From Vitrella brassicaformis CCMP3155 (Eukaryota > Protista > Chromerida): DNA of 64,000 nucleotides. How positions within the stretch are numbered: the first letter of the stretch is position 1; the number at the start of each line of letters is the position of its first letter. The stretch is taken from the NCBI GenBank assembly GCA_001179505.1, contig CDMY01000061.1:124001-188000 (forward strand). Direction: 5' to 3'. A program made the position numbers and the translations under genes. Below, one piece after another: positions 1 through 64,000 of the stretch. Under the pieces are notes generated by a model. That model was given only the letters and a program-made list of their open reading frames with translations, ran no database searches and had not been told where the DNA came from.

Positions 1-136
1 TTTCCAACGCACTCTCATCACTCACAGGTGAATCAGCCAGCCAGCACCCACTGCCCTCAGGCAGGCAGGGAGGGGGGATGGTCTCTGTAGCCGCCTGTGT
101 GTGCATCGTGTGTACGGGGCAGGGTGGTCTCTGCAG

Positions 137-522
137 ATGCGGCGGACCATCAGACGATGCAAACACAGAGGTCGGTCGGTCGATTGCGCATGACATGACC
201 GGCCTGCCTCTGCATCATTCGCTCTCTGTCCGATGTGATTGATGTGCCTGTCTGCAGACACAGGCTCCCGTCTCCTGCTGCCACAAACGAGTCACCCTCC
301 ATCGAGCGAATGAGCACTGCTGACCGTGACAAGCTCAGCGCCGGGCAATCGCCCTGGTGGTGGTACTGGAAGCGGGAGCGGAATCAGCGCCGAAGGAGGA
401 GGGACGAGGTGGGCAGAGGGCGCGACGCGACCAGCCTCGCGAGGCTGAGGCTGCTGCGGGGGCAGACGTACGGGGGGCCGTGTGTTGCACACGAGAGGGA
501 GAGGCGGAGTGTGACGGACTGA
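137..522 (+). CDS. Probable 3' exons of a gene entering from the left edge; product unknown
   Basis: Candidate acceptors (ctgcag at 136 and about 256), a donor-like gtcggt, and an open frame ending ...ERRSVTD* at 522. No recognisable domain. Confidence 0.3.
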
Positions 523-653
523 TCAATAAGAGATGGAATGATGGGTGGATGGATGGATGAGGATGCGTTGTGTAAGTTGTGGTGTAATGCCGCTTGCCGT
601 GGGTAGGTGGGTGTTGGGTGTAGAGGGAGGGAGGGAGGGGGATAGACAGACAA

Positions 654-686
<33 letters not shown>

Positions 687-2107
687 TAGATAGATGGTGG
701 TTGGTGTGGTGTTGGGTGTGCGGGTGCAGGGGCTGGCTGGCTGGTTTGGGCGGTCATGTGATATGGATGGATGGATGGATGATCCGCGGACGGACTGTTT
801 GTCGGTCGGTCAATGTATGTATGTATGTATGTGTCTATAGTGTGTCTCGGTCGGTGGTCACACAGGGTGGGTGGATCCATGGATTCATCGATGTGTGCAA
901 GTAGGTAGGCGATCGGTCTCTTACCCCCCCCCCCCCNNNNNNNNNNNNNNNNNNNNNNNNNNNNNNNNNNNNNNNNNNNNNNNNNNNNNNNNNNNNNNNN
1001 NNNNNNNNNNNNNNNNNNNNNNNNNNNNNNNNNNNNNNNNNNNNNNNNNNNNNNNNNNNNNNNNNNNNNNNNNNNNNNNNNNNNNNNNNNNNNNNNNNNN
1101 NNNNNNNNNNNNNNNNNNNNNNNNNNNNNNNNNNNNNNNNNNNNNNNNNNNNNNNNNNNNNNNNNNNNNNNNNNNNNNNNNNNNNNNNNNNNNNNNNNNN
1201 NNNNNNNNNNNNNNNNNNNNNNNNNNNNNNNNNNNNCCCCCACGAGTACCTTCCCGCCCTGCTCCCAAACCCGCCGTACATACAGGCACCCCGATGCAGA
1301 GGGCCTGTCGCTGATGGAGGTCAGAACAGAACACTGTCGTCAGGCCGCGGAAACAATACAGACAGACATCCATACACAGACAGACAGACAGCGGAGATGA
1401 TAAATATGCATGCGGCTTTGTGATATGTACGGCTCCCGACCCCTCTTCCGTTCGCGTCGCTGATCCGAGACGGTGTGTCGCTGGCTGGTTGGGGCCAGTT
1501 CTAACAGACCATCTTCACCAGGGCGCGCGCACGAGAGGAGACGGCAGCGTGGCCAAGGCAGACACCAATCATACACACAAGAAGACATGCAGGGAATGCA
1601 TATACGACGATGATGAATATATGCACACCCTACATGTCATGGAAAGAAACACACCCATTCCATTCCGCCAGCCCACACCAGCACACACACCCACACCCAC
1701 GCTGAGTGTTTCATGGCCCCTGATTTTATGAGTGTTTCAGGGCGGCAAAAATATGATGCACCCACCCCACCCCACCCCACCCAGCCCCGGACGCAGGCAC
1801 ACACCACACCCACCCATCCCATGCAGCAACAAACAGGCCAAAAATGGTCGGTCACAGGATCTCAACTAAGTCATCTTACACCACAGAGACCACGGCACGT
1901 CATACACTCACTCCCAGCATTGTTGCATTAAGCGCTAGTCGAAAACTGCCCACACACACCACACCCACTCATAGCATATATAGCACAGGACACACGTGCA
2001 GCCGTCCGCATCGCCACTCAACTCAACGCCAAAATCGGTACCGTACGCACCAGCATATGATGTACACACGCATCCACAGACATGAACACGCACACGCACA
2101 CACACGG

Positions 2108-4043
2108 CTACAGCTTTGCCTTCGTAGGTGCCTCCCCGCCTCTCCTTCCCCTCCTGTCGCCTTTGTTCTTCTTGTGCTTGGCTGACCTCCTGACAAGCTT
2201 GAGACCCCTCGCAGCGACGGCAGGGGGGAGACACTCGTCCTTGTAGTGGTCTGCCGGATGGGATGGGGGGCATGCATCACGGACACACACGAAGAACACT
2301 CTGAGATAGATGCGTGTTGTGTGCACGGGCTGTGTGTCGTTTGTTGCCGTCTTACCGAAGAGTTCCTGCAGTGCTGTGAGGTACTCGTTGAATATTCTCT
2401 CGACCTTCTCCTCACTCGGTGACGCGTCGGGCGGGCCCACCTCCACTGGGCGGCCGCTCCTGCACAGCACATGCATGGGCAGGCAGACAGAGATGGGCGG
2501 CAATCATATCATATGACTGTGTGTGTGTGATGTGTGATGTGATGTGTGTGTTGACAACCGTCTTCCTTCCTACTTGATATAGACCTTGGCCTGATGGAAA
2601 AGAAAACCGGGTAGCGGCAGCCAGGGCAGTCCAAAGCGGCCGAACGTCAACTGGAAAGGAATCCCCAAGTGACGGTACGTCCACTTGGCCAACCACCTTG
2701 CAATGCACACACACAGACATACACGTTTATCTATCTATCTCATCAGTGAGTGAGTGAGTGGATGGCGTTTGTTCCTTAGGTACCTGGACCATTCGGTAGT
2801 TTGGAGCAGCTGGTTCTGGCCGAAGAAGTAGATGGGGACCAGCGGCACGCCATACTTGGCGGCCAGGCGTATGAAGCCCAAGTTGTGTGGGAAGAAGGTC
2901 TGCTCTTGGTCGGCATCAGTGCGGATCTGCTCATACACACCACCGGGGGCTATCGCAAACGACTTGCCTGTCAGTGGGGTATGGTGGGCAGTGAGCGCAC
3001 AGACAGGAGTGAGCAGTGTGCTGGACTGACTGGGCCATGACATGGGTGGGACCTGTGCGTGATTCATTTAAGTGTCTGTCTGACCGGCCTTGAGGAGTCC
3101 ATCGAGGTTCTTTCTGTCGACGGACCGTGCACAGAGAAGGAGAAACCACTCCCGCAAAACTGGCATGAAGAAGACGGGGTCGAACACGCCACAGAAGAAG
3201 TTGACCGGGTCGTTCTGATGCAGACAACAACGACAGCGTGGTTCTGAGGGCGTTCAGTGAGGTGAGGGATTTGTGCTGGTTGCTTACTTGTCGAGCGTGC
3301 CTGCCTCCCGCGTGGAGGACGCAGACCGGATAGGCACCGTGCGGATGAACAACTTCACACACACACACACACACACACACAAAATTGCCCACAGTCCCGT
3401 CCCGCCTCCCTCCCTCTCTCTGTCTCTCCAAGGCTGACCCTCCCCTCCCAGCCATCTAATCAATCTCACCAAGAATGTAGCCCCTGCCCCTGTCCAGCGG
3501 CACGAGGTTGCCGAAGCCCATCCAGGTGCAGCCCGCCGCCTTGAGTCCCCACCCCATGGCAGCAGCAATCGCAGCAGCTACCCACTGAGGCCCCCAGTGA
3601 CCCTTCTTCACCGGACCGCGCCGTGTCCACCACATCCATCCGATGTACACTGCGGCAAGCGTCAAGAAAAGCCGCTGACGGCCTGCACAAAGAATAACGG
3701 CACAGCGGACAGTGCGGTGCGGTGTCTGCTGTGCAGCTAGCTGACGCATGTGCACACGGCGCTCACGTGTGAGGCTTGGCCATCGTAGCTTCGCCAAATT
3801 CGCCTGCAGCTGTCTGGCGAGACGGTGGCGGAGGCGCTTCGGCAGCAGCTGGTCAGGAGTTGATCTGGGCGAATCGTCGTCCTGCTGAGCTGACTTGGCG
3901 TCAGGGAAGTCGCGGCACAGAGCAGCGAGGCGGTTGGATGAGCCAGAGGTGGAAACATCACTCCCGAGAAAGAATGAAGACGGGCTTGACAGCGATGATT
4001 CGGTATATTCAGGGGCGTCCTCCCGCCTGTCTTGGTCCTCCAT
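2108..4043 (-). CDS. DGAT2: Diacylglycerol O-acyltransferase 2 (DAGAT family), multi-exon
   Basis: Exons encode an N-terminal hydrophobic segment (LFLTLAAVYIGWMWW), VVHPHGAYP (HPHG motif), FAIAPGGVYEQ, GFIRLAAKYGVPLVPIYFFGQN and GRPVEV...EYLTALQELF. GT-AG introns. ATG at 4043, TAG at 2108. Confidence 0.93.
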
Positions 4044-4253
4044 CAGGCGCACACGAGCAGGCTGGCGTCAAATCTGAATGCGGCGATCCAAGCTCGCATG
4101 GTTTTGCGAGGGGCGCCCTTCCTTTTGGCGTCGGGCCGAGGCAGTATCGACCTAGTTGTCGGTTTGGTTGCATCTCAGTAGCACAGCGGCTTCGTCTTTA
4201 TCGTCAGTTTGTTGTTTGGCGCCTGCCTCAACCCCATCTTGGGGGAACGGCCC

Positions 4254-7140
4254 ATGCCGACGGCCGCAGAGGACCAAGAAGAACAGAGCGGCAGCATTGG
4301 CAGTGCCAAGGACCTTGCGGAGGCCAATGGCATTGCCAATGGGACGTCGACGCCGATGGCGTCAGCCGCCGCCGCCGCCGCCTCGCCGCCGCCCAAATCG
4401 CTCTGCTGGCTGTTCGACTGGGTGAGGAAGGTGCATTCACACACAATTATGGATGAGAGCAGCGCAACAGAGTCAGAAAAGGCCATTTGCAGTGAGTGAT
4501 ACATATGAACGTGGGTGCAATGCATTGCATGCGGTGTTGTTGGTTGGGTTTCGTTGCGTTGTCAGGATGACACGTTGTTTCCAAGGTCCTTCTTCCGTAA
4601 CTTGCGCGTGTCGTGTCGCAAAGAGTGCTCTCCGAAGATGCTCACCGATTTGCAAGCCGTCGAAGCCAAAGGCATCAAAGGTCCGTCCGCCGTCCGTCCG
4701 CAAGGCAGTCAAAGGCAGCACAGCACCTTGCCCGTGTGTGTGGATTGGATTGGTGCGCTGTTTTGTTTTGTGCCTGCAGTGATGGAGCGTGCGTTGGCTC
4801 GTGGCGACGTGGTGGTGATATCGAACGCGACCCAGCAGTGGCTGGTCCACTCCGGCGAGGAGTTCCTGCCCAACCTGGTCACCTACCTCAACACACACGG
4901 CGTCGAGCGCATCAGCGCGCGGGACATCAACGAACGGGACGATATCATGCACTGGAAGGTATGGCTGTCTGTCCCCCTACACATACCATACACACACACG
5001 CAGGGCAGAGGAGAGGGTCCATCTAATCTGATGTGGGGTGCTGTGCTGTGGTGTGCTGGGCTGTGCTGTGGCGCGGTCTGTGTGTGTAGACGAATGCGTT
5101 CATGGCTCAGGTGCAGCGGCGGCTGCCGGGTCTGGAGGCTGTCGTGTCCATCGGTGACGACCAGTACGAGATGCATGCACTGGATAGAGTGGCCGAGTAA
5201 GGCAAAGAGACAGCCAAACAGCTAAACAGCCAGATACCACACTACACTCGTGTCCTCTTCCCTTGCATTGCATGCCTTCGTTGATCAATCAGCCGGTACC
5301 GAGCGTTGCGTACCAACAAGGTCAAGCTCGAGGAGCAGCCCGACATTCAGGAGTTGCAGATGGTATCCGTCCAATCCACACACCACAGGGGTGACGCCGT
5401 CCATTCCTCCCCCCTCTCTCCCTCTCTCTGTGTGTGTGTGTGTGTTGTATCGGCAGGAGCTTGATGTCTTGGAGCAGAAGTTGTACTCAGTGCTGGAGGC
5501 GCCAGGCACCCTCTGGCAAATCAGGCTCCCCAACCGAGAACATAGGTATGTATGTGTCCGTGTGTGCGCACTGCATCCATGGATGTCGCGCAGAACGCAA
5601 AACAGACCGACCGACCAGAATGTCTTCTCGTCCCGTTCATGTGTGTGTGTGTGTGTGTGTGTGTATGCAGTCGGCAGACCTTTTTGGAGCGTGCGTATGC
5701 GCCGCCGCCTGTCAATGACAAGGCGAGGCTCATATCGTCACAGGTAGGCAGCCCACACACACACACACACACACACACGTCCTCACACTTCCAAGACAAT
5801 ATGAGACACACACACGCATTTATTGCTGTATGTATTGTTGATATTGATGTGTATGGGTATGTATCTCTGTGTGTGTGGCTGGTTGATGGATGGATGGCTG
5901 GAAGGATCAGAGCAAGATTTGCACCGGTTCATTCCCCCCTGAGTTTGTGCCAGAATTCGACGCCATGCTCGCTAGCTATGCCGTCAGCCAGGCCAACGGC
6001 ATCGGCAATGGCACCACAGCAACCACCACCACCACCACCACCTCGCTCGCTCCGCTCGCCCCCCCTCCCCCCACCCCATCGGGCCCCGCTGCCATAGTCA
6101 ACCGCATCTCCGTCTCGTCGCCACCATCGCCATTCCCCGTACCGACCATGGTCGCACCACCACCCCAGCCATCAGCAGTCAACCCCCTGCAGCAGTGTGA
6201 CGACATGGCGCTGCCCCTCCTGCCGCTGCTGCCCGTGGCGCACTCCCAGATCCAGGGGCAGGGTATAAATGCGCATGCCGTCACACCGCCGCTGCCTCTG
6301 TCGGTGCCGCCCACCAGGACGCTCACCTTCTCGGTACGTGTTGACAACGAAACACAAGACACACACAGAGACAGAGAGAACAAGAGAACAGAATATATAC
6401 GTCGCATGCCATGCACGCATCCTTCCTTCCCATCTATCTCCGTGTTGTCTGTCTTTGGTTGTCAGGACATGGTGTGTGTTGACAAGAAGGGGGAGGGCGA
6501 GGGGGATGGGGATGGGGATGAGGAGGACGGCAAGGCCCCGGCGGCATCTGAGAAGAACGCACCCACCCGGTCGATCAGCATCAGCGCCAGTGCCATGCCT
6601 CTGCCGGTGCTGCCCTTGCCGGTGCCTGTGTGGCCGGGCGGCCCGCAGAAGCACAAGAGGGGCGCCCCTGGCTGTGGTGGTGGTGGTGGTGACGGGGAGG
6701 AGGAGGACGCGGGAGGGGATGCCGTGCGGAAGCCGATGGACGAGCCTCTGGAGGACATCCTATCGGAGGGCGAGGCGGCCTGCACCCCACACGCGTCCAA
6801 ACTTCCCAGCTTCCCCAGCAGCAGCACGAGCCACCTGAGCGATGGCACTAGTGGTGCCAAGGACGACACGACCCACACCAACACCAGCAGCACCAACACC
6901 AACACCAACATCAACACCAACACAGCTGTGGCTGAGCTGACGCATGGCGAGGGAGATGATGCAGAGGCGGATGACGTGGACCTGGAGGGGTACATGGATG
7001 TGGCGGGCGGGGAGGGTGAGGGTGAGGGTGAGGGCATGGAGGCCGAGGGTGAGTACTTCGACGCCCTGGCCATGCCGATGGAGATCGAGGAGATGACGGC
7101 CAAGCCCATGAGCCAGGACTTCCTGCTACCGCAGGACTAG
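4254..7140 (+). CDS. HAD-superfamily hydrolase-like protein (FDWDDT type, resembling apicomplexan HAD-domain proteins) with a long Pro/acidic low-complexity C-terminus
   Basis: Splicing ctgttcgactgg|gt...ag|gatgacacg gives LFDWDDTLFP (HAD motif I). Later exons give VVISNATQQW, ISAR...WK, VVSIGDDQYEMHAL and KVKLEEQP, matching HAD motifs II-IV. Confidence 0.8.
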
Positions 7141-9083
7141 GACCACCAGGATGACATCAAACCCATGAGCCAGGACCTGCTGCACCAGGAGGAGGGGGAT
7201 GATACCGACGACGGCAGGGTGACCAGGATGAGCACCAGCTGATCTGTATGTGAGGTGCATTTGGTTGGTTGATGGGATGGGTCTGGCTGAATGGCTGAAT
7301 GGCTGTCTGGCTGCCTGGGTGTGGTGTGTGGTTGGATTGCATGTGATTGATTGATTGCGTGAGTGAGTGAGTGAGTGAGTACAGACAGTATCGAAGTAGT
7401 CTGCCTGCCTGAGCCTGAGGGAAGAGACAGAGACACACAGCTGCAGACAGACAGATGTACCATACACACACACACACAGGCGTATCGTCTCCTAGCAGCG
7501 TTAGAGCCGTGTCGGCACACGCACACGCACACACATAGATACACACGCAGGGAGAGAGACAGAGACACGTCTAGATCCTCTCCTCCCCCTGGCTCTATCT
7601 ATCCATCGGATGGTTCCCTCGTCCATCAGACAAGGTAGAGCAACGCCCTTCTCTCTCTCTCTCTCTCTGTCTCTCTCCCTCTGTCTGTCCGCCTGGTAGA
7701 ATTCGTATGCTGCTCGTACAGCTGGCTGTGGCTGCTACCCTCTCTCTCCCTCTCGCTCTCTCTCTCGGCTGTCCGCAGATGTGTGTATGAGATGAGTGGA
7801 TCTATGTGTAGCAGAGAGCCGGCCGAGCGAACCGATAGATATGCGAGTGAGCAGTTTCCCTTCGACGCGCACACAGAGACAGGGACTCAAGCATGCATTG
7901 CATCCGCCGGAAGAGCGACAGATAGGCTGGCTGGTGCATGCGGCTCGTGTCGTGCGGACACACAGAGAGAGACACTAACTACACACTCCACTCGCTGGCT
8001 GCCTTCTGCATGGCGCCGGCCAGTTAGTTGTGTGAAAGGGGTGGTTGTGGTTGTGCGTGTGTGTGTGTGGTTGTGTGTGTGTTGTGTGGATGGATGCCAT
8101 GATAAATGGGTGCGGTGCGTGGCGTGTACATAGGTAGAGGGATGATACGAGGAGGGCGATCGGATTGGATGGATTGCATTTGATTGGATGGGTGGTCGAC
8201 GGACAGAGAGACTCGGAGAGATGACAGACCGACCGACCGATCAATCAACAACACGTGATGGATGGATGGACTAACTAACGAATGGGTTGCAGATTTGATG
8301 ATATGAATGGAATGGATACATACAAGTCTGTCCTTCACGCACACCACACGTGACAGACAGGCACGTGCGCATGCAGATGGAGAGAGAGATGCATCATAGC
8401 AGTCCGACAGACACACCACAGCAGCTCACACACGATAGATAGATAGATAGACAGATAGATAGCCTGACGTCGTCAAGCGAGAGAGAGAGACAGCCAAAAA
8501 TCAATCACACACGCTGTCCCCCCGCACCTGCGCGACTACAATACGACGCACGTCGACCGACGTGTGCAGGCACACAACACATGGCTGTACATCATCTGTC
8601 TGGACACGGACGAGCATGACTAAGCAGCATGGAAGCATGAAACCCCACTGAGGAGGATCAGATGGATGGACGGATGGACGGATGGGCCGGATGGACACAC
8701 ATGACAGGAAGGAAGAACACACCAACGCGGGAAAAATGGTGATATATGCGATCGATGCCCTCACTGAATGCCGCTCAGCCCCCGAAGTGGGAAGTGACCT
8801 AGACATGTATGTATGTATCTCTCTCTATGGTACACAAGATAGAGTCTCTCTGTTAGCTGCGATCGGATCGGCCCGTCGGGCAGCCACACACGCTGTCATG
8901 TCAGCGTGGAGATACAAACAAACGGGCAGGCAACACATACATACATACATAAAGGCATATCTACCTACCCTACCTAGTCACTCATCCAGTCACCCAGGCA
9001 TAGTGAGTCGACAAATAGATCGATCAGCCCCCCCCCCCCCCCCCCCGTCCCCGGCCATCGGCCATGGATCAATCATGACCATG

Positions 9084-10877
9084 TCATGCGCTGATCTTGG
9101 ACCGCTCAGCCGCTTCCCCGCCCCCGCCCTCCTCGCCCCCATCGCTCTCTTTCCTGCGTTTCTTCCTCTTGCCCTTGTCGCCGTCCTTGCGCACCTGCTG
9201 CTTCGAGGCCTTCCCATTCTCGCCATGCTGGACCGCTGCTGCCACGGCTGCTGGCGGCGGTGTGCCACTGACGGCGGGTGCGTCAGAGGCTGCGGCTGTG
9301 CCACCGCCACCCTCCTCGTCCCTCATGCGTGTGACGATAAGATAGTCCTCCACATTGCGCCTCCTGCCGTCCCTCCACTCATCCTGCCCGCCGCCCTCCC
9401 TCTCCAAATCGGCCCTCTCCTCGTCTGTCAGCCTCTCCCATGCAGCAGGGTCCGAGTGCGGCGATATCACCACTATCAGCACACGGGGGTTCCACCCGTC
9501 ATGGGTACACGGTGGAGGCGCGCACGAGCATGGGAGCGGTGTGGGAGGGGCCGATGGTGCGGATGCATCGCCGGGCTGTGCCTGTGCGTGCATGTTGTCC
9601 AGGGATGGAGGAGGAGCGGTACTCGGGCCGGAGGCGAAGCGCGAGAGGTGTTCCGGGATGCCTAGGCCCTCCTCGCAATGGAACTTGCCGTTGATGTGCA
9701 AGATCAGGGCGTCCCTATTGTGCTGTCCATACTGCGAAATGCTCCACGCCATCGTCGCATCCCTGCACACACAGACACACACACAGAATGCAACCACGAT
9801 CATGCAGTGCATGTAATGTGGCCGGTTCTCTTTTTTCACTCCTCTCGCCCACCCCACCCACCATAAATTCTGCACAGCCAGGAGTCGTGCGAGTGTCCTG
9901 AGTATGCCCCCTCCACTGTCGTCAGCGCCGCCCACTGCCCCGTGCATCCCCATGTGTGCGACAAACTTCTGGATGTAAGCTTCCGACGCCGGCAGGATCA
10001 TCCCCAGTGGCGGCAGCCAGCCAAGGAACGGCCAGGCCTCGTCCGTGGCGTGGGTGGAGGGGTGCTGCTGGTGCTGATGGAGGCTGGCCATGCCCTGTTT
10101 TTTGACCAGGCGGGCGACCTCTGTGGGGGTGTTGGTGCCGATGACACGCACCTCGTGTGAGCGTGCGAATGAGATGAGGGGCTGGTAGTCTGAGTAGTTG
10201 ATGGGGAGGGTGGCGTCGTTGTCCTTGATGAACTCCTCCTCTGTGAGGTAGCCGTTCATGTAGCTGTCCAGGTCACACTGCAGGTCTCGCGACAGAAACT
10301 CTAGACTAAATGAGGGCAACGAACGAACAGGGCAACGAACATCCATAATGAATGGTTTCTATCGACCAGTCGACACATCAGATCAGCAGGCATCGTTTTG
10401 TGGTGTGGTGCATACATACCCGAGGCAGACGGGCCGTTGTCTGCTGGCACAGTCGGACACGACCTCCCTCAAAAGCTGCAGCTCTATGCTGTGGGCCGCT
10501 TCGTCATCATGTGTTTCGCCTGCACGACACAGACACAGGCGCACACAGCAATAAATGCAGGACCTTGCCCCTGATCAGAATGTATCAGCCATGGCAGCCT
10601 GAACTCACTGGTTAGGTGACCTACCTATGAGGACGACATCCGACTGTAGAGCGCTCTTGACCACCCTCTCAAGCGAAGACACGCCGCCAGCGTTGTCATA
10701 CACGATGTAGCTCCACCTTGGGGGCGCCTCTCGCCCCGCATCTGGCTGGCCAATGGGAGGCTGATGAGCTGAGGCAGCTGCAGAGCATCTGGCTGGTCTG
10801 CGGGCGCTCTGATGCAGCGACAAGGAAGCCAGGGGAACAAAAGGAGGAAGGACGCTGCGGAAGATGCCAGACGCCAT
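9084..10877 (-). CDS. ChaN/DUF399 (haem-uptake, Tiki/EreA/ChaN superfamily) domain protein with a transit-peptide-like N-terminus
   Basis: The spliced frame gives SDVVLIGETHDDEAAHSIELQLL, LEFLSRDLQCDLDSY, DYQPLISFARSHEVRVIGTN, RDATMAWSI and LHINGKFH, which are ChaN-family motifs. The N-terminus is Ser/Ala/Arg-rich with no acidic residues. Confidence 0.8.
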
Positions 10878-11124
10878 CAACGTCGGTCGTTTCGGCTCCC
10901 CAGATCCTCTCCCAGCGACGCCAAACCCCCTTATCCCAAACCCCTCGACACGGAGTCTCCTGTTTCATGCAGCACCCTAAGCGGCCTGGTCAGAGCAGGA
11001 GGGGGAAGGACAGGAAGGAATTCCTACTGACGAATAGGTCTGCGCATCTTTGGGAGGGAGTGTTTTTTGATGCGGTCCACTACTCGGCGAGTTTTCCGTT
11101 TCCGTAACGTCCCGCAGTGACCGG

Positions 11125-11898
11125 ATGATGGATACGTGCGGCCGTAACGAATCCTCTCCCTCTCGCCCGTCCGAAAGCGTTGACACCGACGTGCCCCTCC
11201 TCTCTCCCCCGTCACTCCCTGTGTTGCCCCTCGACCACACGCCGTGTGGCCACATTGACTCCTCCGGATCCGCCGCCTCCTCGCCGGCCATGTGGACAAA
11301 GACAGAGGCCAACACAATGAGGAGGAAGAGAGGTCAGAACACCACAACACAGACACAAATCCGTTGACACAGACAGAAGGGCAAGTGCGCTTTCTTCCCC
11401 TGTGTGCCTTCAGGCTGCGAGGAGATGAAGCACCACAGCTATGGCGGCCCGGGGATCGGCAGCCTCACTCGTGGGGGCCTCGGTGGCATCGCCACCATCG
11501 CCACCACCGACTCGGACGATTGGGAGGAGTCCCTCCTGCTCAAGAGGAAGCGCCTCAACCGGCTCTACTCCCAGTCCAACAGTGCCCTGCGGTCCAGCTC
11601 CGCCAGCACCATGGTCGACATGACAGACGTCGACAGCAGCAGCCCCATCATGGCGCGCCTGCACATCGACCTCCAGCGGCTGGCGGTGTCACTGCCGGAA
11701 TACTCGACCACCACAGGGGACGACACGATGCGTTCGAGTCTCTCGATGGGCGGGACGCAGGGCGAGCCCGACGACACGCCGACGTCGCCTATGGCGAGGG
11801 CGTTGCGGGCCAGAGGGATGGTGGTGGAGGCTGCGTTTCAGCTGGGGGATGGGAAAGGACAGGAGGGGGAGATGAGAGACGATGGTGATGCCAAGTGA
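11125..11898 (+). CDS. Hypothetical Ser/Asp-rich protein, two exons, with a KRKR basic patch
   Basis: ORFs 11125-11367 and 11404-11898 can be joined through a gtcaga...ttcag intron. Coding-like composition with no microsatellite. Divergent from the ChaN gene. Confidence 0.55.
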
Positions 11899-13041
11899 CC
11901 CACCGAGCGACAGACAGGAGAAGCACTCGTACTTTTGTGGCTGCCAGTATCCATTCGTCCATTCATTCATTCATTCATTCATGTATATATGTCAGTCAGT
12001 CATATGTATCCCGTAACTAACTTCGGGGAGGGAGGGGTGGGGGGGTCTAATGCGATGCGATGCGATTCGTGTGTGTGTGTGTGTGTGTATGTCTGTGTGT
12101 TGTGTGTGCCTGTGTGTGGGCGGCTGGGTAAGCATGGCATGTATAGCGCTTCTTGATTGCTTGGCCGCTTCCTTGAAATGAAGGCGGTTCTTCCGTCAGT
12201 AATTCTTGCTCGACCTACCTCTCCTTGCGTGGTTAAGGGACTCAGTCCACTCGAGTGGGCTGATGACAGATAGGGCTAGCAGACAGACAGACAGACAGAC
12301 AGGCCCACCCAGCACCCTCCCAGCACCCTCACAGACAGTGCAATCGACACGACTCTTCTGCTGTTGGTCTGCTGACAGCTATGACGCTTTCTGAGGGAGG
12401 GACTGGGGAGCGGACGATGGACGGCCGAACGAACGGGTGGATGGATGGATGGATGCCACCATGCACTCACTCGTTCGTTGACTCGTTCGTGGGCGGATGG
12501 ATGGACAGACGTCAGTCAAATACAACACATACATGCATGATGAGAAGACGGACAAATGGGCGGACGGATGGCCACATACGGACTATCCTCTTTATGTACA
12601 CCTGAGGCAGTCAGTGACGGAGGAAGGAAGCAAGCAAGGAAGGAACACACAATGCAAACAATACAATACAATACACCCACCAGCCGCCGCGGCCACCCCA
12701 ATCTATCAATCAGTTCTTCAGTAAGCTTCAGACACACATCATGATGCGGTTGCCCACAGCAAAGCCACTTTCTCTCCCTCTCTCTCTCTCTGTCGCTCTC
12801 TCTCTCCATTTGGCAGCAGCACGGAGGGTGGATGAACCATGTGTAGGCGTCTAAGGATACATACAAGGTGCGTGCCTTTGAAGCAAGCTAAGGTAAGGTA
12901 CACAACAGCAAAAAAGCCAGCACCACCACCGATGAGATGAGACAGACAGACAGCCTACAATAAATCACCTCAGTCGTCAGTCGCTCCCTCATCCGCCCTC
13001 CCCCATCCACCCCAGCAATGACCCCCCCCCCCATCAGTCAG

Positions 13042-14618
13042 TCACTCGCCGACAGGCTTTGCGAGGCTCTCTCTTGTGGCCTGGAGTGCCGCCTTGACGG
13101 AGTCGGTGGAGAGCTGTTTAGAGAGTCTTTTCCGTAGCTGGTTCATGGCCCGGGCGCTGGTCTCGGTGTCGAGGTCGCTCAGAACGTCCGCACCCAAGGA
13201 CTCGTTGGTGCCCTCGGTGGTCGTCATGGAGGGCGTGCTGGCGTCGTTGGCTGGTGGCTTGGGGGGTCTCGGTGGGCGGCTGATGACCTCGTTGATGGTC
13301 TTCTCGGCGTTGGTGGGCGGTGCGTCCGGGTTCAGCTCGATGGTAAACCCCTGACGCATCAGCTCCTCGTAGATGGTCTTCGAGTACTTCTCGGCAAACA
13401 CCTCAAAGTAGTACGTCGAACCTAAAAGACACACAGATGGATGCGTCAAGGCGCATGCATCCATGGCTTGGCTTGGCTATGGCTTGGCTTGGCTGGCTTC
13501 ACTCACCGTTCCAGACGGCGAGTGCGACCATCGAGGCCAGGAAGATGGTGTGTGCCCAATAGGACCTCCACCAGATGAAGCTCAACAACTGCACGGACAA
13601 CAAAGGCACAATACAGCAACACACACACACAACAAGACTCTCTTCCTCTTGTCGGCCGCCTGCCCCTCCCTCCGTCCCTCCCTCCGTCACCATGCAAAGG
13701 CTGCAGCCGAGTGCGTGGATGAACATGTAGACGAGCGGCCCCCACGAGCCGGCCGCCTTGACGATGGCCGCGAGTGGCTTGATGGTCCGCAGCATGTACA
13801 GGTAGACGGTGTCGTAGTTGCGCTTCTCGATCCGCTTGGCCGCCACCTTGAACATCACCAGGTAGTAAGGGACCTGCCATATCAAGATGTACACCAGCAG
13901 CGGCAGCACCAGCAGCTCGTAGGCAGTGGCATCGCAGTAGATGGGGCTGGGGCTGGACGGCTCGCAGACCCTTGGGAGGAACTGCCACTTGTCGAGGACC
14001 CTGTCGGCGTGCCACCGGATGGCCCAGACGGCGAGGCAGGGGGTGGCGTGGATGAAGAGGTTGGTCGTCATGTCCAGAGAATGAAACACCAGACTGTTCC
14101 GATTCAACGCTAGCCCCCAACTCAGCGGACCAGTCACCTTCAGGGACACACACACCCACAGACAGACAGACAGACAGATCAATCACCAGACACACCCACC
14201 CATGCCACCCATGCATGCCATGGCCGAGCATCCCTTATTTGCCTCCCTAGCTGTCGTCTCCGTCGCTCACCCAGGCAAAGACCACTTTGAATATCCTGGG
14301 GTTGTCGGTGTCAAAGCCCGGCAGCTTGGGCAGCCCCACCACACCGCAGCCCAGCCCGTATATGCAGTAGCATGCGAACAGCGCATTCGCCTCGTAGCAG
14401 AAGTCCAGCAGGTAGTAGTGTGTGGCGGCGCGCCGGTAGTCGAAGTACCGAATGAAGAACAGCACGGGCGTCTTGACCGCGTGCACCAGCCAGAAATCCT
14501 CCGGGCATCTGGCCAGCACCCACGTGTCGCAGATGAGGTTGCACACCCCGATGAAGAAGGCCAGCTCGTCTCGGAGCTTCAGGGGCTTCAGCAGCTTCTT
14601 GACTGCCTTGGGGTCCAT
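13042..14618 (-). CDS. GPC1: Glycerophosphocholine acyltransferase (GPC1/GPCAT, DUF2838 family), multi-pass membrane protein
   Basis: HYYLLDFCYEAN and GPLSWGLALNRNSLVFHSLDMTTNLFIHATP match the DUF2838/Gpc1 signature segments. Several hydrophobic helices. An additional upstream exon cannot be excluded. Confidence 0.85.
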
Positions 14619-14863
14619 CGTCGCCTTCAAAAAATCGATATAAAAAATCAGGTCAGGCTGGAAATCAGGATGAACAGGAATCTTGATTGACAGTTGCTTC
14701 GCAGCTGCCCGCCGCGGCCTTCTTCTTCGCTCCTGTCAAAAGCTCGCATCTGGCGCTTAGGACATCTCGTGAAATCGCTCTCTCTTCTGCGAGCCAGACA
14801 AGTGAAACAGTAGACTCCTCTCTTTACTCCTCTCTTCCATCGGCCGTATGAGTCGCTGAGGTG

Positions 14864-17116
14864 ATGGCATCGCTGTACGTGGAGGCAGCAGATGTGCTTC
14901 GGGCAATGGAGGAGCAGGGCAAAGGCCTGAAGGCAGCCCTCTACGACGACAAGCAGCGGAGATCTGATGTGCAGAAGGTGAGGTGAGGTGAAGCCATGAA
15001 TGGCCATTCATATCAATTGGCGCATGTAGCTACTTGGATGCTTCTCTCTGTTCTCTGTTCTCTTTTCATTGTCCCGTGTGTAGGTATGCGGCCTGGTATG
15101 TGCCGTGCTGAGGCACAAACAGCTGCTCATCCGCGTACTCGACCGATGCGGGCTGATTGATGGCAGCGCAAATCACAAGAAGAGCAAAACCAAAGCCAAG
15201 TCGTCGAGTCCAGTGGACAACCGGTATCTGTGCCTGGCAATGGCGCAAGACATGCTGTTTGGCAGAGGCATCAGGGGCGGAGGTACGTGAGCAGCTCACA
15301 CCACACTCAGCGGCAATCATGGACAATGTGGATGTGGGTGGACGGACCACTTTTGCGTTTCAGGTGGCGTCAAGCGAGCCCTGGAGGCCAACCAAACTGA
15401 GCTTCGAGCCGCCCTCGCTGATGAAGAGAACAAGGGCCCACCACCTCCAACAGCAGCAGATTCAGCAGTGTCATCGCTCCCCTCCAAGCGCAGGAATGCC
15501 TCCCAGCAGTCGGCATCGAAGCGGACACGAGGGGAGAACGGGGCGGTGGTCAGCGAGAGGAGGCCGGGCGATGCTGCTGATAGTGGTGGTGCTGTCGTTC
15601 TTCCTCCCCGTTATGTGAGGGTCAACGGCCTGGTCGGTGGCAAGAGTGGGCAGGAGATCCGATCTCTGATCCAGGCACAGATGAGAAAAGCTAAGGTACT
15701 TACGTCAGTCATTATAATGGGGTAAATGACAACAAGCAAATGGCTATTCAGTTGTCCTGCCAGTCACTCACGTATCGGTGCGTCGATATATCGTCAGATT
15801 GATGGTGATGTGGAGACCGACCCCTACATCCCTTCCCTTCTCGTGCTGCCCTCGACTGCTGGGGCCCTCCTGGCGCAGAACAAGCTGGTCCACGAGGGCA
15901 ATGTCATCCTTCAGGACCGATCCAGCTGCCTGGCTGCGCTGGCGGCCGACATCCGGCCTGGCGACACGGTGCTGGACGCCTGTGCGGCCCCTGGGAGCAA
16001 GACGCTGCACTGCCTGGACTTCATGAAGGGCAGCGGACATCTGGTGGCCTGTGAGAGGGCGCCCCGGAGGGCAGTCACTCTTTTGCAGAGGTGCGCATGA
16101 ACTGGATGGAGTACATGACGAACTACCCTTTATGCAGTCAGTATTCTTAGACTTTGGTTTCTCCAGGCTGCGTGATCACGGCGGTTTTGACGGCCCTCTG
16201 GAATCTCTCTCCGCAGCTTATGGTGACTCCGCCGACAAGCGGAGTGCTCTGTCCGATCTCAGCGACGCCCGCGCGGCTGAGCGGCAGCTAAAAGAGCGGG
16301 ACGGCAAGCCTATGTTCTTCAGACACACCAACTATGGTCGGTACCTGCAAATGGGTCACTCGTCTCGCCTCACACGCGCGTCGGTTGATCGATCGATCTT
16401 TCTTCCACCCATCCCTTCTGTGCGTGTGCAGCGTCGCTAAGTGTGGAGGTCAGAGTGGCGGATTTCCTCTCCCTGCGATCCGCAGATGTGTCCCCTGATG
16501 TGATCCTTGTGGACCCGTCGTGTTCGGGCAGCGGCCTGCCCACACACCAGATGGACGACCAGGGGGGCGGGCGGGACGTGGAAAGGCTGCAGAAGCTGGC
16601 TGCCGTGCAGACACAAATGCTCAAGTAGGTGAGACAGACCAGTGGACATGACTAGAAAATGTATGTCTGGGAACTTACTGCCTCCCTCGTGTGTGTTTTG
16701 TCTTGTGCTCCTGTCTGTAGTCATGCACTGACTGCCTTCGCGACTGCCCGCACCGTCTGCTATTCGACCTGTTCCACTCATGAAGAGGAGAACGAACAGG
16801 TGGGTGCGACCCGAGCGGATGGGATGGATGCCACACACTCCACTGCCATGTGTCGTCTGTCTTGTGGTCCGTGCAGGTGGTTGCGGCTTCATTGGAGACA
16901 ATCGAGCAGCACAAGGCATCATCAGCTGCCGCCAAAGGGGGTGGTAGGGCGGCCAGGCGTTTCCGCCTCGTGTCAGCCGTCCCCTGGTGGCCCTCTACTG
17001 GTGTGCCCGAAGAGCTATCTAATGCGTATGCATGGGGTAGCAAGTGCGTGCGGTGCGATCCGGCTGTGCATCGGTGTCGGGGGTTCTTCCTCGCTAAATT
17101 CGTGAGGAAGAGATGA
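14864..17116 (+). CDS. NSUN5: rRNA (cytosine-C5)-methyltransferase, NSUN5/Rcm1 subfamily
   Basis: Exon 1 MASLYVEAADVL...LKAALY, then VCGLVCAVLRHK, RYVRVN, LQDRSSCL, VLDACAAPGSKT, ILVDPSCSGSG, YSTCSTHEEENEQV and GFFLAKF. Confidence 0.92.
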
Positions 17117-17478
17117 ATGCTGACTGACTCATAATGTCCGTACCTGTTGACAGACAGACTCGTCTTCCAGGTGTGTGCAGTGCGACTGATGCTTGCACAT
17201 ATGTCCATTGGCTGATCGGGTGTGGGTCGCAACATCTTACACACAGGGTCCGTCAGCTACATACCATCCACGTAGCTCAAAACAGACACACAGCCGGCCC
17301 GGCTCATATATTGTCATCGGCTGCTCACGGCAGGTCGTTGACCTCCCATTGCTTTGAAGCGCACCGCACACACATAAGCCCCGCCCACCCCGCCCACCCC
17401 ACCCACCAGGCCCACAAATAAATACTTGCCATCGACACGTCCACTCTGAATGCGGCACTACCACACTCACTCAGTCAT

Positions 17479-18598
17479 TCACAGCACAGCTGCCCCCACA
17501 TCCGCCAGGGCAGACTCGTACCCCGGCAGACTCTTGATGTACCCCGCGTCGTCAAAGGATCGCCCCAAGCTGACGCCAAGCACCGCATGGGCCACGATCA
17601 CCGCCATGGTGGCGCTGCCGAGAAACGCGTGGGCCGCCTTCAACAGCTCCCGCGTCCTCTCGTCGGCGCCAGCAAACTGAGTGGACAGCAACGCCTGAAC
17701 TGCCAGCAGCCCCAGCACACTCAATCCTGTGTGTACGACGGACCAACACACACAAACGTCCGTCTAGTAAAGTGCAGTGCATCCCTCAGGTCCCTCCCTG
17801 AGTGTCTGAGTGTCTGAATGAGTGAGTGACCTGTGAGTGCATGGGAACTCTCGAGTATCGGCTGTTTCTCCAGCAGCATGGCGCCCACGCCGCCCTGGGC
17901 CCCCAGGAAGAAGAACAACAGCATCCCGGCCATCAGCTTGGGATGGAGGGACTTGGAGTTCATTGGGTCCATCTCGGCATTATCGGGCTCGAAGTCCCAA
18001 TCAACAGGCGAATCTGATGTGGCCACCTGACACACAGACACAGACGCTTTCTTTGGTGTCCCGCTGAGTGAAGTGAAGTGAAGTATCCCTCCCTAAGCTT
18101 CGGTCACCTGCCCCTGTGCAGCTGCCTTCCTGGTGTTGCGTATTTGCCAGCCGAGGTAGGCGCCATAGCCCCCCATGGCCGCAGCGACGATGCCCATGTT
18201 GATGCCATGGAACCAGTGGATGACGAACGGCGGCATCTCCATCGACCGAAGGCTCTCAAGCAGCCGATTCTCAACACAGATCTCGGGAGGACCTACAGCC
18301 AGCCAGCCAATCCATCCATTTACCCACACCCTCAGCCTATCACCCATCACCAGTGTGACCGTGTGACCCAATCTCTCTTCTTACATGCTTCCCGGGATTT
18401 GAGCCACTGGTTGAGCCCCTCAGAGAGTGAAAGGGAAAGAGAGTTGTCGAGCAGCTGCACTGACGTCTGCGGCCGTCGCCTGTCTGGGCTTCGAATCAGC
18501 CGCGGACGCACAGATGAGGTGGTGCTGGGTTGCTGCGGGATGACAAAGGCACTGGCGGCGGCGCCGAAGGCAATGAACACAAGACTGCACAGATGCAT
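17479..18598 (-). CDS. DUF4079-family membrane protein with a bipartite (signal + ASAF) plastid-type leader
   Basis: Leader MHLCSLVFIAFGAAASAFVIP. The mature part has HWFHGINMGIV...GYGAYLGWQIR, LHPKLM, PILESSHALTG and AHAFLG, i.e. four His-bearing TM helices. Confidence 0.8.
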
Positions 18599-18888
18599 TC
18601 CGGCTGCTGGGCCGTCGGAAACTCGCCGGATCTTTGACGAAATAAACGCGGTCTGCGCAGCAACGAAGTTGAGGCAACTAACGGAAGTTGTTGGGAGCTG
18701 GGAGCTGTTTCGCAGAGCCAATCTGCGAGCTTAGGTGTGAAGAATTCTGTTTCACGCGGTTGAAGCCAGGTTTTCCTCGGCAGTAGCGGCTCTCCTGGCG
18801 TGTACGTCGTACCGCCGTCCAGGCCCCTCGCATCGCCTGTAGCTGTGACCTATTGCTGATTTGGAGTCCCCCCGCTGCCGCCACCACG

Positions 18889-21467
<2,579 letters not shown>

Positions 21468-22455
21468 CTGACTGAACCTATCAGTGGGGGAGGGACGGAG
21501 GGAGTGGCCGCCGGTTGTCGGTCGTGTCGATTGCACTCACTANNNNNNNNNNNNNNNNNNNNNNNNNNNNNNNNNNNNNNNNNNNNNNNNNNNNNNNNNN
21601 NNNNNNNNNNNNNNNNNNNNNNNNNNNNNNNNNNNNNNNNNNNNNNNNNNNNNNNNNNNNNNNNNNNNNNNNNNNNNNNNNNNNNNNNNNNNNNNNNNNN
21701 NNNNNNNNNNNNNNNNNNNNNNNNNNNNNNNNNNNNNNNNNNNNNNNNNNNNNNNNNNNNNNNNNNNNNNNNNNNNNNNNNNNNNNNNNNNNNNNNNNNN
21801 NNNNNNNNNNNNNNNNNNNNNNNNNNNNNNNNNNNNNNNNNNGGGGGGGGGGGGAGCTTTCAAGGCTGACGGTGTGGATGGATGGATGGATCGGCTTGCT
21901 CGGTGCCTGCCTGTCTGTCTGTCCGTCCGTCTGTCTGGGTTTGTGTTGGTGTGTATGGTATGTCGGTGCATCGATCGCGTGAGGCTTGTGCGTGTGCGTG
22001 CATCGCTCTTTTGCAAATGGACTGGATTGCGTGCCTGGTTGATTGCATTGCTTGGGGATCGAGGTGGGGCGGGGCGGGCTGTATCCATGCCAGCCATCAG
22101 CTGCCTGTCTCCTCGTGCGCGGTGCGAACTGGCGTTTCTTACTGTGTCGATTACTTGCAATGCACCTGCTGTCACTTCTCTCTCACGTATCAGGGCGAGC
22201 GGCAAGGCAGACAGACAGTGTCAGTGGCGTCACTGCCTGTCCACCTTGCGGCACGCCCCGGCACGCGAGAGAGAGGATAGCAGGTTGGCGAGAAACGACA
22301 TCTCGGACGGACCACACGCGTGTTCATGTCAGTGCGCCGTTTTTCGATTCATCGATTGGTCCACTCTACTGTGCTATGCACGTTATGTATAGCTACACCC
22401 ACAACCAAAACTACCGCAGAAGCCCTCACCTCCCTCCGGAAAGGCAGGCGCCCGC

Positions 22456-22488
22456 CTTAGGGACAGGCGTCTCGTCAAACCCATAACC
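22456..22488 (+). other. Conserved 33-bp non-coding element, copy 1
   Basis: cttagggacaggcgtctcgtcaaacccataacc, 31/33 identical to 63130-63162. Confidence 0.85.
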
Positions 22489-22605
22489 CACCGACATAAC
22501 CGACCGACCAGCCGGCGGCGGCGTGCCATTGCCTGATCCAACGACGGCATTCCATCTCATCTCAACCTGAACAATCTCTTTGTCCTGCTTGCCCGGAAGC
22601 CCCCC

Positions 22606-24436
22606 ATGACGGCCGTATCCATCGCACTCTCCCCCGTGCTGGCGGGTCTGCCCGTCGGCGTGGCCCTTAAGACGCACATCGACTCCATCAAGAAGGAGAA
22701 GGACGAGGCCGCCAAGCCGTCCAAGAGCAAGAAGGAGATCCTGCTGTCGGCCTATGTAGCTGCCGACGGGCACAAGGCCGGCAGGGTGTTCATGGAGTCG
22801 CCCGCCGTGCTGTTGGAGGTCGGGTTTCGCTACCGCACGCATCGGCAGGTCTTCACCGAGCCGTGCGACGACGACCAAGACGTGATGATGGGCACACAGG
22901 TCAGTCAGATCTGCCCACACTACACTACAGGCACACGCACACGTCGGCTCATGCACACGTACCGTTGCCCGTGTCATTCACTCACTGCAGGACACCCCTG
23001 CGGCATCCCAGGCGTCGGTGTCTCCCCTCGGCGAGGACACGATGGACGACGATGCGGCCCCGTCGCCTCCCGACGGCCCGCTCTCGCCGGTGGTAGCCAT
23101 CTACTGCCTCGACCCGGACGACCAGAGGATGCCCCACACAGCCATGGAGGAGCGGGCGAGGAGCGAGGTCATGGCGCTGCACGAGGCCCTCACGACGGAC
23201 GGGGTGCGGGTGCTGTGCATGACCAGGGAGCTGAGGGGGATCAACCTGGACGACTTCGTGTGCGACCTGCTGGTGGACGCCGGCGTCGACACGGTGCATG
23301 CCAGGGATACCAATGATGCGGTGAGTGAGTGAGGGGTCCCGAAGGACAGACAGACAGGCCGCCGTGGATGGAAAGGGCCAGGCAGATGCGTGTTGGCTTG
23401 TGTTGGGTGGTGTGGTGGTGTGTTGTGTGCAGGTGACGTATGTGGTGAAGTGCGCTAAGGCCCTAGTCAAGTCGCGGGAGGAGTGAGGGGGATCGGATCG
23501 GCCAACACACAGATCCACATGCACTGATGCCAGGCAGCCGGAATGAGCACCTGCCTCGTGTGTGTGGTTGGTTGTCGGTCTTCAGTGAGCGTAGGAGTTT
23601 CTTCTGGAGCAAGTCTGAGAAGAAGACCAGCCAGGGACCCAAAGAGGCGTAAGGACATACACAAACACACAAACAACAACGGCTCCAGCGCCCACCTGGC
23701 GCATGGATGGATCGATGGATGGATGGGTGTCCATGTCCTGTCTGTCTGTCTGTCTGTCTGTGTGTCTGCGTGGGCATGCCACTAGGTGGATCAACCAGCT
23801 GACGACGTTCAACCAAGTGTCGGTACCCAGGGCCCAGTCCATGCAGAAGACGTACGTTAAGGAAGAGGAAGACCGCACGTTCGCCCACCTGACGTGCTGC
23901 TCGTCGTCTTGCTTCCTTGATTGATTGATTCCGTCAGGTTCGCCACCCCGTGGGACCTGATGGAGCATCTGCACCGCCATGGCAAGGAGGCGGCTGTCAA
24001 CAAGCTTGCCGCCACGCGGCTCAACGAGGGCAACAAGTCGACGGTGGGACAGGCGCTCGCTAGCAAGTGAGAGGGAGGGAGGGNNNNNNNNNNNNNNNNN
24101 NNNNNNNNNNNNNNNNNNNNNNNNNNNNNNNNNNNNNNNNNNNNNNNNNNNNNNNNNNNNNNNNNNNNNNNNNNNNNNNNNNNNNNNNNNNNNNNNNNNN
24201 NNNNNNNNNNNNNNNNNNNNNNNNNNNNNNNNNNNNNNNNNNNNNNNNNNNNNNNNNNNNNNNNNNNNNNNNNNNNNNNNNNNNNNNNNNNNNNNNNNNN
24301 NNNNNNNNNNNNNNNNNNNNNNNNNNNNNNNNNNNNNNNNNNNNNNNNNNNNNNNNNNNNNNNNNNNNNNNNNNNNNNNNNNNGGAGGGAAGGAAGGTGG
24401 AGAGGAGCTTCAGCCACCGTATATGCCGGAGAGGAG

Positions 24437-24474
<38 letters not shown>

Positions 24475-24537
24475 TGTTGCAGGGTGGCTGGTCTGTACGA
24501 CCCGTCCCTCACGGGCACGGAGGGCTGCGACCCATAG
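22606..24537 (+). CDS. EME1/Mms4-like non-catalytic subunit of the MUS81 crossover-junction endonuclease
   Basis: Hand-spliced C-terminal half: YVVKCAKALVKSRED...AWINQLTTFNQVSVPRAQSMQKTFATPWDLMEHL...LAATRL...VGQALASKVAGLYDP. This parallels the EME1 ERCC4 + HhH pattern. The last intron spans an N gap, with consistent phase. Confidence 0.72.
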
Positions 24538-25342
24538 GTAGCAATCTGCGAGTGGCTGGGAATCGCATGGAAGGCATGTGTGTATGGTGCACCCCACCCA
24601 TGCCACTCCACTTAGAGCCTCGCCAGCCACCCAAAGACCGAAGTTGTGTCTGTCTATAGGCTGTAGAGAGTGTAGATAGCCCGACTGACTTGGTTCATGT
24701 CTGTCTGTGTGTGTGTCCATCCATCCATCCATCCATCCTCCATCCATCCATCCAGACACCCATAGCTCTGCGTAGCGAGTGGTTAGCTGTGTGGATGTCT
24801 GGCTGTCTGCTGACTGGCTGGCTGGCTGCGAATGCAATCGTTTGGCTGGATTTGTCCCTGGTGTGGATAAGTGGATGGATGGATGGATGAATGGATGGAA
24901 TGGAATGGAACGGACGGACGCCTCTTGTGACTTCCTTGAACGATCCCTATGCATTGTCCCTTTCTTTCTCCCTCTCTCTCCCCCTTTCTCCCACAGACCC
25001 CATGGCGTGCCGTGCAGCCGTCAGTCACATCCACTCCACTCAACATCCATCCACCCACCATATGAAAAAAACACACACACAACACCAGACGCTGCTCGTT
25101 CGTCCATCCATCCATCCATCCGGCCATTCATCGATCTCTCGGCCATCCATCCATCCACGCACTGCACTGCTTGCCGCTGAGCGAACTAAAAAGGGAGCGT
25201 TCACATCAGACATCCATCCATCCATCCATCTGTTCGTTCACTCATTCTGCTGACAGAGAGCGACGGGTCATCCATTCGCCCGTCCACCATCCACCCCTTG
25301 TGTGTCTGTCAGTCAGCTCATTTGATCAGTATCGTCTGTACT

Positions 25343-27149
25343 TCACGGAGGTGCCATGACAGGAACACCAATTCCAAAACGTGCCATGCCAAATGGCATA
25401 CCGTGGGCATGCTCGGAGACGGGCACGGGGATCATCATCTCATGCTGCTGCTGCTGGCCATGGGAGGCCAAGTGGCAGAACTCGAGGATGGCGTCCTCGA
25501 TTTGGTTGCAGCACACCGCGTCCACACCGTGGGCAGCCTGCTCCTCAAACGTCTCAAGGGGGTCCTCAGCGTGGCCGCCGTACCACGTCAGAACCTGACA
25601 TGAGCATCAAGACAACACCCACAAGCCGACGGAGACCTGCATGTGGGGGCGCCTATTTTGTTGTGCATGCCTTTTTGTTGGCCTTGTGGAGGGCGACGGT
25701 GCGGTCCCAGTGTTCGTCCTGTGCCGGGTAGTAGATGTGGGCCCAGTTGGCCGAGAAGTGGTTGATGATCGTCAGCATGCGGCCACTGCTGGGGAGCAGC
25801 GAGTTGACGTTGTTGAACAGCACGGCCACTTCGATCCCCATGCCGTTCTTGGCGTTGGCCAGCAGGTCCGCGGGCACGAACCCGTTGGGGCACTGCTCCA
25901 CTTCGGCCTGGGTCAGCTCTAAGAGAGAGAGACACACACAAAGAGAGAGACACATACAGCCCAACGAGACACACCGCTGCTAGTGTCTGTCTTTGTCTGC
26001 AATAAGTACTGCATTCATTGTCGTCCCTACCAGTTTTGGATTTCCATTTCTGGTCGTTGCAGAGCGTTTGTGCGTTGTCGGGCGGCAGCCATGAGAAGGA
26101 CGAGATCTTTCGGACGCACTCGCGGCCTCCGTATTTCTCGGCGAGTTTGAGCACCTCTGTGGTCGCCTGTGGCTTGCTGCCCTTGATCTCGACGTTGAAT
26201 GCCAGGCGGAGGGGGCACTCTGGTCTGCAGAAGGTGTGGAAGACGTCCTCGAGCAGAGGGACCTTGAGCTTCTCGCCCTTGTAAGTGNNNNNNNNNNNNN
26301 NNNNNNNNNNNNNNNNNNNNNNNNNNNNNNNNNNNNNNNNNNNNNNNNNNNNNNNNNNNNNNNNNNNNNNNNNNNNNNNNNNNNNNNNNNNNNNNNNNNN
26401 NNNNNNNNNNNNNNNNNNNNNNNNNNNNNNNNNNNNNNNNNNNNNNNNNNNNNNNNNNNNNNNNNNNNNNNNNNNNNNNNNNNNNNNNNNNNNNNNNNNN
26501 NNNNNNNNNNNNNNNNNNNNNNNNNNNNNNNNNNNNNNNNNNNNNNNNNNNNNNNNNNNNNNNNNNNNNNNNNNNNNNNNNNNNNNNCGCAGTACTGGGG
26601 CAGCTTGCGCACACTCTCGACCCACGGCACGCGGAGATACAGGTGACCCGCCTTGTCCATCTCGTCGTACGTCGACTCCTCGACCTTAACCGTCCGCGGC
26701 GCCACGACCGTCTCGCTCAGCACACTGCATGGGAACACAGCGAGACACATTCAGGGAATGATGGCTGTCCTTGAGAATTCTGCAGTGCTCAGAGCTCACC
26801 CGCCGTCGTAGGACTCGCCCCCATGAAAGACCAGCAACTTGTTGTCCTTGGTCAGCCACACATCCAGCTCGACCTCGTCAATGCCCAGCATCGCTGCCTC
26901 GACAAAGGCGGCCATACTGTTCTCGGGCACACCCGCCTTGCTGGGGCATCCCGGCATACTGCAGCCGCATCCACGATGACCGGTGATTTGTATGCTTTGG
27001 GGGCGCGAGCATTGGTCAGGAATACGACGTGGGTTATGGGGCTCATCGGGCAGCTGGCGGCCGAAACGCTCGCCACCTACGCGCAGGTTGTGGCACGAGC
27101 AATAGGGTAAGAACAACAGCGCAAAAGAGACGAAGGAGAGGACGGCCAT
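25343..27149 (-). CDS. Glycerophosphodiester phosphodiesterase (GDPD), copy A, signal-peptide-like N-terminus; interrupted by a gap
   Basis: MAVLSFVSFALLFLPYCSC leader, then ITGHRG, PENSMAAF, VELDVWLTKD, VFH, FNVEIK and DAVCCN. Confidence 0.9.
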
Positions 27150-27195
27150 TTTGTGGTGGGGAAGAAGCGCTCCAGCCCTTGCCCCCCTCGGCTCG

Positions 27196-27247
27196 TGCGA
27201 GCCTGGGGGCGGTTCATGAGACGCCGTGAGCCGCCCCCAGGCTCGCA
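27196..27247. repeat. 21-bp inverted repeat (hairpin, 10-nt loop) between the two divergent GDPD start codons
   Basis: tgcgagcctgggggcggttca (27196-27216) versus tgagccgcccccaggctcgca (27227-27247): 20/21 complementary, and the mismatch is a G-T wobble. Confidence 0.95.
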
Positions 27248-27968
27248 GCGCCATTACGGGATGAGCTGACAATGCCTGCTTCACACACAGTTCGACCGTC
27301 ATATAGTCGTTCGCCCTTTCGCGCAGCCATGTCGGCCGTACCTATGCTCCTCGTTGTTCTCCTCGAGCTCTCTGCTGGCCCTTGTGTGGATGGGGAAATA
27401 CTCAAGTCCAATCGGAGGGGTTTGAGCCGTCTGCAGCTGAGGGAGGCATCACACCCTGCGGCAGGCCCCTGTGCCATGCCTGCAGCGGTGACAGGTGCAC
27501 CGTCACTCCACCGCCCTCTGAAAACCAGAGAGTATTTTCTGCTGTTGGGGCTGGGCTTTGCTCTGCATTGCAGGTCATCGCGGGTCTGGTTGTTCTGTCC
27601 CCGGATGCCCCAGCAAGGCGGGTGTGCCCGAGAAGAGTATGGCCGCCTTTGTCGAGGCAGCGATGCTGGGCATTGACGAGGTCGAGCTGGATGTGTGGCT
27701 GACCAAGGACAACAAGTTGCTGGTCTTTCATGGGGGCGAGTCCTACGACGGCGGGTGAGCTCTGAGCACTGCAGAATTCTTAAGGACAGCCATCATTCCC
27801 TGAATGTGTCTCGCTGTGTTCCCATGCAGTGTGCTGAGCGAGACGGTCGTGGCGCCGCGGACGGTTAAGGTCGAGGAGTCGACGTACGACGAGATGGACA
27901 AGGCGGGTCACCTGTATCTCCGCGTGCCGTGGGTCGAGAGTGTGCGCAAGCTGCCCCAGTACTGCGAC
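27237..27968 (+). repeat. Partial duplicate of the 5' part of GDPD copy B (matches 28269-29000); probable scaffolding overlap or second haplotype
   Basis: Near-identical to the sequence 1032 bp downstream on the other side of the 300-N gap. I see one substitution (aacaag vs aacagg). Confidence 0.85.
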
Positions 27969-28360
27969 NNNNNNNNNNNNNNNNNNNNNNNNNNNNNNNN
28001 NNNNNNNNNNNNNNNNNNNNNNNNNNNNNNNNNNNNNNNNNNNNNNNNNNNNNNNNNNNNNNNNNNNNNNNNNNNNNNNNNNNNNNNNNNNNNNNNNNNN
28101 NNNNNNNNNNNNNNNNNNNNNNNNNNNNNNNNNNNNNNNNNNNNNNNNNNNNNNNNNNNNNNNNNNNNNNNNNNNNNNNNNNNNNNNNNNNNNNNNNNNN
28201 NNNNNNNNNNNNNNNNNNNNNNNNNNNNNNNNNNNNNNNNNNNNNNNNNNNNNNNNNNNNNNNNNNNNCCAGGCTCGCAGCGCCATTACGGGATGAGCTG
28301 ACAATGCCTGCTTCACACACAGTTCGACCGTCATATAGTCGTTCGCCCTTTCGCGCAGCC

Positions 28361-30018
28361 ATGTCGGCCGTACCTATGCTCCTCGTTGTTCTCCTCGAGC
28401 TCTCTGCTGGCCCTTGTGTGGATGGGGAAATACTCAAGTCCAATCGGAGGGGTTTGAGCCGTCTGCAGCTGAGGGAGGCATCACACCCTGCGGCAGGCCC
28501 CTGTGCCATGCCTGCAGCGGTGACAGGTGCACCGTCACTCCACCGCCCTCTGAAAACCAGAGAGTATTTTCTGCTGTTGGGGCTGGGCTTTGCTCTGCAT
28601 TGCAGGTCATCGCGGGTCTGGTTGTTCTGTCCCCGGATGCCCCAGCAAGGCGGGTGTGCCCGAGAAGAGTATGGCCGCCTTTGTCGAGGCAGCGATGCTG
28701 GGCATTGACGAGGTCGAGCTGGATGTGTGGCTGACCAAGGACAACAGGTTGCTGGTCTTTCATGGGGGCGAGTCCTACGACGGCGGGTGAGCTCTGAGCA
28801 CTGCAGAATTCTTAAGGACAGCCATCATTCCCTGAATGTGTCTCGCTGTGTTCCCATGCAGTGTGCTGAGCGAGACGGTCGTGGCGCCGCGGACGGTTAA
28901 GGTCGAGGAGTCGACGTACGACGAGATGGACAAGGCGGGTCACCTGTATCTCCGCGTGCCGTGGGTCGAGAGTGTGCGCAAGCTGCCCCAGTACTGCGAC
29001 AAGGCCGTCGAGCTCCCCGTGGCCGACTACGCCAAGGCCTCTGCCACCGAGAAGCAGACCTTCAGCGAGGCCTACGAGAAGGACACCACCGTGGCCACTT
29101 ACAAGGGCGAGAAGCTCAAGGTCCCTCTGCTCGAGGACGTCTTCCACACCTTCTGCAGACCAGAGTGCCCCCTCCGCCTGGCATTCAACGTCGAGATCAA
29201 GGGCAGCAAGCCACAGGCGACCACAGAGGTGCTCAAACTCGCCGAGAAATACGGAGGCCGCGAGTGCGTCCGAAAGATCTCGTCCTTCTCATGGCTGCCG
29301 CCCGACAACGCACAAACGCTCTGCAACGACCAGAAATGGAAATCCAAAACTGGTAGGGACGACAATGAATGCAGTACTTATTGCAGACAAAGACAGACAC
29401 TAGCAGCGGTGTGTCTCGTTGGGCTGTATGTGTTTCTCTCTGTGTGTGTTTCTCTCTGTTAGAGCTGACCCAGGCCGAAGTGGAGCAGTGCCCCAACGGG
29501 TTCGTGCCCGCGGACCTGCTGGCCAACGCCAAGAACGGCATGGGCATTGAGATCGGCGTGCTGTTCAACCGCGGCCCCGCCAAGGCCCACCTCCCCAGCA
29601 GCGACCGGATGGTGGCCATCCTGCACCACTTCTCAGCCAACTGGGCCCACGTCACCTACAAGGCCCAATTTGAGAGCTGGGACCGCACCGTCGCCCTCCA
29701 CAAGGCCAACAAGAAGGTGCTGGGAGGGGGAGGGGGAGAGGGAGACACAGAGGGGGAATCTTCTCCCGTCTCTCCTGTCCTGTTTGTGTGTTACGTAAGG
29801 TGTTGGCGTGGTACGGCGGCCACGCTGAGGACTCCCTTGAGACGTTCGAGGAGCAGGCTGCCCACGGTGTGGACGCTCTGTGCTGCAACCAAATCGAGGA
29901 CGCCATCCTCGAGTTCTGCCACCTGAACCAGACCGCCTCCCATGGCCAGCAGCAGCAGCACGAGATGCTGATCCCCGTGCCCGTCTCCGCGCCTGGGGTT
30001 CTCGTCATGGGCATGTGA
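28361..30018 (+). CDS. Glycerophosphodiester phosphodiesterase (GDPD), copy B, signal-peptide-like N-terminus
   Basis: MSAVPMLLVVLLELSA leader, then VTG|HRG, PEKSMAAF, VELDVWLTKD, FNVEIK and DALCCNQ. The ATG at 27329 is the same start in the partial duplicate. Confidence 0.92.
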
Positions 30019-31005
30019 GCGAGCCCAACGATCGATTGCCAGAGAACTAATCGGTACATGACATCAGCAATTTGTGTGCTGAGCTTGAATGGACGTCATT
30101 CGTTCACCATGCGTGTGTCTGATTGATGGATGGACGCGTTGTTGCGAATGAGTCAAAGCGGGGGACACGCAGCCCGTCCTTACTGTGAAGGTCTCTCTTC
30201 CTCGTCAGTCCCCTCACCCCGATCTGCATAAAGACACGAAAAATCTCCGCACACATGTTCGTCCGTCCATGGGAGACAGCTAGATGTGGAAAAAGGGGAA
30301 GTCAGTCAGTCAGTCATCGGCCGACTAGAAAACCTCACACGGCAAATGGGAGAGAGAATAGACACACGCGCAGAGACGGTATGGTGAGACACGGACAGTC
30401 CATGGAGCCGGACAGACAGCCAGCCAGCCAGCCAGCTGTCCTTTCTCCCAGCCAGCCCCTACTATAAACAAACACGTACACAGCGTGGATCTCTCATGTC
30501 ATGAAGTCAGTGCAGTGCACTCAGTGAGGTGAAAGCATCGCTCTCTTCTTCTGCTGTCTCCTCCAAGCTATCTGTCTGTCAAAAACACCAACGAGGCAGA
30601 CACATACAGACACATACACAGATTCATTGTATGTGTGTTCATTGGTTCGTCCAGTCAGTGCAGTCGATCGGACCAGCCACTACAAAACCTCGCGCACACA
30701 CCTTGTTGCAATGCAGATACTCACCTCACCCATAAAGCATCTCTCCATCCACTAGAAACACATCCCTCACCGACACACATGCACTCACACATGCACTCAC
30801 TCACTCAGGCTCTCTCCCACACGGACACACACGCAACCAACAAGCTGATGACCTACTGAGCAAAACAAGCCATCCAAACCATCGGTCGCAGATGGGATGG
30901 ACACACCGCCTCGATGACACGCAACACACGACACGGCACGGCAGCACCCGACCCTCCCTACTCACCCCCCTCTCTCTCCGCCACTCCACTCACTGTCACC
31001 CATCC

Positions 31006-33211
31006 TCAGCCCGTCACATCATCAATCAGCTTCGAGTGGGGCAGCACGTGCACCCCCCAGTTGTCCATCATATACTGGTACGGCCCCTTGTTCATCGGGA
31101 ATGGCAGGCACGACGGCGCCCGCACGATGACGTTGTCGGTGAGAGGCACGCCGAGCTTCTCGACGCGTGTGCCGGGGTAGAAGTCCCAGCTGCTGGCGCA
31201 CATGGGGGTGTAGGCCAGGGTGCCTGTCGATGAGAAGAAGACGTAGTCGACGTGGTGTTTGTCGTGGGTCAGGGTCACGATGAAGGTGCCCTTCTCGTTG
31301 GTCGACGCCCAACGCATGTCGACGTTGGACGCCACACGGGCAGCATCGTTGAAGTCCTGCAGATATCGCATCCACACACACACACACACACACGGTCAGA
31401 TACAGATTTCCTCCCTGCCTCCCGGCCTCCCTCCCTCCCTCTCTCCCTTTGTCATTAATGTGTCGTCACCATGGGTGCAAAGTTCATGGTGCTCTCAGCG
31501 CCGCCCGAAAACGTCCCCACTGTGAACTCCGCAGCCACCACATCCCCCTTGACCCCATCAGTCGCCTCGGTCTCACCACTCACACCAGCCACCTGCAGCA
31601 CACGCAGGTGCTGTGTGTGGTCCAGCCGACGACCGCCGGCGCCGCTAGCACTGGTGTTGTTCGCTGCAGTGGCGTTGCTGCCGCTGCTGGCGGCGGCGCT
31701 GGTGGTTGGTTCGCGGAGCATGCCGACAAACGACTCGTGCATGTCGCTGGCGTACACGGCTGCGTTGCCGTTGGCTCCTGCGAGGGCTGACAGCAGACGA
31801 TCACGCTCATCCGTATAACCCTGAAGGAATGACATACAAACAGACAAAGAAGAAACGTCCAAATGTCTGGCCATCTCCATCAGTCCACTCATCATGTGTG
31901 TGTGTGTGTGTGTGTGGACCCACCGCACCTGCCAGCCGTCGAATGACCAGTTGATTTTGTATCTGGCTGCGGCCTGGCCCGCACGGGCCTGGTCCAGCGT
32001 GGCGTCGTCGAGGTCGGTGCACTGCTTGTACTGGATTCTCTTGGCGTGGGGGAAGGTCTGGTGGTTGCACACCTGCGGGCTCTCAGCGATGCCCATGAAG
32101 TTGTCAAAGGCCTCCTGCATGCAGACAGACAGACAGACAGACAATGTGTGTGTGATGTGTGGTGGCTGCCCGTGCTTGGTGTGTGTGCGTGGGTACCGTA
32201 CCTGCCACATGGCTGCGGTGACCATGTCGCCCTCTGCCTTTTTGTTGGCAATGGCGGCCTCGTGGTCGAACCACCAGAGATCCTGGACCACCTGCTGCTG
32301 ACCCACCAGCAGCCACGTCTTTTCACACACACACACACAGAGAGACAGAGAGAGAGAGAGAGGGGAGGAAGCGTGTGCATCCAGACAAGCTGGTTGCTGT
32401 CCCTCTCTCTCCCTGGCTAACCGTGTTTGTCGCGAGCATCTCCTCGATCTGCTCCTTGACGAAGTCGATCTGGTGGTCCCCAATCATGTGCCCCTCCGGC
32501 CTCCGACGGAAAACATCAATCAGCTGCTTGTACTCAATCAGCTGCTGCTCGACCTCAGACCCCTCCCACTCGTCATAAGGCGTGTCACCGAGGATGTCCA
32601 AGACGTTCTCAAGAATGGACTCGAACTCGTCGCTGAAGACCTTGAAGGGAAAATCGGGGTCCTCCGGGTCGCGTGGCGGGTTGCTGTTGGTGCGGGCAGT
32701 CATACGGTTCTCGAGCATGACGAGTCTGGCGAGGTCGCCGAAAGGGAAGGCGCGGTAGATGTGGAAGCCGCGCTCGTTGCCCTCCTCGTCGACCTCACGG
32801 GTGGGTTGGTACTCGTACCATGCTTTCAGCGCTACACGCTTTCGCGTCTCGAAGTTGTCGCCCTCCAACGTGACATTGTGGTTGCGGGAACCTGCACGCA
32901 CGAAGAGCATAGACAAGCGCACCCGTCACCCACCCCTTCCGCCCCTCCCTCCCTCCCTCCCTCCCTGAGAGTGTGTGTGTTTGCACCGACCGTTCATGTA
33001 CGAGTTGTCCGCAAACTCATGGTCATCCCAAACGCCAATCATGGGTGCCGATGCAGAGATGGCCTGCAGGCCGGGGTCTCTCCGGTAGCTGGCATAGCGG
33101 TCGCGGTAGTCCTGCAGCGTGAAGACCTCTCCTGAGATCTTGTAGGTGTCAAAGTGATCGGTCTTGTTGTCACGCGACGGCTTCACATGCGCGTTGGGGA
33201 TCCTACACATA

Positions 33212-33252
<41 letters not shown>

Positions 33253-34057
33253 ATTCACATACACACACATTGGCGCACACAGACACCGACAGACAGATGG
33301 GAGTGACTGACTGGCTGGCTGACCAGTCAAATTCCTGGTGTGGGACGATTTCCGGCGCCAGTGCAATGCGGGAGTACTCGTAAATGAAGTCACCAAGGTG
33401 AAGCCAGAAGTCCAGTTCATACCGCGACGCACTGCACACAGACACATCCGCACAGACACATGCATCCCTGTTCCCTGCCTGCATCCCTGTCCCTCTCTGC
33501 CCGTGCTCACAAGTCATAAGCCGAGAAGTATGATGGGCCCAGGTCGGTGCAGCCGAATGCCGCGTATTTGATGCGCTCCATGAACTCGCCAGCGGGCATG
33601 GGCAGCTTGAACCGGCCCACAGGCGACACCACGCCGCCGACGATGAAGCGGAAGAAGAACCGTTTGCCTGACTCCAGGCCCGTGACGTCCACCTTGACGG
33701 TCCAGTCTCGGCTCCCATCCGTTGTGAAGGTGCCGTTCTTGGCCACCTCGGAGAAGTCCTCGAAACGAGAAACCTCCCAGCTCACTGTCACACTCTCGTC
33801 GCCTGCACACAGCGATCCATCCAAATCAACACAACACAGTGTGTGTGAATGGGTGTCTTGGGGGCTGAGTGAGTGTCTCATTCACGTGGCGGGGCCTCGG
33901 TGGATCTGATGGTGACGCGCGTCCAGATGATGACGGCATCAGGAAGGGGGTCTCCAGACGCCACACCATGGTTGAACGAGGCAGTAATGTCGGCAGATAC
34001 GCAGCACAGCGACGCGCATGCCAGCAGGGCCAGGGCGGCAGATTCAGAGATCTTCAT
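31006..34057 (-). CDS. phoD: Alkaline phosphatase D (PhoD family), secreted
   Basis: Signal peptide MKISESAALALLACASLCCVSA, then FNHGVASGDPLPDAVIIWTR, DWTVKVDVTGL, LHLGDFIYEY, YRDRYASYRRDP, VWDDHEFADN, AWYEYQP, FGDLARLVMLENR, WSFDGWQGY and DMHESF. Confidence 0.96.
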
Positions 34058-34423
34058 GGCGTACAGTCGCCTTGAAAAGATAGACCCAGGGGGTTGGTGG
34101 GGTGGCTGGATCCGGCAAGATCCGGCAGGCGACGGCTGCGAGAGGATCGACTGAGAAGAAATTGAAGGCACCCTTCACAGATGCACGCTGCAGGGGCTCT
34201 CACTCAGGCAGGGCCACTGGAGTGGGCCGCGGAAGAAAGAAAGACCCGCCGCAGTGCGAGCTTGCAGCCTTGACATTCCGTGAAACCGCTCTCTTGCTTC
34301 ACACTGGGCGGCCTTCCTTCGTGTTGGACGTCCCCCTTTCATTTCAACGCCACCTTCAGACGGCCTTTATCTTTTTCCCGCGTGCCACAACCGGCCACAA
34401 CAGCAACTGATCACGGCCTTGCG

Positions 34424-35548
34424 ATGATGCTCCTGGAGACCCTTCCTGTCCTGCTGCTGCTGCTCATCGCTTCAGCGGACGCCTTTCGGATTCAGCCAAA
34501 GGCGGCGAATGACGCACGCGCAGCTCTCTCCCTACCCGGCGCATCTCTTTCCCACCCGCCAAGACCATCCCGCAGGACCCTGCACGTGGCACACAGCCTG
34601 CCCACCCTGAGCAAACAAGAGGCCGCCGTCACCAGCCAGGGAGAGCCAGCGGTGCTGGAGAACACATTGACGACCCGTGATCTTGACCCAGACGCCTACC
34701 TGCAGTTCCTCCGAGACGCTAATCTGAATGTCGCTCACTTCCGACGAGAGGCGCCGGGAGAGCTGGTGGCTTCGCTGCGGGAGCACAGCCACGGTGAGGG
34801 GTTTCCCAACATCCGGGGGCTGCATCTGCGGCGGAACGCGGTGGGGAGGGTGGTGGACGAGGAGCTGAGGGAGGGGGGGATGGACGCTGCTGCGAGGAGG
34901 GACCTCGTCAATGACATTCAGGTCAGTCAGTGAGTGTGTGAGTGGATGGGCGGGGAGGACGGCGGACAAAATGAATGCACTTGATGTGTTGACATGCAGG
35001 CCAACGTGGACTTCACAGTTCTGGGTGCGTCGCGGTACATGTCCTCCTCCTCCTCCTTTTCTGCGGACCAGCCCCAGTGCTGCTCAGTGGACACGGACCA
35101 GGTGGTGCTCAACTTCTACCGCACCGACCACACCATGTGCCCCAGGTGGCACTGCGATCAAGTGTTCCTGCGCCTGCTTCTCACATACCAAGGGCCGGGC
35201 ACCCAGTGGGCCCTCACAAGCCACACACGCACACCAACAGCCGCCGCCCCCCGCTTCTCCGTGGCCCAGTGGCTCGGCAGCAGCAAGACGACACAGACTG
35301 CCGCGGCCATGCAGCCGAGTGTGGATGCGCCCCAGCAGAGCGACCCGTTTGATGTCTTGGTGCTCAAGGGCGACTGGTTCCGGGATGTGGGGAGTGGCAG
35401 TGGGGGTGAGGGTGAGAAGGTGCGGTTTGCGAATGCAGCGCTGCACCGGTCGCCTGAGTTCCCTGTGGCTGACGGTGAGGGGGATGGTGAAGGGTTGGGG
35501 TACCGAGTGCTGCTGGCGGTGGATGTGCTGCTCAAGCATGAAGGCTGA
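34424..35548 (+). CDS. DUF1826-family protein with a bipartite (signal + ADAF) plastid-type leader; two exons
   Basis: Leader MMLLETLPVLLLLLIASADAFRIQP, then MCPRWHCDQVFLRLLLTYQGPGTQW, DVLVLKG and LHRSP, typical of DUF1826. Confidence 0.82.
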
Positions 35549-36089
35549 CAGACAGACAGACAGACCGGCGCGACTGAGGGGCGTGTGGCGTGTCGAATGC
35601 TTGATGCAATGCATGGCGTGTACGAGGGAAGCTAGCTGGGGCGTATTTGTCTAGCGCTGCGGGATCCCACCATCCATCAGCCATGTGCATGTCCATGCCC
35701 CCCGGGGCCGATGGCGGACCAAGATAGTGTGCCGTTTGAGGGGAGCAGCGACACACTACCTGGTCCGTTGTAGGCGACGTGGGAGGGAGGTGTGTGGCGT
35801 GGCGGTTGGTACAGTTTTGTCTCTTGAGTGTGTGCTGGCTGGCCAAGCCGAGACCACTGTTTGACGTCTGATAGTATGTCCACACATACACACATAAGCA
35901 CATTGAAATCAATCATGGCCATGCAGGACAGGCAGGGGTGGACACGCGTCTACACAACCAAGTCATGTTAGTCAGTCAAGTCACCGCCCCCCGTGGCGTG
36001 GCTACGACCGACCGACCGCCAGAACCGCCGCTACCTGGCATGCAATGCCTACGTCGATCCATCCATCCATCTCTCTTCTTTCCATCTCT

Positions 36090-39000
36090 CTAGCGCTCAG
36101 CAGGTGTGGCCAGCCTGACCTGCCGCTCATACCGCCGCACCATCTCACGACGCTGCTCGGCACTCAACAAATGATCTACCACACCCACGCCCACACCATG
36201 CTGCATACTGAGGGTGGGGGGCACCGGCTGTGGCTGTGTGTGTGCCGGGGGAGGGGGTGGCTGTGGGTGTAGTGGCGGAGGGGGAGAGGGTGTCTGTTTG
36301 GTGTGCATGAGGGGGTAGGATGGTGGTGTGGCTGTCGGTGGCGGCCTTTGGGGCCGCTGGATGGACGCCGACAGGTAACCATTGTAGTCCAACCTGACAC
36401 ACAACGAGACACAGACAGACAGACAGACAGAAAGATAGATAGACGTGACGTGCCTGTGCGGTGTGTATTTGTGATGTGTTGTGTGTCGTCGTGTCTGCGC
36501 CTTCCCACCCCACCGACCGCAGTAGCAGTTGTGCGAGTGTGTTGTTGGCGACGGCGACCGACTGCTCCTGATGACATGAGCTCAGCTCTTGGAACAACAG
36601 GCACAACCAACGGTCGAAGCTAGATCTGACATGCCACACACACACACACACACACACAGACAGACACCGAGCAGATGAATGCGACGCACACCCTCCAGAC
36701 TGGTCGGTGAGTCTTGGTTTCCTCACTCCATCATGTGTATGCGGCTTTGGAAGTTGGCCCAGCTCTTGCTGCTGCTGCTGCTGCCGTTGCTGTCTTCATC
36801 TCTGTCGGCGTGCGCCTCTGCCAGGGTGTGTGCGTGTGTGTGTACGGCCTCTGTGAACCGCCGGACGGCATCCACCAGCTCGAGAATGGCGCGATGCACC
36901 ACCGACAGGCGCAGGAAACAACGGCTGACATATATGCAGATCGTTTACCACACAAAGAGAGAGACACAGACACATCTGGCTGGTCTGGTGTGCGTGTGGC
37001 TGCGTGGCGTAGGTACGTCATGAGTACGGCCAGGAAGGTGTCGTGCGCCCTTTTGATGTCCTCGAAGTCCTGACTGTGCTCTATGCGGTGCAGCAGACCC
37101 AGGTACTCCTCCTGCGGTGCATTGCGTGCAGCAATCCACTGGATGGAGGCGTGAATTGAATGTGTGTGTCCCCTGCCCTGCTCACCTCGATGACGTCCTG
37201 CTGCAGGTACTGCAACACCTGGGACACAATGTAGCTCATGCGGCACCTGCACACACACACACACACACATGCACAATGAGAGATGATGAGGAACAACAAC
37301 ACCGCTGCTGCGTGTGGCCACCACCACCACCTGAGTAGCCACACGGGCGTCCATCGGTCCCGCCCCTGTGTGTGTGAGCGTGAGCGATCCTCCGTTGCTG
37401 GACCAGCGCTACTGCTACTGCTACTGCTACTGCCATGGGGCAACAAACTGGAAGGAAGACACAACGACGCAAGCCAGATTGTGTGTGTGGGGGGGGGGGG
37501 TCTTGGTCTTTGCGTGTCCATCCATCCATTGGCGGGGCGGTTGGCTGTCTGTCTGTCTGCTGGCGTCCGTGCGTACCGTCGTACGACGGAGCCGTCCTTC
37601 CACACCAGCTCCAGCTCATACTGAGCCTTCCTGCCACGCACAACACACACATCCACACACACACACCCCTGCGGACTGGACCGATTCATATGCAGTATGT
37701 CAGTGAGTCAGTCAGTCAGTCACCTGAGTGCCAGCAGGAAGGAGAACAGGGCGTTGTAGCTCTCGATGTTGCTGAATGAATGAATCGTGAAAACAAGGAA
37801 GATACTCACCCACTCCACTGCGGTGCGGTGTGTGTCTTGTGTGTTGGGAGGGGAGGCGGTAGCTCACGCACGCGTCGGAAATGACGAGTGGGATGGGCCA
37901 GGGGGGCGAATAGTGCAGCCGAACGTCCTGCCCGCACACACACACACAGACAAAATGATGAATGCCTCCCCTCCCCTCCCCCCTCGTGCGGTTCGGTCCG
38001 TATTCACCTGCCATGAAGGGGTGTGTTGTCTGTGTGCACCGCCCCTTAGTGCACCCCCTGGACCCCTGCTGCTGATACTGGTAGTGCCGCTGCTGCCGCT
38101 CCCGGCCACTGCCGCCTCGGCACACCCCTCGTGACGCCACACACGCACCTCAAACGGCCTGACGCACACACACACACACACACAAACCAATCGCACCTTC
38201 TCATACGTGGTGGTATTTGCGTCTGATCAACAGGCATACAGACCAGTCTTGTGTGGTGAAGGAAGCCGCATTGGGGTGCTGCTGCTGCTGCTGCTGCTGT
38301 TGGGTGACGAGGCGCAGTTTGGTCGCCGGTTGCGACGGTCTGCCGTTGAGGAGGGTGCTGTTGCTGGTGGTGGTGGGGCTAGGATGGCCGGGCGGCTCGA
38401 ACGACAGCGGGAGAGTCATCAGCCTGTACGTCGCGAAAAGAGAAATCACGCATTCACCTTCAAGTGTGTGTGTGTGTGTCTGCGTGTGTTTGTGTGCCCA
38501 CCCGACGAAGAGCGAGCCGAGGTCCAGCGATAGGACGGACGACAGCTGACAGACAGAAACACACCACACAACACAGCACAGCACAGCACAAGGGCAGTGG
38601 AGACCAGACGCGTGTGAGTGTGTGTGCTCAGGCACATTGATGGGTATCCTCAGGAGGGGGTCTTGGTCATCTTGCGCTGCTGCATCGGACGCGCTGTGCA
38701 TGGCGTCGAAATGCACCACCAAGTGGCCGCCACGCTCTCCACTGCCCACCTCATAAGCAACACTGGCGGAGCGGATCCGATTCGATGACACACACAAACA
38801 CACACACAGACATGGCCTGACACAGCACGGCTCAGGTCAGCTCAGCTCACCGTATCTGGCACTCGACAGACAGCTCACTACTGCCGTCTTGTGCGTGTGC
38901 CTCGACAGCCAGCGCGGTGACCTTGCCCTTGCCGCCCAGCCGATGAACACCTCTGCCTCCCCTCTGATGGTTGTCCTCCCCCTCCCCGTCCCCATTCCCC

Positions 39001-42000
39001 CTCCTCTCACCCACCCCACCACCACCATCAGCACCAGCCACCACCCTGGTCTGCCACAGGGCGTCCCGGACCTCAGCCGCACGCAGGAACGACACTGCTG
39101 CATCGTCTCTCTTGGTGCTCGGCGAGGGCATGGCTGCCGAGATGAGGTAGGCCGCCATGTCCACCGACAGCCGCCTTGACCCACCTCCTCCACCTGTTGG
39201 CGCGTCTGAGCTCCCGTGTGGGAACTGCATGAGCCGCACGGCCGCCTCCACCACCACACACTCGGGCATGGCCGGCCATAGCACCGGGGTGCTGCTGCTG
39301 CTGGTGGCGGCGGTGGTCTCCTTGCTGTCCCTTCTGCTGGTGGTGGTGGTGCTACGGTGGAGTGCCGACGGCGGTGTGCGGTTTTGGAAGACGATGGCCA
39401 CTCGTGTGCCGCCCATGCGGAGCCGCGCAGAGGGGATGGAAGGGGGCTGTTGGTGTTTGGGGCTGCCTGTGGGGGGTGGTGGTGTTGGCTCGAATAGTCG
39501 GATGTTGAGAGTGTGTTTGAAGCCGTGGGCGGCGGGCTGCCGGTGAAGGTGCCAACACGCGCTGGAGCCCTGGTCTGCTCACACACACACACACACACAC
39601 ACATGCACACATGGATGAACGGGATGCGTGCAGCGAGACGTGTGTGCATGTGTTGTGTTGCATGTGATGTGTCTGCACATCCTAGGTGAAGTGAGTACCG
39701 TACCCATGGGTACGTTGTCTCTGTTGAAGAAGACTGATGCGGGTGAGGCCTGGATGAGGGACGGCTCGCCCAACACTATGGTGCCGTCGTCAGACAGCCT
39801 GAGCACACCACACCATAAGTGCATCCGGACAGGCCAGACGGATGTAGGCAACGGCCTGCCCACCTGACCTGGTTCTTCCAGCCATGAGCAGCGGCACGGA
39901 CGACAGCCCCCTCATGCTGGCAGACACCTCAAACCCATTGGACCTGACCACACACACACACACCCATCCCTCGGTCCACCCATCAATGGTCGCTCCCCCA
40001 AGACGCGCAGACAGACGTACATTAGCCGCACACTGAAGTGCTCCACGTGAGACGACAGAGGATTCACCACACCGGTCCCTGCCGCTGCTGCTGCTGCTGC
40101 GTCCGTCTCTGTCTGTGTCTGTGTCTGTGTCTGCGTCGGAGCGGTATGTGCGCACGCACCCCCACCGTCGGCATCATCCGCCACCGCCCGGGCCGCCCGG
40201 TGCCACGCCACACGCTGCAGGCTGTCCTGCATCGATGTGGGTGTGGTGCTGTCGTCTGGAGGGGACGACAGCAGGGGCCAAGCCTCGTCCAGCAACACTT
40301 GGAAGAAGAAACCTGATTAACCAACCCGGTTAAGTTGATGGCAGCAGGATGGGATGGGAATGTACTGTACTATACCTCCTCCGAGGAGGTAGAATGTCTT
40401 GAGTGCCTTGATGTGCTCCACCAGACCAGCCGCGTGCAGCAGACGCCATAGACGGTGAGCTACCTGATGCGGACACACACACGCACACACACACACACAC
40501 ACAAAATACACAATACACACACATATCAAGCCGACAAGAACAGGAGAGAGCAACTCGCACGCCCCATGCGCTGTGCGTTCGTTCACTCACCGCGGCCCTG
40601 AGCGTCTCGACAGTGTCCTCGAGCACTGCTACAGGCGTCATCTCGCCCTTGACGGCCACAGCAAACACATCACGCTAAGGACACACATGCAGACAGACAG
40701 GAAGCGAAGCTGATGATGCACACGCTCGCTATAGGCATGCTTGTGTACTGCTGCACCCGACCCGCACCATTTTGTCCAGTGTGGGCTGTATGTCTCGCAT
40801 GTCAGTGTGTCGCCAGAGGCCGCTGCGTCGGAGCACCCGCACGGCCTTGCCGATGAACAGCACCTGCAGGGCATTGCAGTCCGTACAGGTGGGGGGCGCG
40901 GCGCTACAGACATGTTGGTTGGTATCGATGCAGATCCACACACGGATGTACACCTACCTTTTTCGCCGTTGCGATGGAGACGCACGACGCCGAGGGGATG
41001 GCGTCGTATCGGAGGCCGAACATGTCGTTCCACTCGTAGCGACCGCACTGCACACAACAAACACGACAGACACCACACAGCACAGCACACCACAGCAAAC
41101 CAGATACAACCAAGGCATCATACAGCAGAACACATAGCCTTCCTTCTCTCCCTACCGCCCTCCCCGTCGCACACCTCTTTGCCTATCATTTCTCCATTGC
41201 CATCGGCCACCATCCCACCATCACCATCACCTCCAGAACCCCCTTTATCGCGGCAGCACCGGACGAAGAACTCTCCGTGTGGGTCGACGAGCTCCCCCCG
41301 CACCACCCAGGTCACCAGCTGGTACAGCAGCACCTCGCCCACTCCACTGAGCACTGACGCCAGCAGCGGGCGGCAGGGCGAGGGGGCCGTCCACCAGCCG
41401 TCCCATATCGTGTCCAGCAACGCGGCACCTGTGGACGAGGTGGCGGCTCCTCGGTCAGACCAACACACCTGGGGCGTGGCATGGCATGGCCAGGGAGGGA
41501 CGTGTTGTGTGTGGTGTGGATGCTGGTGTGGGTGTATAGGTGTAGGTGTGTGGGTCTCCACTCCATCTGTCCCTCCCTCACCTGTTGTGCCAGCGATCTG
41601 AGTGTCCTGATGGCGTGTGGTTGGTGCTGCAGCGCCACCGATATGTGCGAGAAGGGAAGGAGGGGGTCCTGCATGGCCATGATTGATTTCAATGTGTGTA
41701 CACCTGCCGGCTCTCGGCGATACCCATGCTGTTGTGTGCCTACCTCCAGGTACTGCTGCTCCAGGTCACAGACCTTCCGGTGGTACTCACGCAGGTAGGC
41801 CCCGATCTGCCGGGCCAGCGCCTGCACATACAGACCGGTGGGGGACACTCCATTTCCCTTGACACACAACCAGGGATAAACTTGATCTGGTGGACCACAC
41901 ACAAACACATATTCCATTCATCCATCCATCCATCGGGAGAGCTACCTGCCGCATGTTGATTCTCCTCTGAAGCCTGTGTGGCGGCTGTGACGAAGCTCTT

Positions 42001-42162
42001 GAGTGCGGCCACGTCAGCGCCTGTGGCCACGATAGATCCGATGAGCTCGCTCTCGCCCTTGGCCAGCGACTTGACGGCGGGGTTGACGACAAAACACTCG
42101 CCCTCTAGCTGAATTAAGTCACCCGGCACGCCCACGACTGCAAACAGAACCTCAGATATCAT
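36090..42162 (-). CDS. TUBGCP4: Gamma-tubulin complex component, most like GCP4 (Spc97/Spc98 family), many exons with low-complexity inserts
   Basis: MISEVLFAVVGVPG, GLYVQALARQIGAYLREY, LYQLVTWVVRGELVDPHGEFFV, LFIGKAVRVL, HIKALKTFYLLG, YLQQDVIE, DFEDIKRAHDTFL and LAQLLLRLDYNGY. Confidence 0.87.
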
Positions 42163-42345
42163 TTCGCTTGGGGCTGTAGGGCCGCAGGGTAGGGTTTCAG
42201 CAGCAGCGGTTTCAGGAAGCACCCTGGGGTCTTGAGACTGTTTCAGGCCTCGAGGCTGTTTCCCGGCCTCTGTTGATCGCTTTCCATCGCCCCCTATCGC
42301 TTCGAAAGGTCCTGTGTTGCTTATTTAGCCTATCGCTCGTCAGCC

Positions 42346-43132
42346 ATGGTCGAGACGCGCCCGAGGAAGCAGGGCCCAGAGTTCGACATCGGTGAGCCAT
42401 CGGGAAGGAAGAGAAGGAGTGCACGACGAGAACATGGGATGTGGCAATGGCGTCGTGTGGCGTTGGTGTGGTGCTGTGCTGTGCTGTCTCTGTGTGTGTG
42501 TGTGCAGAGGAGAAGGTGCCCTGCTTCTTCGACCCGAATCACATGGTGCCGAAGAGCAGACTCATGTACGTCCGTAGGCTGACTCACTGAATGACTGACT
42601 GGCATGGTGTCAGATGTGTGGTGCGTGTGGGCGATGCGATGCGATGTGATGTGATGTGAATATGTGGTATCATGTGGTATGGCTGACACTGTGTGGTGTG
42701 TGTTGTCTGTGTGCAGGTGGCACTACACCACCAAGTGTCAGGCCTACAAGTACATGAAGAACCAGGTCAAACGGTGCCCATACAACGTCCTCCACTGTAA
42801 GGAAGTGACGACAGACAGACAGTGACCGGCCGGCGATCCACTCACGCAGACAAGACAAGCAGACAGACAGAAAGGCGTTAAACCCCCCTCCCCACACCCA
42901 CACTTGTCCTGCCATGCGCGTGTCATTCCTCTCTCTCTGTCTTTGTGGATGTTGTATGGGTGTGTGCAGTCACACATACCGCCGTCGAGATGGAGCTGCA
43001 CAAGCGCACCTGCCCCGACCGGCCCAGGGACCGTTCCAACTACGCCGACACGTTCCAGAACAACACCACCAATGGAAGCACCAATGGCACCACCAATGGC
43101 AACAACAGTGACTGGTGGGTGTGGCTGACACA

Positions 43133-43163
<31 letters not shown>

Positions 43164-44230
43164 CAGATAGAAACCCGCAACAAGTCAACACACACCCCAT
43201 ATGGGCTGCCTGCCGTCTGTCTTCACGCATGATGTGCATACAGGGGCGATTGGGCCGGCGGCACCCCAAGCACCAACAGCAACGGCCGTGGCCGAGGCGG
43301 TGGTGGCGTGGGCGTGCGTGGGCGGGGCGGCTACCGCGGGGGTCGTGGGGACGGAGGCGGGCCACCTGTGCGCCGTGGCGGTTGGGATGATAGCAGTGAC
43401 GATGAGGAGGCTACCACTCGCGGCCCGCCCAGCATGTATGGGGCGGCCCGGAGTGAGTCGGGCTACGGTGACGGTGGTGCTGGTGACGACGAGGGCTACC
43501 CCGAGTCGGAGGCCGCCCAGACCGAGTTCCGCACGGCGCAGCAGGAGTTCCGCGGCAGCGATGGCAATAGCTACACCAACGACAACAGCTCGCAGTATTC
43601 GATCGTGGAGGTCTGCATGGCATTCACTGCCGACACGCAGACTGAATGACACGCGCACATATGCTCCCTCATGGGTGTGTTGTGTCGATTGGGTGGTGCG
43701 TGCAGGAAATTGCCGAGTTGCACGAGAAGGAGAAAGAGCTGCGCCAGAACATCCAGAAGGTCGGTGTGAGAGAGAGACCCCGGGAGGGAGAGAGGGAGGG
43801 AAGGAGGGAGGGAGGGAGGGAGGGAAGAGCCTACAGGCAGGCAGGCAGACTGGCAGACAGCGAGCCGCTCTGCGCATGAATGCACATCACATCACATCAC
43901 ATCCCGTGACAGATGGACGTCTGCCTGCCTATGAGTGGCGGAAAGTAAGGTGTGAATGAATGGATTGCTGCAGGTGGAGGCCATGGAGACGGATGCCGAG
44001 TTGGGCGACGTGCTCACTGAGGAGGAGCAGCGTATGGTGGACAGTAAGCACCATACCGACCACCACACACAGAGAAGGGCAGACAGACAGACAGGCGCAT
44101 GTGGCCATCCATGTCTGTGGTGGTACACGCGCGCGTGTCAGGTCGTGGAGAGCTTCAGGAAGAGCTGGACGAGATCACGCGGCGCATCCAGATGCTGCAG
44201 CTCGGCCAGAGGCAGCAGCGGGCGGGATGA
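42346..44230 (+). CDS. Tandem CHHC (U11-48K type) zinc-finger protein, GTSF1/Asterix-like, with WG/GW and RGG motifs and a C-terminal coiled coil
   Basis: Hand-spliced: CFFDPNHMVPKSRLMWHYTTKC-QAYKYMKNQVKR-CPYNVLHFTHTAVEMELHKRTC, then SDWGDWAGG, RGRGG/RGG runs, GGWDD, an acidic stretch and a heptad-like tail ending QRAG*. All junctions are GT-AG with consistent phase. Confidence 0.8.
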
Positions 44231-45050
44231 ACCCGATAGACACACACAGAAATAAGATGCGGCAAACAAGCAACACACACACATACACAAGTGAATGCAC
44301 CGAAGTAGGTATCGACTGAGGGAGGGAGGGAGGCAGGAGAGAGGGAGGGGGGCAGGGCAGGGCAGGGGCAACCTTGCGGCAGAGCAGCGACAGCGGTCTC
44401 TGTTTGTTGTGTGGGCAAATGACATGCAGTCAGTGACTCACTCACTCACTGTGTGTACACTGATAATTGGCCTGCGGATGGATTGATTGATGGATGGGTG
44501 GGTGGGTGGATGGGTGGGTGTTGTTGTGGCTGTCTGTCCGTCTGTCTGCCTGCCTTTTCCCCTGTCTGTCGCTTGTATAGCACCAGGTGTCTGCTTCTCT
44601 CTCTGTCCCGTTGGTTGGCTGGTTGGCCGCTGTTGCGATCGATAGATACGATCCACATTTCATCACCACCGGTCCGTTCACTTTTGACGGCCTGCCTGCC
44701 TGCCTGCCTGGATGGATGGATGGATGGACGCGTTTCCCCGTGTGCTAGTAGCGATATGACCTCGGTGAATGTGATTGTGTGTGGACTGCTGCTGCTACTG
44801 CTGCTGGTGCCATGAAGGAATCCATCCAGTATATTCAGTCCACCACATGAGAACATACCTACGCATCGCATCCATCGTCCATCCGTGTGTGCACGAAATC
44901 CTCGCCGGCATCTACACAACCGCTACACAAATCTGACTTGCCTGACCTATCGATGACAGACACACCTGTATGTCTGTCTGGACTACCCATTGCCGCCGTA
45001 GAGCAGTCTGCTGACCATGAGGCAGCTGAAACCACCCCCCACACACGCAC

Positions 45051-46103
45051 CCAGATGGCGGCAATGAGAAGGGTCGAAGTTGACCTCCACGCAGGCACCC
45101 TCTGCTATCCCCACAGCCGGCCGCACCTCGCCCTTGACCCCACTGATTGTTGCAGAGTCGAGCGCCTTGCCGTTGAGACGGAAGGCAAGCCGAGTAGGGA
45201 TGTCGGACTGATCAAACGTGCAGGACTGCGCACAACAAACAAACAAGGACACGACCACGTCCATACAAGCCAAGCAGGAAGGAAGATTTGCGTGGGGTGG
45301 CGGGTGTGAGTGCATATGGGCTTACAATGACGTCGTCAGGTGCGACGGGGATGCCACCCTGCACGCCGAATGCCCTGGCCCAGCTCATGACGCCATCGCC
45401 AAACCCACCGGCCCCTCTCCCATCTCCATCTGCCGCCAAATTCTCCAGGTAGTCGCCCACGAGCTCCCTCGACACGCCCACGAGAATCCTGCCCACCTTG
45501 AGCACTCGTACCTCCCAATACACCTTCAAAGAACGGGCCGATCGGTATGCACACAAACACGCGTCAACCCCGTCCATCCATTTGTGTGGCTTGTGGCACC
45601 CAGTGTGTGCACCGGGTAATATGAATGACGGACGGCCCAAGCCCGTACCTTATCCTGGATGATCGGCACATTCGACAACACCACACCGCTGCCCCTCGCC
45701 ACACGGCCGTCCAGCAAGATCTGCGAACCGCGGGCACTGCATGGCATGCATCCAACGAAACACAGCACCAACCAACGAAGACCATGTTGTGTCAGTCAGT
45801 GCGGTATCTCCGCCTGCTGGGATCTTACCCGATGCGCACTACCGAGAGAGCCGATGCGGTGTCCCGGTCCCTCGGTGCTCCTCTGCGCTGCTGATGGCCA
45901 TCCCTCCCCTGACCTCCACCGCGCCTGCCGTTTGCTGATGATGGCGGATCCTCCCGCTTGGCTTTCCGTGCTGCTGCTGCCGCCGGTCTGTCTGCAGATC
46001 CTGACCCTGCATCGGTGATGTGCTTGATGAGGGATGTCACTGCCATGGCAGGGACGGAGATGAGCCAGTCGCACCGGCAGCAGTCGTAGAACGGGGACCA
46101 CAT
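45051..46103 (-). CDS. SPRY-domain protein, SPRYD7-like (last exon not resolved)
   Basis: N-terminal CCRC, then GSGVVLSNVPIIQDKVYWEVRV, GRILVGV and FRLNGK...SGVKGEVRPAV, resembling SPRYD7. Confidence 0.72.
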
Positions 46104-46402
46104 CACCACCACTATGCCGGATGTGTCAGCGGTGCAATTGCATCATCCAATCCAGAGTGATCTGCAGGGCGGAGAGAAGCGGGCGAGAGCAGAGAGGACG
46201 CGGATTATGTATCCGAAGTCTTTCTTGTTCTACCTTATCGACTCATTCCTCGTTCAGGCTTCGTTGGCGGAAAAACGGACGACTTCGGTCCCAGGCGCCA
46301 CCACTGCGAGCTTGAAGAGCCGATCATCCGGCGGCCAGATCAAGCCAGATCTCATCCACTGTCCAGTCGAGTGCTTCTTCCATCAACACTCGACTGCTGA
46401 CG

Positions 46403-47978
46403 ATGGTCCAGCTGCGCATCAAGAAGCGCAGCGGCGCCTACCTCGGTGCCATTGAGCTGCCGGCGACAGCATCCGTCGAGGAGTTCAAGAAAGAGTTCCA
46501 CCGCAGATGTGAGCAGAGAGAGAGGCGGGATCAGTCGGGGCATCAACGACACATGACCGATGCTGCCTCTGTGTCTGTGTGTGTGCTGTGCAGTCAAGTT
46601 CTATCCTGAGCGGCAGCGCTTCACAATCGGATCAGGTGCGCCAGCCAGCCAGCCACATGGACAAGGGGTCAGAGGCAACGGCAGATCGATCTGGGTGGGT
46701 GCATTGGATGTTTGGTGTGTGTTCAGGTAGCGGTCCGGCGTTGAAGGATGGGACGCTGCGCGACAACGGCATTGAGGAGACGGAGGAGGGCTACCTGCTG
46801 TTCTTCAAGGACCTGGGCGTGCAGATCAGCTGGCGGCTCGTGTTCGTCATCGAGTACCTGGGGCCGATTCTCATCTTCCCCATCTTCTACTGCCTGCCGC
46901 AGCTCATCTACGGCCAACCGGCGCCCAACAAGCACCTCATCCAGAAGTGGGGATGGGGATGCAACCATGACGTGCTGGAGGCCATTTATTGGCGACTTGG
47001 GGTCTGTGTGTGTTTGTGCAGGGTTGCGTTTTGTTTGGTGCTGCTTCACTACATGAAGCGGGAGCTGGAGACGCTGTTTGTACACCGCTTCAGCAACGCC
47101 ACCATGCCCATCATCAGACTGCCCATCAACTGCCTCCACTACTGGTATGAATGAAGAGCCCACTCACTGATTGCATGACTCACTCGCGGCACTGCCCGCA
47201 TCGCATCCATGGCGCGTGTGCGGTGCTTCTTTCGTTCAGGGTGTTGTTCGGCACAAGTGTGGGGTACTACCTCTTCCACCCCAAGTACACGGCGCCCGAC
47301 TGGAGCCCCCAGGCCGTATACATACTTGCCGCACTCATGATGGTCAGCAAGACAGCACCACACGTACACACCAGCGAAAGGCGGCTGTATGTGTTCTTGT
47401 TGGTCAGGTGTGCGAGTTGTTGAATCTCAAGACCCACTTGATCCTCAGGAACCTCAGGCCAAAGGGCACCAAAGCAAGGGGCATTCCCAAGGTGAAACGG
47501 ACATCATACTGATGGTCGTCCACACGTCAATGCATTGGCGTGTGTGTTGTGACCGGTCAGGGTTGGGGTTTCCAGCTGGTGTCGTGCGCCAATTATTTCT
47601 TTGAGAGCCTGGCCTGGGTGTTCTTCGCCGTCATGACTGGCACACTCACCGGTCGGCACTCAAGTGACACTGACAGGCAGACCGACATGTGTCGACACAG
47701 CCCTTTGCATGTGTACCTTCTCTCTCTGTGTGTGGGCGTGTGTGTCAGGTTGGGTGTTTCTGGCGATAGCGTTCCTCCAGATGGCCGACTGGGCCATCAA
47801 GAAGCACCAGAGATACCAAGCCGAGTTTCCTGACTACCCAAAGTCAGCAGCGAAAGATCTACCTACCCACACAGAGCACACAAACGTGTTGACCCGTGTT
47901 GCTTCCTCTGTACGTGTCTGTGTCACTGCGTGTGTGGCGTGCAGGATCCGCACGGCCATCATTCCCTTCATTCTGTGA
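46403..47978 (+). CDS. TECR: Very-long-chain enoyl-CoA reductase (TECR/Tsc13)
   Basis: Ubiquitin-like N-terminus (YPERQRF), then KDLGVQISWRLVFVIEYLGP, HYMKRELETLFVHRFSNATMP, LVSCANYFFESLAW, QMADWAIKKH and RTAIIPFIL*. Confidence 0.96.
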
Positions 47979-48267
47979 GTGGAGACTGTAGTGTCGCTCT
48001 GCCGCGTGTATGCCAGGAGGGGGCGAATCCGTGAACCCCTCAGTGTCTGTCAGACAGACAGACAGACAGAGAGACAGGGAGGCAGTCAGGCGGACAGGAT
48101 TGTGTCACTTTTGTTTTGGCTCGGGCAGTGCGTGTAGCACGTGGACTCTGTGTACCATAGCTGCACGGAAGCGTGTGAACAGGCACGCATCATCCGACAA
48201 ACTGCCCGAAAACTGAGCGAACCCCAATCGTCTCAGCTCGCCGATTACTCAACTTCTACTTGCTCGC

Positions 48268-51200
48268 GAGTCAATTCTGTGGAAACGTGAGTGTATCAAG
48301 TGAACGAATGGACCTCTATCTGTCTCCATGTCATGCTCGAGCGATTTCGGTGCCATGCATGTGCGTCCGTACCCGAGGGGCATTCTCTCCGTCCGTCCAT
48401 TCACTTGGGCGAGTCAGTCAGTGTCGCCACGTCACATGCATCGTGTGGCCTGTCTGGAGTCTTCCTTCGTCAACACGATGCATGGCATGGACGGGCGCTG
48501 TGGTATCACCCGCTGACCGGCGAGATTCTCCCAGGAAAAGGGGACGAAGCCCTTTTTTTTAATAGACAGCATTCCCGCCTCGGCCGTGACACGCCCGGCG
48601 CTCTATGCATTCTCCTCTGCCTTTTCTTCCCGCAGCTCGTGTGCGGCTCGTCATTCCCCAGCAGTTCGGGTTTCTCATTTCCGCTCATTTCAGCGATAGA
48701 ACCGCTCGACAAGAGCATAGCGGACTTCTCCCTACGGATACGGCGTGACTTTCTGCACTGTTGCACTGAGACGGCAAGGAAGCGCTCAAAAGAAACTGTA
48801 CATACTAAGCCTGGCGACAGCCCAACAGATGGACCAGCTATCGCACCAGCGAACATTCGGGCCCAACAAGACAACATCGATTGATGCGATGTTCGTCCGT
48901 CACGTGGTCAGAATCGCTGCCTACGCTTTATATTCGGCGGATTCTTCACGTCAAATCGACCAATGCGCTGCGCTGTGAAGTACTTTGAGGAACAAGAGAA
49001 CCAAACGGAAAAGCAGATCACAAAAAAGGCGCGACGCGCCCGGAGACGCCCCAAAGGACGCCCCCATGGCCAAGGCTCTCTGCCCAAGTCAACACGGTGA
49101 CGCCTGTGGAAGACCTGCCCAAGCAGACCCACACGAAAGACGCCGAGGCTCAAGTCACCACCCGATTGTCTCACGAAAAACTTTAAGACCCCCTCCCCCA
49201 GACCAGCAATGGGATCGCTCGAGAAGAGCCGATCAGACTTCTCCACACGGAGCCAGTGTGACATGGAGGTAACGACATCCGACACGCACTGACACGGGAT
49301 GGCCAGCGATCAAACGAGACGTACTGATTACGATGGCTGCAATGCAATGCGGCGCTCTCTGTTGCTGTCTGTGCTGATTGCAGATGTCCCAGTTGTGCTC
49401 TGACGCACTGTATGTAGTGAGTCAGACGACACCGGATCAACTGAAGAACCTCATGATACGTAAGCAGACGTCTGGCCCGTCGGTGGATGCCCGCAAAGCA
49501 AGCATCCCAGTTTTGTCTCTCTCTTGTCAGGTTTCTCGAAGGAAAAGCTGAGCGGCCAGCCGATATCGGCAGGCGCCAGTCCGTCCGCTTCGTCCTTTCA
49601 GACACCGAATGCGTCACCAACACGCCCCAAAGCATCCCAACTCGCCGGTCTCAAGACACCTTCCATCCCTAGTCCACCACACACAGCAGTCGAGATGATG
49701 GACCGAGTCTGGGCCAGCACGCAGGGAGGAATGGGCTCAGGCCCGTCATCGCTCGAGGCCTCACCGGCGAGAAGGGGAGAAGTCAAGGAGACACAAGATG
49801 CTGAGTCCAGCGCGGCACGGACCACAAAGGATGGGGAGGCGAATGCTGTGGTGAGCACAAAGGAAGTTTCGGCCAGTGCGGTGCCAAAGGTGACAGAAGC
49901 GCAAGTCAACACGACAGTGCCATTGGAGAAGCTGCTCAAGCAGACCAACAAAAGGGAAGCAGAGACGAGTGTCGTGCCGAACACAAAGGAAGCAGAAGCC
50001 AATGCCGTTTCGGAAACCGCAGAGGCTCAAGTCAACACGGCAACGGTGGAGACGACAGACGCAGCCGTGATGGCTGAGAGGACAAGTGAGAGGGAAGGTG
50101 CCCTGCACGAGCAGATACGACGGCTCACAGAGGTACAGAAAGGAAAGCGCAGGAAAAGCTTGCAGCCTGCTAGATGAACTTCGGTGTTTTGGGTTTGTAT
50201 TGGTCAGAGCGCTAAGGACAGCGAGTCCAAGTACAGGTCGCTTCTGCAGCAACACGAGTCGCTCGAAGTCGAATGCCAGGTACAGAGACATTAGCTTGTG
50301 CGTGTCACATCACACATCTGCACGTGTCGCTTGCTGATTCTTGCAGTCGACTACGGAGACATTGCATCAGATTCGCCGGCAGAAGGTACTACCAGACAGC
50401 GACACAAAGGGCATTCACACAATGTAGCTAAGGCCGGGCCCTGTGTGTGTGTGTTCAGGACGAGGAGATTGCGCGCCTCCAACGACTGCTTGAGAGTCAG
50501 TCCGTCCGAGCGGACCTCAGGGACGCTCAAGTCACCACGAAAGTGGTGGAGACGACAGACACGGGTGTGATGGCTGAAGCCATCGAGGGGCTTGGACGAA
50601 GGACGAGTGAGAGGGTGGATGCCCTGAAGGAGCAAATACGACGGCTTACCGAGGTACGCGAGGGGACAAACCATGAAAGCTGCCAGCTCGGCAAGTCTCG
50701 ATTCGTGCTGGTCTGTGCATTGGACAGAGGGCCGAGCGTTACCGAGAGTTTGGCTGGAAGACGAGAGACGAATATATGTGTCTATCCATTCACGCCGAGG
50801 GGCTTGAAAGGAACAATGCGGTAACATAAGCACGATTCATTCACTCACCAGACAGCTCACCTGCACATCTGTTTCCGGCTGATTGTTGCCCAGAGTCTGG
50901 TTCGCTCCCTTGCCCGCATGCGGGCCATTTGCTCAGATCAGGTAATATAATGACCACCCACGAGTAGATTTGCACAAAAGGAGAGCGTCACGGCATTCGC
51001 TGCGTTGTGTGTCTCTTTCCCTCCCGCTGCCTCCTCCAGGCTATGAAGATTCGCTTGTTTGAGTCGGAGGGAGAGCCCCCGGCATACACATACGAGGACG
51101 AGATGGACGAGACGCCCTTTGAGTCTCCGCTCCCGTCACCGTCCCGTTCGCCTATCCACACGCCACCACTGCCACCGCTCACAGGCGCCACACCCAGGGC

Positions 51201-52540
51201 CGAGGGCAGCATCGAGCCGTTGGACGATCTGCTGCTCCCTGCTCCCCGCTCACCTTCTGACCAGGAGGTCGAAGAAGCTGAGACGACCGGAGACAAACAG
51301 CCGCAGCCACCGCCTATGGCGACGCAGGCCAGCAACGAGTCCGTGGCTGATCTCCTCGAGTATATACATTCTGTGCTCCGGCCTGCCCCTTGCGACACCC
51401 GACAGGAAAACCAAGCAGCCGCCACGACACTGGATGCCGCAGGAGAAGCGCTCGAGGCCGCAGGAGAGGCAACTCGTCTCGCCGCTCGCCCTGACAGCCC
51501 CTCATTGTATGAGGAGATTGCGGCCGCTGGTGCCGCTGCTGATGTGGAGGGGGGTATGGTGGAGGTGGGCGGTGAGGAAACTGAGAAGCCCACAGCTCCT
51601 CCCTCTCCGCCACAAGAGACGGGCAACAACACCAAGCAAGGAACGCGGCTGGTGAGTGGCATCGCCAACGAGGATGGGACGGGACGGGCCACGACAGCCA
51701 CTCTTCGCATGACCGCCCCATCCCCCGCCTGCCACCCGAGGCAAAAGGCCATGCAGTGGAAGCCCTCCCTCCCCTCGGCCTCCCGGCCTGCCCCTCTGCC
51801 GGCCCAGGTAGCGCCAGTCCCAACTGCAGCTGCAGCCCCAGCCCCAGCGCCAGCCCCACCACCCCCACCCCCAGCGTCATCAGGAGACCTGAGGGAGAGT
51901 GCAGAGGCGGCGAGAGCCAGGGTTACCGTACCGCGCCTCAAGCTGGAGAAGCTGCCCCCACCCGAATTCAGCCCTTGTGCGTCTGCTGCGGGCAGCCTCG
52001 CCTTGTCCGACTCCTCGGTCTCGTCCAGCAATAGCAGCAGCAGTGAGAGTCGGTCCAGCTTGGCGTATAGCGAGTCCCAGTCCTCCCTCGCCTCGCCGCT
52101 TCTCTCGGAGGGTCCGTCGCCGCAGCATTCTGCCCGCCCTTCACACGCGCCCAACCATTCCAGCCTACCGAGCAGCAATGGCAGTGCTGCCAGTGGCGCC
52201 AGTGGTGGGGCGGAGGCTATCGAGACACGGGCCAGTGATGGCTGCGCGGATGCGGACGGGGGGGTGCGATTCAGATGGAGAGATATGTGGGATGATGAAT
52301 GAATGAATGAATGGCTGATGGATGTGACTGAGTGACTGACTGAGTGACTGACTGACTCGCGCAAGTGAATGGACGGACGGAGAGAATGCCCCTCGGGATA
52401 CGTGCGCACATGCATGGCACCGAAATCGCTCGAGCATGACATGGAGACAGATAGAGGTCCATTCGTTCACTTGACACACACACACACACACATCCAGTTT
52501 CGGCATGGGCGGACTTGACATGCTTCCACAGAACTGACTC
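48268..52540. repeat. Pair of inverted repeats (cores 48296-48422 and 52347-52474) flanking about 3.9 kb
   Basis: tcaagtgaacgaatggacctctatctgtctccatgtcatgctcgagcgatttcggtgcc... is present on + at 48296 and on - ending at 52474. An extra block gagtca(a/g)ttctgtggaa sits at both outer ends. Confidence 0.9.
49531..52302 (+). CDS. Hypothetical protein with duplicated coiled-coil exons and a long Pro/Ser/Ala-rich last exon; 5' end unresolved
   Basis: ORFs 49524-50177, 50447-50824 and 51007-52302 are bounded by plausible acceptors/donors (gtcag 49530, gag|gta twice, ctccag 51040). Repeats AQV(N/T)T and VETTD..VMAE..RTSER..AL.EQIRRLTE. Joining them into one gene is inference. Confidence 0.5.
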
Positions 52541-52768
52541 CCTGCCGTGCATGCCATGCCTTATTAATAATGTGTCATGTCACTTCTTGCAGCAGGCCCG
52601 CACGCTGTCTTTAGTGCGAGCAAGAGGACGCACCCTTGACAGCGTAGAGGCAACATGAAAACCCACCAACAACAAGCGCTCGACCAACCAACCACCAACT
52701 AGCAGACCAGCAACCGACCACCCCCCTCCGTCCCTCGTTTCCCACATGGACCCCATTAGTGACTCGGA

Positions 52769-54459
52769 TCACTTCTTGGCGTCATAGAATGGCCTGTCTG
52801 GGTAGAGGAAGGGGTCGGCCTCCTGAGGCGCCATCTGCAGAGTCACGGGGTACTCCTTCCCCGCCTCCGGCACAAACGTCGGATGCGGAATGTCGTTCTG
52901 AAGCAACCTGAACACACACACACACACACACACAGAGACACACACATGCAACATGGACACACTTGCATGAGAGGCATGTGTTTGCAGGGGCACGCAGGAA
53001 GCCATCCACATGTTTGTGTAGATGCATACATACCCATTTCGATGGAAGGTGACGCCCCTTGCGTCGCTGATCTTGCACACCTGGCCCTTGTGGCCCGGGA
53101 TGACCCCCTTCAGAAACAGCAAGTTCCGCGCAGACTCGATCCGAAACACCTGCAGCACGCACAACACAGACAGCCACACAGAGAGGGCCATGTATGTTTT
53201 CATCAAGGCCTCGCCCCCTCCATGTCTGATGCCCAGCGACTGACTGACTGACCCTGCAGTTGACGATTCTGGGGTCAGGCCCCACGTGTCCGCCCATCTT
53301 CTTGAAGCGCCAGACCACGTCGGCTGAGTGGCCGCGGCCAGTGGAGCCGTGCGAGCGATGGGCCTTCTTCTCTGTGCCGTGGGCGTCGCTCTTCCTCGCA
53401 AAACCCCAACGCCCAACCGGACCTGACCACGTACGACAACAGGCACACACACAGACACCTACCGACACGTGCTGCTCTCTGCTGGGTTGTGTGGTGTGGT
53501 TTGGTGTGCGGTGGTTTGCTGTAATTAATGTGTGCGTTGGTACCATCCCATCCCTTGCCCTTGGTCCAGCCCGAGACGAAGACCCACATCCCAGGGACGA
53601 AGTGGCGGACCGACATAAAGTGGCCCACGGGGATGTGGCAGTCGGCGGTGCACTTGAACTCCTTGACGATGTGCTTCGGACCAACCTGCATCCACACGCA
53701 TGTGAGTGACATCACATCCTATCATGTGTATGTGTCCGGATTGATGTGTGTGCTGACCCCCAGTTTGATGTATCTGCCGACGTTGGGTTTGGACTGTCTG
53801 AAAACGTTGCGGTAGCCCAGCCCCAGCTGCACCGCCTCGTAGCCGTGCTTGGCCAACGTCCGCTGCTCCAACACCACACAACGGTCAACCTGATTCATGG
53901 TCACACACAAGAAAAGACAAGACAAGGCACCAGAGAGAAACGCACTTACATTCATGGACGGCCGTTGAATACACACATCAATCCTACCTTGACGACGGTG
54001 ATGTGGTGCCTCTCCCCCCATTCGTCCCACAGGTTCATGCAGCCCATCTTGTAGCCCAGCACGCCGCACCGTCGACTATCCCAGTTGGGCTTGATGGGCT
54101 TCAACTCCTCACTCACATTCTCATACACCTGCACACATCACACCACACCACACATCTCCTTCCTGCAGCTAGCCAAGCAGCGCCCTCATATATCTCATGT
54201 TTGGTGTGCTTGCCTCGTAGTCGGGTATTTCGGGGACCGGGTCGAATCTCCTGTGCATGAGCAGATCATGCAGCCGGTGCTGCCACTTGGACGTGTAGAA
54301 GCTGCGCCGACTCGGGCCGCGATAAGGGCCACCTGGAGGCAGAGATGCGCTGCTCCAAGGGTCAGCCAGCCTGCTGATGGGAACTGCGGCTGATGGCGGG
54401 AGGGACGGGGACGTTGATGGAGCCGCCAGTGCCACCCGAACGAGGCGGTTGGGCAGCAT
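52769..54459 (-). CDS. MRPL3: Mitochondrial ribosomal protein uL3m
   Basis: Arg/Ser-rich presequence-like N-terminus, then RRCGVLGYKMG, GYEAVQLG, VKEF, VSGWTKGKG, RWGF...HG...HRSHGSTG, KKMGGHVG and NLLFLKGVIPG. Confidence 0.92.
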
Positions 54460-54660
54460 TGATGAGAGCGGCGATTGAGGTGTCGATGAAAAGCGTCGAT
54501 TTCCTGTCAGAAAGTATAGATCTGCGCCGAGAAGGTCTTGACGATGACGTTGAGGCTCTTCTCCTTGAACGCTTCCTCCCTCGGAGGAAAGCTAAGCTCG
54601 CAGCTGGCTGGGAGAGAAGACCAGAGCGATGGTCACTGATTCATTGATGGCTCATGGAAG

Positions 54661-56143
54661 ATGAACACTGGTCACACACTGGCAGTGTTCTCCCTTCTGG
54701 CAGCTTCCCTGAGCATCGCGCGACCGTTCTCGCAAGACGGCAGGCATCATGCATTCATCCCATCCCGCCCAACGAGGCTGTCATCAGCAGTGGCGTCGGC
54801 AACAGATGCCCTCAGCACCTTGCTCGAGAGCCCTGAGTCACTGCTGTCAACCGATCTGCACATTATGAGGGATGCGGCCTCAAGGAGAGGCGATGAGGCG
54901 GCTTTCAGATCGGCCCTGTTGACGACAGCGGGTGATGCTTGGGGCACTCGTGGTTCGGTGGATGCCACTGTGGTGGATGGGGTGTTGCGTGAGGTGGAGA
55001 AGCCGACGGGGTGGGAGGATGCCGTCAGAAGGTGGAGGAGGAAGGTCAGCAAGGACTACACAGAGGCAACGGGTGGTGGATGGGTATCTTCCTGTCCATG
55101 GTTGGCTGTGCACTGCAGACGCAGGGGAGTGCCTTCAAGTATCGCATCACGAACCCAGGCAAGTGCGTGTATCAAGCACTGAGAGAACAACGGGCTGATT
55201 GATTGATTCTACGGACATCCATGGGTATGTATGGTAATGGTGTGCGTGCAGTGGGCACTGCGGGCGTGTACACGTGGATGGTGAATGTCCTGGTGCATCA
55301 CGGCCAATGGGAGACAGCCAGAGACGCCCTCACATACGCCGGCCTCATCCCTGCCGGGCCATTCTTCGTCAAGCCGGCTTCAGCATTCGGCCTGAGTGCG
55401 CCTGGCGACCCCCCTGTGTACCACTTGGACCGTCTTGCGCTGTACGTCGCCGAGTCGATGCTCGACGTGGACATTGGGAGCGGGCAGAGGGATGGTGAGA
55501 AGAGGGTCACAGGCCTGGAGGAGCTGCATTGCGGGCAGATGGATGAGGCTGCATCGGTCGAGGGTGCTGCTGCCGTAAAGGTGGGAAGGAAGATGGGGCG
55601 GGTGGGTAAATAAGTGGGTAAATAAGTGGGGCTGACGCGCATTACCATACCTTCCAGAGGTTGGCATGCGACGTGTCTCTGGAGGGATCAATATCGCGCG
55701 CAGAGAGATGCATTCACGCATGCGTGTGCGTGGGAGACCTTTCTGGTCTGCGGTCTGTCTACCGATGCCGCCTGATCCTATCCATCTCCCTACATGCACA
55801 CACTGCAGTGCGCTGGCACACGTACATACACGGATCGCATTATCCCTCTCTCTGTGTGTCTGTGTCTGTGTGTGGTCAGGACATGGCCTATGCTGCGGCA
55901 AGGGTGGGTCTGCGCGACCTGTGCCACGACCGTCGCGAACACGAGACCATTCTCATCGCATGCCAGACCAGCGAGGGCCTTAATCGAGCCCCCTCTCTGC
56001 TGCTGTCGCGAGAGCACGTGTTGTCTTTAGTCGAGAGAGATATGGAGAAGGAAACGAGGCTCGTGCAGCAGCAAGGGGAAGTGGAGGCTGGTGGGGGTGG
56101 TGTGCTGTTTAGTGTCGACTTGAAGGCGAGAGAGGTGGCGTGA
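54661..56143 (+). CDS. Hypothetical protein with a bipartite-type leader; weak resemblance to PPR/SMR-type organellar proteins
   Basis: Leader MNTGHTLAVFSLLAASLSIA...HAFIPSRPTRL, a helical segment VYTWMVNVLVHHGQWETARDAL, and C-terminal MAYAAARVGLRDL...TILIA. The domain call is tentative and exon junctions are uncertain. Confidence 0.6.
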
Positions 56144-56373
56144 GGTGGCTGTGTGTGGAAGACGATGGGATGCCTTTCGCTAAGGCGACTCGACTCCCTC
56201 CCTTGTCTGTGAGTTATGTATGTTGAGTGAATGATCAACGTACAGAGTCGAAATCAAGACACAGAAGAAGTAAGTGGCACACGCACCGTACCGCACCCGC
56301 GCTATTCACGACTGAACTCACTATATATGCACAGACACAAATACTCTCTTTCTCTCCCTCACCGCACCAACAC

Positions 56374-57749
56374 CTAGAGAGCATTTGTCACGCTGGCCGG
56401 CAGCTGATCTCTGCCTACATACCCCCCCTGCGCCCCCTTGCTCTTGACAGACTCGCCAGCCACCACACACGCCTTCTCACACGCATCCTGAACACACACC
56501 AAATGATACAGCCATGCATACATACCATATCGATGTGCTGCCCGTCCTCGCCTACTCACCACAAGCTTCGCCCCCCTGGCAATCAGCACGGCCAGGGCAC
56601 CGACGAACGAGTCCCCGGCGCCCGTGGTGTCGACGATCTGCTCCGGCGGGATCTTGGGGGTGGCCACGTGTGTGGTGAGGATGGGCCCGGTGCCGTTGAA
56701 CCGCTCCGCGGCCATGCATCCATCTTTGCCGAGTGTGATGACGACCTGCATAGTCGGGCAGGGACCCTCGGCATCGAGAAGGGCCTCACACGCCTCCTTC
56801 GCTTCCTAGATACACACACATCAATTAGGAACACAGCAAAGCATACATAGTGGTCGTATTCGCATCTGTGGCCACCGTGTGTGTTTGTTACTGACTGCTA
56901 GGATGCTGCATGGAAGTCGACTGAGCGTGGCTGCCTCCTCTTGATTGACACACAGGAGGGTGGTGTTGGCAAAGAAGCCCTCGAGGAGCTTCTCTGGCGC
57001 CGGTGCAGCGTTAAGGATGGTGGTCACCGACGGATTGGACGCGCGAGCGATCTTGAAGGCCTGTGGCCGCAACAACACACAAGGCAGATAGAGCGATCAG
57101 TGACATGCGGCCCGCCCTGCATGCCTTGTGTGCTCTCCCTTGTCACCTCCAGAGTAATCTCCGGCGGAATCTCCAACTGTCCCACAACTACTTTGGCCTG
57201 AAGGTAGGCAGCGAGAGTGACACAACACAGAGTGAACGGGTTCATGTCTGTTGCTACAGTACCTGTGCGAGCAGTTGTTTGATGGGTGGTGTGTGTAGGT
57301 CCTCAATGGACAGCAGTGCTGCCGCGCCAGGCACCACGACTATCGCATTCGCCCCATCGTCCGTCACACATATGGGCGCCACAGCTGACACACACACAGG
57401 GAGGGAGAAACAGATCCCCATGCATTCATTTCCTTTGTTCGCCAGCATGCCCATCACGGGCATCACCTGTATGGCTCTCTGTCGTGGTCAGCACGCCCGA
57501 CCTGTCCATCCCGATCCTCTCCCAGCTCTCCCTGATCTCCTTGCCGTTCGCGTCGTCCCCAAGCTTGGCGATGACGCCCACTGCTGACGCATCCTTGACC
57601 AGCTTAGCCGCTTGCACAGCTTGGTTGGCCCCCTTTCCGCCGTGGCATGTCATGAATGAGTGCCCGAGCAGGGTCTCGCCCAGATGCGGCAGCCGCGGCA
57701 CAAATGACACCAGATCCATATTGGCACCACCAACCACGACGACGTCCAT
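56374..57749 (-). CDS. RBKS: Ribokinase (PfkB family)
   Basis: VVVGGANMDLV...PHLGETL, GGKGANQAVQAAKL, VIAKLGDDANG, ILNAAPAP, VNQEEA, VITLGKDG and DTTGAGDSFVGALA. Confidence 0.95.
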
Positions 57750-58010
57750 GGATGTTGTTGAGAAACCAATCAGGCTATAGCCGAGGTTATCCATCTGCGG
57801 GCCGACACATCGTTTCCTCAAAAGATGTGACTGACACACTTTCGAGTAGCTCGCAGACCAGGCCAGGAAGCGAGCGAATCAGGGAACGACAGGCCAGGGA
57901 ACGGACTCTTCACTGAGCAACTGCCGATTAGTTTCCACAGTTCCTTAAGCACCCGACCGCCAGATATATCCATCGCAGCCTTTGAATGGTCGCCATTAAC
58001 CACTGACGTC

Positions 58011-61000
58011 ATGACAGCCACTCACCGCTCTCGGCTGCAGATCCGGCCTTCTGACACCGAAGTGGACGAGAGGGAATATCGGGCCATCGACGGCGACATC
58101 AGCTGCAATGTGGCAGCCGGCGGACGAACAGATAATGGATGCGTTCGATTTGGGTTCAAGCAAGGTCTGTTCCTGATGCTTGGTTTGGCCTGTCTTATGG
58201 CCATGCAGTCCCTCGTGTACTCAGAAGTGGTAGCAAGGCAGGGAGGGCCACAGCCACTACTGATTTCACGTAAGTATGTGCCTTGTCTGTCTGTCTGTCG
58301 ATCAGCTGTGGTGGCATCAGAATGGCCAGTCAGCGGGCCCTGATGGCGCCATCGATGGATGGCAGCCGGGAGAGAAGCTCACGGGAGGACCTGCGTCATC
58401 GCAGATTCCCACAGACAGCAAGGTGATGATAGCAGTCCCGTCGACCAACGACATTCTGCAAATCGACGTGAACACAATTCTTGTAAGAGGAATTGTGCAA
58501 AACAGATGCATGCACAGCTCTTTTGTCTGTCTGTCTGTCTGTCTGTCAGTACCCGTGGAGTGCGATGCCTCCATTGGAGCTGGGCATGCAGTGCTCACTC
58601 GACCTGCCAGTGTTGGGCAGCCACAGGGGGGCAGGTGGTGGTGTGTCTGGTGTGTCCTCTGTGGATGCCATTCGTTCATACGAGGCATTGCTCAAACCTG
58701 CATACGCAGATATCAGTGGCCACTTCGTTGCCCAGGTCAGTGGCAGAAAGATAGAGGAGCCCTTGCGTCGTGGCGCGGCATCATGATGGGGTGTGGGTGT
58801 TTTGCAGCGTGACCTGCATCGTCTGAATGATGTGGCCAACAGAGTCATGGAAAAAAAGACGGACGGAGAAACGGCCAAGGACAGACAGTCGTGCGCAGAA
58901 TCGACGTATGGCGAAATGACCCCTCCTGGTCTGGCCGCCGTCCTGACCCACCCACTCGTCGGCTTCCAGGCTGGAGAGGTATTTGCTGACCTCGGCACCG
59001 GGGTAGGCAAGCTGCCGCTACAGGCCATGATAGTGCACAATGCCTCGAAGGCCTATGGTACCAACAAACAACAGCCACCATGCACACGCAGATGCGTGTG
59101 TGTCCGGTCTCCTTCATGTCAGGAGTCGAGCTGGCCAATCGGCGTTTTCTTCTCGGCTGCTTGGCTCTCGGTCGTGTCAATGAGCAATTTCAGACTGGGG
59201 CTCCCTGGCGTCCTTTTGGTGACGAGGAGAAAACATCAATCGCACAGAATTGCGGCGACCTGTGCCGCGAGCGTGCCACAAGGCCTGGGAGGGTCGTCCT
59301 CGCCTACCAAGACATACTCAAGTATGGACATGTGTGTGTTTGTGCAGTCACGCACGTGTCTCGGCGTGTCTGTCAGAGCTGATGTGTCTAATGTCGATGT
59401 CGCCTTCTCCAATAATATTTGTCTGCGCCACAGCCTCAACAATGCAGTTGGCCAGAGGCTGCTGGACCAGCTGAAGATCGGTGCAAGGATTGCGGTCGCA
59501 AGGTACCCAGCCAGTTTCGTGTTGTCTCCTGCTGGCTGCCCCGTTGTCCGTCTTTGTCCAGGCGCTTTCGGCGGATGCCCGTGTCGTCTTCCAGACATCT
59601 CGAGCGCATTGGGGCCATTCCTGCTAGGGTCTCCTGGATGTCACAGCCCGCAGACCACATCGTATACAAGTAAGCAGCCGGCCTTTATCACACTAAGACT
59701 GCGTTGATTTCTTGTCCTTCTTTGCCTCTTCCAGGGTGGTGGCTGGCGAGGGGCCTCAAGAGACATCTGCGGATCGACCGGCGTCAGCAGCCCATCGGCA
59801 GCGTCACAGCATCACCACCATTCCTCCGCCGCAGAAATGCACTCTTGACCTGGGCATTGAGGTGGCCAAGAGGATCCACACAGATGCAGACAAGGCGGCT
59901 GACGGGCAGAGGCATGTGCACGAGGAGCCGTGGCAGCAGGCTGCTGAGCTGTTCAACGATATCTACAGTACAATTTCAGGTACGACGAACACACATATCT
60001 TGGATCGACTTGTGTATGTATGTATGTATGTATCGTGTGTGAAGGGTTTGTGTCTCTGAATGACCCAGCGTCCGACACGGTCAACAGAATCGGCCAGCAC
60101 CACATGGAGGACGAACAGGACAGAGAGTGGGCTGACACGCAGACAGACATGTGCCGCTGCTGCACGGCTGACGTGTCAATATATATTGTCAGGAGTTGCG
60201 ACGAGTCAACCTATGGTGAGATCACACCTGAGGGCCTTCAAAGCATATTGCATGACTCATGGATCCAGGTACAATCAATGGGCAGGCCGAGGCAGCGACG
60301 CGACTGACTTGCGCGCACTTGTCTTCCTTTTTGTTGCATTCAGGCGGGTACAGCGGACGTGTTGCTAGATATCGGCGGCGGTGTCGGGAAGAATGCCTTG
60401 CAGGCAGTCCTCTTCCACAATTTGACACGTGCCACAGGTACGGACGCGCCATAAGACAGCGGCGGCAACGCACGCCCGTCTGTGTGCTGCTTGCTGCCCA
60501 GGTGTTGAGCTGCAGACAACGCGCCACGCCCACGCATGTGAGGCTTTGGACCGACTGAGGAGACATATTGCTTTACAAGAGACAGACCGAGACCTTCCCA
60601 GGGGTGTGATAGAGTACCTGCACGGAGACATGACCACCATGGCCCTTCTGCGAGCATCGATCATCTACTGTGCCAACACATGCTTCAGAAGGGTCAGACT
60701 CAGCAACGCATGTACGCATCATGGAATGGGAGGATGGGTGGGTGTGTATTGGCATGTAGGGTTTGATGCGGCAGCTGTATCGTGTGCTGACAGAGCGCTT
60801 CGACGTCGGCACCAAGATCGTGCTACTCAGAGTAATGCCACTACACGCATGCACGAGTGTGGTCTGGTGGGTGTTCTCCTTCTTCTCAGCCTTTTGACCT
60901 GAAGCAGCCCTTGGTGGCCAACGAGGCGGCGGGGAGGGCGCTAGAATATGTCAAGGCTGTCAGAACTAGAGTCTCGTGGATCAACGCATTCGTAAGATCG

Positions 61001-61166
61001 AGACACAGACACACCACTGAGTGAGTTTGATGCTGCGTAATGTATGTTGTGCTGTGTATGTTGGTCCCTCCTTCCTCTCCTCCATCAGCAGGAGAGCTAT
61101 GCTTATCGAGTGGTCCAGGTCCGAGAGCCACCGCAGCCCATACCTGCAGCCGATCGCACTGAATGA
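58011..61166 (+). CDS. Membrane-anchored protein with two tandem DOT1-like class I SAM-dependent methyltransferase domains
   Basis: TM segment GLFLMLGLACLMAMQSLVY. Domain 1: STYGEMT, FADLGTGVGKLPLQA, G|VEL, DVAFSNN, LKIGARI, RVSW. Domain 2: STYGEIT, LLDIGGGVGKNALQA, G|VEL, IIYCANTCF, VGTKIV, RVSW. Confidence 0.8.
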
Positions 61167-61594
61167 GACTCGAGCTATGGATGGATGCGACAGCGCTATG
61201 TGTGTGTCCCTGTACGTGTGTAGATGGATATCGGGTGCACAATTGCGGGACCAATTAACTCATCGATCGAGAGTTTGTACATCAACTAGGCATGAAGAAT
61301 GCGATGAATGAATCCAAAATCTAACACACCAGTCTCGTCTCTAATCTACTCTGCTCGAAAGCTGCAGAAGCTGGGCTCTTGTCGAGGCAAGAATCACCTG
61401 CCAGAGAGAGAGAGACGCTCCATCTTGCGATTGTTTACTTAGTGGTAGACTTACCCCCAGCTCCTTCAGCGAGTCCTTCCAGTTCCCCGGCAATGTGCCT
61501 ATCACCCATATAAGCAAATATTTGGTTCATTTGTCCCGCGCCTTATCACCTTTCTGTGCCTTTTCTAGTATGTCGATGGCGGCCTGGATGCGCT

Positions 61595-62292
61595 TCATGC
61601 CTGCGTGCGCCACTGGCCAACGAATTCGTACGTGAGGTGCAAATAAGAGCCCTGTACATGTGCAATTCCGTTGTTGATCTTCTCACGTTTGAGCATGGAG
61701 TGATAGTGTTTGTGCTGCGAATTGCGAAGCCTCTTGGCATATTTGACCATCTCATCGGGCTCCTTCCCTGACTTGGCCCTGCACACAGGGACCACCAGAC
61801 GCACCATTTGTTGACGTGTCCTTGGTACGGAGATCTTTCCTGTACCGCGCCATAGTTGAGTCATAAAACGCCTTTGAGCTGTGCTCCATCCGGTTGGCGT
61901 CACCTGCAACGCATACAGCCCGAAAAAGGCCTATGTCTGCCCGTCCCCTGTGCCCCACCGATGTGTTTCTTGAAGCGTAGGAGGAAGTCCCTAAGGAAAG
62001 ATATAAAGATGGGGATCTGCGCGGGGTCCTTGAAGTCATCGACGCTCAGCGGCACCCCTCCTTTGTCGTCGGTGTGGGGAGGCCCTGCCCTCATGTGCTG
62101 GACCAAGTTGAGCCGGGGAAGGCCCCATGAGAGGGCGCCCTTGAGCGACGAATCGAAGCCTGATGATGACAGGAGCGCGGAGTGGAGAGATCAAACCATT
62201 CATGGTTTCTGCACACCTGCAAGGTCGTCTTTGAGCTGATTCTCGACTTGCAGGAGCTCTTCACTCATGTGTTCGGCGCCATCTATCGCCTG
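61595..62292 (-). CDS. Hypothetical protein, 3' exons only; upstream region runs into the 255-bp repeat and gap
   Basis: Coding-like segments AIDGAEHMSEELLQVENQLKDDLA, FDSSLKG...FLRDFLLRFKKH, DANRMEHSSKAFYD and KEPDEMVKYAKRL are separated by short GT-AG introns. No known domain. Confidence 0.45.
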
Positions 62293-62340
62293 CAAGAAGC
62301 ACAGAGAGATCTGCCGGGTGGCGCCACGAACTGTCGTATC

Positions 62341-63911
62341 TGTTGAAGTTGCTGTGTGCCGAACACACACCGTGGTCAGAAGGATCAGACGGAGCCCTCG
62401 AATCTCGCCTTAATTTCGCCCTCACGCCAACAGCATCACACAGAGGTCCGCGTCAGAGTCCACATCATCAAGAGCACGGCAAAGAACAGACAGAGTCCGG
62501 GCTATATACAACCGGGAAAACCCTGCTGGTGACGGGCACGCTATCGTCTACCAGCGCCAGGGTGGAGATGGCAGGCACATCTCCCTCCGCTTCAGNNNNN
62601 NNNNNNNNNNNNNNNNNNNNNNNNNNNNNNNNNNNNNNNNNNNNNNNNNNNNNNNNNNNNNNNNNNNNNNNNNNNNNNNNNNNNNNNNNNNNNNNNNNNN
62701 NNNNNNNNNNNNNNNNNNNNNNNNNNNNNNNNNNNNNNNNNNNNNNNNNNNNNNNNNNNNNNNNNNNNNNNNNNNNNNNNNNNNNNNNNNNNNNNNNNNN
62801 NNNNNNNNNNNNNNNNNNNNNNNNNNNNNNNNNNNNNNNNNNNNNNNNNNNNNNNNNNNNNNNNNNNNNNNNNNNNNNNNNNNNNNNNNNNNNNNGCACT
62901 CAATCCATCTCTCCCACCCAGTCAGTTTGATGGTGAGTATGATTTGATATATGAGTTGCATGAGATGGAGCAGTGGGTGCTTGACGCTGACTTCTCAGAC
63001 TAGCAGCTACATGGGTTCCATGGGAAGGGCAGATAGGCCTTGTGCATGCATTCTGCATGTGCCGGTTGCCTGTTTGGTGTGTGCTGTGGACAGAGAAGAT
63101 GCCTGGTTGCGCCGGAAGGTAGCGCCGGGCTTAGGGACAGGTGTCTCGTCAAACCCTTAACCGACCTACCGACGGCTTTGTGGTCTTTCATCCCGGCCCT
63201 TGTGCAAGGTGAGTTGGGCAGACGGAGGAAGGGCTTTCGGTTCATGACGGCCGAAGATGCCTGTTGGCTTTGGCGGGTGAAAGTTTCAAGTTGGACCTAC
63301 TTTACTGGAGCTTCTCTTTGTGTCTCGAATGGCCGAAGGTAGGCTGGGTCCCGTCTGCGAAATGTTGTCTGGGGTAGACGGATCTCTGAAAGGCGGACCC
63401 CACGGATCCGGAATCTTCCTTGCCTGAGCCTTGCCGCTGATCCGAAGGCCTCGGGTATCTCCCTGGGGGGATGCAGCCGGTGGCTGTTGTAAGTGCTACG
63501 TATGTGCCCGTGGGGAGAAGAGACGCCTGGCTGACGGCAATATTTTGAAAGGGCTGCAAGGATCGCCCTCGAGAGCGCTTTCAGGCAGTGTGCCTGGTGT
63601 GCTGCTGCAGTAAGCGATCTGCTGGAGGATGCACGGTTGGCGGCATTGTCATTCATTGTTGAAGTTGCTGTGTGCCGAACACACACCGTGGTCAGAAGGA
63701 TCAGACGGAGCCCTCGAATCTCGCCTTAATTTCGCCCTCACGCCAACAGCATCACACAGAGGTCCGCGTCAGAGTCCACATCATCAAGAGCACGGCAAAG
63801 AACAGACAGAGTCCGGGCTATATACAACCGGGAAAACCCTGCTGGTGACGGGCACGCTATCGTCTCCCAGCGCCAGGGTGGAGATGGCAGGCACATCTCC
63901 CTCCGCTTCAG
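62341..63911 (+). repeat. Direct repeat of at least 255 bp (62341-62595 and 63657-63911) starting with TGTTG
   Basis: The copies are identical except for one visible substitution (ctaccag/ctcccag). The left boundary is sharp with unrelated flanks, and the left copy is cut by the N gap. Confidence 0.92.
63130..63162 (+). other. Conserved 33-bp non-coding element, copy 2
   Basis: cttagggacaggtgtctcgtcaaacccttaacc, 31/33 identical to 22456-22488. Confidence 0.85.
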
Positions 63912-64000
63912 CAGCACTGCTCTACTCGTACGCTACTGTGCGGCGACAGGCACGTCCTCTCTCATCAGTGGCTCACCAGCAAAGAACTGCGCAAGCAGAG

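What the first reader, a model, noticed from the sequence alone, without database searches (positions are those of the whole stretch)
42346..44230. GTSF1/Asterix-like tandem CHHC zinc-finger protein with Argonaute-hook-like WG/GW and RGG motifs
Seen: no single ORF shows this protein. Splicing exons 1-4 builds two adjacent CHHC fingers at the N-terminus (CFFDPNH-x9-H-x4-C, a 12-residue linker, then CPYNVLH-x10-H-x3-C). These are followed by DWGDWAGG, RGRGG/RGG repeats, GGWDD, an acidic tract and a coiled coil. Established: two N-terminal CHHC fingers plus Trp-containing disordered regions define GTSF1/Asterix, a PIWI cofactor in transposon silencing described in animals and ciliates. WG/GW motifs are Argonaute-binding hooks, and RG repeats are methylation and Tudor-binding sites. 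Inference: this may be a small-RNA silencing cofactor in a non-ciliate alveolate. The added RGG, GW and coiled-coil modules could couple it to an AGO-clade rather than a PIWI-clade partner.
Basis: partly seen in the sequence, partly recalled or inferred. Interest (0 to 1): 0.8.

Follow-up and report, generated by a model that had tools for sequence, protein, structure and literature searches.

The report
GTSF1-like double zinc-finger gene in Vitrella
This is a real, expressed eight-exon gene of the alga Vitrella brassicaformis for a protein of the GTSF1 family (two CHHC zinc fingers and a floppy tryptophan-bearing tail), a family known as helper of PIWI silencing proteins in animals and ciliates; it is a new member of a known family and its partner here is untested.

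Summary
An 8-exon, all GT-AG model (42346-44230, +) gives 302 codons in frame. All seven introns appear as exact joints in spliced contigs of three runs from two studies and in a JGI transcript contig (L001).

The N-terminus carries two CHHC fingers with all eight zinc ligands and a 12-residue linker. Pfam zf-U11-48K passes its cut-off. The best solved relatives, by sequence and by predicted fold, are GTSF1 structures across both fingers; U11-48K matches one finger, far more weakly. No TRM13 methyltransferase part was found.

Relatives include a Vitrella paralog (CEL99304.1), Chromera, the apicomplexan Rhytidocystis, ciliates, an amoeba and animal GTSF1.

Tryptophans in acidic or small-residue context after finger 2 are a trait of the whole family, not an added Argonaute hook. 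The RGG box is specific to this paralog. The C-terminal "coiled coil" is predicted as a helical hairpin. It weakly resembles an eIF2A/PYM-like tail motif that I found in other GTSF1-like proteins.

An AGO-clade partner is unsupported. The scan had no earlier GTSF1 or CHHC note. Verdict: new member of a known kind, of moderate interest.

The parts
42070..42345 (+). 5' UTR (minimum extent)
   Evidence: Spliced contigs reach back to 42194-42232. Transcript contig L001 starts at about window 42070. Its 5' end overlaps the first coding exon of the divergent GCP gene.
42346..42391 (+). Exon 1 (ATG; residues 1-15 plus the first base of codon 16)
   Evidence: joint 42391|42508 in X1, X2 and X6.
42508..42565 (+). 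Exon 2 (residues 16-35; first half of CHHC finger 1: C21, H27)
42717..42796 (+). Exon 3 (residues 35-62; H37 and C42 of finger 1, the 12-residue linker, C55 and H61 of finger 2)
42970..43114 (+). Exon 4 (residues 62-110; H72 and C76 of finger 2, N/T/G-rich spacer, start of DWGDW)
42522..43013 (+). Tandem CHHC zinc-finger domain (C21 to C76; interrupted by introns 2 and 3)
   Evidence: Pfam PF05253 at 26.5 bits, cut-off 21.1. GTSF1 6x46 at E 1.4e-5. All eight ligand columns are invariant or at least 90% conserved in 62 relatives. AF2 pLDDT is 93-96 over residues 21-80, and the top fold hits are 6x46 and 9nhc_E.
43244..43610 (+). Exon 5 (residues 110-232). It holds W110/W113 (DWGDW), the RGG box at about 43287-43382, W157 (43383-43385), an acidic tract, the conserved GPPSMYGAA-x-SE-x-GYG motif (43422-43469), and the start of the C-terminal helices.
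   Evidence: The motif is shared with the paralog. The tail is predicted disordered up to P0001 residue 73.
43706..43759 (+). Exon 6 (residues 233-250)
43974..44043 (+). Exon 7 (residues 251-274)
44142..44230 (+). Exon 8 (residues 274-302 and the TGA stop)
43587..44227 (+). C-terminal helical hairpin (residues about 225-259 and 266-301; interrupted by introns 5-7). It is a possibly diverged eIF2A/PYM-like tail motif at residues about 240-284.
   Evidence: AF2 gives helices at 74-108 and 115-150 of P0001 with pLDDT above 90. An HMM of eight other tails scores it 10.4 bits, against 7.4 for the best of 4000 shuffles. hhalign gives E 0.0024.
44231..44308 (+). 3' UTR (minimum extent)
   Evidence: Contigs of X1 and X2 end at 44308. 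L001 ends at about the same place.

Best explanation
The locus is an expressed, eight-exon gene of Vitrella brassicaformis. It encodes a 302-residue member of the GTSF1/Asterix family of tandem CHHC zinc-finger proteins.

Shown here:
- the splice model;
- two complete CHHC fingers with a 12-residue linker;
- a GTSF1-like predicted fold;
- a disordered tail with Trp in an acidic or small-residue context at the place where animal GTSF1 carries its PIWI-binding Trp;
- a paralog-specific RGG box;
- a C-terminal helical hairpin.

Inferred: the fingers bind structured or target RNA, helped by the RGG box. The Trp-bearing tail docks on a partner of the small-RNA machinery. The most likely partner is one of the PIWI-type Argonautes reported for this genome. 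An RdRP, as for nematode GTSF-1, is the alternative. The protein would then act as an RNA-dependent cofactor or adaptor of silencing. The helical hairpin would serve self-association or a further contact.
For: Splicing: seven exact GT..AG joints in three runs of two studies, with the unspliced form in a DNA-like run, and the transcript contig L001 and product P0001.

Domain: Pfam zf-U11-48K at E 6e-6, 26.5 bits against a cut-off of 21.1. phmmer against solved structures gave mouse GTSF1 6x46 at E 1.4e-5 over residues 13-92 (both fingers), GTSF1 9nhb at 0.014 and U11-48K at 0.26. A family profile gave GTSF1 at 4e-21 against U11-48K at 9e-8. AF2 gave pLDDT 84.8, and the two best Foldseek hits are GTSF1 structures (prob 0.99 and 1.00) with the next hit about 100-fold weaker.

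Family: there are 70 hits at E<=1e-3, and nearly all real ones carry two CHHC fingers 10-16 residues apart. They include proteins named GTSF1 in turtles and in the sea spider Nymphon.

Tail: 38 of 60 relatives have Trp within 60 residues after finger 2, with D, E, S or G as neighbours. In mouse, W98/W107/W112 bind PIWI and basic residues of finger 1 bind RNA (PMC9385479). R33 and K41 here align with mouse R29 and K36.

Pathway context: earlier notes of this scan report Dicer, PIWI-type Argonautes and three RdRPs in this genome. I did not check them. GTSF1 works with PIWI in Paramecium (PMC11602119, PMC11724296) and with the RdRP RRF-3 in nematodes (PMC13650160).
Against: No interaction, localisation or small-RNA data exist for Vitrella. 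Nothing on Argonaute in Vitrella was found in the paper library.

Only finger 1 reaches Pfam significance on its own. Only two of the four mouse RNA-binding positions are basic here.

The protein has 302 residues, nearly twice a typical GTSF1. It is expressed in ordinary cultures rather than in a sexual stage.

Paramecium has further tandem-CHHC proteins that did not co-purify with its PIWI (PMC11602119, PMC11724296), so family membership does not prove the partner.

The domain tree has 80 columns, is poorly resolved, and has no U11-48K or TRM13 outgroup. The Argonaute inventory comes from unchecked notes.
Confidence: 0.55

Rival explanations
1. It is a tandem-CHHC RNA-binding protein that works outside Argonaute pathways, for example on tRNA, ribosomes or translating mRNPs. 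The RGG box and fingers would bind RNA, and the C-terminal hairpin would be a diverged eIF2A/PYM-type tail.
For: A profile of the tails of eight other GTSF1-like proteins matches the C-terminus of human eIF2A at E 3.7e-8. This protein aligns with that motif without gaps, at the same C-terminal place. The eIF2A-like tail of human PYM mediates 40S association (PMC4072592). Mouse GTSF1 binds tRNA (PMC9539491). Paramecium has tandem-CHHC proteins that were not found with PIWI (PMC11724296). The gene is expressed in ordinary cultures.
Against: The match of this protein to the motif is weak: 10.4 bits, hhalign probability 12%, and no direct hit to eIF2A. It has lost three of the five invariant motif residues, namely the two Lys and the Gln. 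The hairpin is acidic rather than basic, which argues against rRNA binding. Every experimentally studied family member acts in small-RNA pathways.
Confidence: 0.28
2. One reading: GW/WG hooks plus RGG and a coiled coil couple this GTSF1-like protein to an AGO-clade rather than a PIWI-clade Argonaute.
For: Three Trp lie next to Gly or Asp in a disordered stretch. Such contexts resemble Argonaute hooks (general knowledge).
Against: The Trp motif is a family-wide trait that animal PIWI-binding GTSF1 shares. There are only three Trp, and only one position is kept in the paralog. In a Gly-rich stretch, Trp next to Gly is expected by chance. GTSF1 does not stimulate mouse AGO2 (PMC9385479). The scan's notes describe PIWI-type Argonautes in this genome, not AGO-clade ones.
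Confidence: 0.08
3. It is the Vitrella ortholog of U11-48K (minor spliceosome) or of TRM13 (tRNA 2'-O-methyltransferase).
For: The Pfam family that matches is named after U11-48K. One finger aligns with U11-48K.
Against: The protein has two fingers with GTSF1 spacing. U11-48K matches one finger only, at E 0.26 against 1.4e-5 for GTSF1. No methyltransferase or other Pfam domain is found in any exon or in the tail. None of the 70 relatives has the U11-48K or TRM13 layout.
Confidence: 0.03

Closest known systems
GTSF1/Asterix (mouse GTSF1, PDB 6x46; Bombyx GTSF1 in the SIWI-piRNA-target-GTSF1-Maelstrom complex, PDB 9nhc)
   Same: Both have two N-terminal CHHC fingers with all eight ligands and a short linker. 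These are the best matches by sequence and by fold. Both have a disordered tail with Trp in acidic context about 25-40 residues after finger 2.
   Different: This protein has 302 residues rather than about 150-190. Finger 1 starts CFFDP, not CPY[DN]. It carries an RGG box and a C-terminal helical hairpin. Only two of the four mouse RNA-binding basic positions are kept. The partner is unknown, and the protein is expressed in vegetative cultures.
Paramecium PtGtsf1 (PIWI/PRC2-associated; PMC11602119, PMC11724296)
   Same: Both are alveolate tandem-CHHC proteins with an unstructured tail. PtGtsf1 is the only protist member with a tested function.
   Different: It comes from a different alveolate branch (ciliate versus chromerid). 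PtGtsf1 acts in sexual development and genome elimination, which Vitrella is not known to have.
C. elegans GTSF-1 (RdRP RRF-3 cofactor; PMC13650160)
   Same: It has the same tandem CHHC family layout. Vitrella is reported to have RdRPs, so an RdRP partner is possible.
   Different: Nematode GTSF-1 lacks the RNA-binding basic residues and binds through its fingers. No evidence here favours RdRP over PIWI.
Vitrella paralog CEL99304.1 (UniProt A0A0G4EPE5, 'CHHC U11-48K-type domain-containing protein'), Chromera Cvel_30038, and Rhytidocystis GHVS01076898
   Same: These are the nearest relatives (SH-aLRT 85 clade). The paralog shares the whole layout: 46% identity in the N-terminal part, the GPPSMYGAA motif, the helical tail, and matching exon lengths in the finger region.
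   Different: The paralog has a finger 1 shortened by two residues (CFFGH), no RGG box and one Trp, and it does not reach Pfam significance. It lies on another scaffold without synteny.
eIF2A / PYM C-terminal motif (human eIF2A, PDB 8dys residues 550-599)
   Same: It has the same length and helix-Gly-helix pattern at the extreme C-terminus. The link runs through tails of GTSF1-like proteins of Blepharisma, Mayorella and others (E 3.7e-8).
   Different: This protein's version is acidic and keeps only the Gly and Leu positions. Its similarity is weak and is not enough for membership.

Membership tests
GTSF1/Asterix (tandem CHHC) | Two CHHC (zf-U11-48K type) fingers near the N-terminus with all eight zinc ligands | tested here: met
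   C21, H27, H37, C42 and C55, H61, H72, C76. These columns are invariant or at least 90% conserved in 62 relatives. Pfam PF05253 scores above its cut-off, for finger 1 only.
GTSF1/Asterix (tandem CHHC) | Short linker between the fingers (about 10-16 residues) | tested here: met
   The linker is 12 residues, the most common value among the hits.
GTSF1/Asterix (tandem CHHC) | Closest solved relatives by sequence and fold are GTSF1, over both fingers | tested here: met
   6x46 at E 1.4e-5 over residues 13-92, against U11-48K at 0.26. The Foldseek top two are 6x46 and 9nhc_E.
GTSF1/Asterix (tandem CHHC) | Unstructured tail with aromatic (Trp) residues after finger 2 that bind the partner | tested here: inconclusive
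   The sequence feature is present: W110 and W113 lie 34 and 37 residues after C76, and W157 follows. The tail is predicted disordered. Binding itself cannot be tested with these tools.
GTSF1/Asterix (tandem CHHC) | Basic RNA-binding ridge on finger 1 (mouse R26, R29, K36, K39) | tested here: inconclusive
   In the HMMER alignment R29 aligns with R33 and K36 with K41. R26 aligns with P30 (K31 is adjacent), and K39 falls in a gap.
GTSF1/Asterix (tandem CHHC) | Small protein (under about 20 kDa) | tested here: not met
   The protein has 302 residues. Other hits in the family are also long (209-370 residues), so this is a soft criterion.
GTSF1/Asterix (tandem CHHC) | Physical and functional association with a PIWI-clade Argonaute (or RdRP in nematodes) | not testable with these tools
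   No multimer prediction and no interaction data were available.
U11-48K (SNRNP48) | A single CHHC finger in a protein of about 340 residues with a U11-59K-binding region | tested here: not met
   This protein has two fingers. U11-48K aligns with one finger only, at E 0.26 and Foldseek rank 14.
TRM13 | CCCH and CHHC fingers followed by a methyltransferase domain | tested here: not met
   There is no Pfam match other than zf-U11-48K in the exons, in the N-terminal 135 residues or in the C-terminal 151 residues.
GW/WG Argonaute-hook proteins (GW182 type) | Many GW/WG repeats in a disordered region, conserved among orthologs | tested here: not met
   There are only three Trp, and one place is kept in the paralog. 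The pattern is that of the GTSF1 family tail.
eIF2A/PYM-like C-terminal motif | Lys-rich helix, invariant Gly, then Leu, Gln and Lys positions at the extreme C-terminus | tested here: inconclusive
   The alignment is ungapped over 46 columns: HMM 10.4 bits (best shuffle 7.4), hhalign E 0.0024 with probability 12%. Gly and Leu are kept; Lys13, Gln35 and Lys38 are lost. There is no direct hit to eIF2A.

The most novel reading that the evidence does not exclude
GTSF1-like proteins may ancestrally have carried an eIF2A/PYM-type C-terminal helical motif. In human PYM that motif mediates 40S association. It is still present in ciliate, amoebozoan and some arthropod members, and in diverged, acidic form in the two Vitrella paralogs. 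If so, the ancestral GTSF1 linked RNA recognition by small-RNA effectors (PIWI or RdRP) to ribosomes or translating mRNAs. The Vitrella gene would then be a handle on an unexplored silencing pathway in the algal relatives of apicomplexan parasites.
Probability: 0.15. Interest if true: 0.7.

Novelty: new member of a known kind. Interest (0 to 1): 0.4.

Why it matters
RNA silencing in chromerids, the free-living algal relatives of apicomplexan parasites, is essentially unstudied. The paper library holds nothing on Argonaute in Vitrella.

An expressed GTSF1-family gene sits alongside a paralog and relatives in Chromera and in the apicomplexan Rhytidocystis. This suggests that a GTSF1-type cofactor goes back at least to the common ancestor of these lineages. 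It gives a concrete protein to test as a PIWI or RdRP partner outside animals and ciliates.

The full product was not found in the public protein collections searched, so the gene may be missing from the current annotation.

The eIF2A-like tail motif in other family members appears undescribed in the papers searched. It could point to a link with ribosomes.

Tried and rejected
- An exon-by-exon Pfam scan gave nothing, because both fingers are split by introns.
- A word search with the N-terminal 135 residues gave no hit in the 74-236 residue range.
- A word search with exon 5 found only the partial JGI product P0001.
- A word search with the paralog P0072 found only its own cluster, not this gene's product.
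- P0001 alone against solved structures gave no eIF2A hit and nothing significant.
- Pfam on the tail motifs gave nothing.
- Rfam on 40000-46500 gave no match.
- There is no synteny between this locus and the paralog's scaffold.
- TRM13 and U11-48K orthology were rejected on architecture and scores.
- The 'Ago hook' reading was rejected as a distinct feature, because the Trp pattern is family-wide.
- The neighbours are a divergent gamma-tubulin complex gene upstream, and downstream an ORF with no Pfam match. They give no functional hint.
- The chromerid genome paper has no mention of Argonaute, Dicer, PIWI or RNAi.

Joined step left out. I never joined the exons into a full-length protein for any search or fold. 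The spliced N-terminus was taken by reference from the natural transcript contig L001, which has a 10-N gap at 684-693. The C-terminus was taken from P0001. Residues 136-151 were covered only by the exon 5 reference.
Full report
**Observation**

The stretch 42346-44230 on the + strand contains no long ORF for this protein. Eight segments bounded by GT..AG join in frame into a CDS of 909 nt, i.e. 302 codons plus stop. The exons are 42346-42391, 42508-42565, 42717-42796, 42970-43114, 43244-43610, 43706-43759, 43974-44043 and 44142-44230.

I checked each exon by reference in its own frame.

**Transcript evidence**

Eight public runs hold the stretch. Two of them (X1, X2) hold 0.42 of its sampled words, which is about the exonic share.

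I laid four runs on 42100-44700. Contigs of X1 and X2 (study P1) and X6 (study P4) skip exactly 116, 151, 173, 129, 95, 214 and 98 bases, with GT..AG ends, at the predicted borders. X3 carries the unspliced genomic form. The kind of each run is a guess on record, but spliced forms beside an unspliced DNA form show transcription and splicing.

One X6 contig (44016-44171) keeps intron 7. This is either retained intron or DNA.

A JGI transcript contig of 1286 nt (L001) carries the fully spliced mRNA, with a 10-N gap at 684-693. Its called product P0001 (151 residues) shows the joins of exons 5 to 8. So the refutation test 'transcripts do not join these exons in frame' fails, and the model stands.

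**Domain identity**

An exon-wise Pfam scan finds nothing, because intron 2 splits finger 1 and intron 3 splits finger 2. I therefore took the natural spliced N-terminus by reference (L001:278-682, 135 residues).

- **Pfam:** it matches zf-U11-48K (PF05253) at E 6e-6 and 26.5 bits, against a cut-off of 21.1, through finger 1.
- **Solved structures, single sequence:** the best hit is mouse GTSF1 (6x46, E 1.4e-5), aligned over residues 13-92 and so over both fingers. Then come GTSF1 of the SIWI complex (9nhb, 0.014) and U11-48K (0.26, one finger).
- **Predicted fold:** AlphaFold2 on residues 1-95 with 62 relatives gives mean pLDDT 84.8, and 93-96 over residues 21-80. Foldseek ranks 6x46 and 9nhc_E first (prob 0.99 and 1.00). 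All other hits are about 100-fold weaker, and U11-48K is a single-finger match at rank 14.
- **Other domains:** no methyltransferase or other domain is present. TRM13 and U11-48K are therefore rejected.

**Relatives**

The exhaustive search with residues 1-95 found 70 proteins at E<=1e-3. Apart from a few repetitive false hits, all carry two CHHC fingers 10-16 residues apart, most often 12.

- **Named members:** turtle GTSF1, a sea-spider 'Gametocyte-specific factor 1', two Blepharisma (ciliate) proteins, a Mayorella (amoebozoan) transcript, Chromera Cvel_30038, and a transcript of the apicomplexan Rhytidocystis.
- **Best hit:** P0002, E 1e-23, is Vitrella brassicaformis CEL99304.1.
- **Organism:** earlier follow-up notes of this scan name the window's genome as Vitrella brassicaformis. 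That fits the identical transcripts in two strain-labelled runs of one study. CEL99304.1 is therefore a paralog.
- **Paralog locus:** it lies on another scaffold with no synteny. Its exon lengths in the finger region match.
- **Paralog sequence:** its transcript form (P0072) is 46% identical over the N-terminal 131 residues and 32% over the tail. It has the same layout.
- **Tree:** a quick maximum-likelihood tree of 80 columns groups the two Vitrella proteins with Chromera and Rhytidocystis (SH-aLRT 85). It is otherwise poorly resolved and has no outgroup.
- **Family profile:** it hits GTSF1 at 4e-21 and U11-48K at 9e-8. It contains animal GTSF1 sequences, so this mainly shows what family the hits form.

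**The tail**

- **Trp motifs:** However, Trp within 60 residues after finger 2 occurs in 38 of 60 family members. The Trp frequency there is 2.05%, and the neighbours are mostly D, E, S or G. Animal GTSF1 shows the same pattern. In mouse GTSF1, W98, W107 and W112 bind PIWI, and the protein does not stimulate AGO2 (PMC9385479). The Trp stretch is therefore best read as the family's partner-binding tail, not as an added module. The paralog keeps one Trp at this place.
- **RGG box:** the box at residues about 125-156 is absent from the paralog. It is a plausible extra RNA-binding or methylation site (inference).
- **Conserved motif:** a short motif, GPPSMYGAA-x-SE-x-GYG, is conserved between the paralogs even at the DNA level. 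Its function is unknown.

**The C-terminus**

AlphaFold2 on P0001 alone predicts residues 1-73 as disordered. It predicts two long helices (74-108 and 115-150 of P0001, pLDDT above 90) separated by a short turn. This is a hairpin rather than one long coiled coil.

Nine other family members share a C-terminal motif of the type KK-L-K-x-I-x-x-L...G-x-x-L-x-x-x-Q-x-x-K...EL. They come from Blepharisma, Mayorella, Nymphon and unnamed protist transcripts.

A profile of eight of them, without the Vitrella proteins, matches the C-terminus of human eIF2A at E 3.7e-8. The eIF2A-like tail of human PYM mediates 40S association (PMC4072592). No paper in the library connects GTSF1 with eIF2A.

The Vitrella protein aligns to this motif without gaps and at the same place, but only weakly:
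- HMM score 10.4 bits, against 7.4 for the best of 4000 shuffles.
- hhalign E 0.0024, probability 12%.
- No direct hit to eIF2A.
- It keeps the Gly and Leu positions but has lost both invariant Lys and the Gln, and it is acidic.

I therefore record this as a lead, not as membership.

**Mechanism**

Shown: the gene, its expression and splicing, the tandem CHHC fold, and the family.

Inferred from the family:
- The fingers bind RNA. R33 and K41 align with mouse R29 and K36, while the other two RNA-binding positions are not conserved.
- The Trp tail binds a partner of the small-RNA machinery.

Unchecked notes of this scan report Dicer, PIWI-type Argonautes and three RdRPs in this genome. PIWI is the partner in animals and Paramecium. 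The RdRP RRF-3 is the partner in nematodes, and it has been proposed that GTSF1-like proteins may regulate RdRPs more widely (PMC13650160).

Paramecium also has tandem-CHHC proteins that do not co-purify with its PIWI (PMC11602119, PMC11724296). A role outside silencing therefore remains a serious rival.

**Novelty**

- GTSF1 orthologs 'in some protozoans' are mentioned in a review (PMC9539491), and two Paramecium studies give function.
- UniProt already labels the Vitrella paralog as a CHHC U11-48K-type domain protein.
- Among the 15 top-ranked papers of the search that paired GTSF1 with chromerid, apicomplexan or dinoflagellate terms, none mentions GTSF1.
- The full product of this gene was not found in the protein collections, neither as a 100% hit nor through the paralog query. 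It may be unannotated.
- The scan had no earlier GTSF1 or CHHC note.

This is a new member of a known kind. It has two unusual additions (RGG box, helical hairpin) and one side lead (the eIF2A-like tail in the family).

**Limits**

- No full-length joined protein was searched or folded.
- No U11-48K, TRM13 or PtGtsf1 sequence was held for a rooted tree.
- The Argonaute and RdRP inventory was not checked here.
- The kinds of the runs are guesses on record.

Noticed in passing
P0016, P0018, P0029, P0042, P0048, P0054, P0070, P0071 (C-termini); P0030 residues 259-300: A subfamily of GTSF1-like tandem-CHHC proteins ends in a helical motif whose profile matches the C-terminus of human eIF2A (8dys_A 550-599) at E 3.7e-8. 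It includes the ciliate Blepharisma, the amoeba Mayorella, the sea spider Nymphon and unnamed protist transcripts. The same kind of tail mediates 40S association in human PYM. No paper in the library links GTSF1 and eIF2A.
   Followed up: partly
window 42346-44230: The full 302-residue product was not found in the 5.8-billion protein collection (query with the paralog, which shares a 9-residue word). It was also not a 100% hit in the representative library. Only a partial JGI product (P0001) exists, so the gene may be missing from the public Vitrella annotation.
   Followed up: partly
L003:6001-7342 (Vitrella scaffold CDMY01000277.1); L002: There is a second GTSF1-like gene in Vitrella (CEL99304.1). 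The public 241-residue model differs from the transcript-derived 256-residue product P0072 by a longer N-terminus and an internal segment of 10 extra residues (VGEGGQQPPE). Finger 1 is two residues shorter (CFFGH). The protein does not reach Pfam significance.
   Followed up: partly
window 41121-42162 (-): The divergent upstream neighbour is a gamma-tubulin complex component. GCP_N_terminal matches three consecutive exons. The transcript contig L001 of the zinc-finger gene starts at about 42070, inside that gene's first coding exon. Either the two 5' ends overlap, or an unstranded assembly merged them.
   Followed up: partly
P0010 (Rhytidocystis sp. ex Travisia forbesii, TSA GHVS01076898): An 827-residue transcript product from an agamococcidian apicomplexan carries the same CFFDP-type finger 1 and groups with the chromerid proteins. 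Host contamination was not excluded.
   Followed up: no
window 44016-44171: One contig of run X6 runs through intron 7 unspliced, while another contig of the same run is spliced there. This is retained intron or DNA in the library.
   Followed up: no
window 42600-42665, 43124-43171, 43779-43861, 44480-44520, 44700-44725: The introns and flanks are full of short tandem repeats: (GATGT/GATGC)n, (AC)n, (GGGA)n and (GGAT/GGGT)n. The read tool skipped several of them as repeats.
   Followed up: no
window 46579-47154 (+): A downstream ORF contains HYMKRELETLFVHRFSNATMP, which from memory looks like a steroid 5-alpha-reductase or enoyl-CoA reductase type membrane protein. Pfam gave no match at E<=0.01 for this exon alone.
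   Followed up: partly
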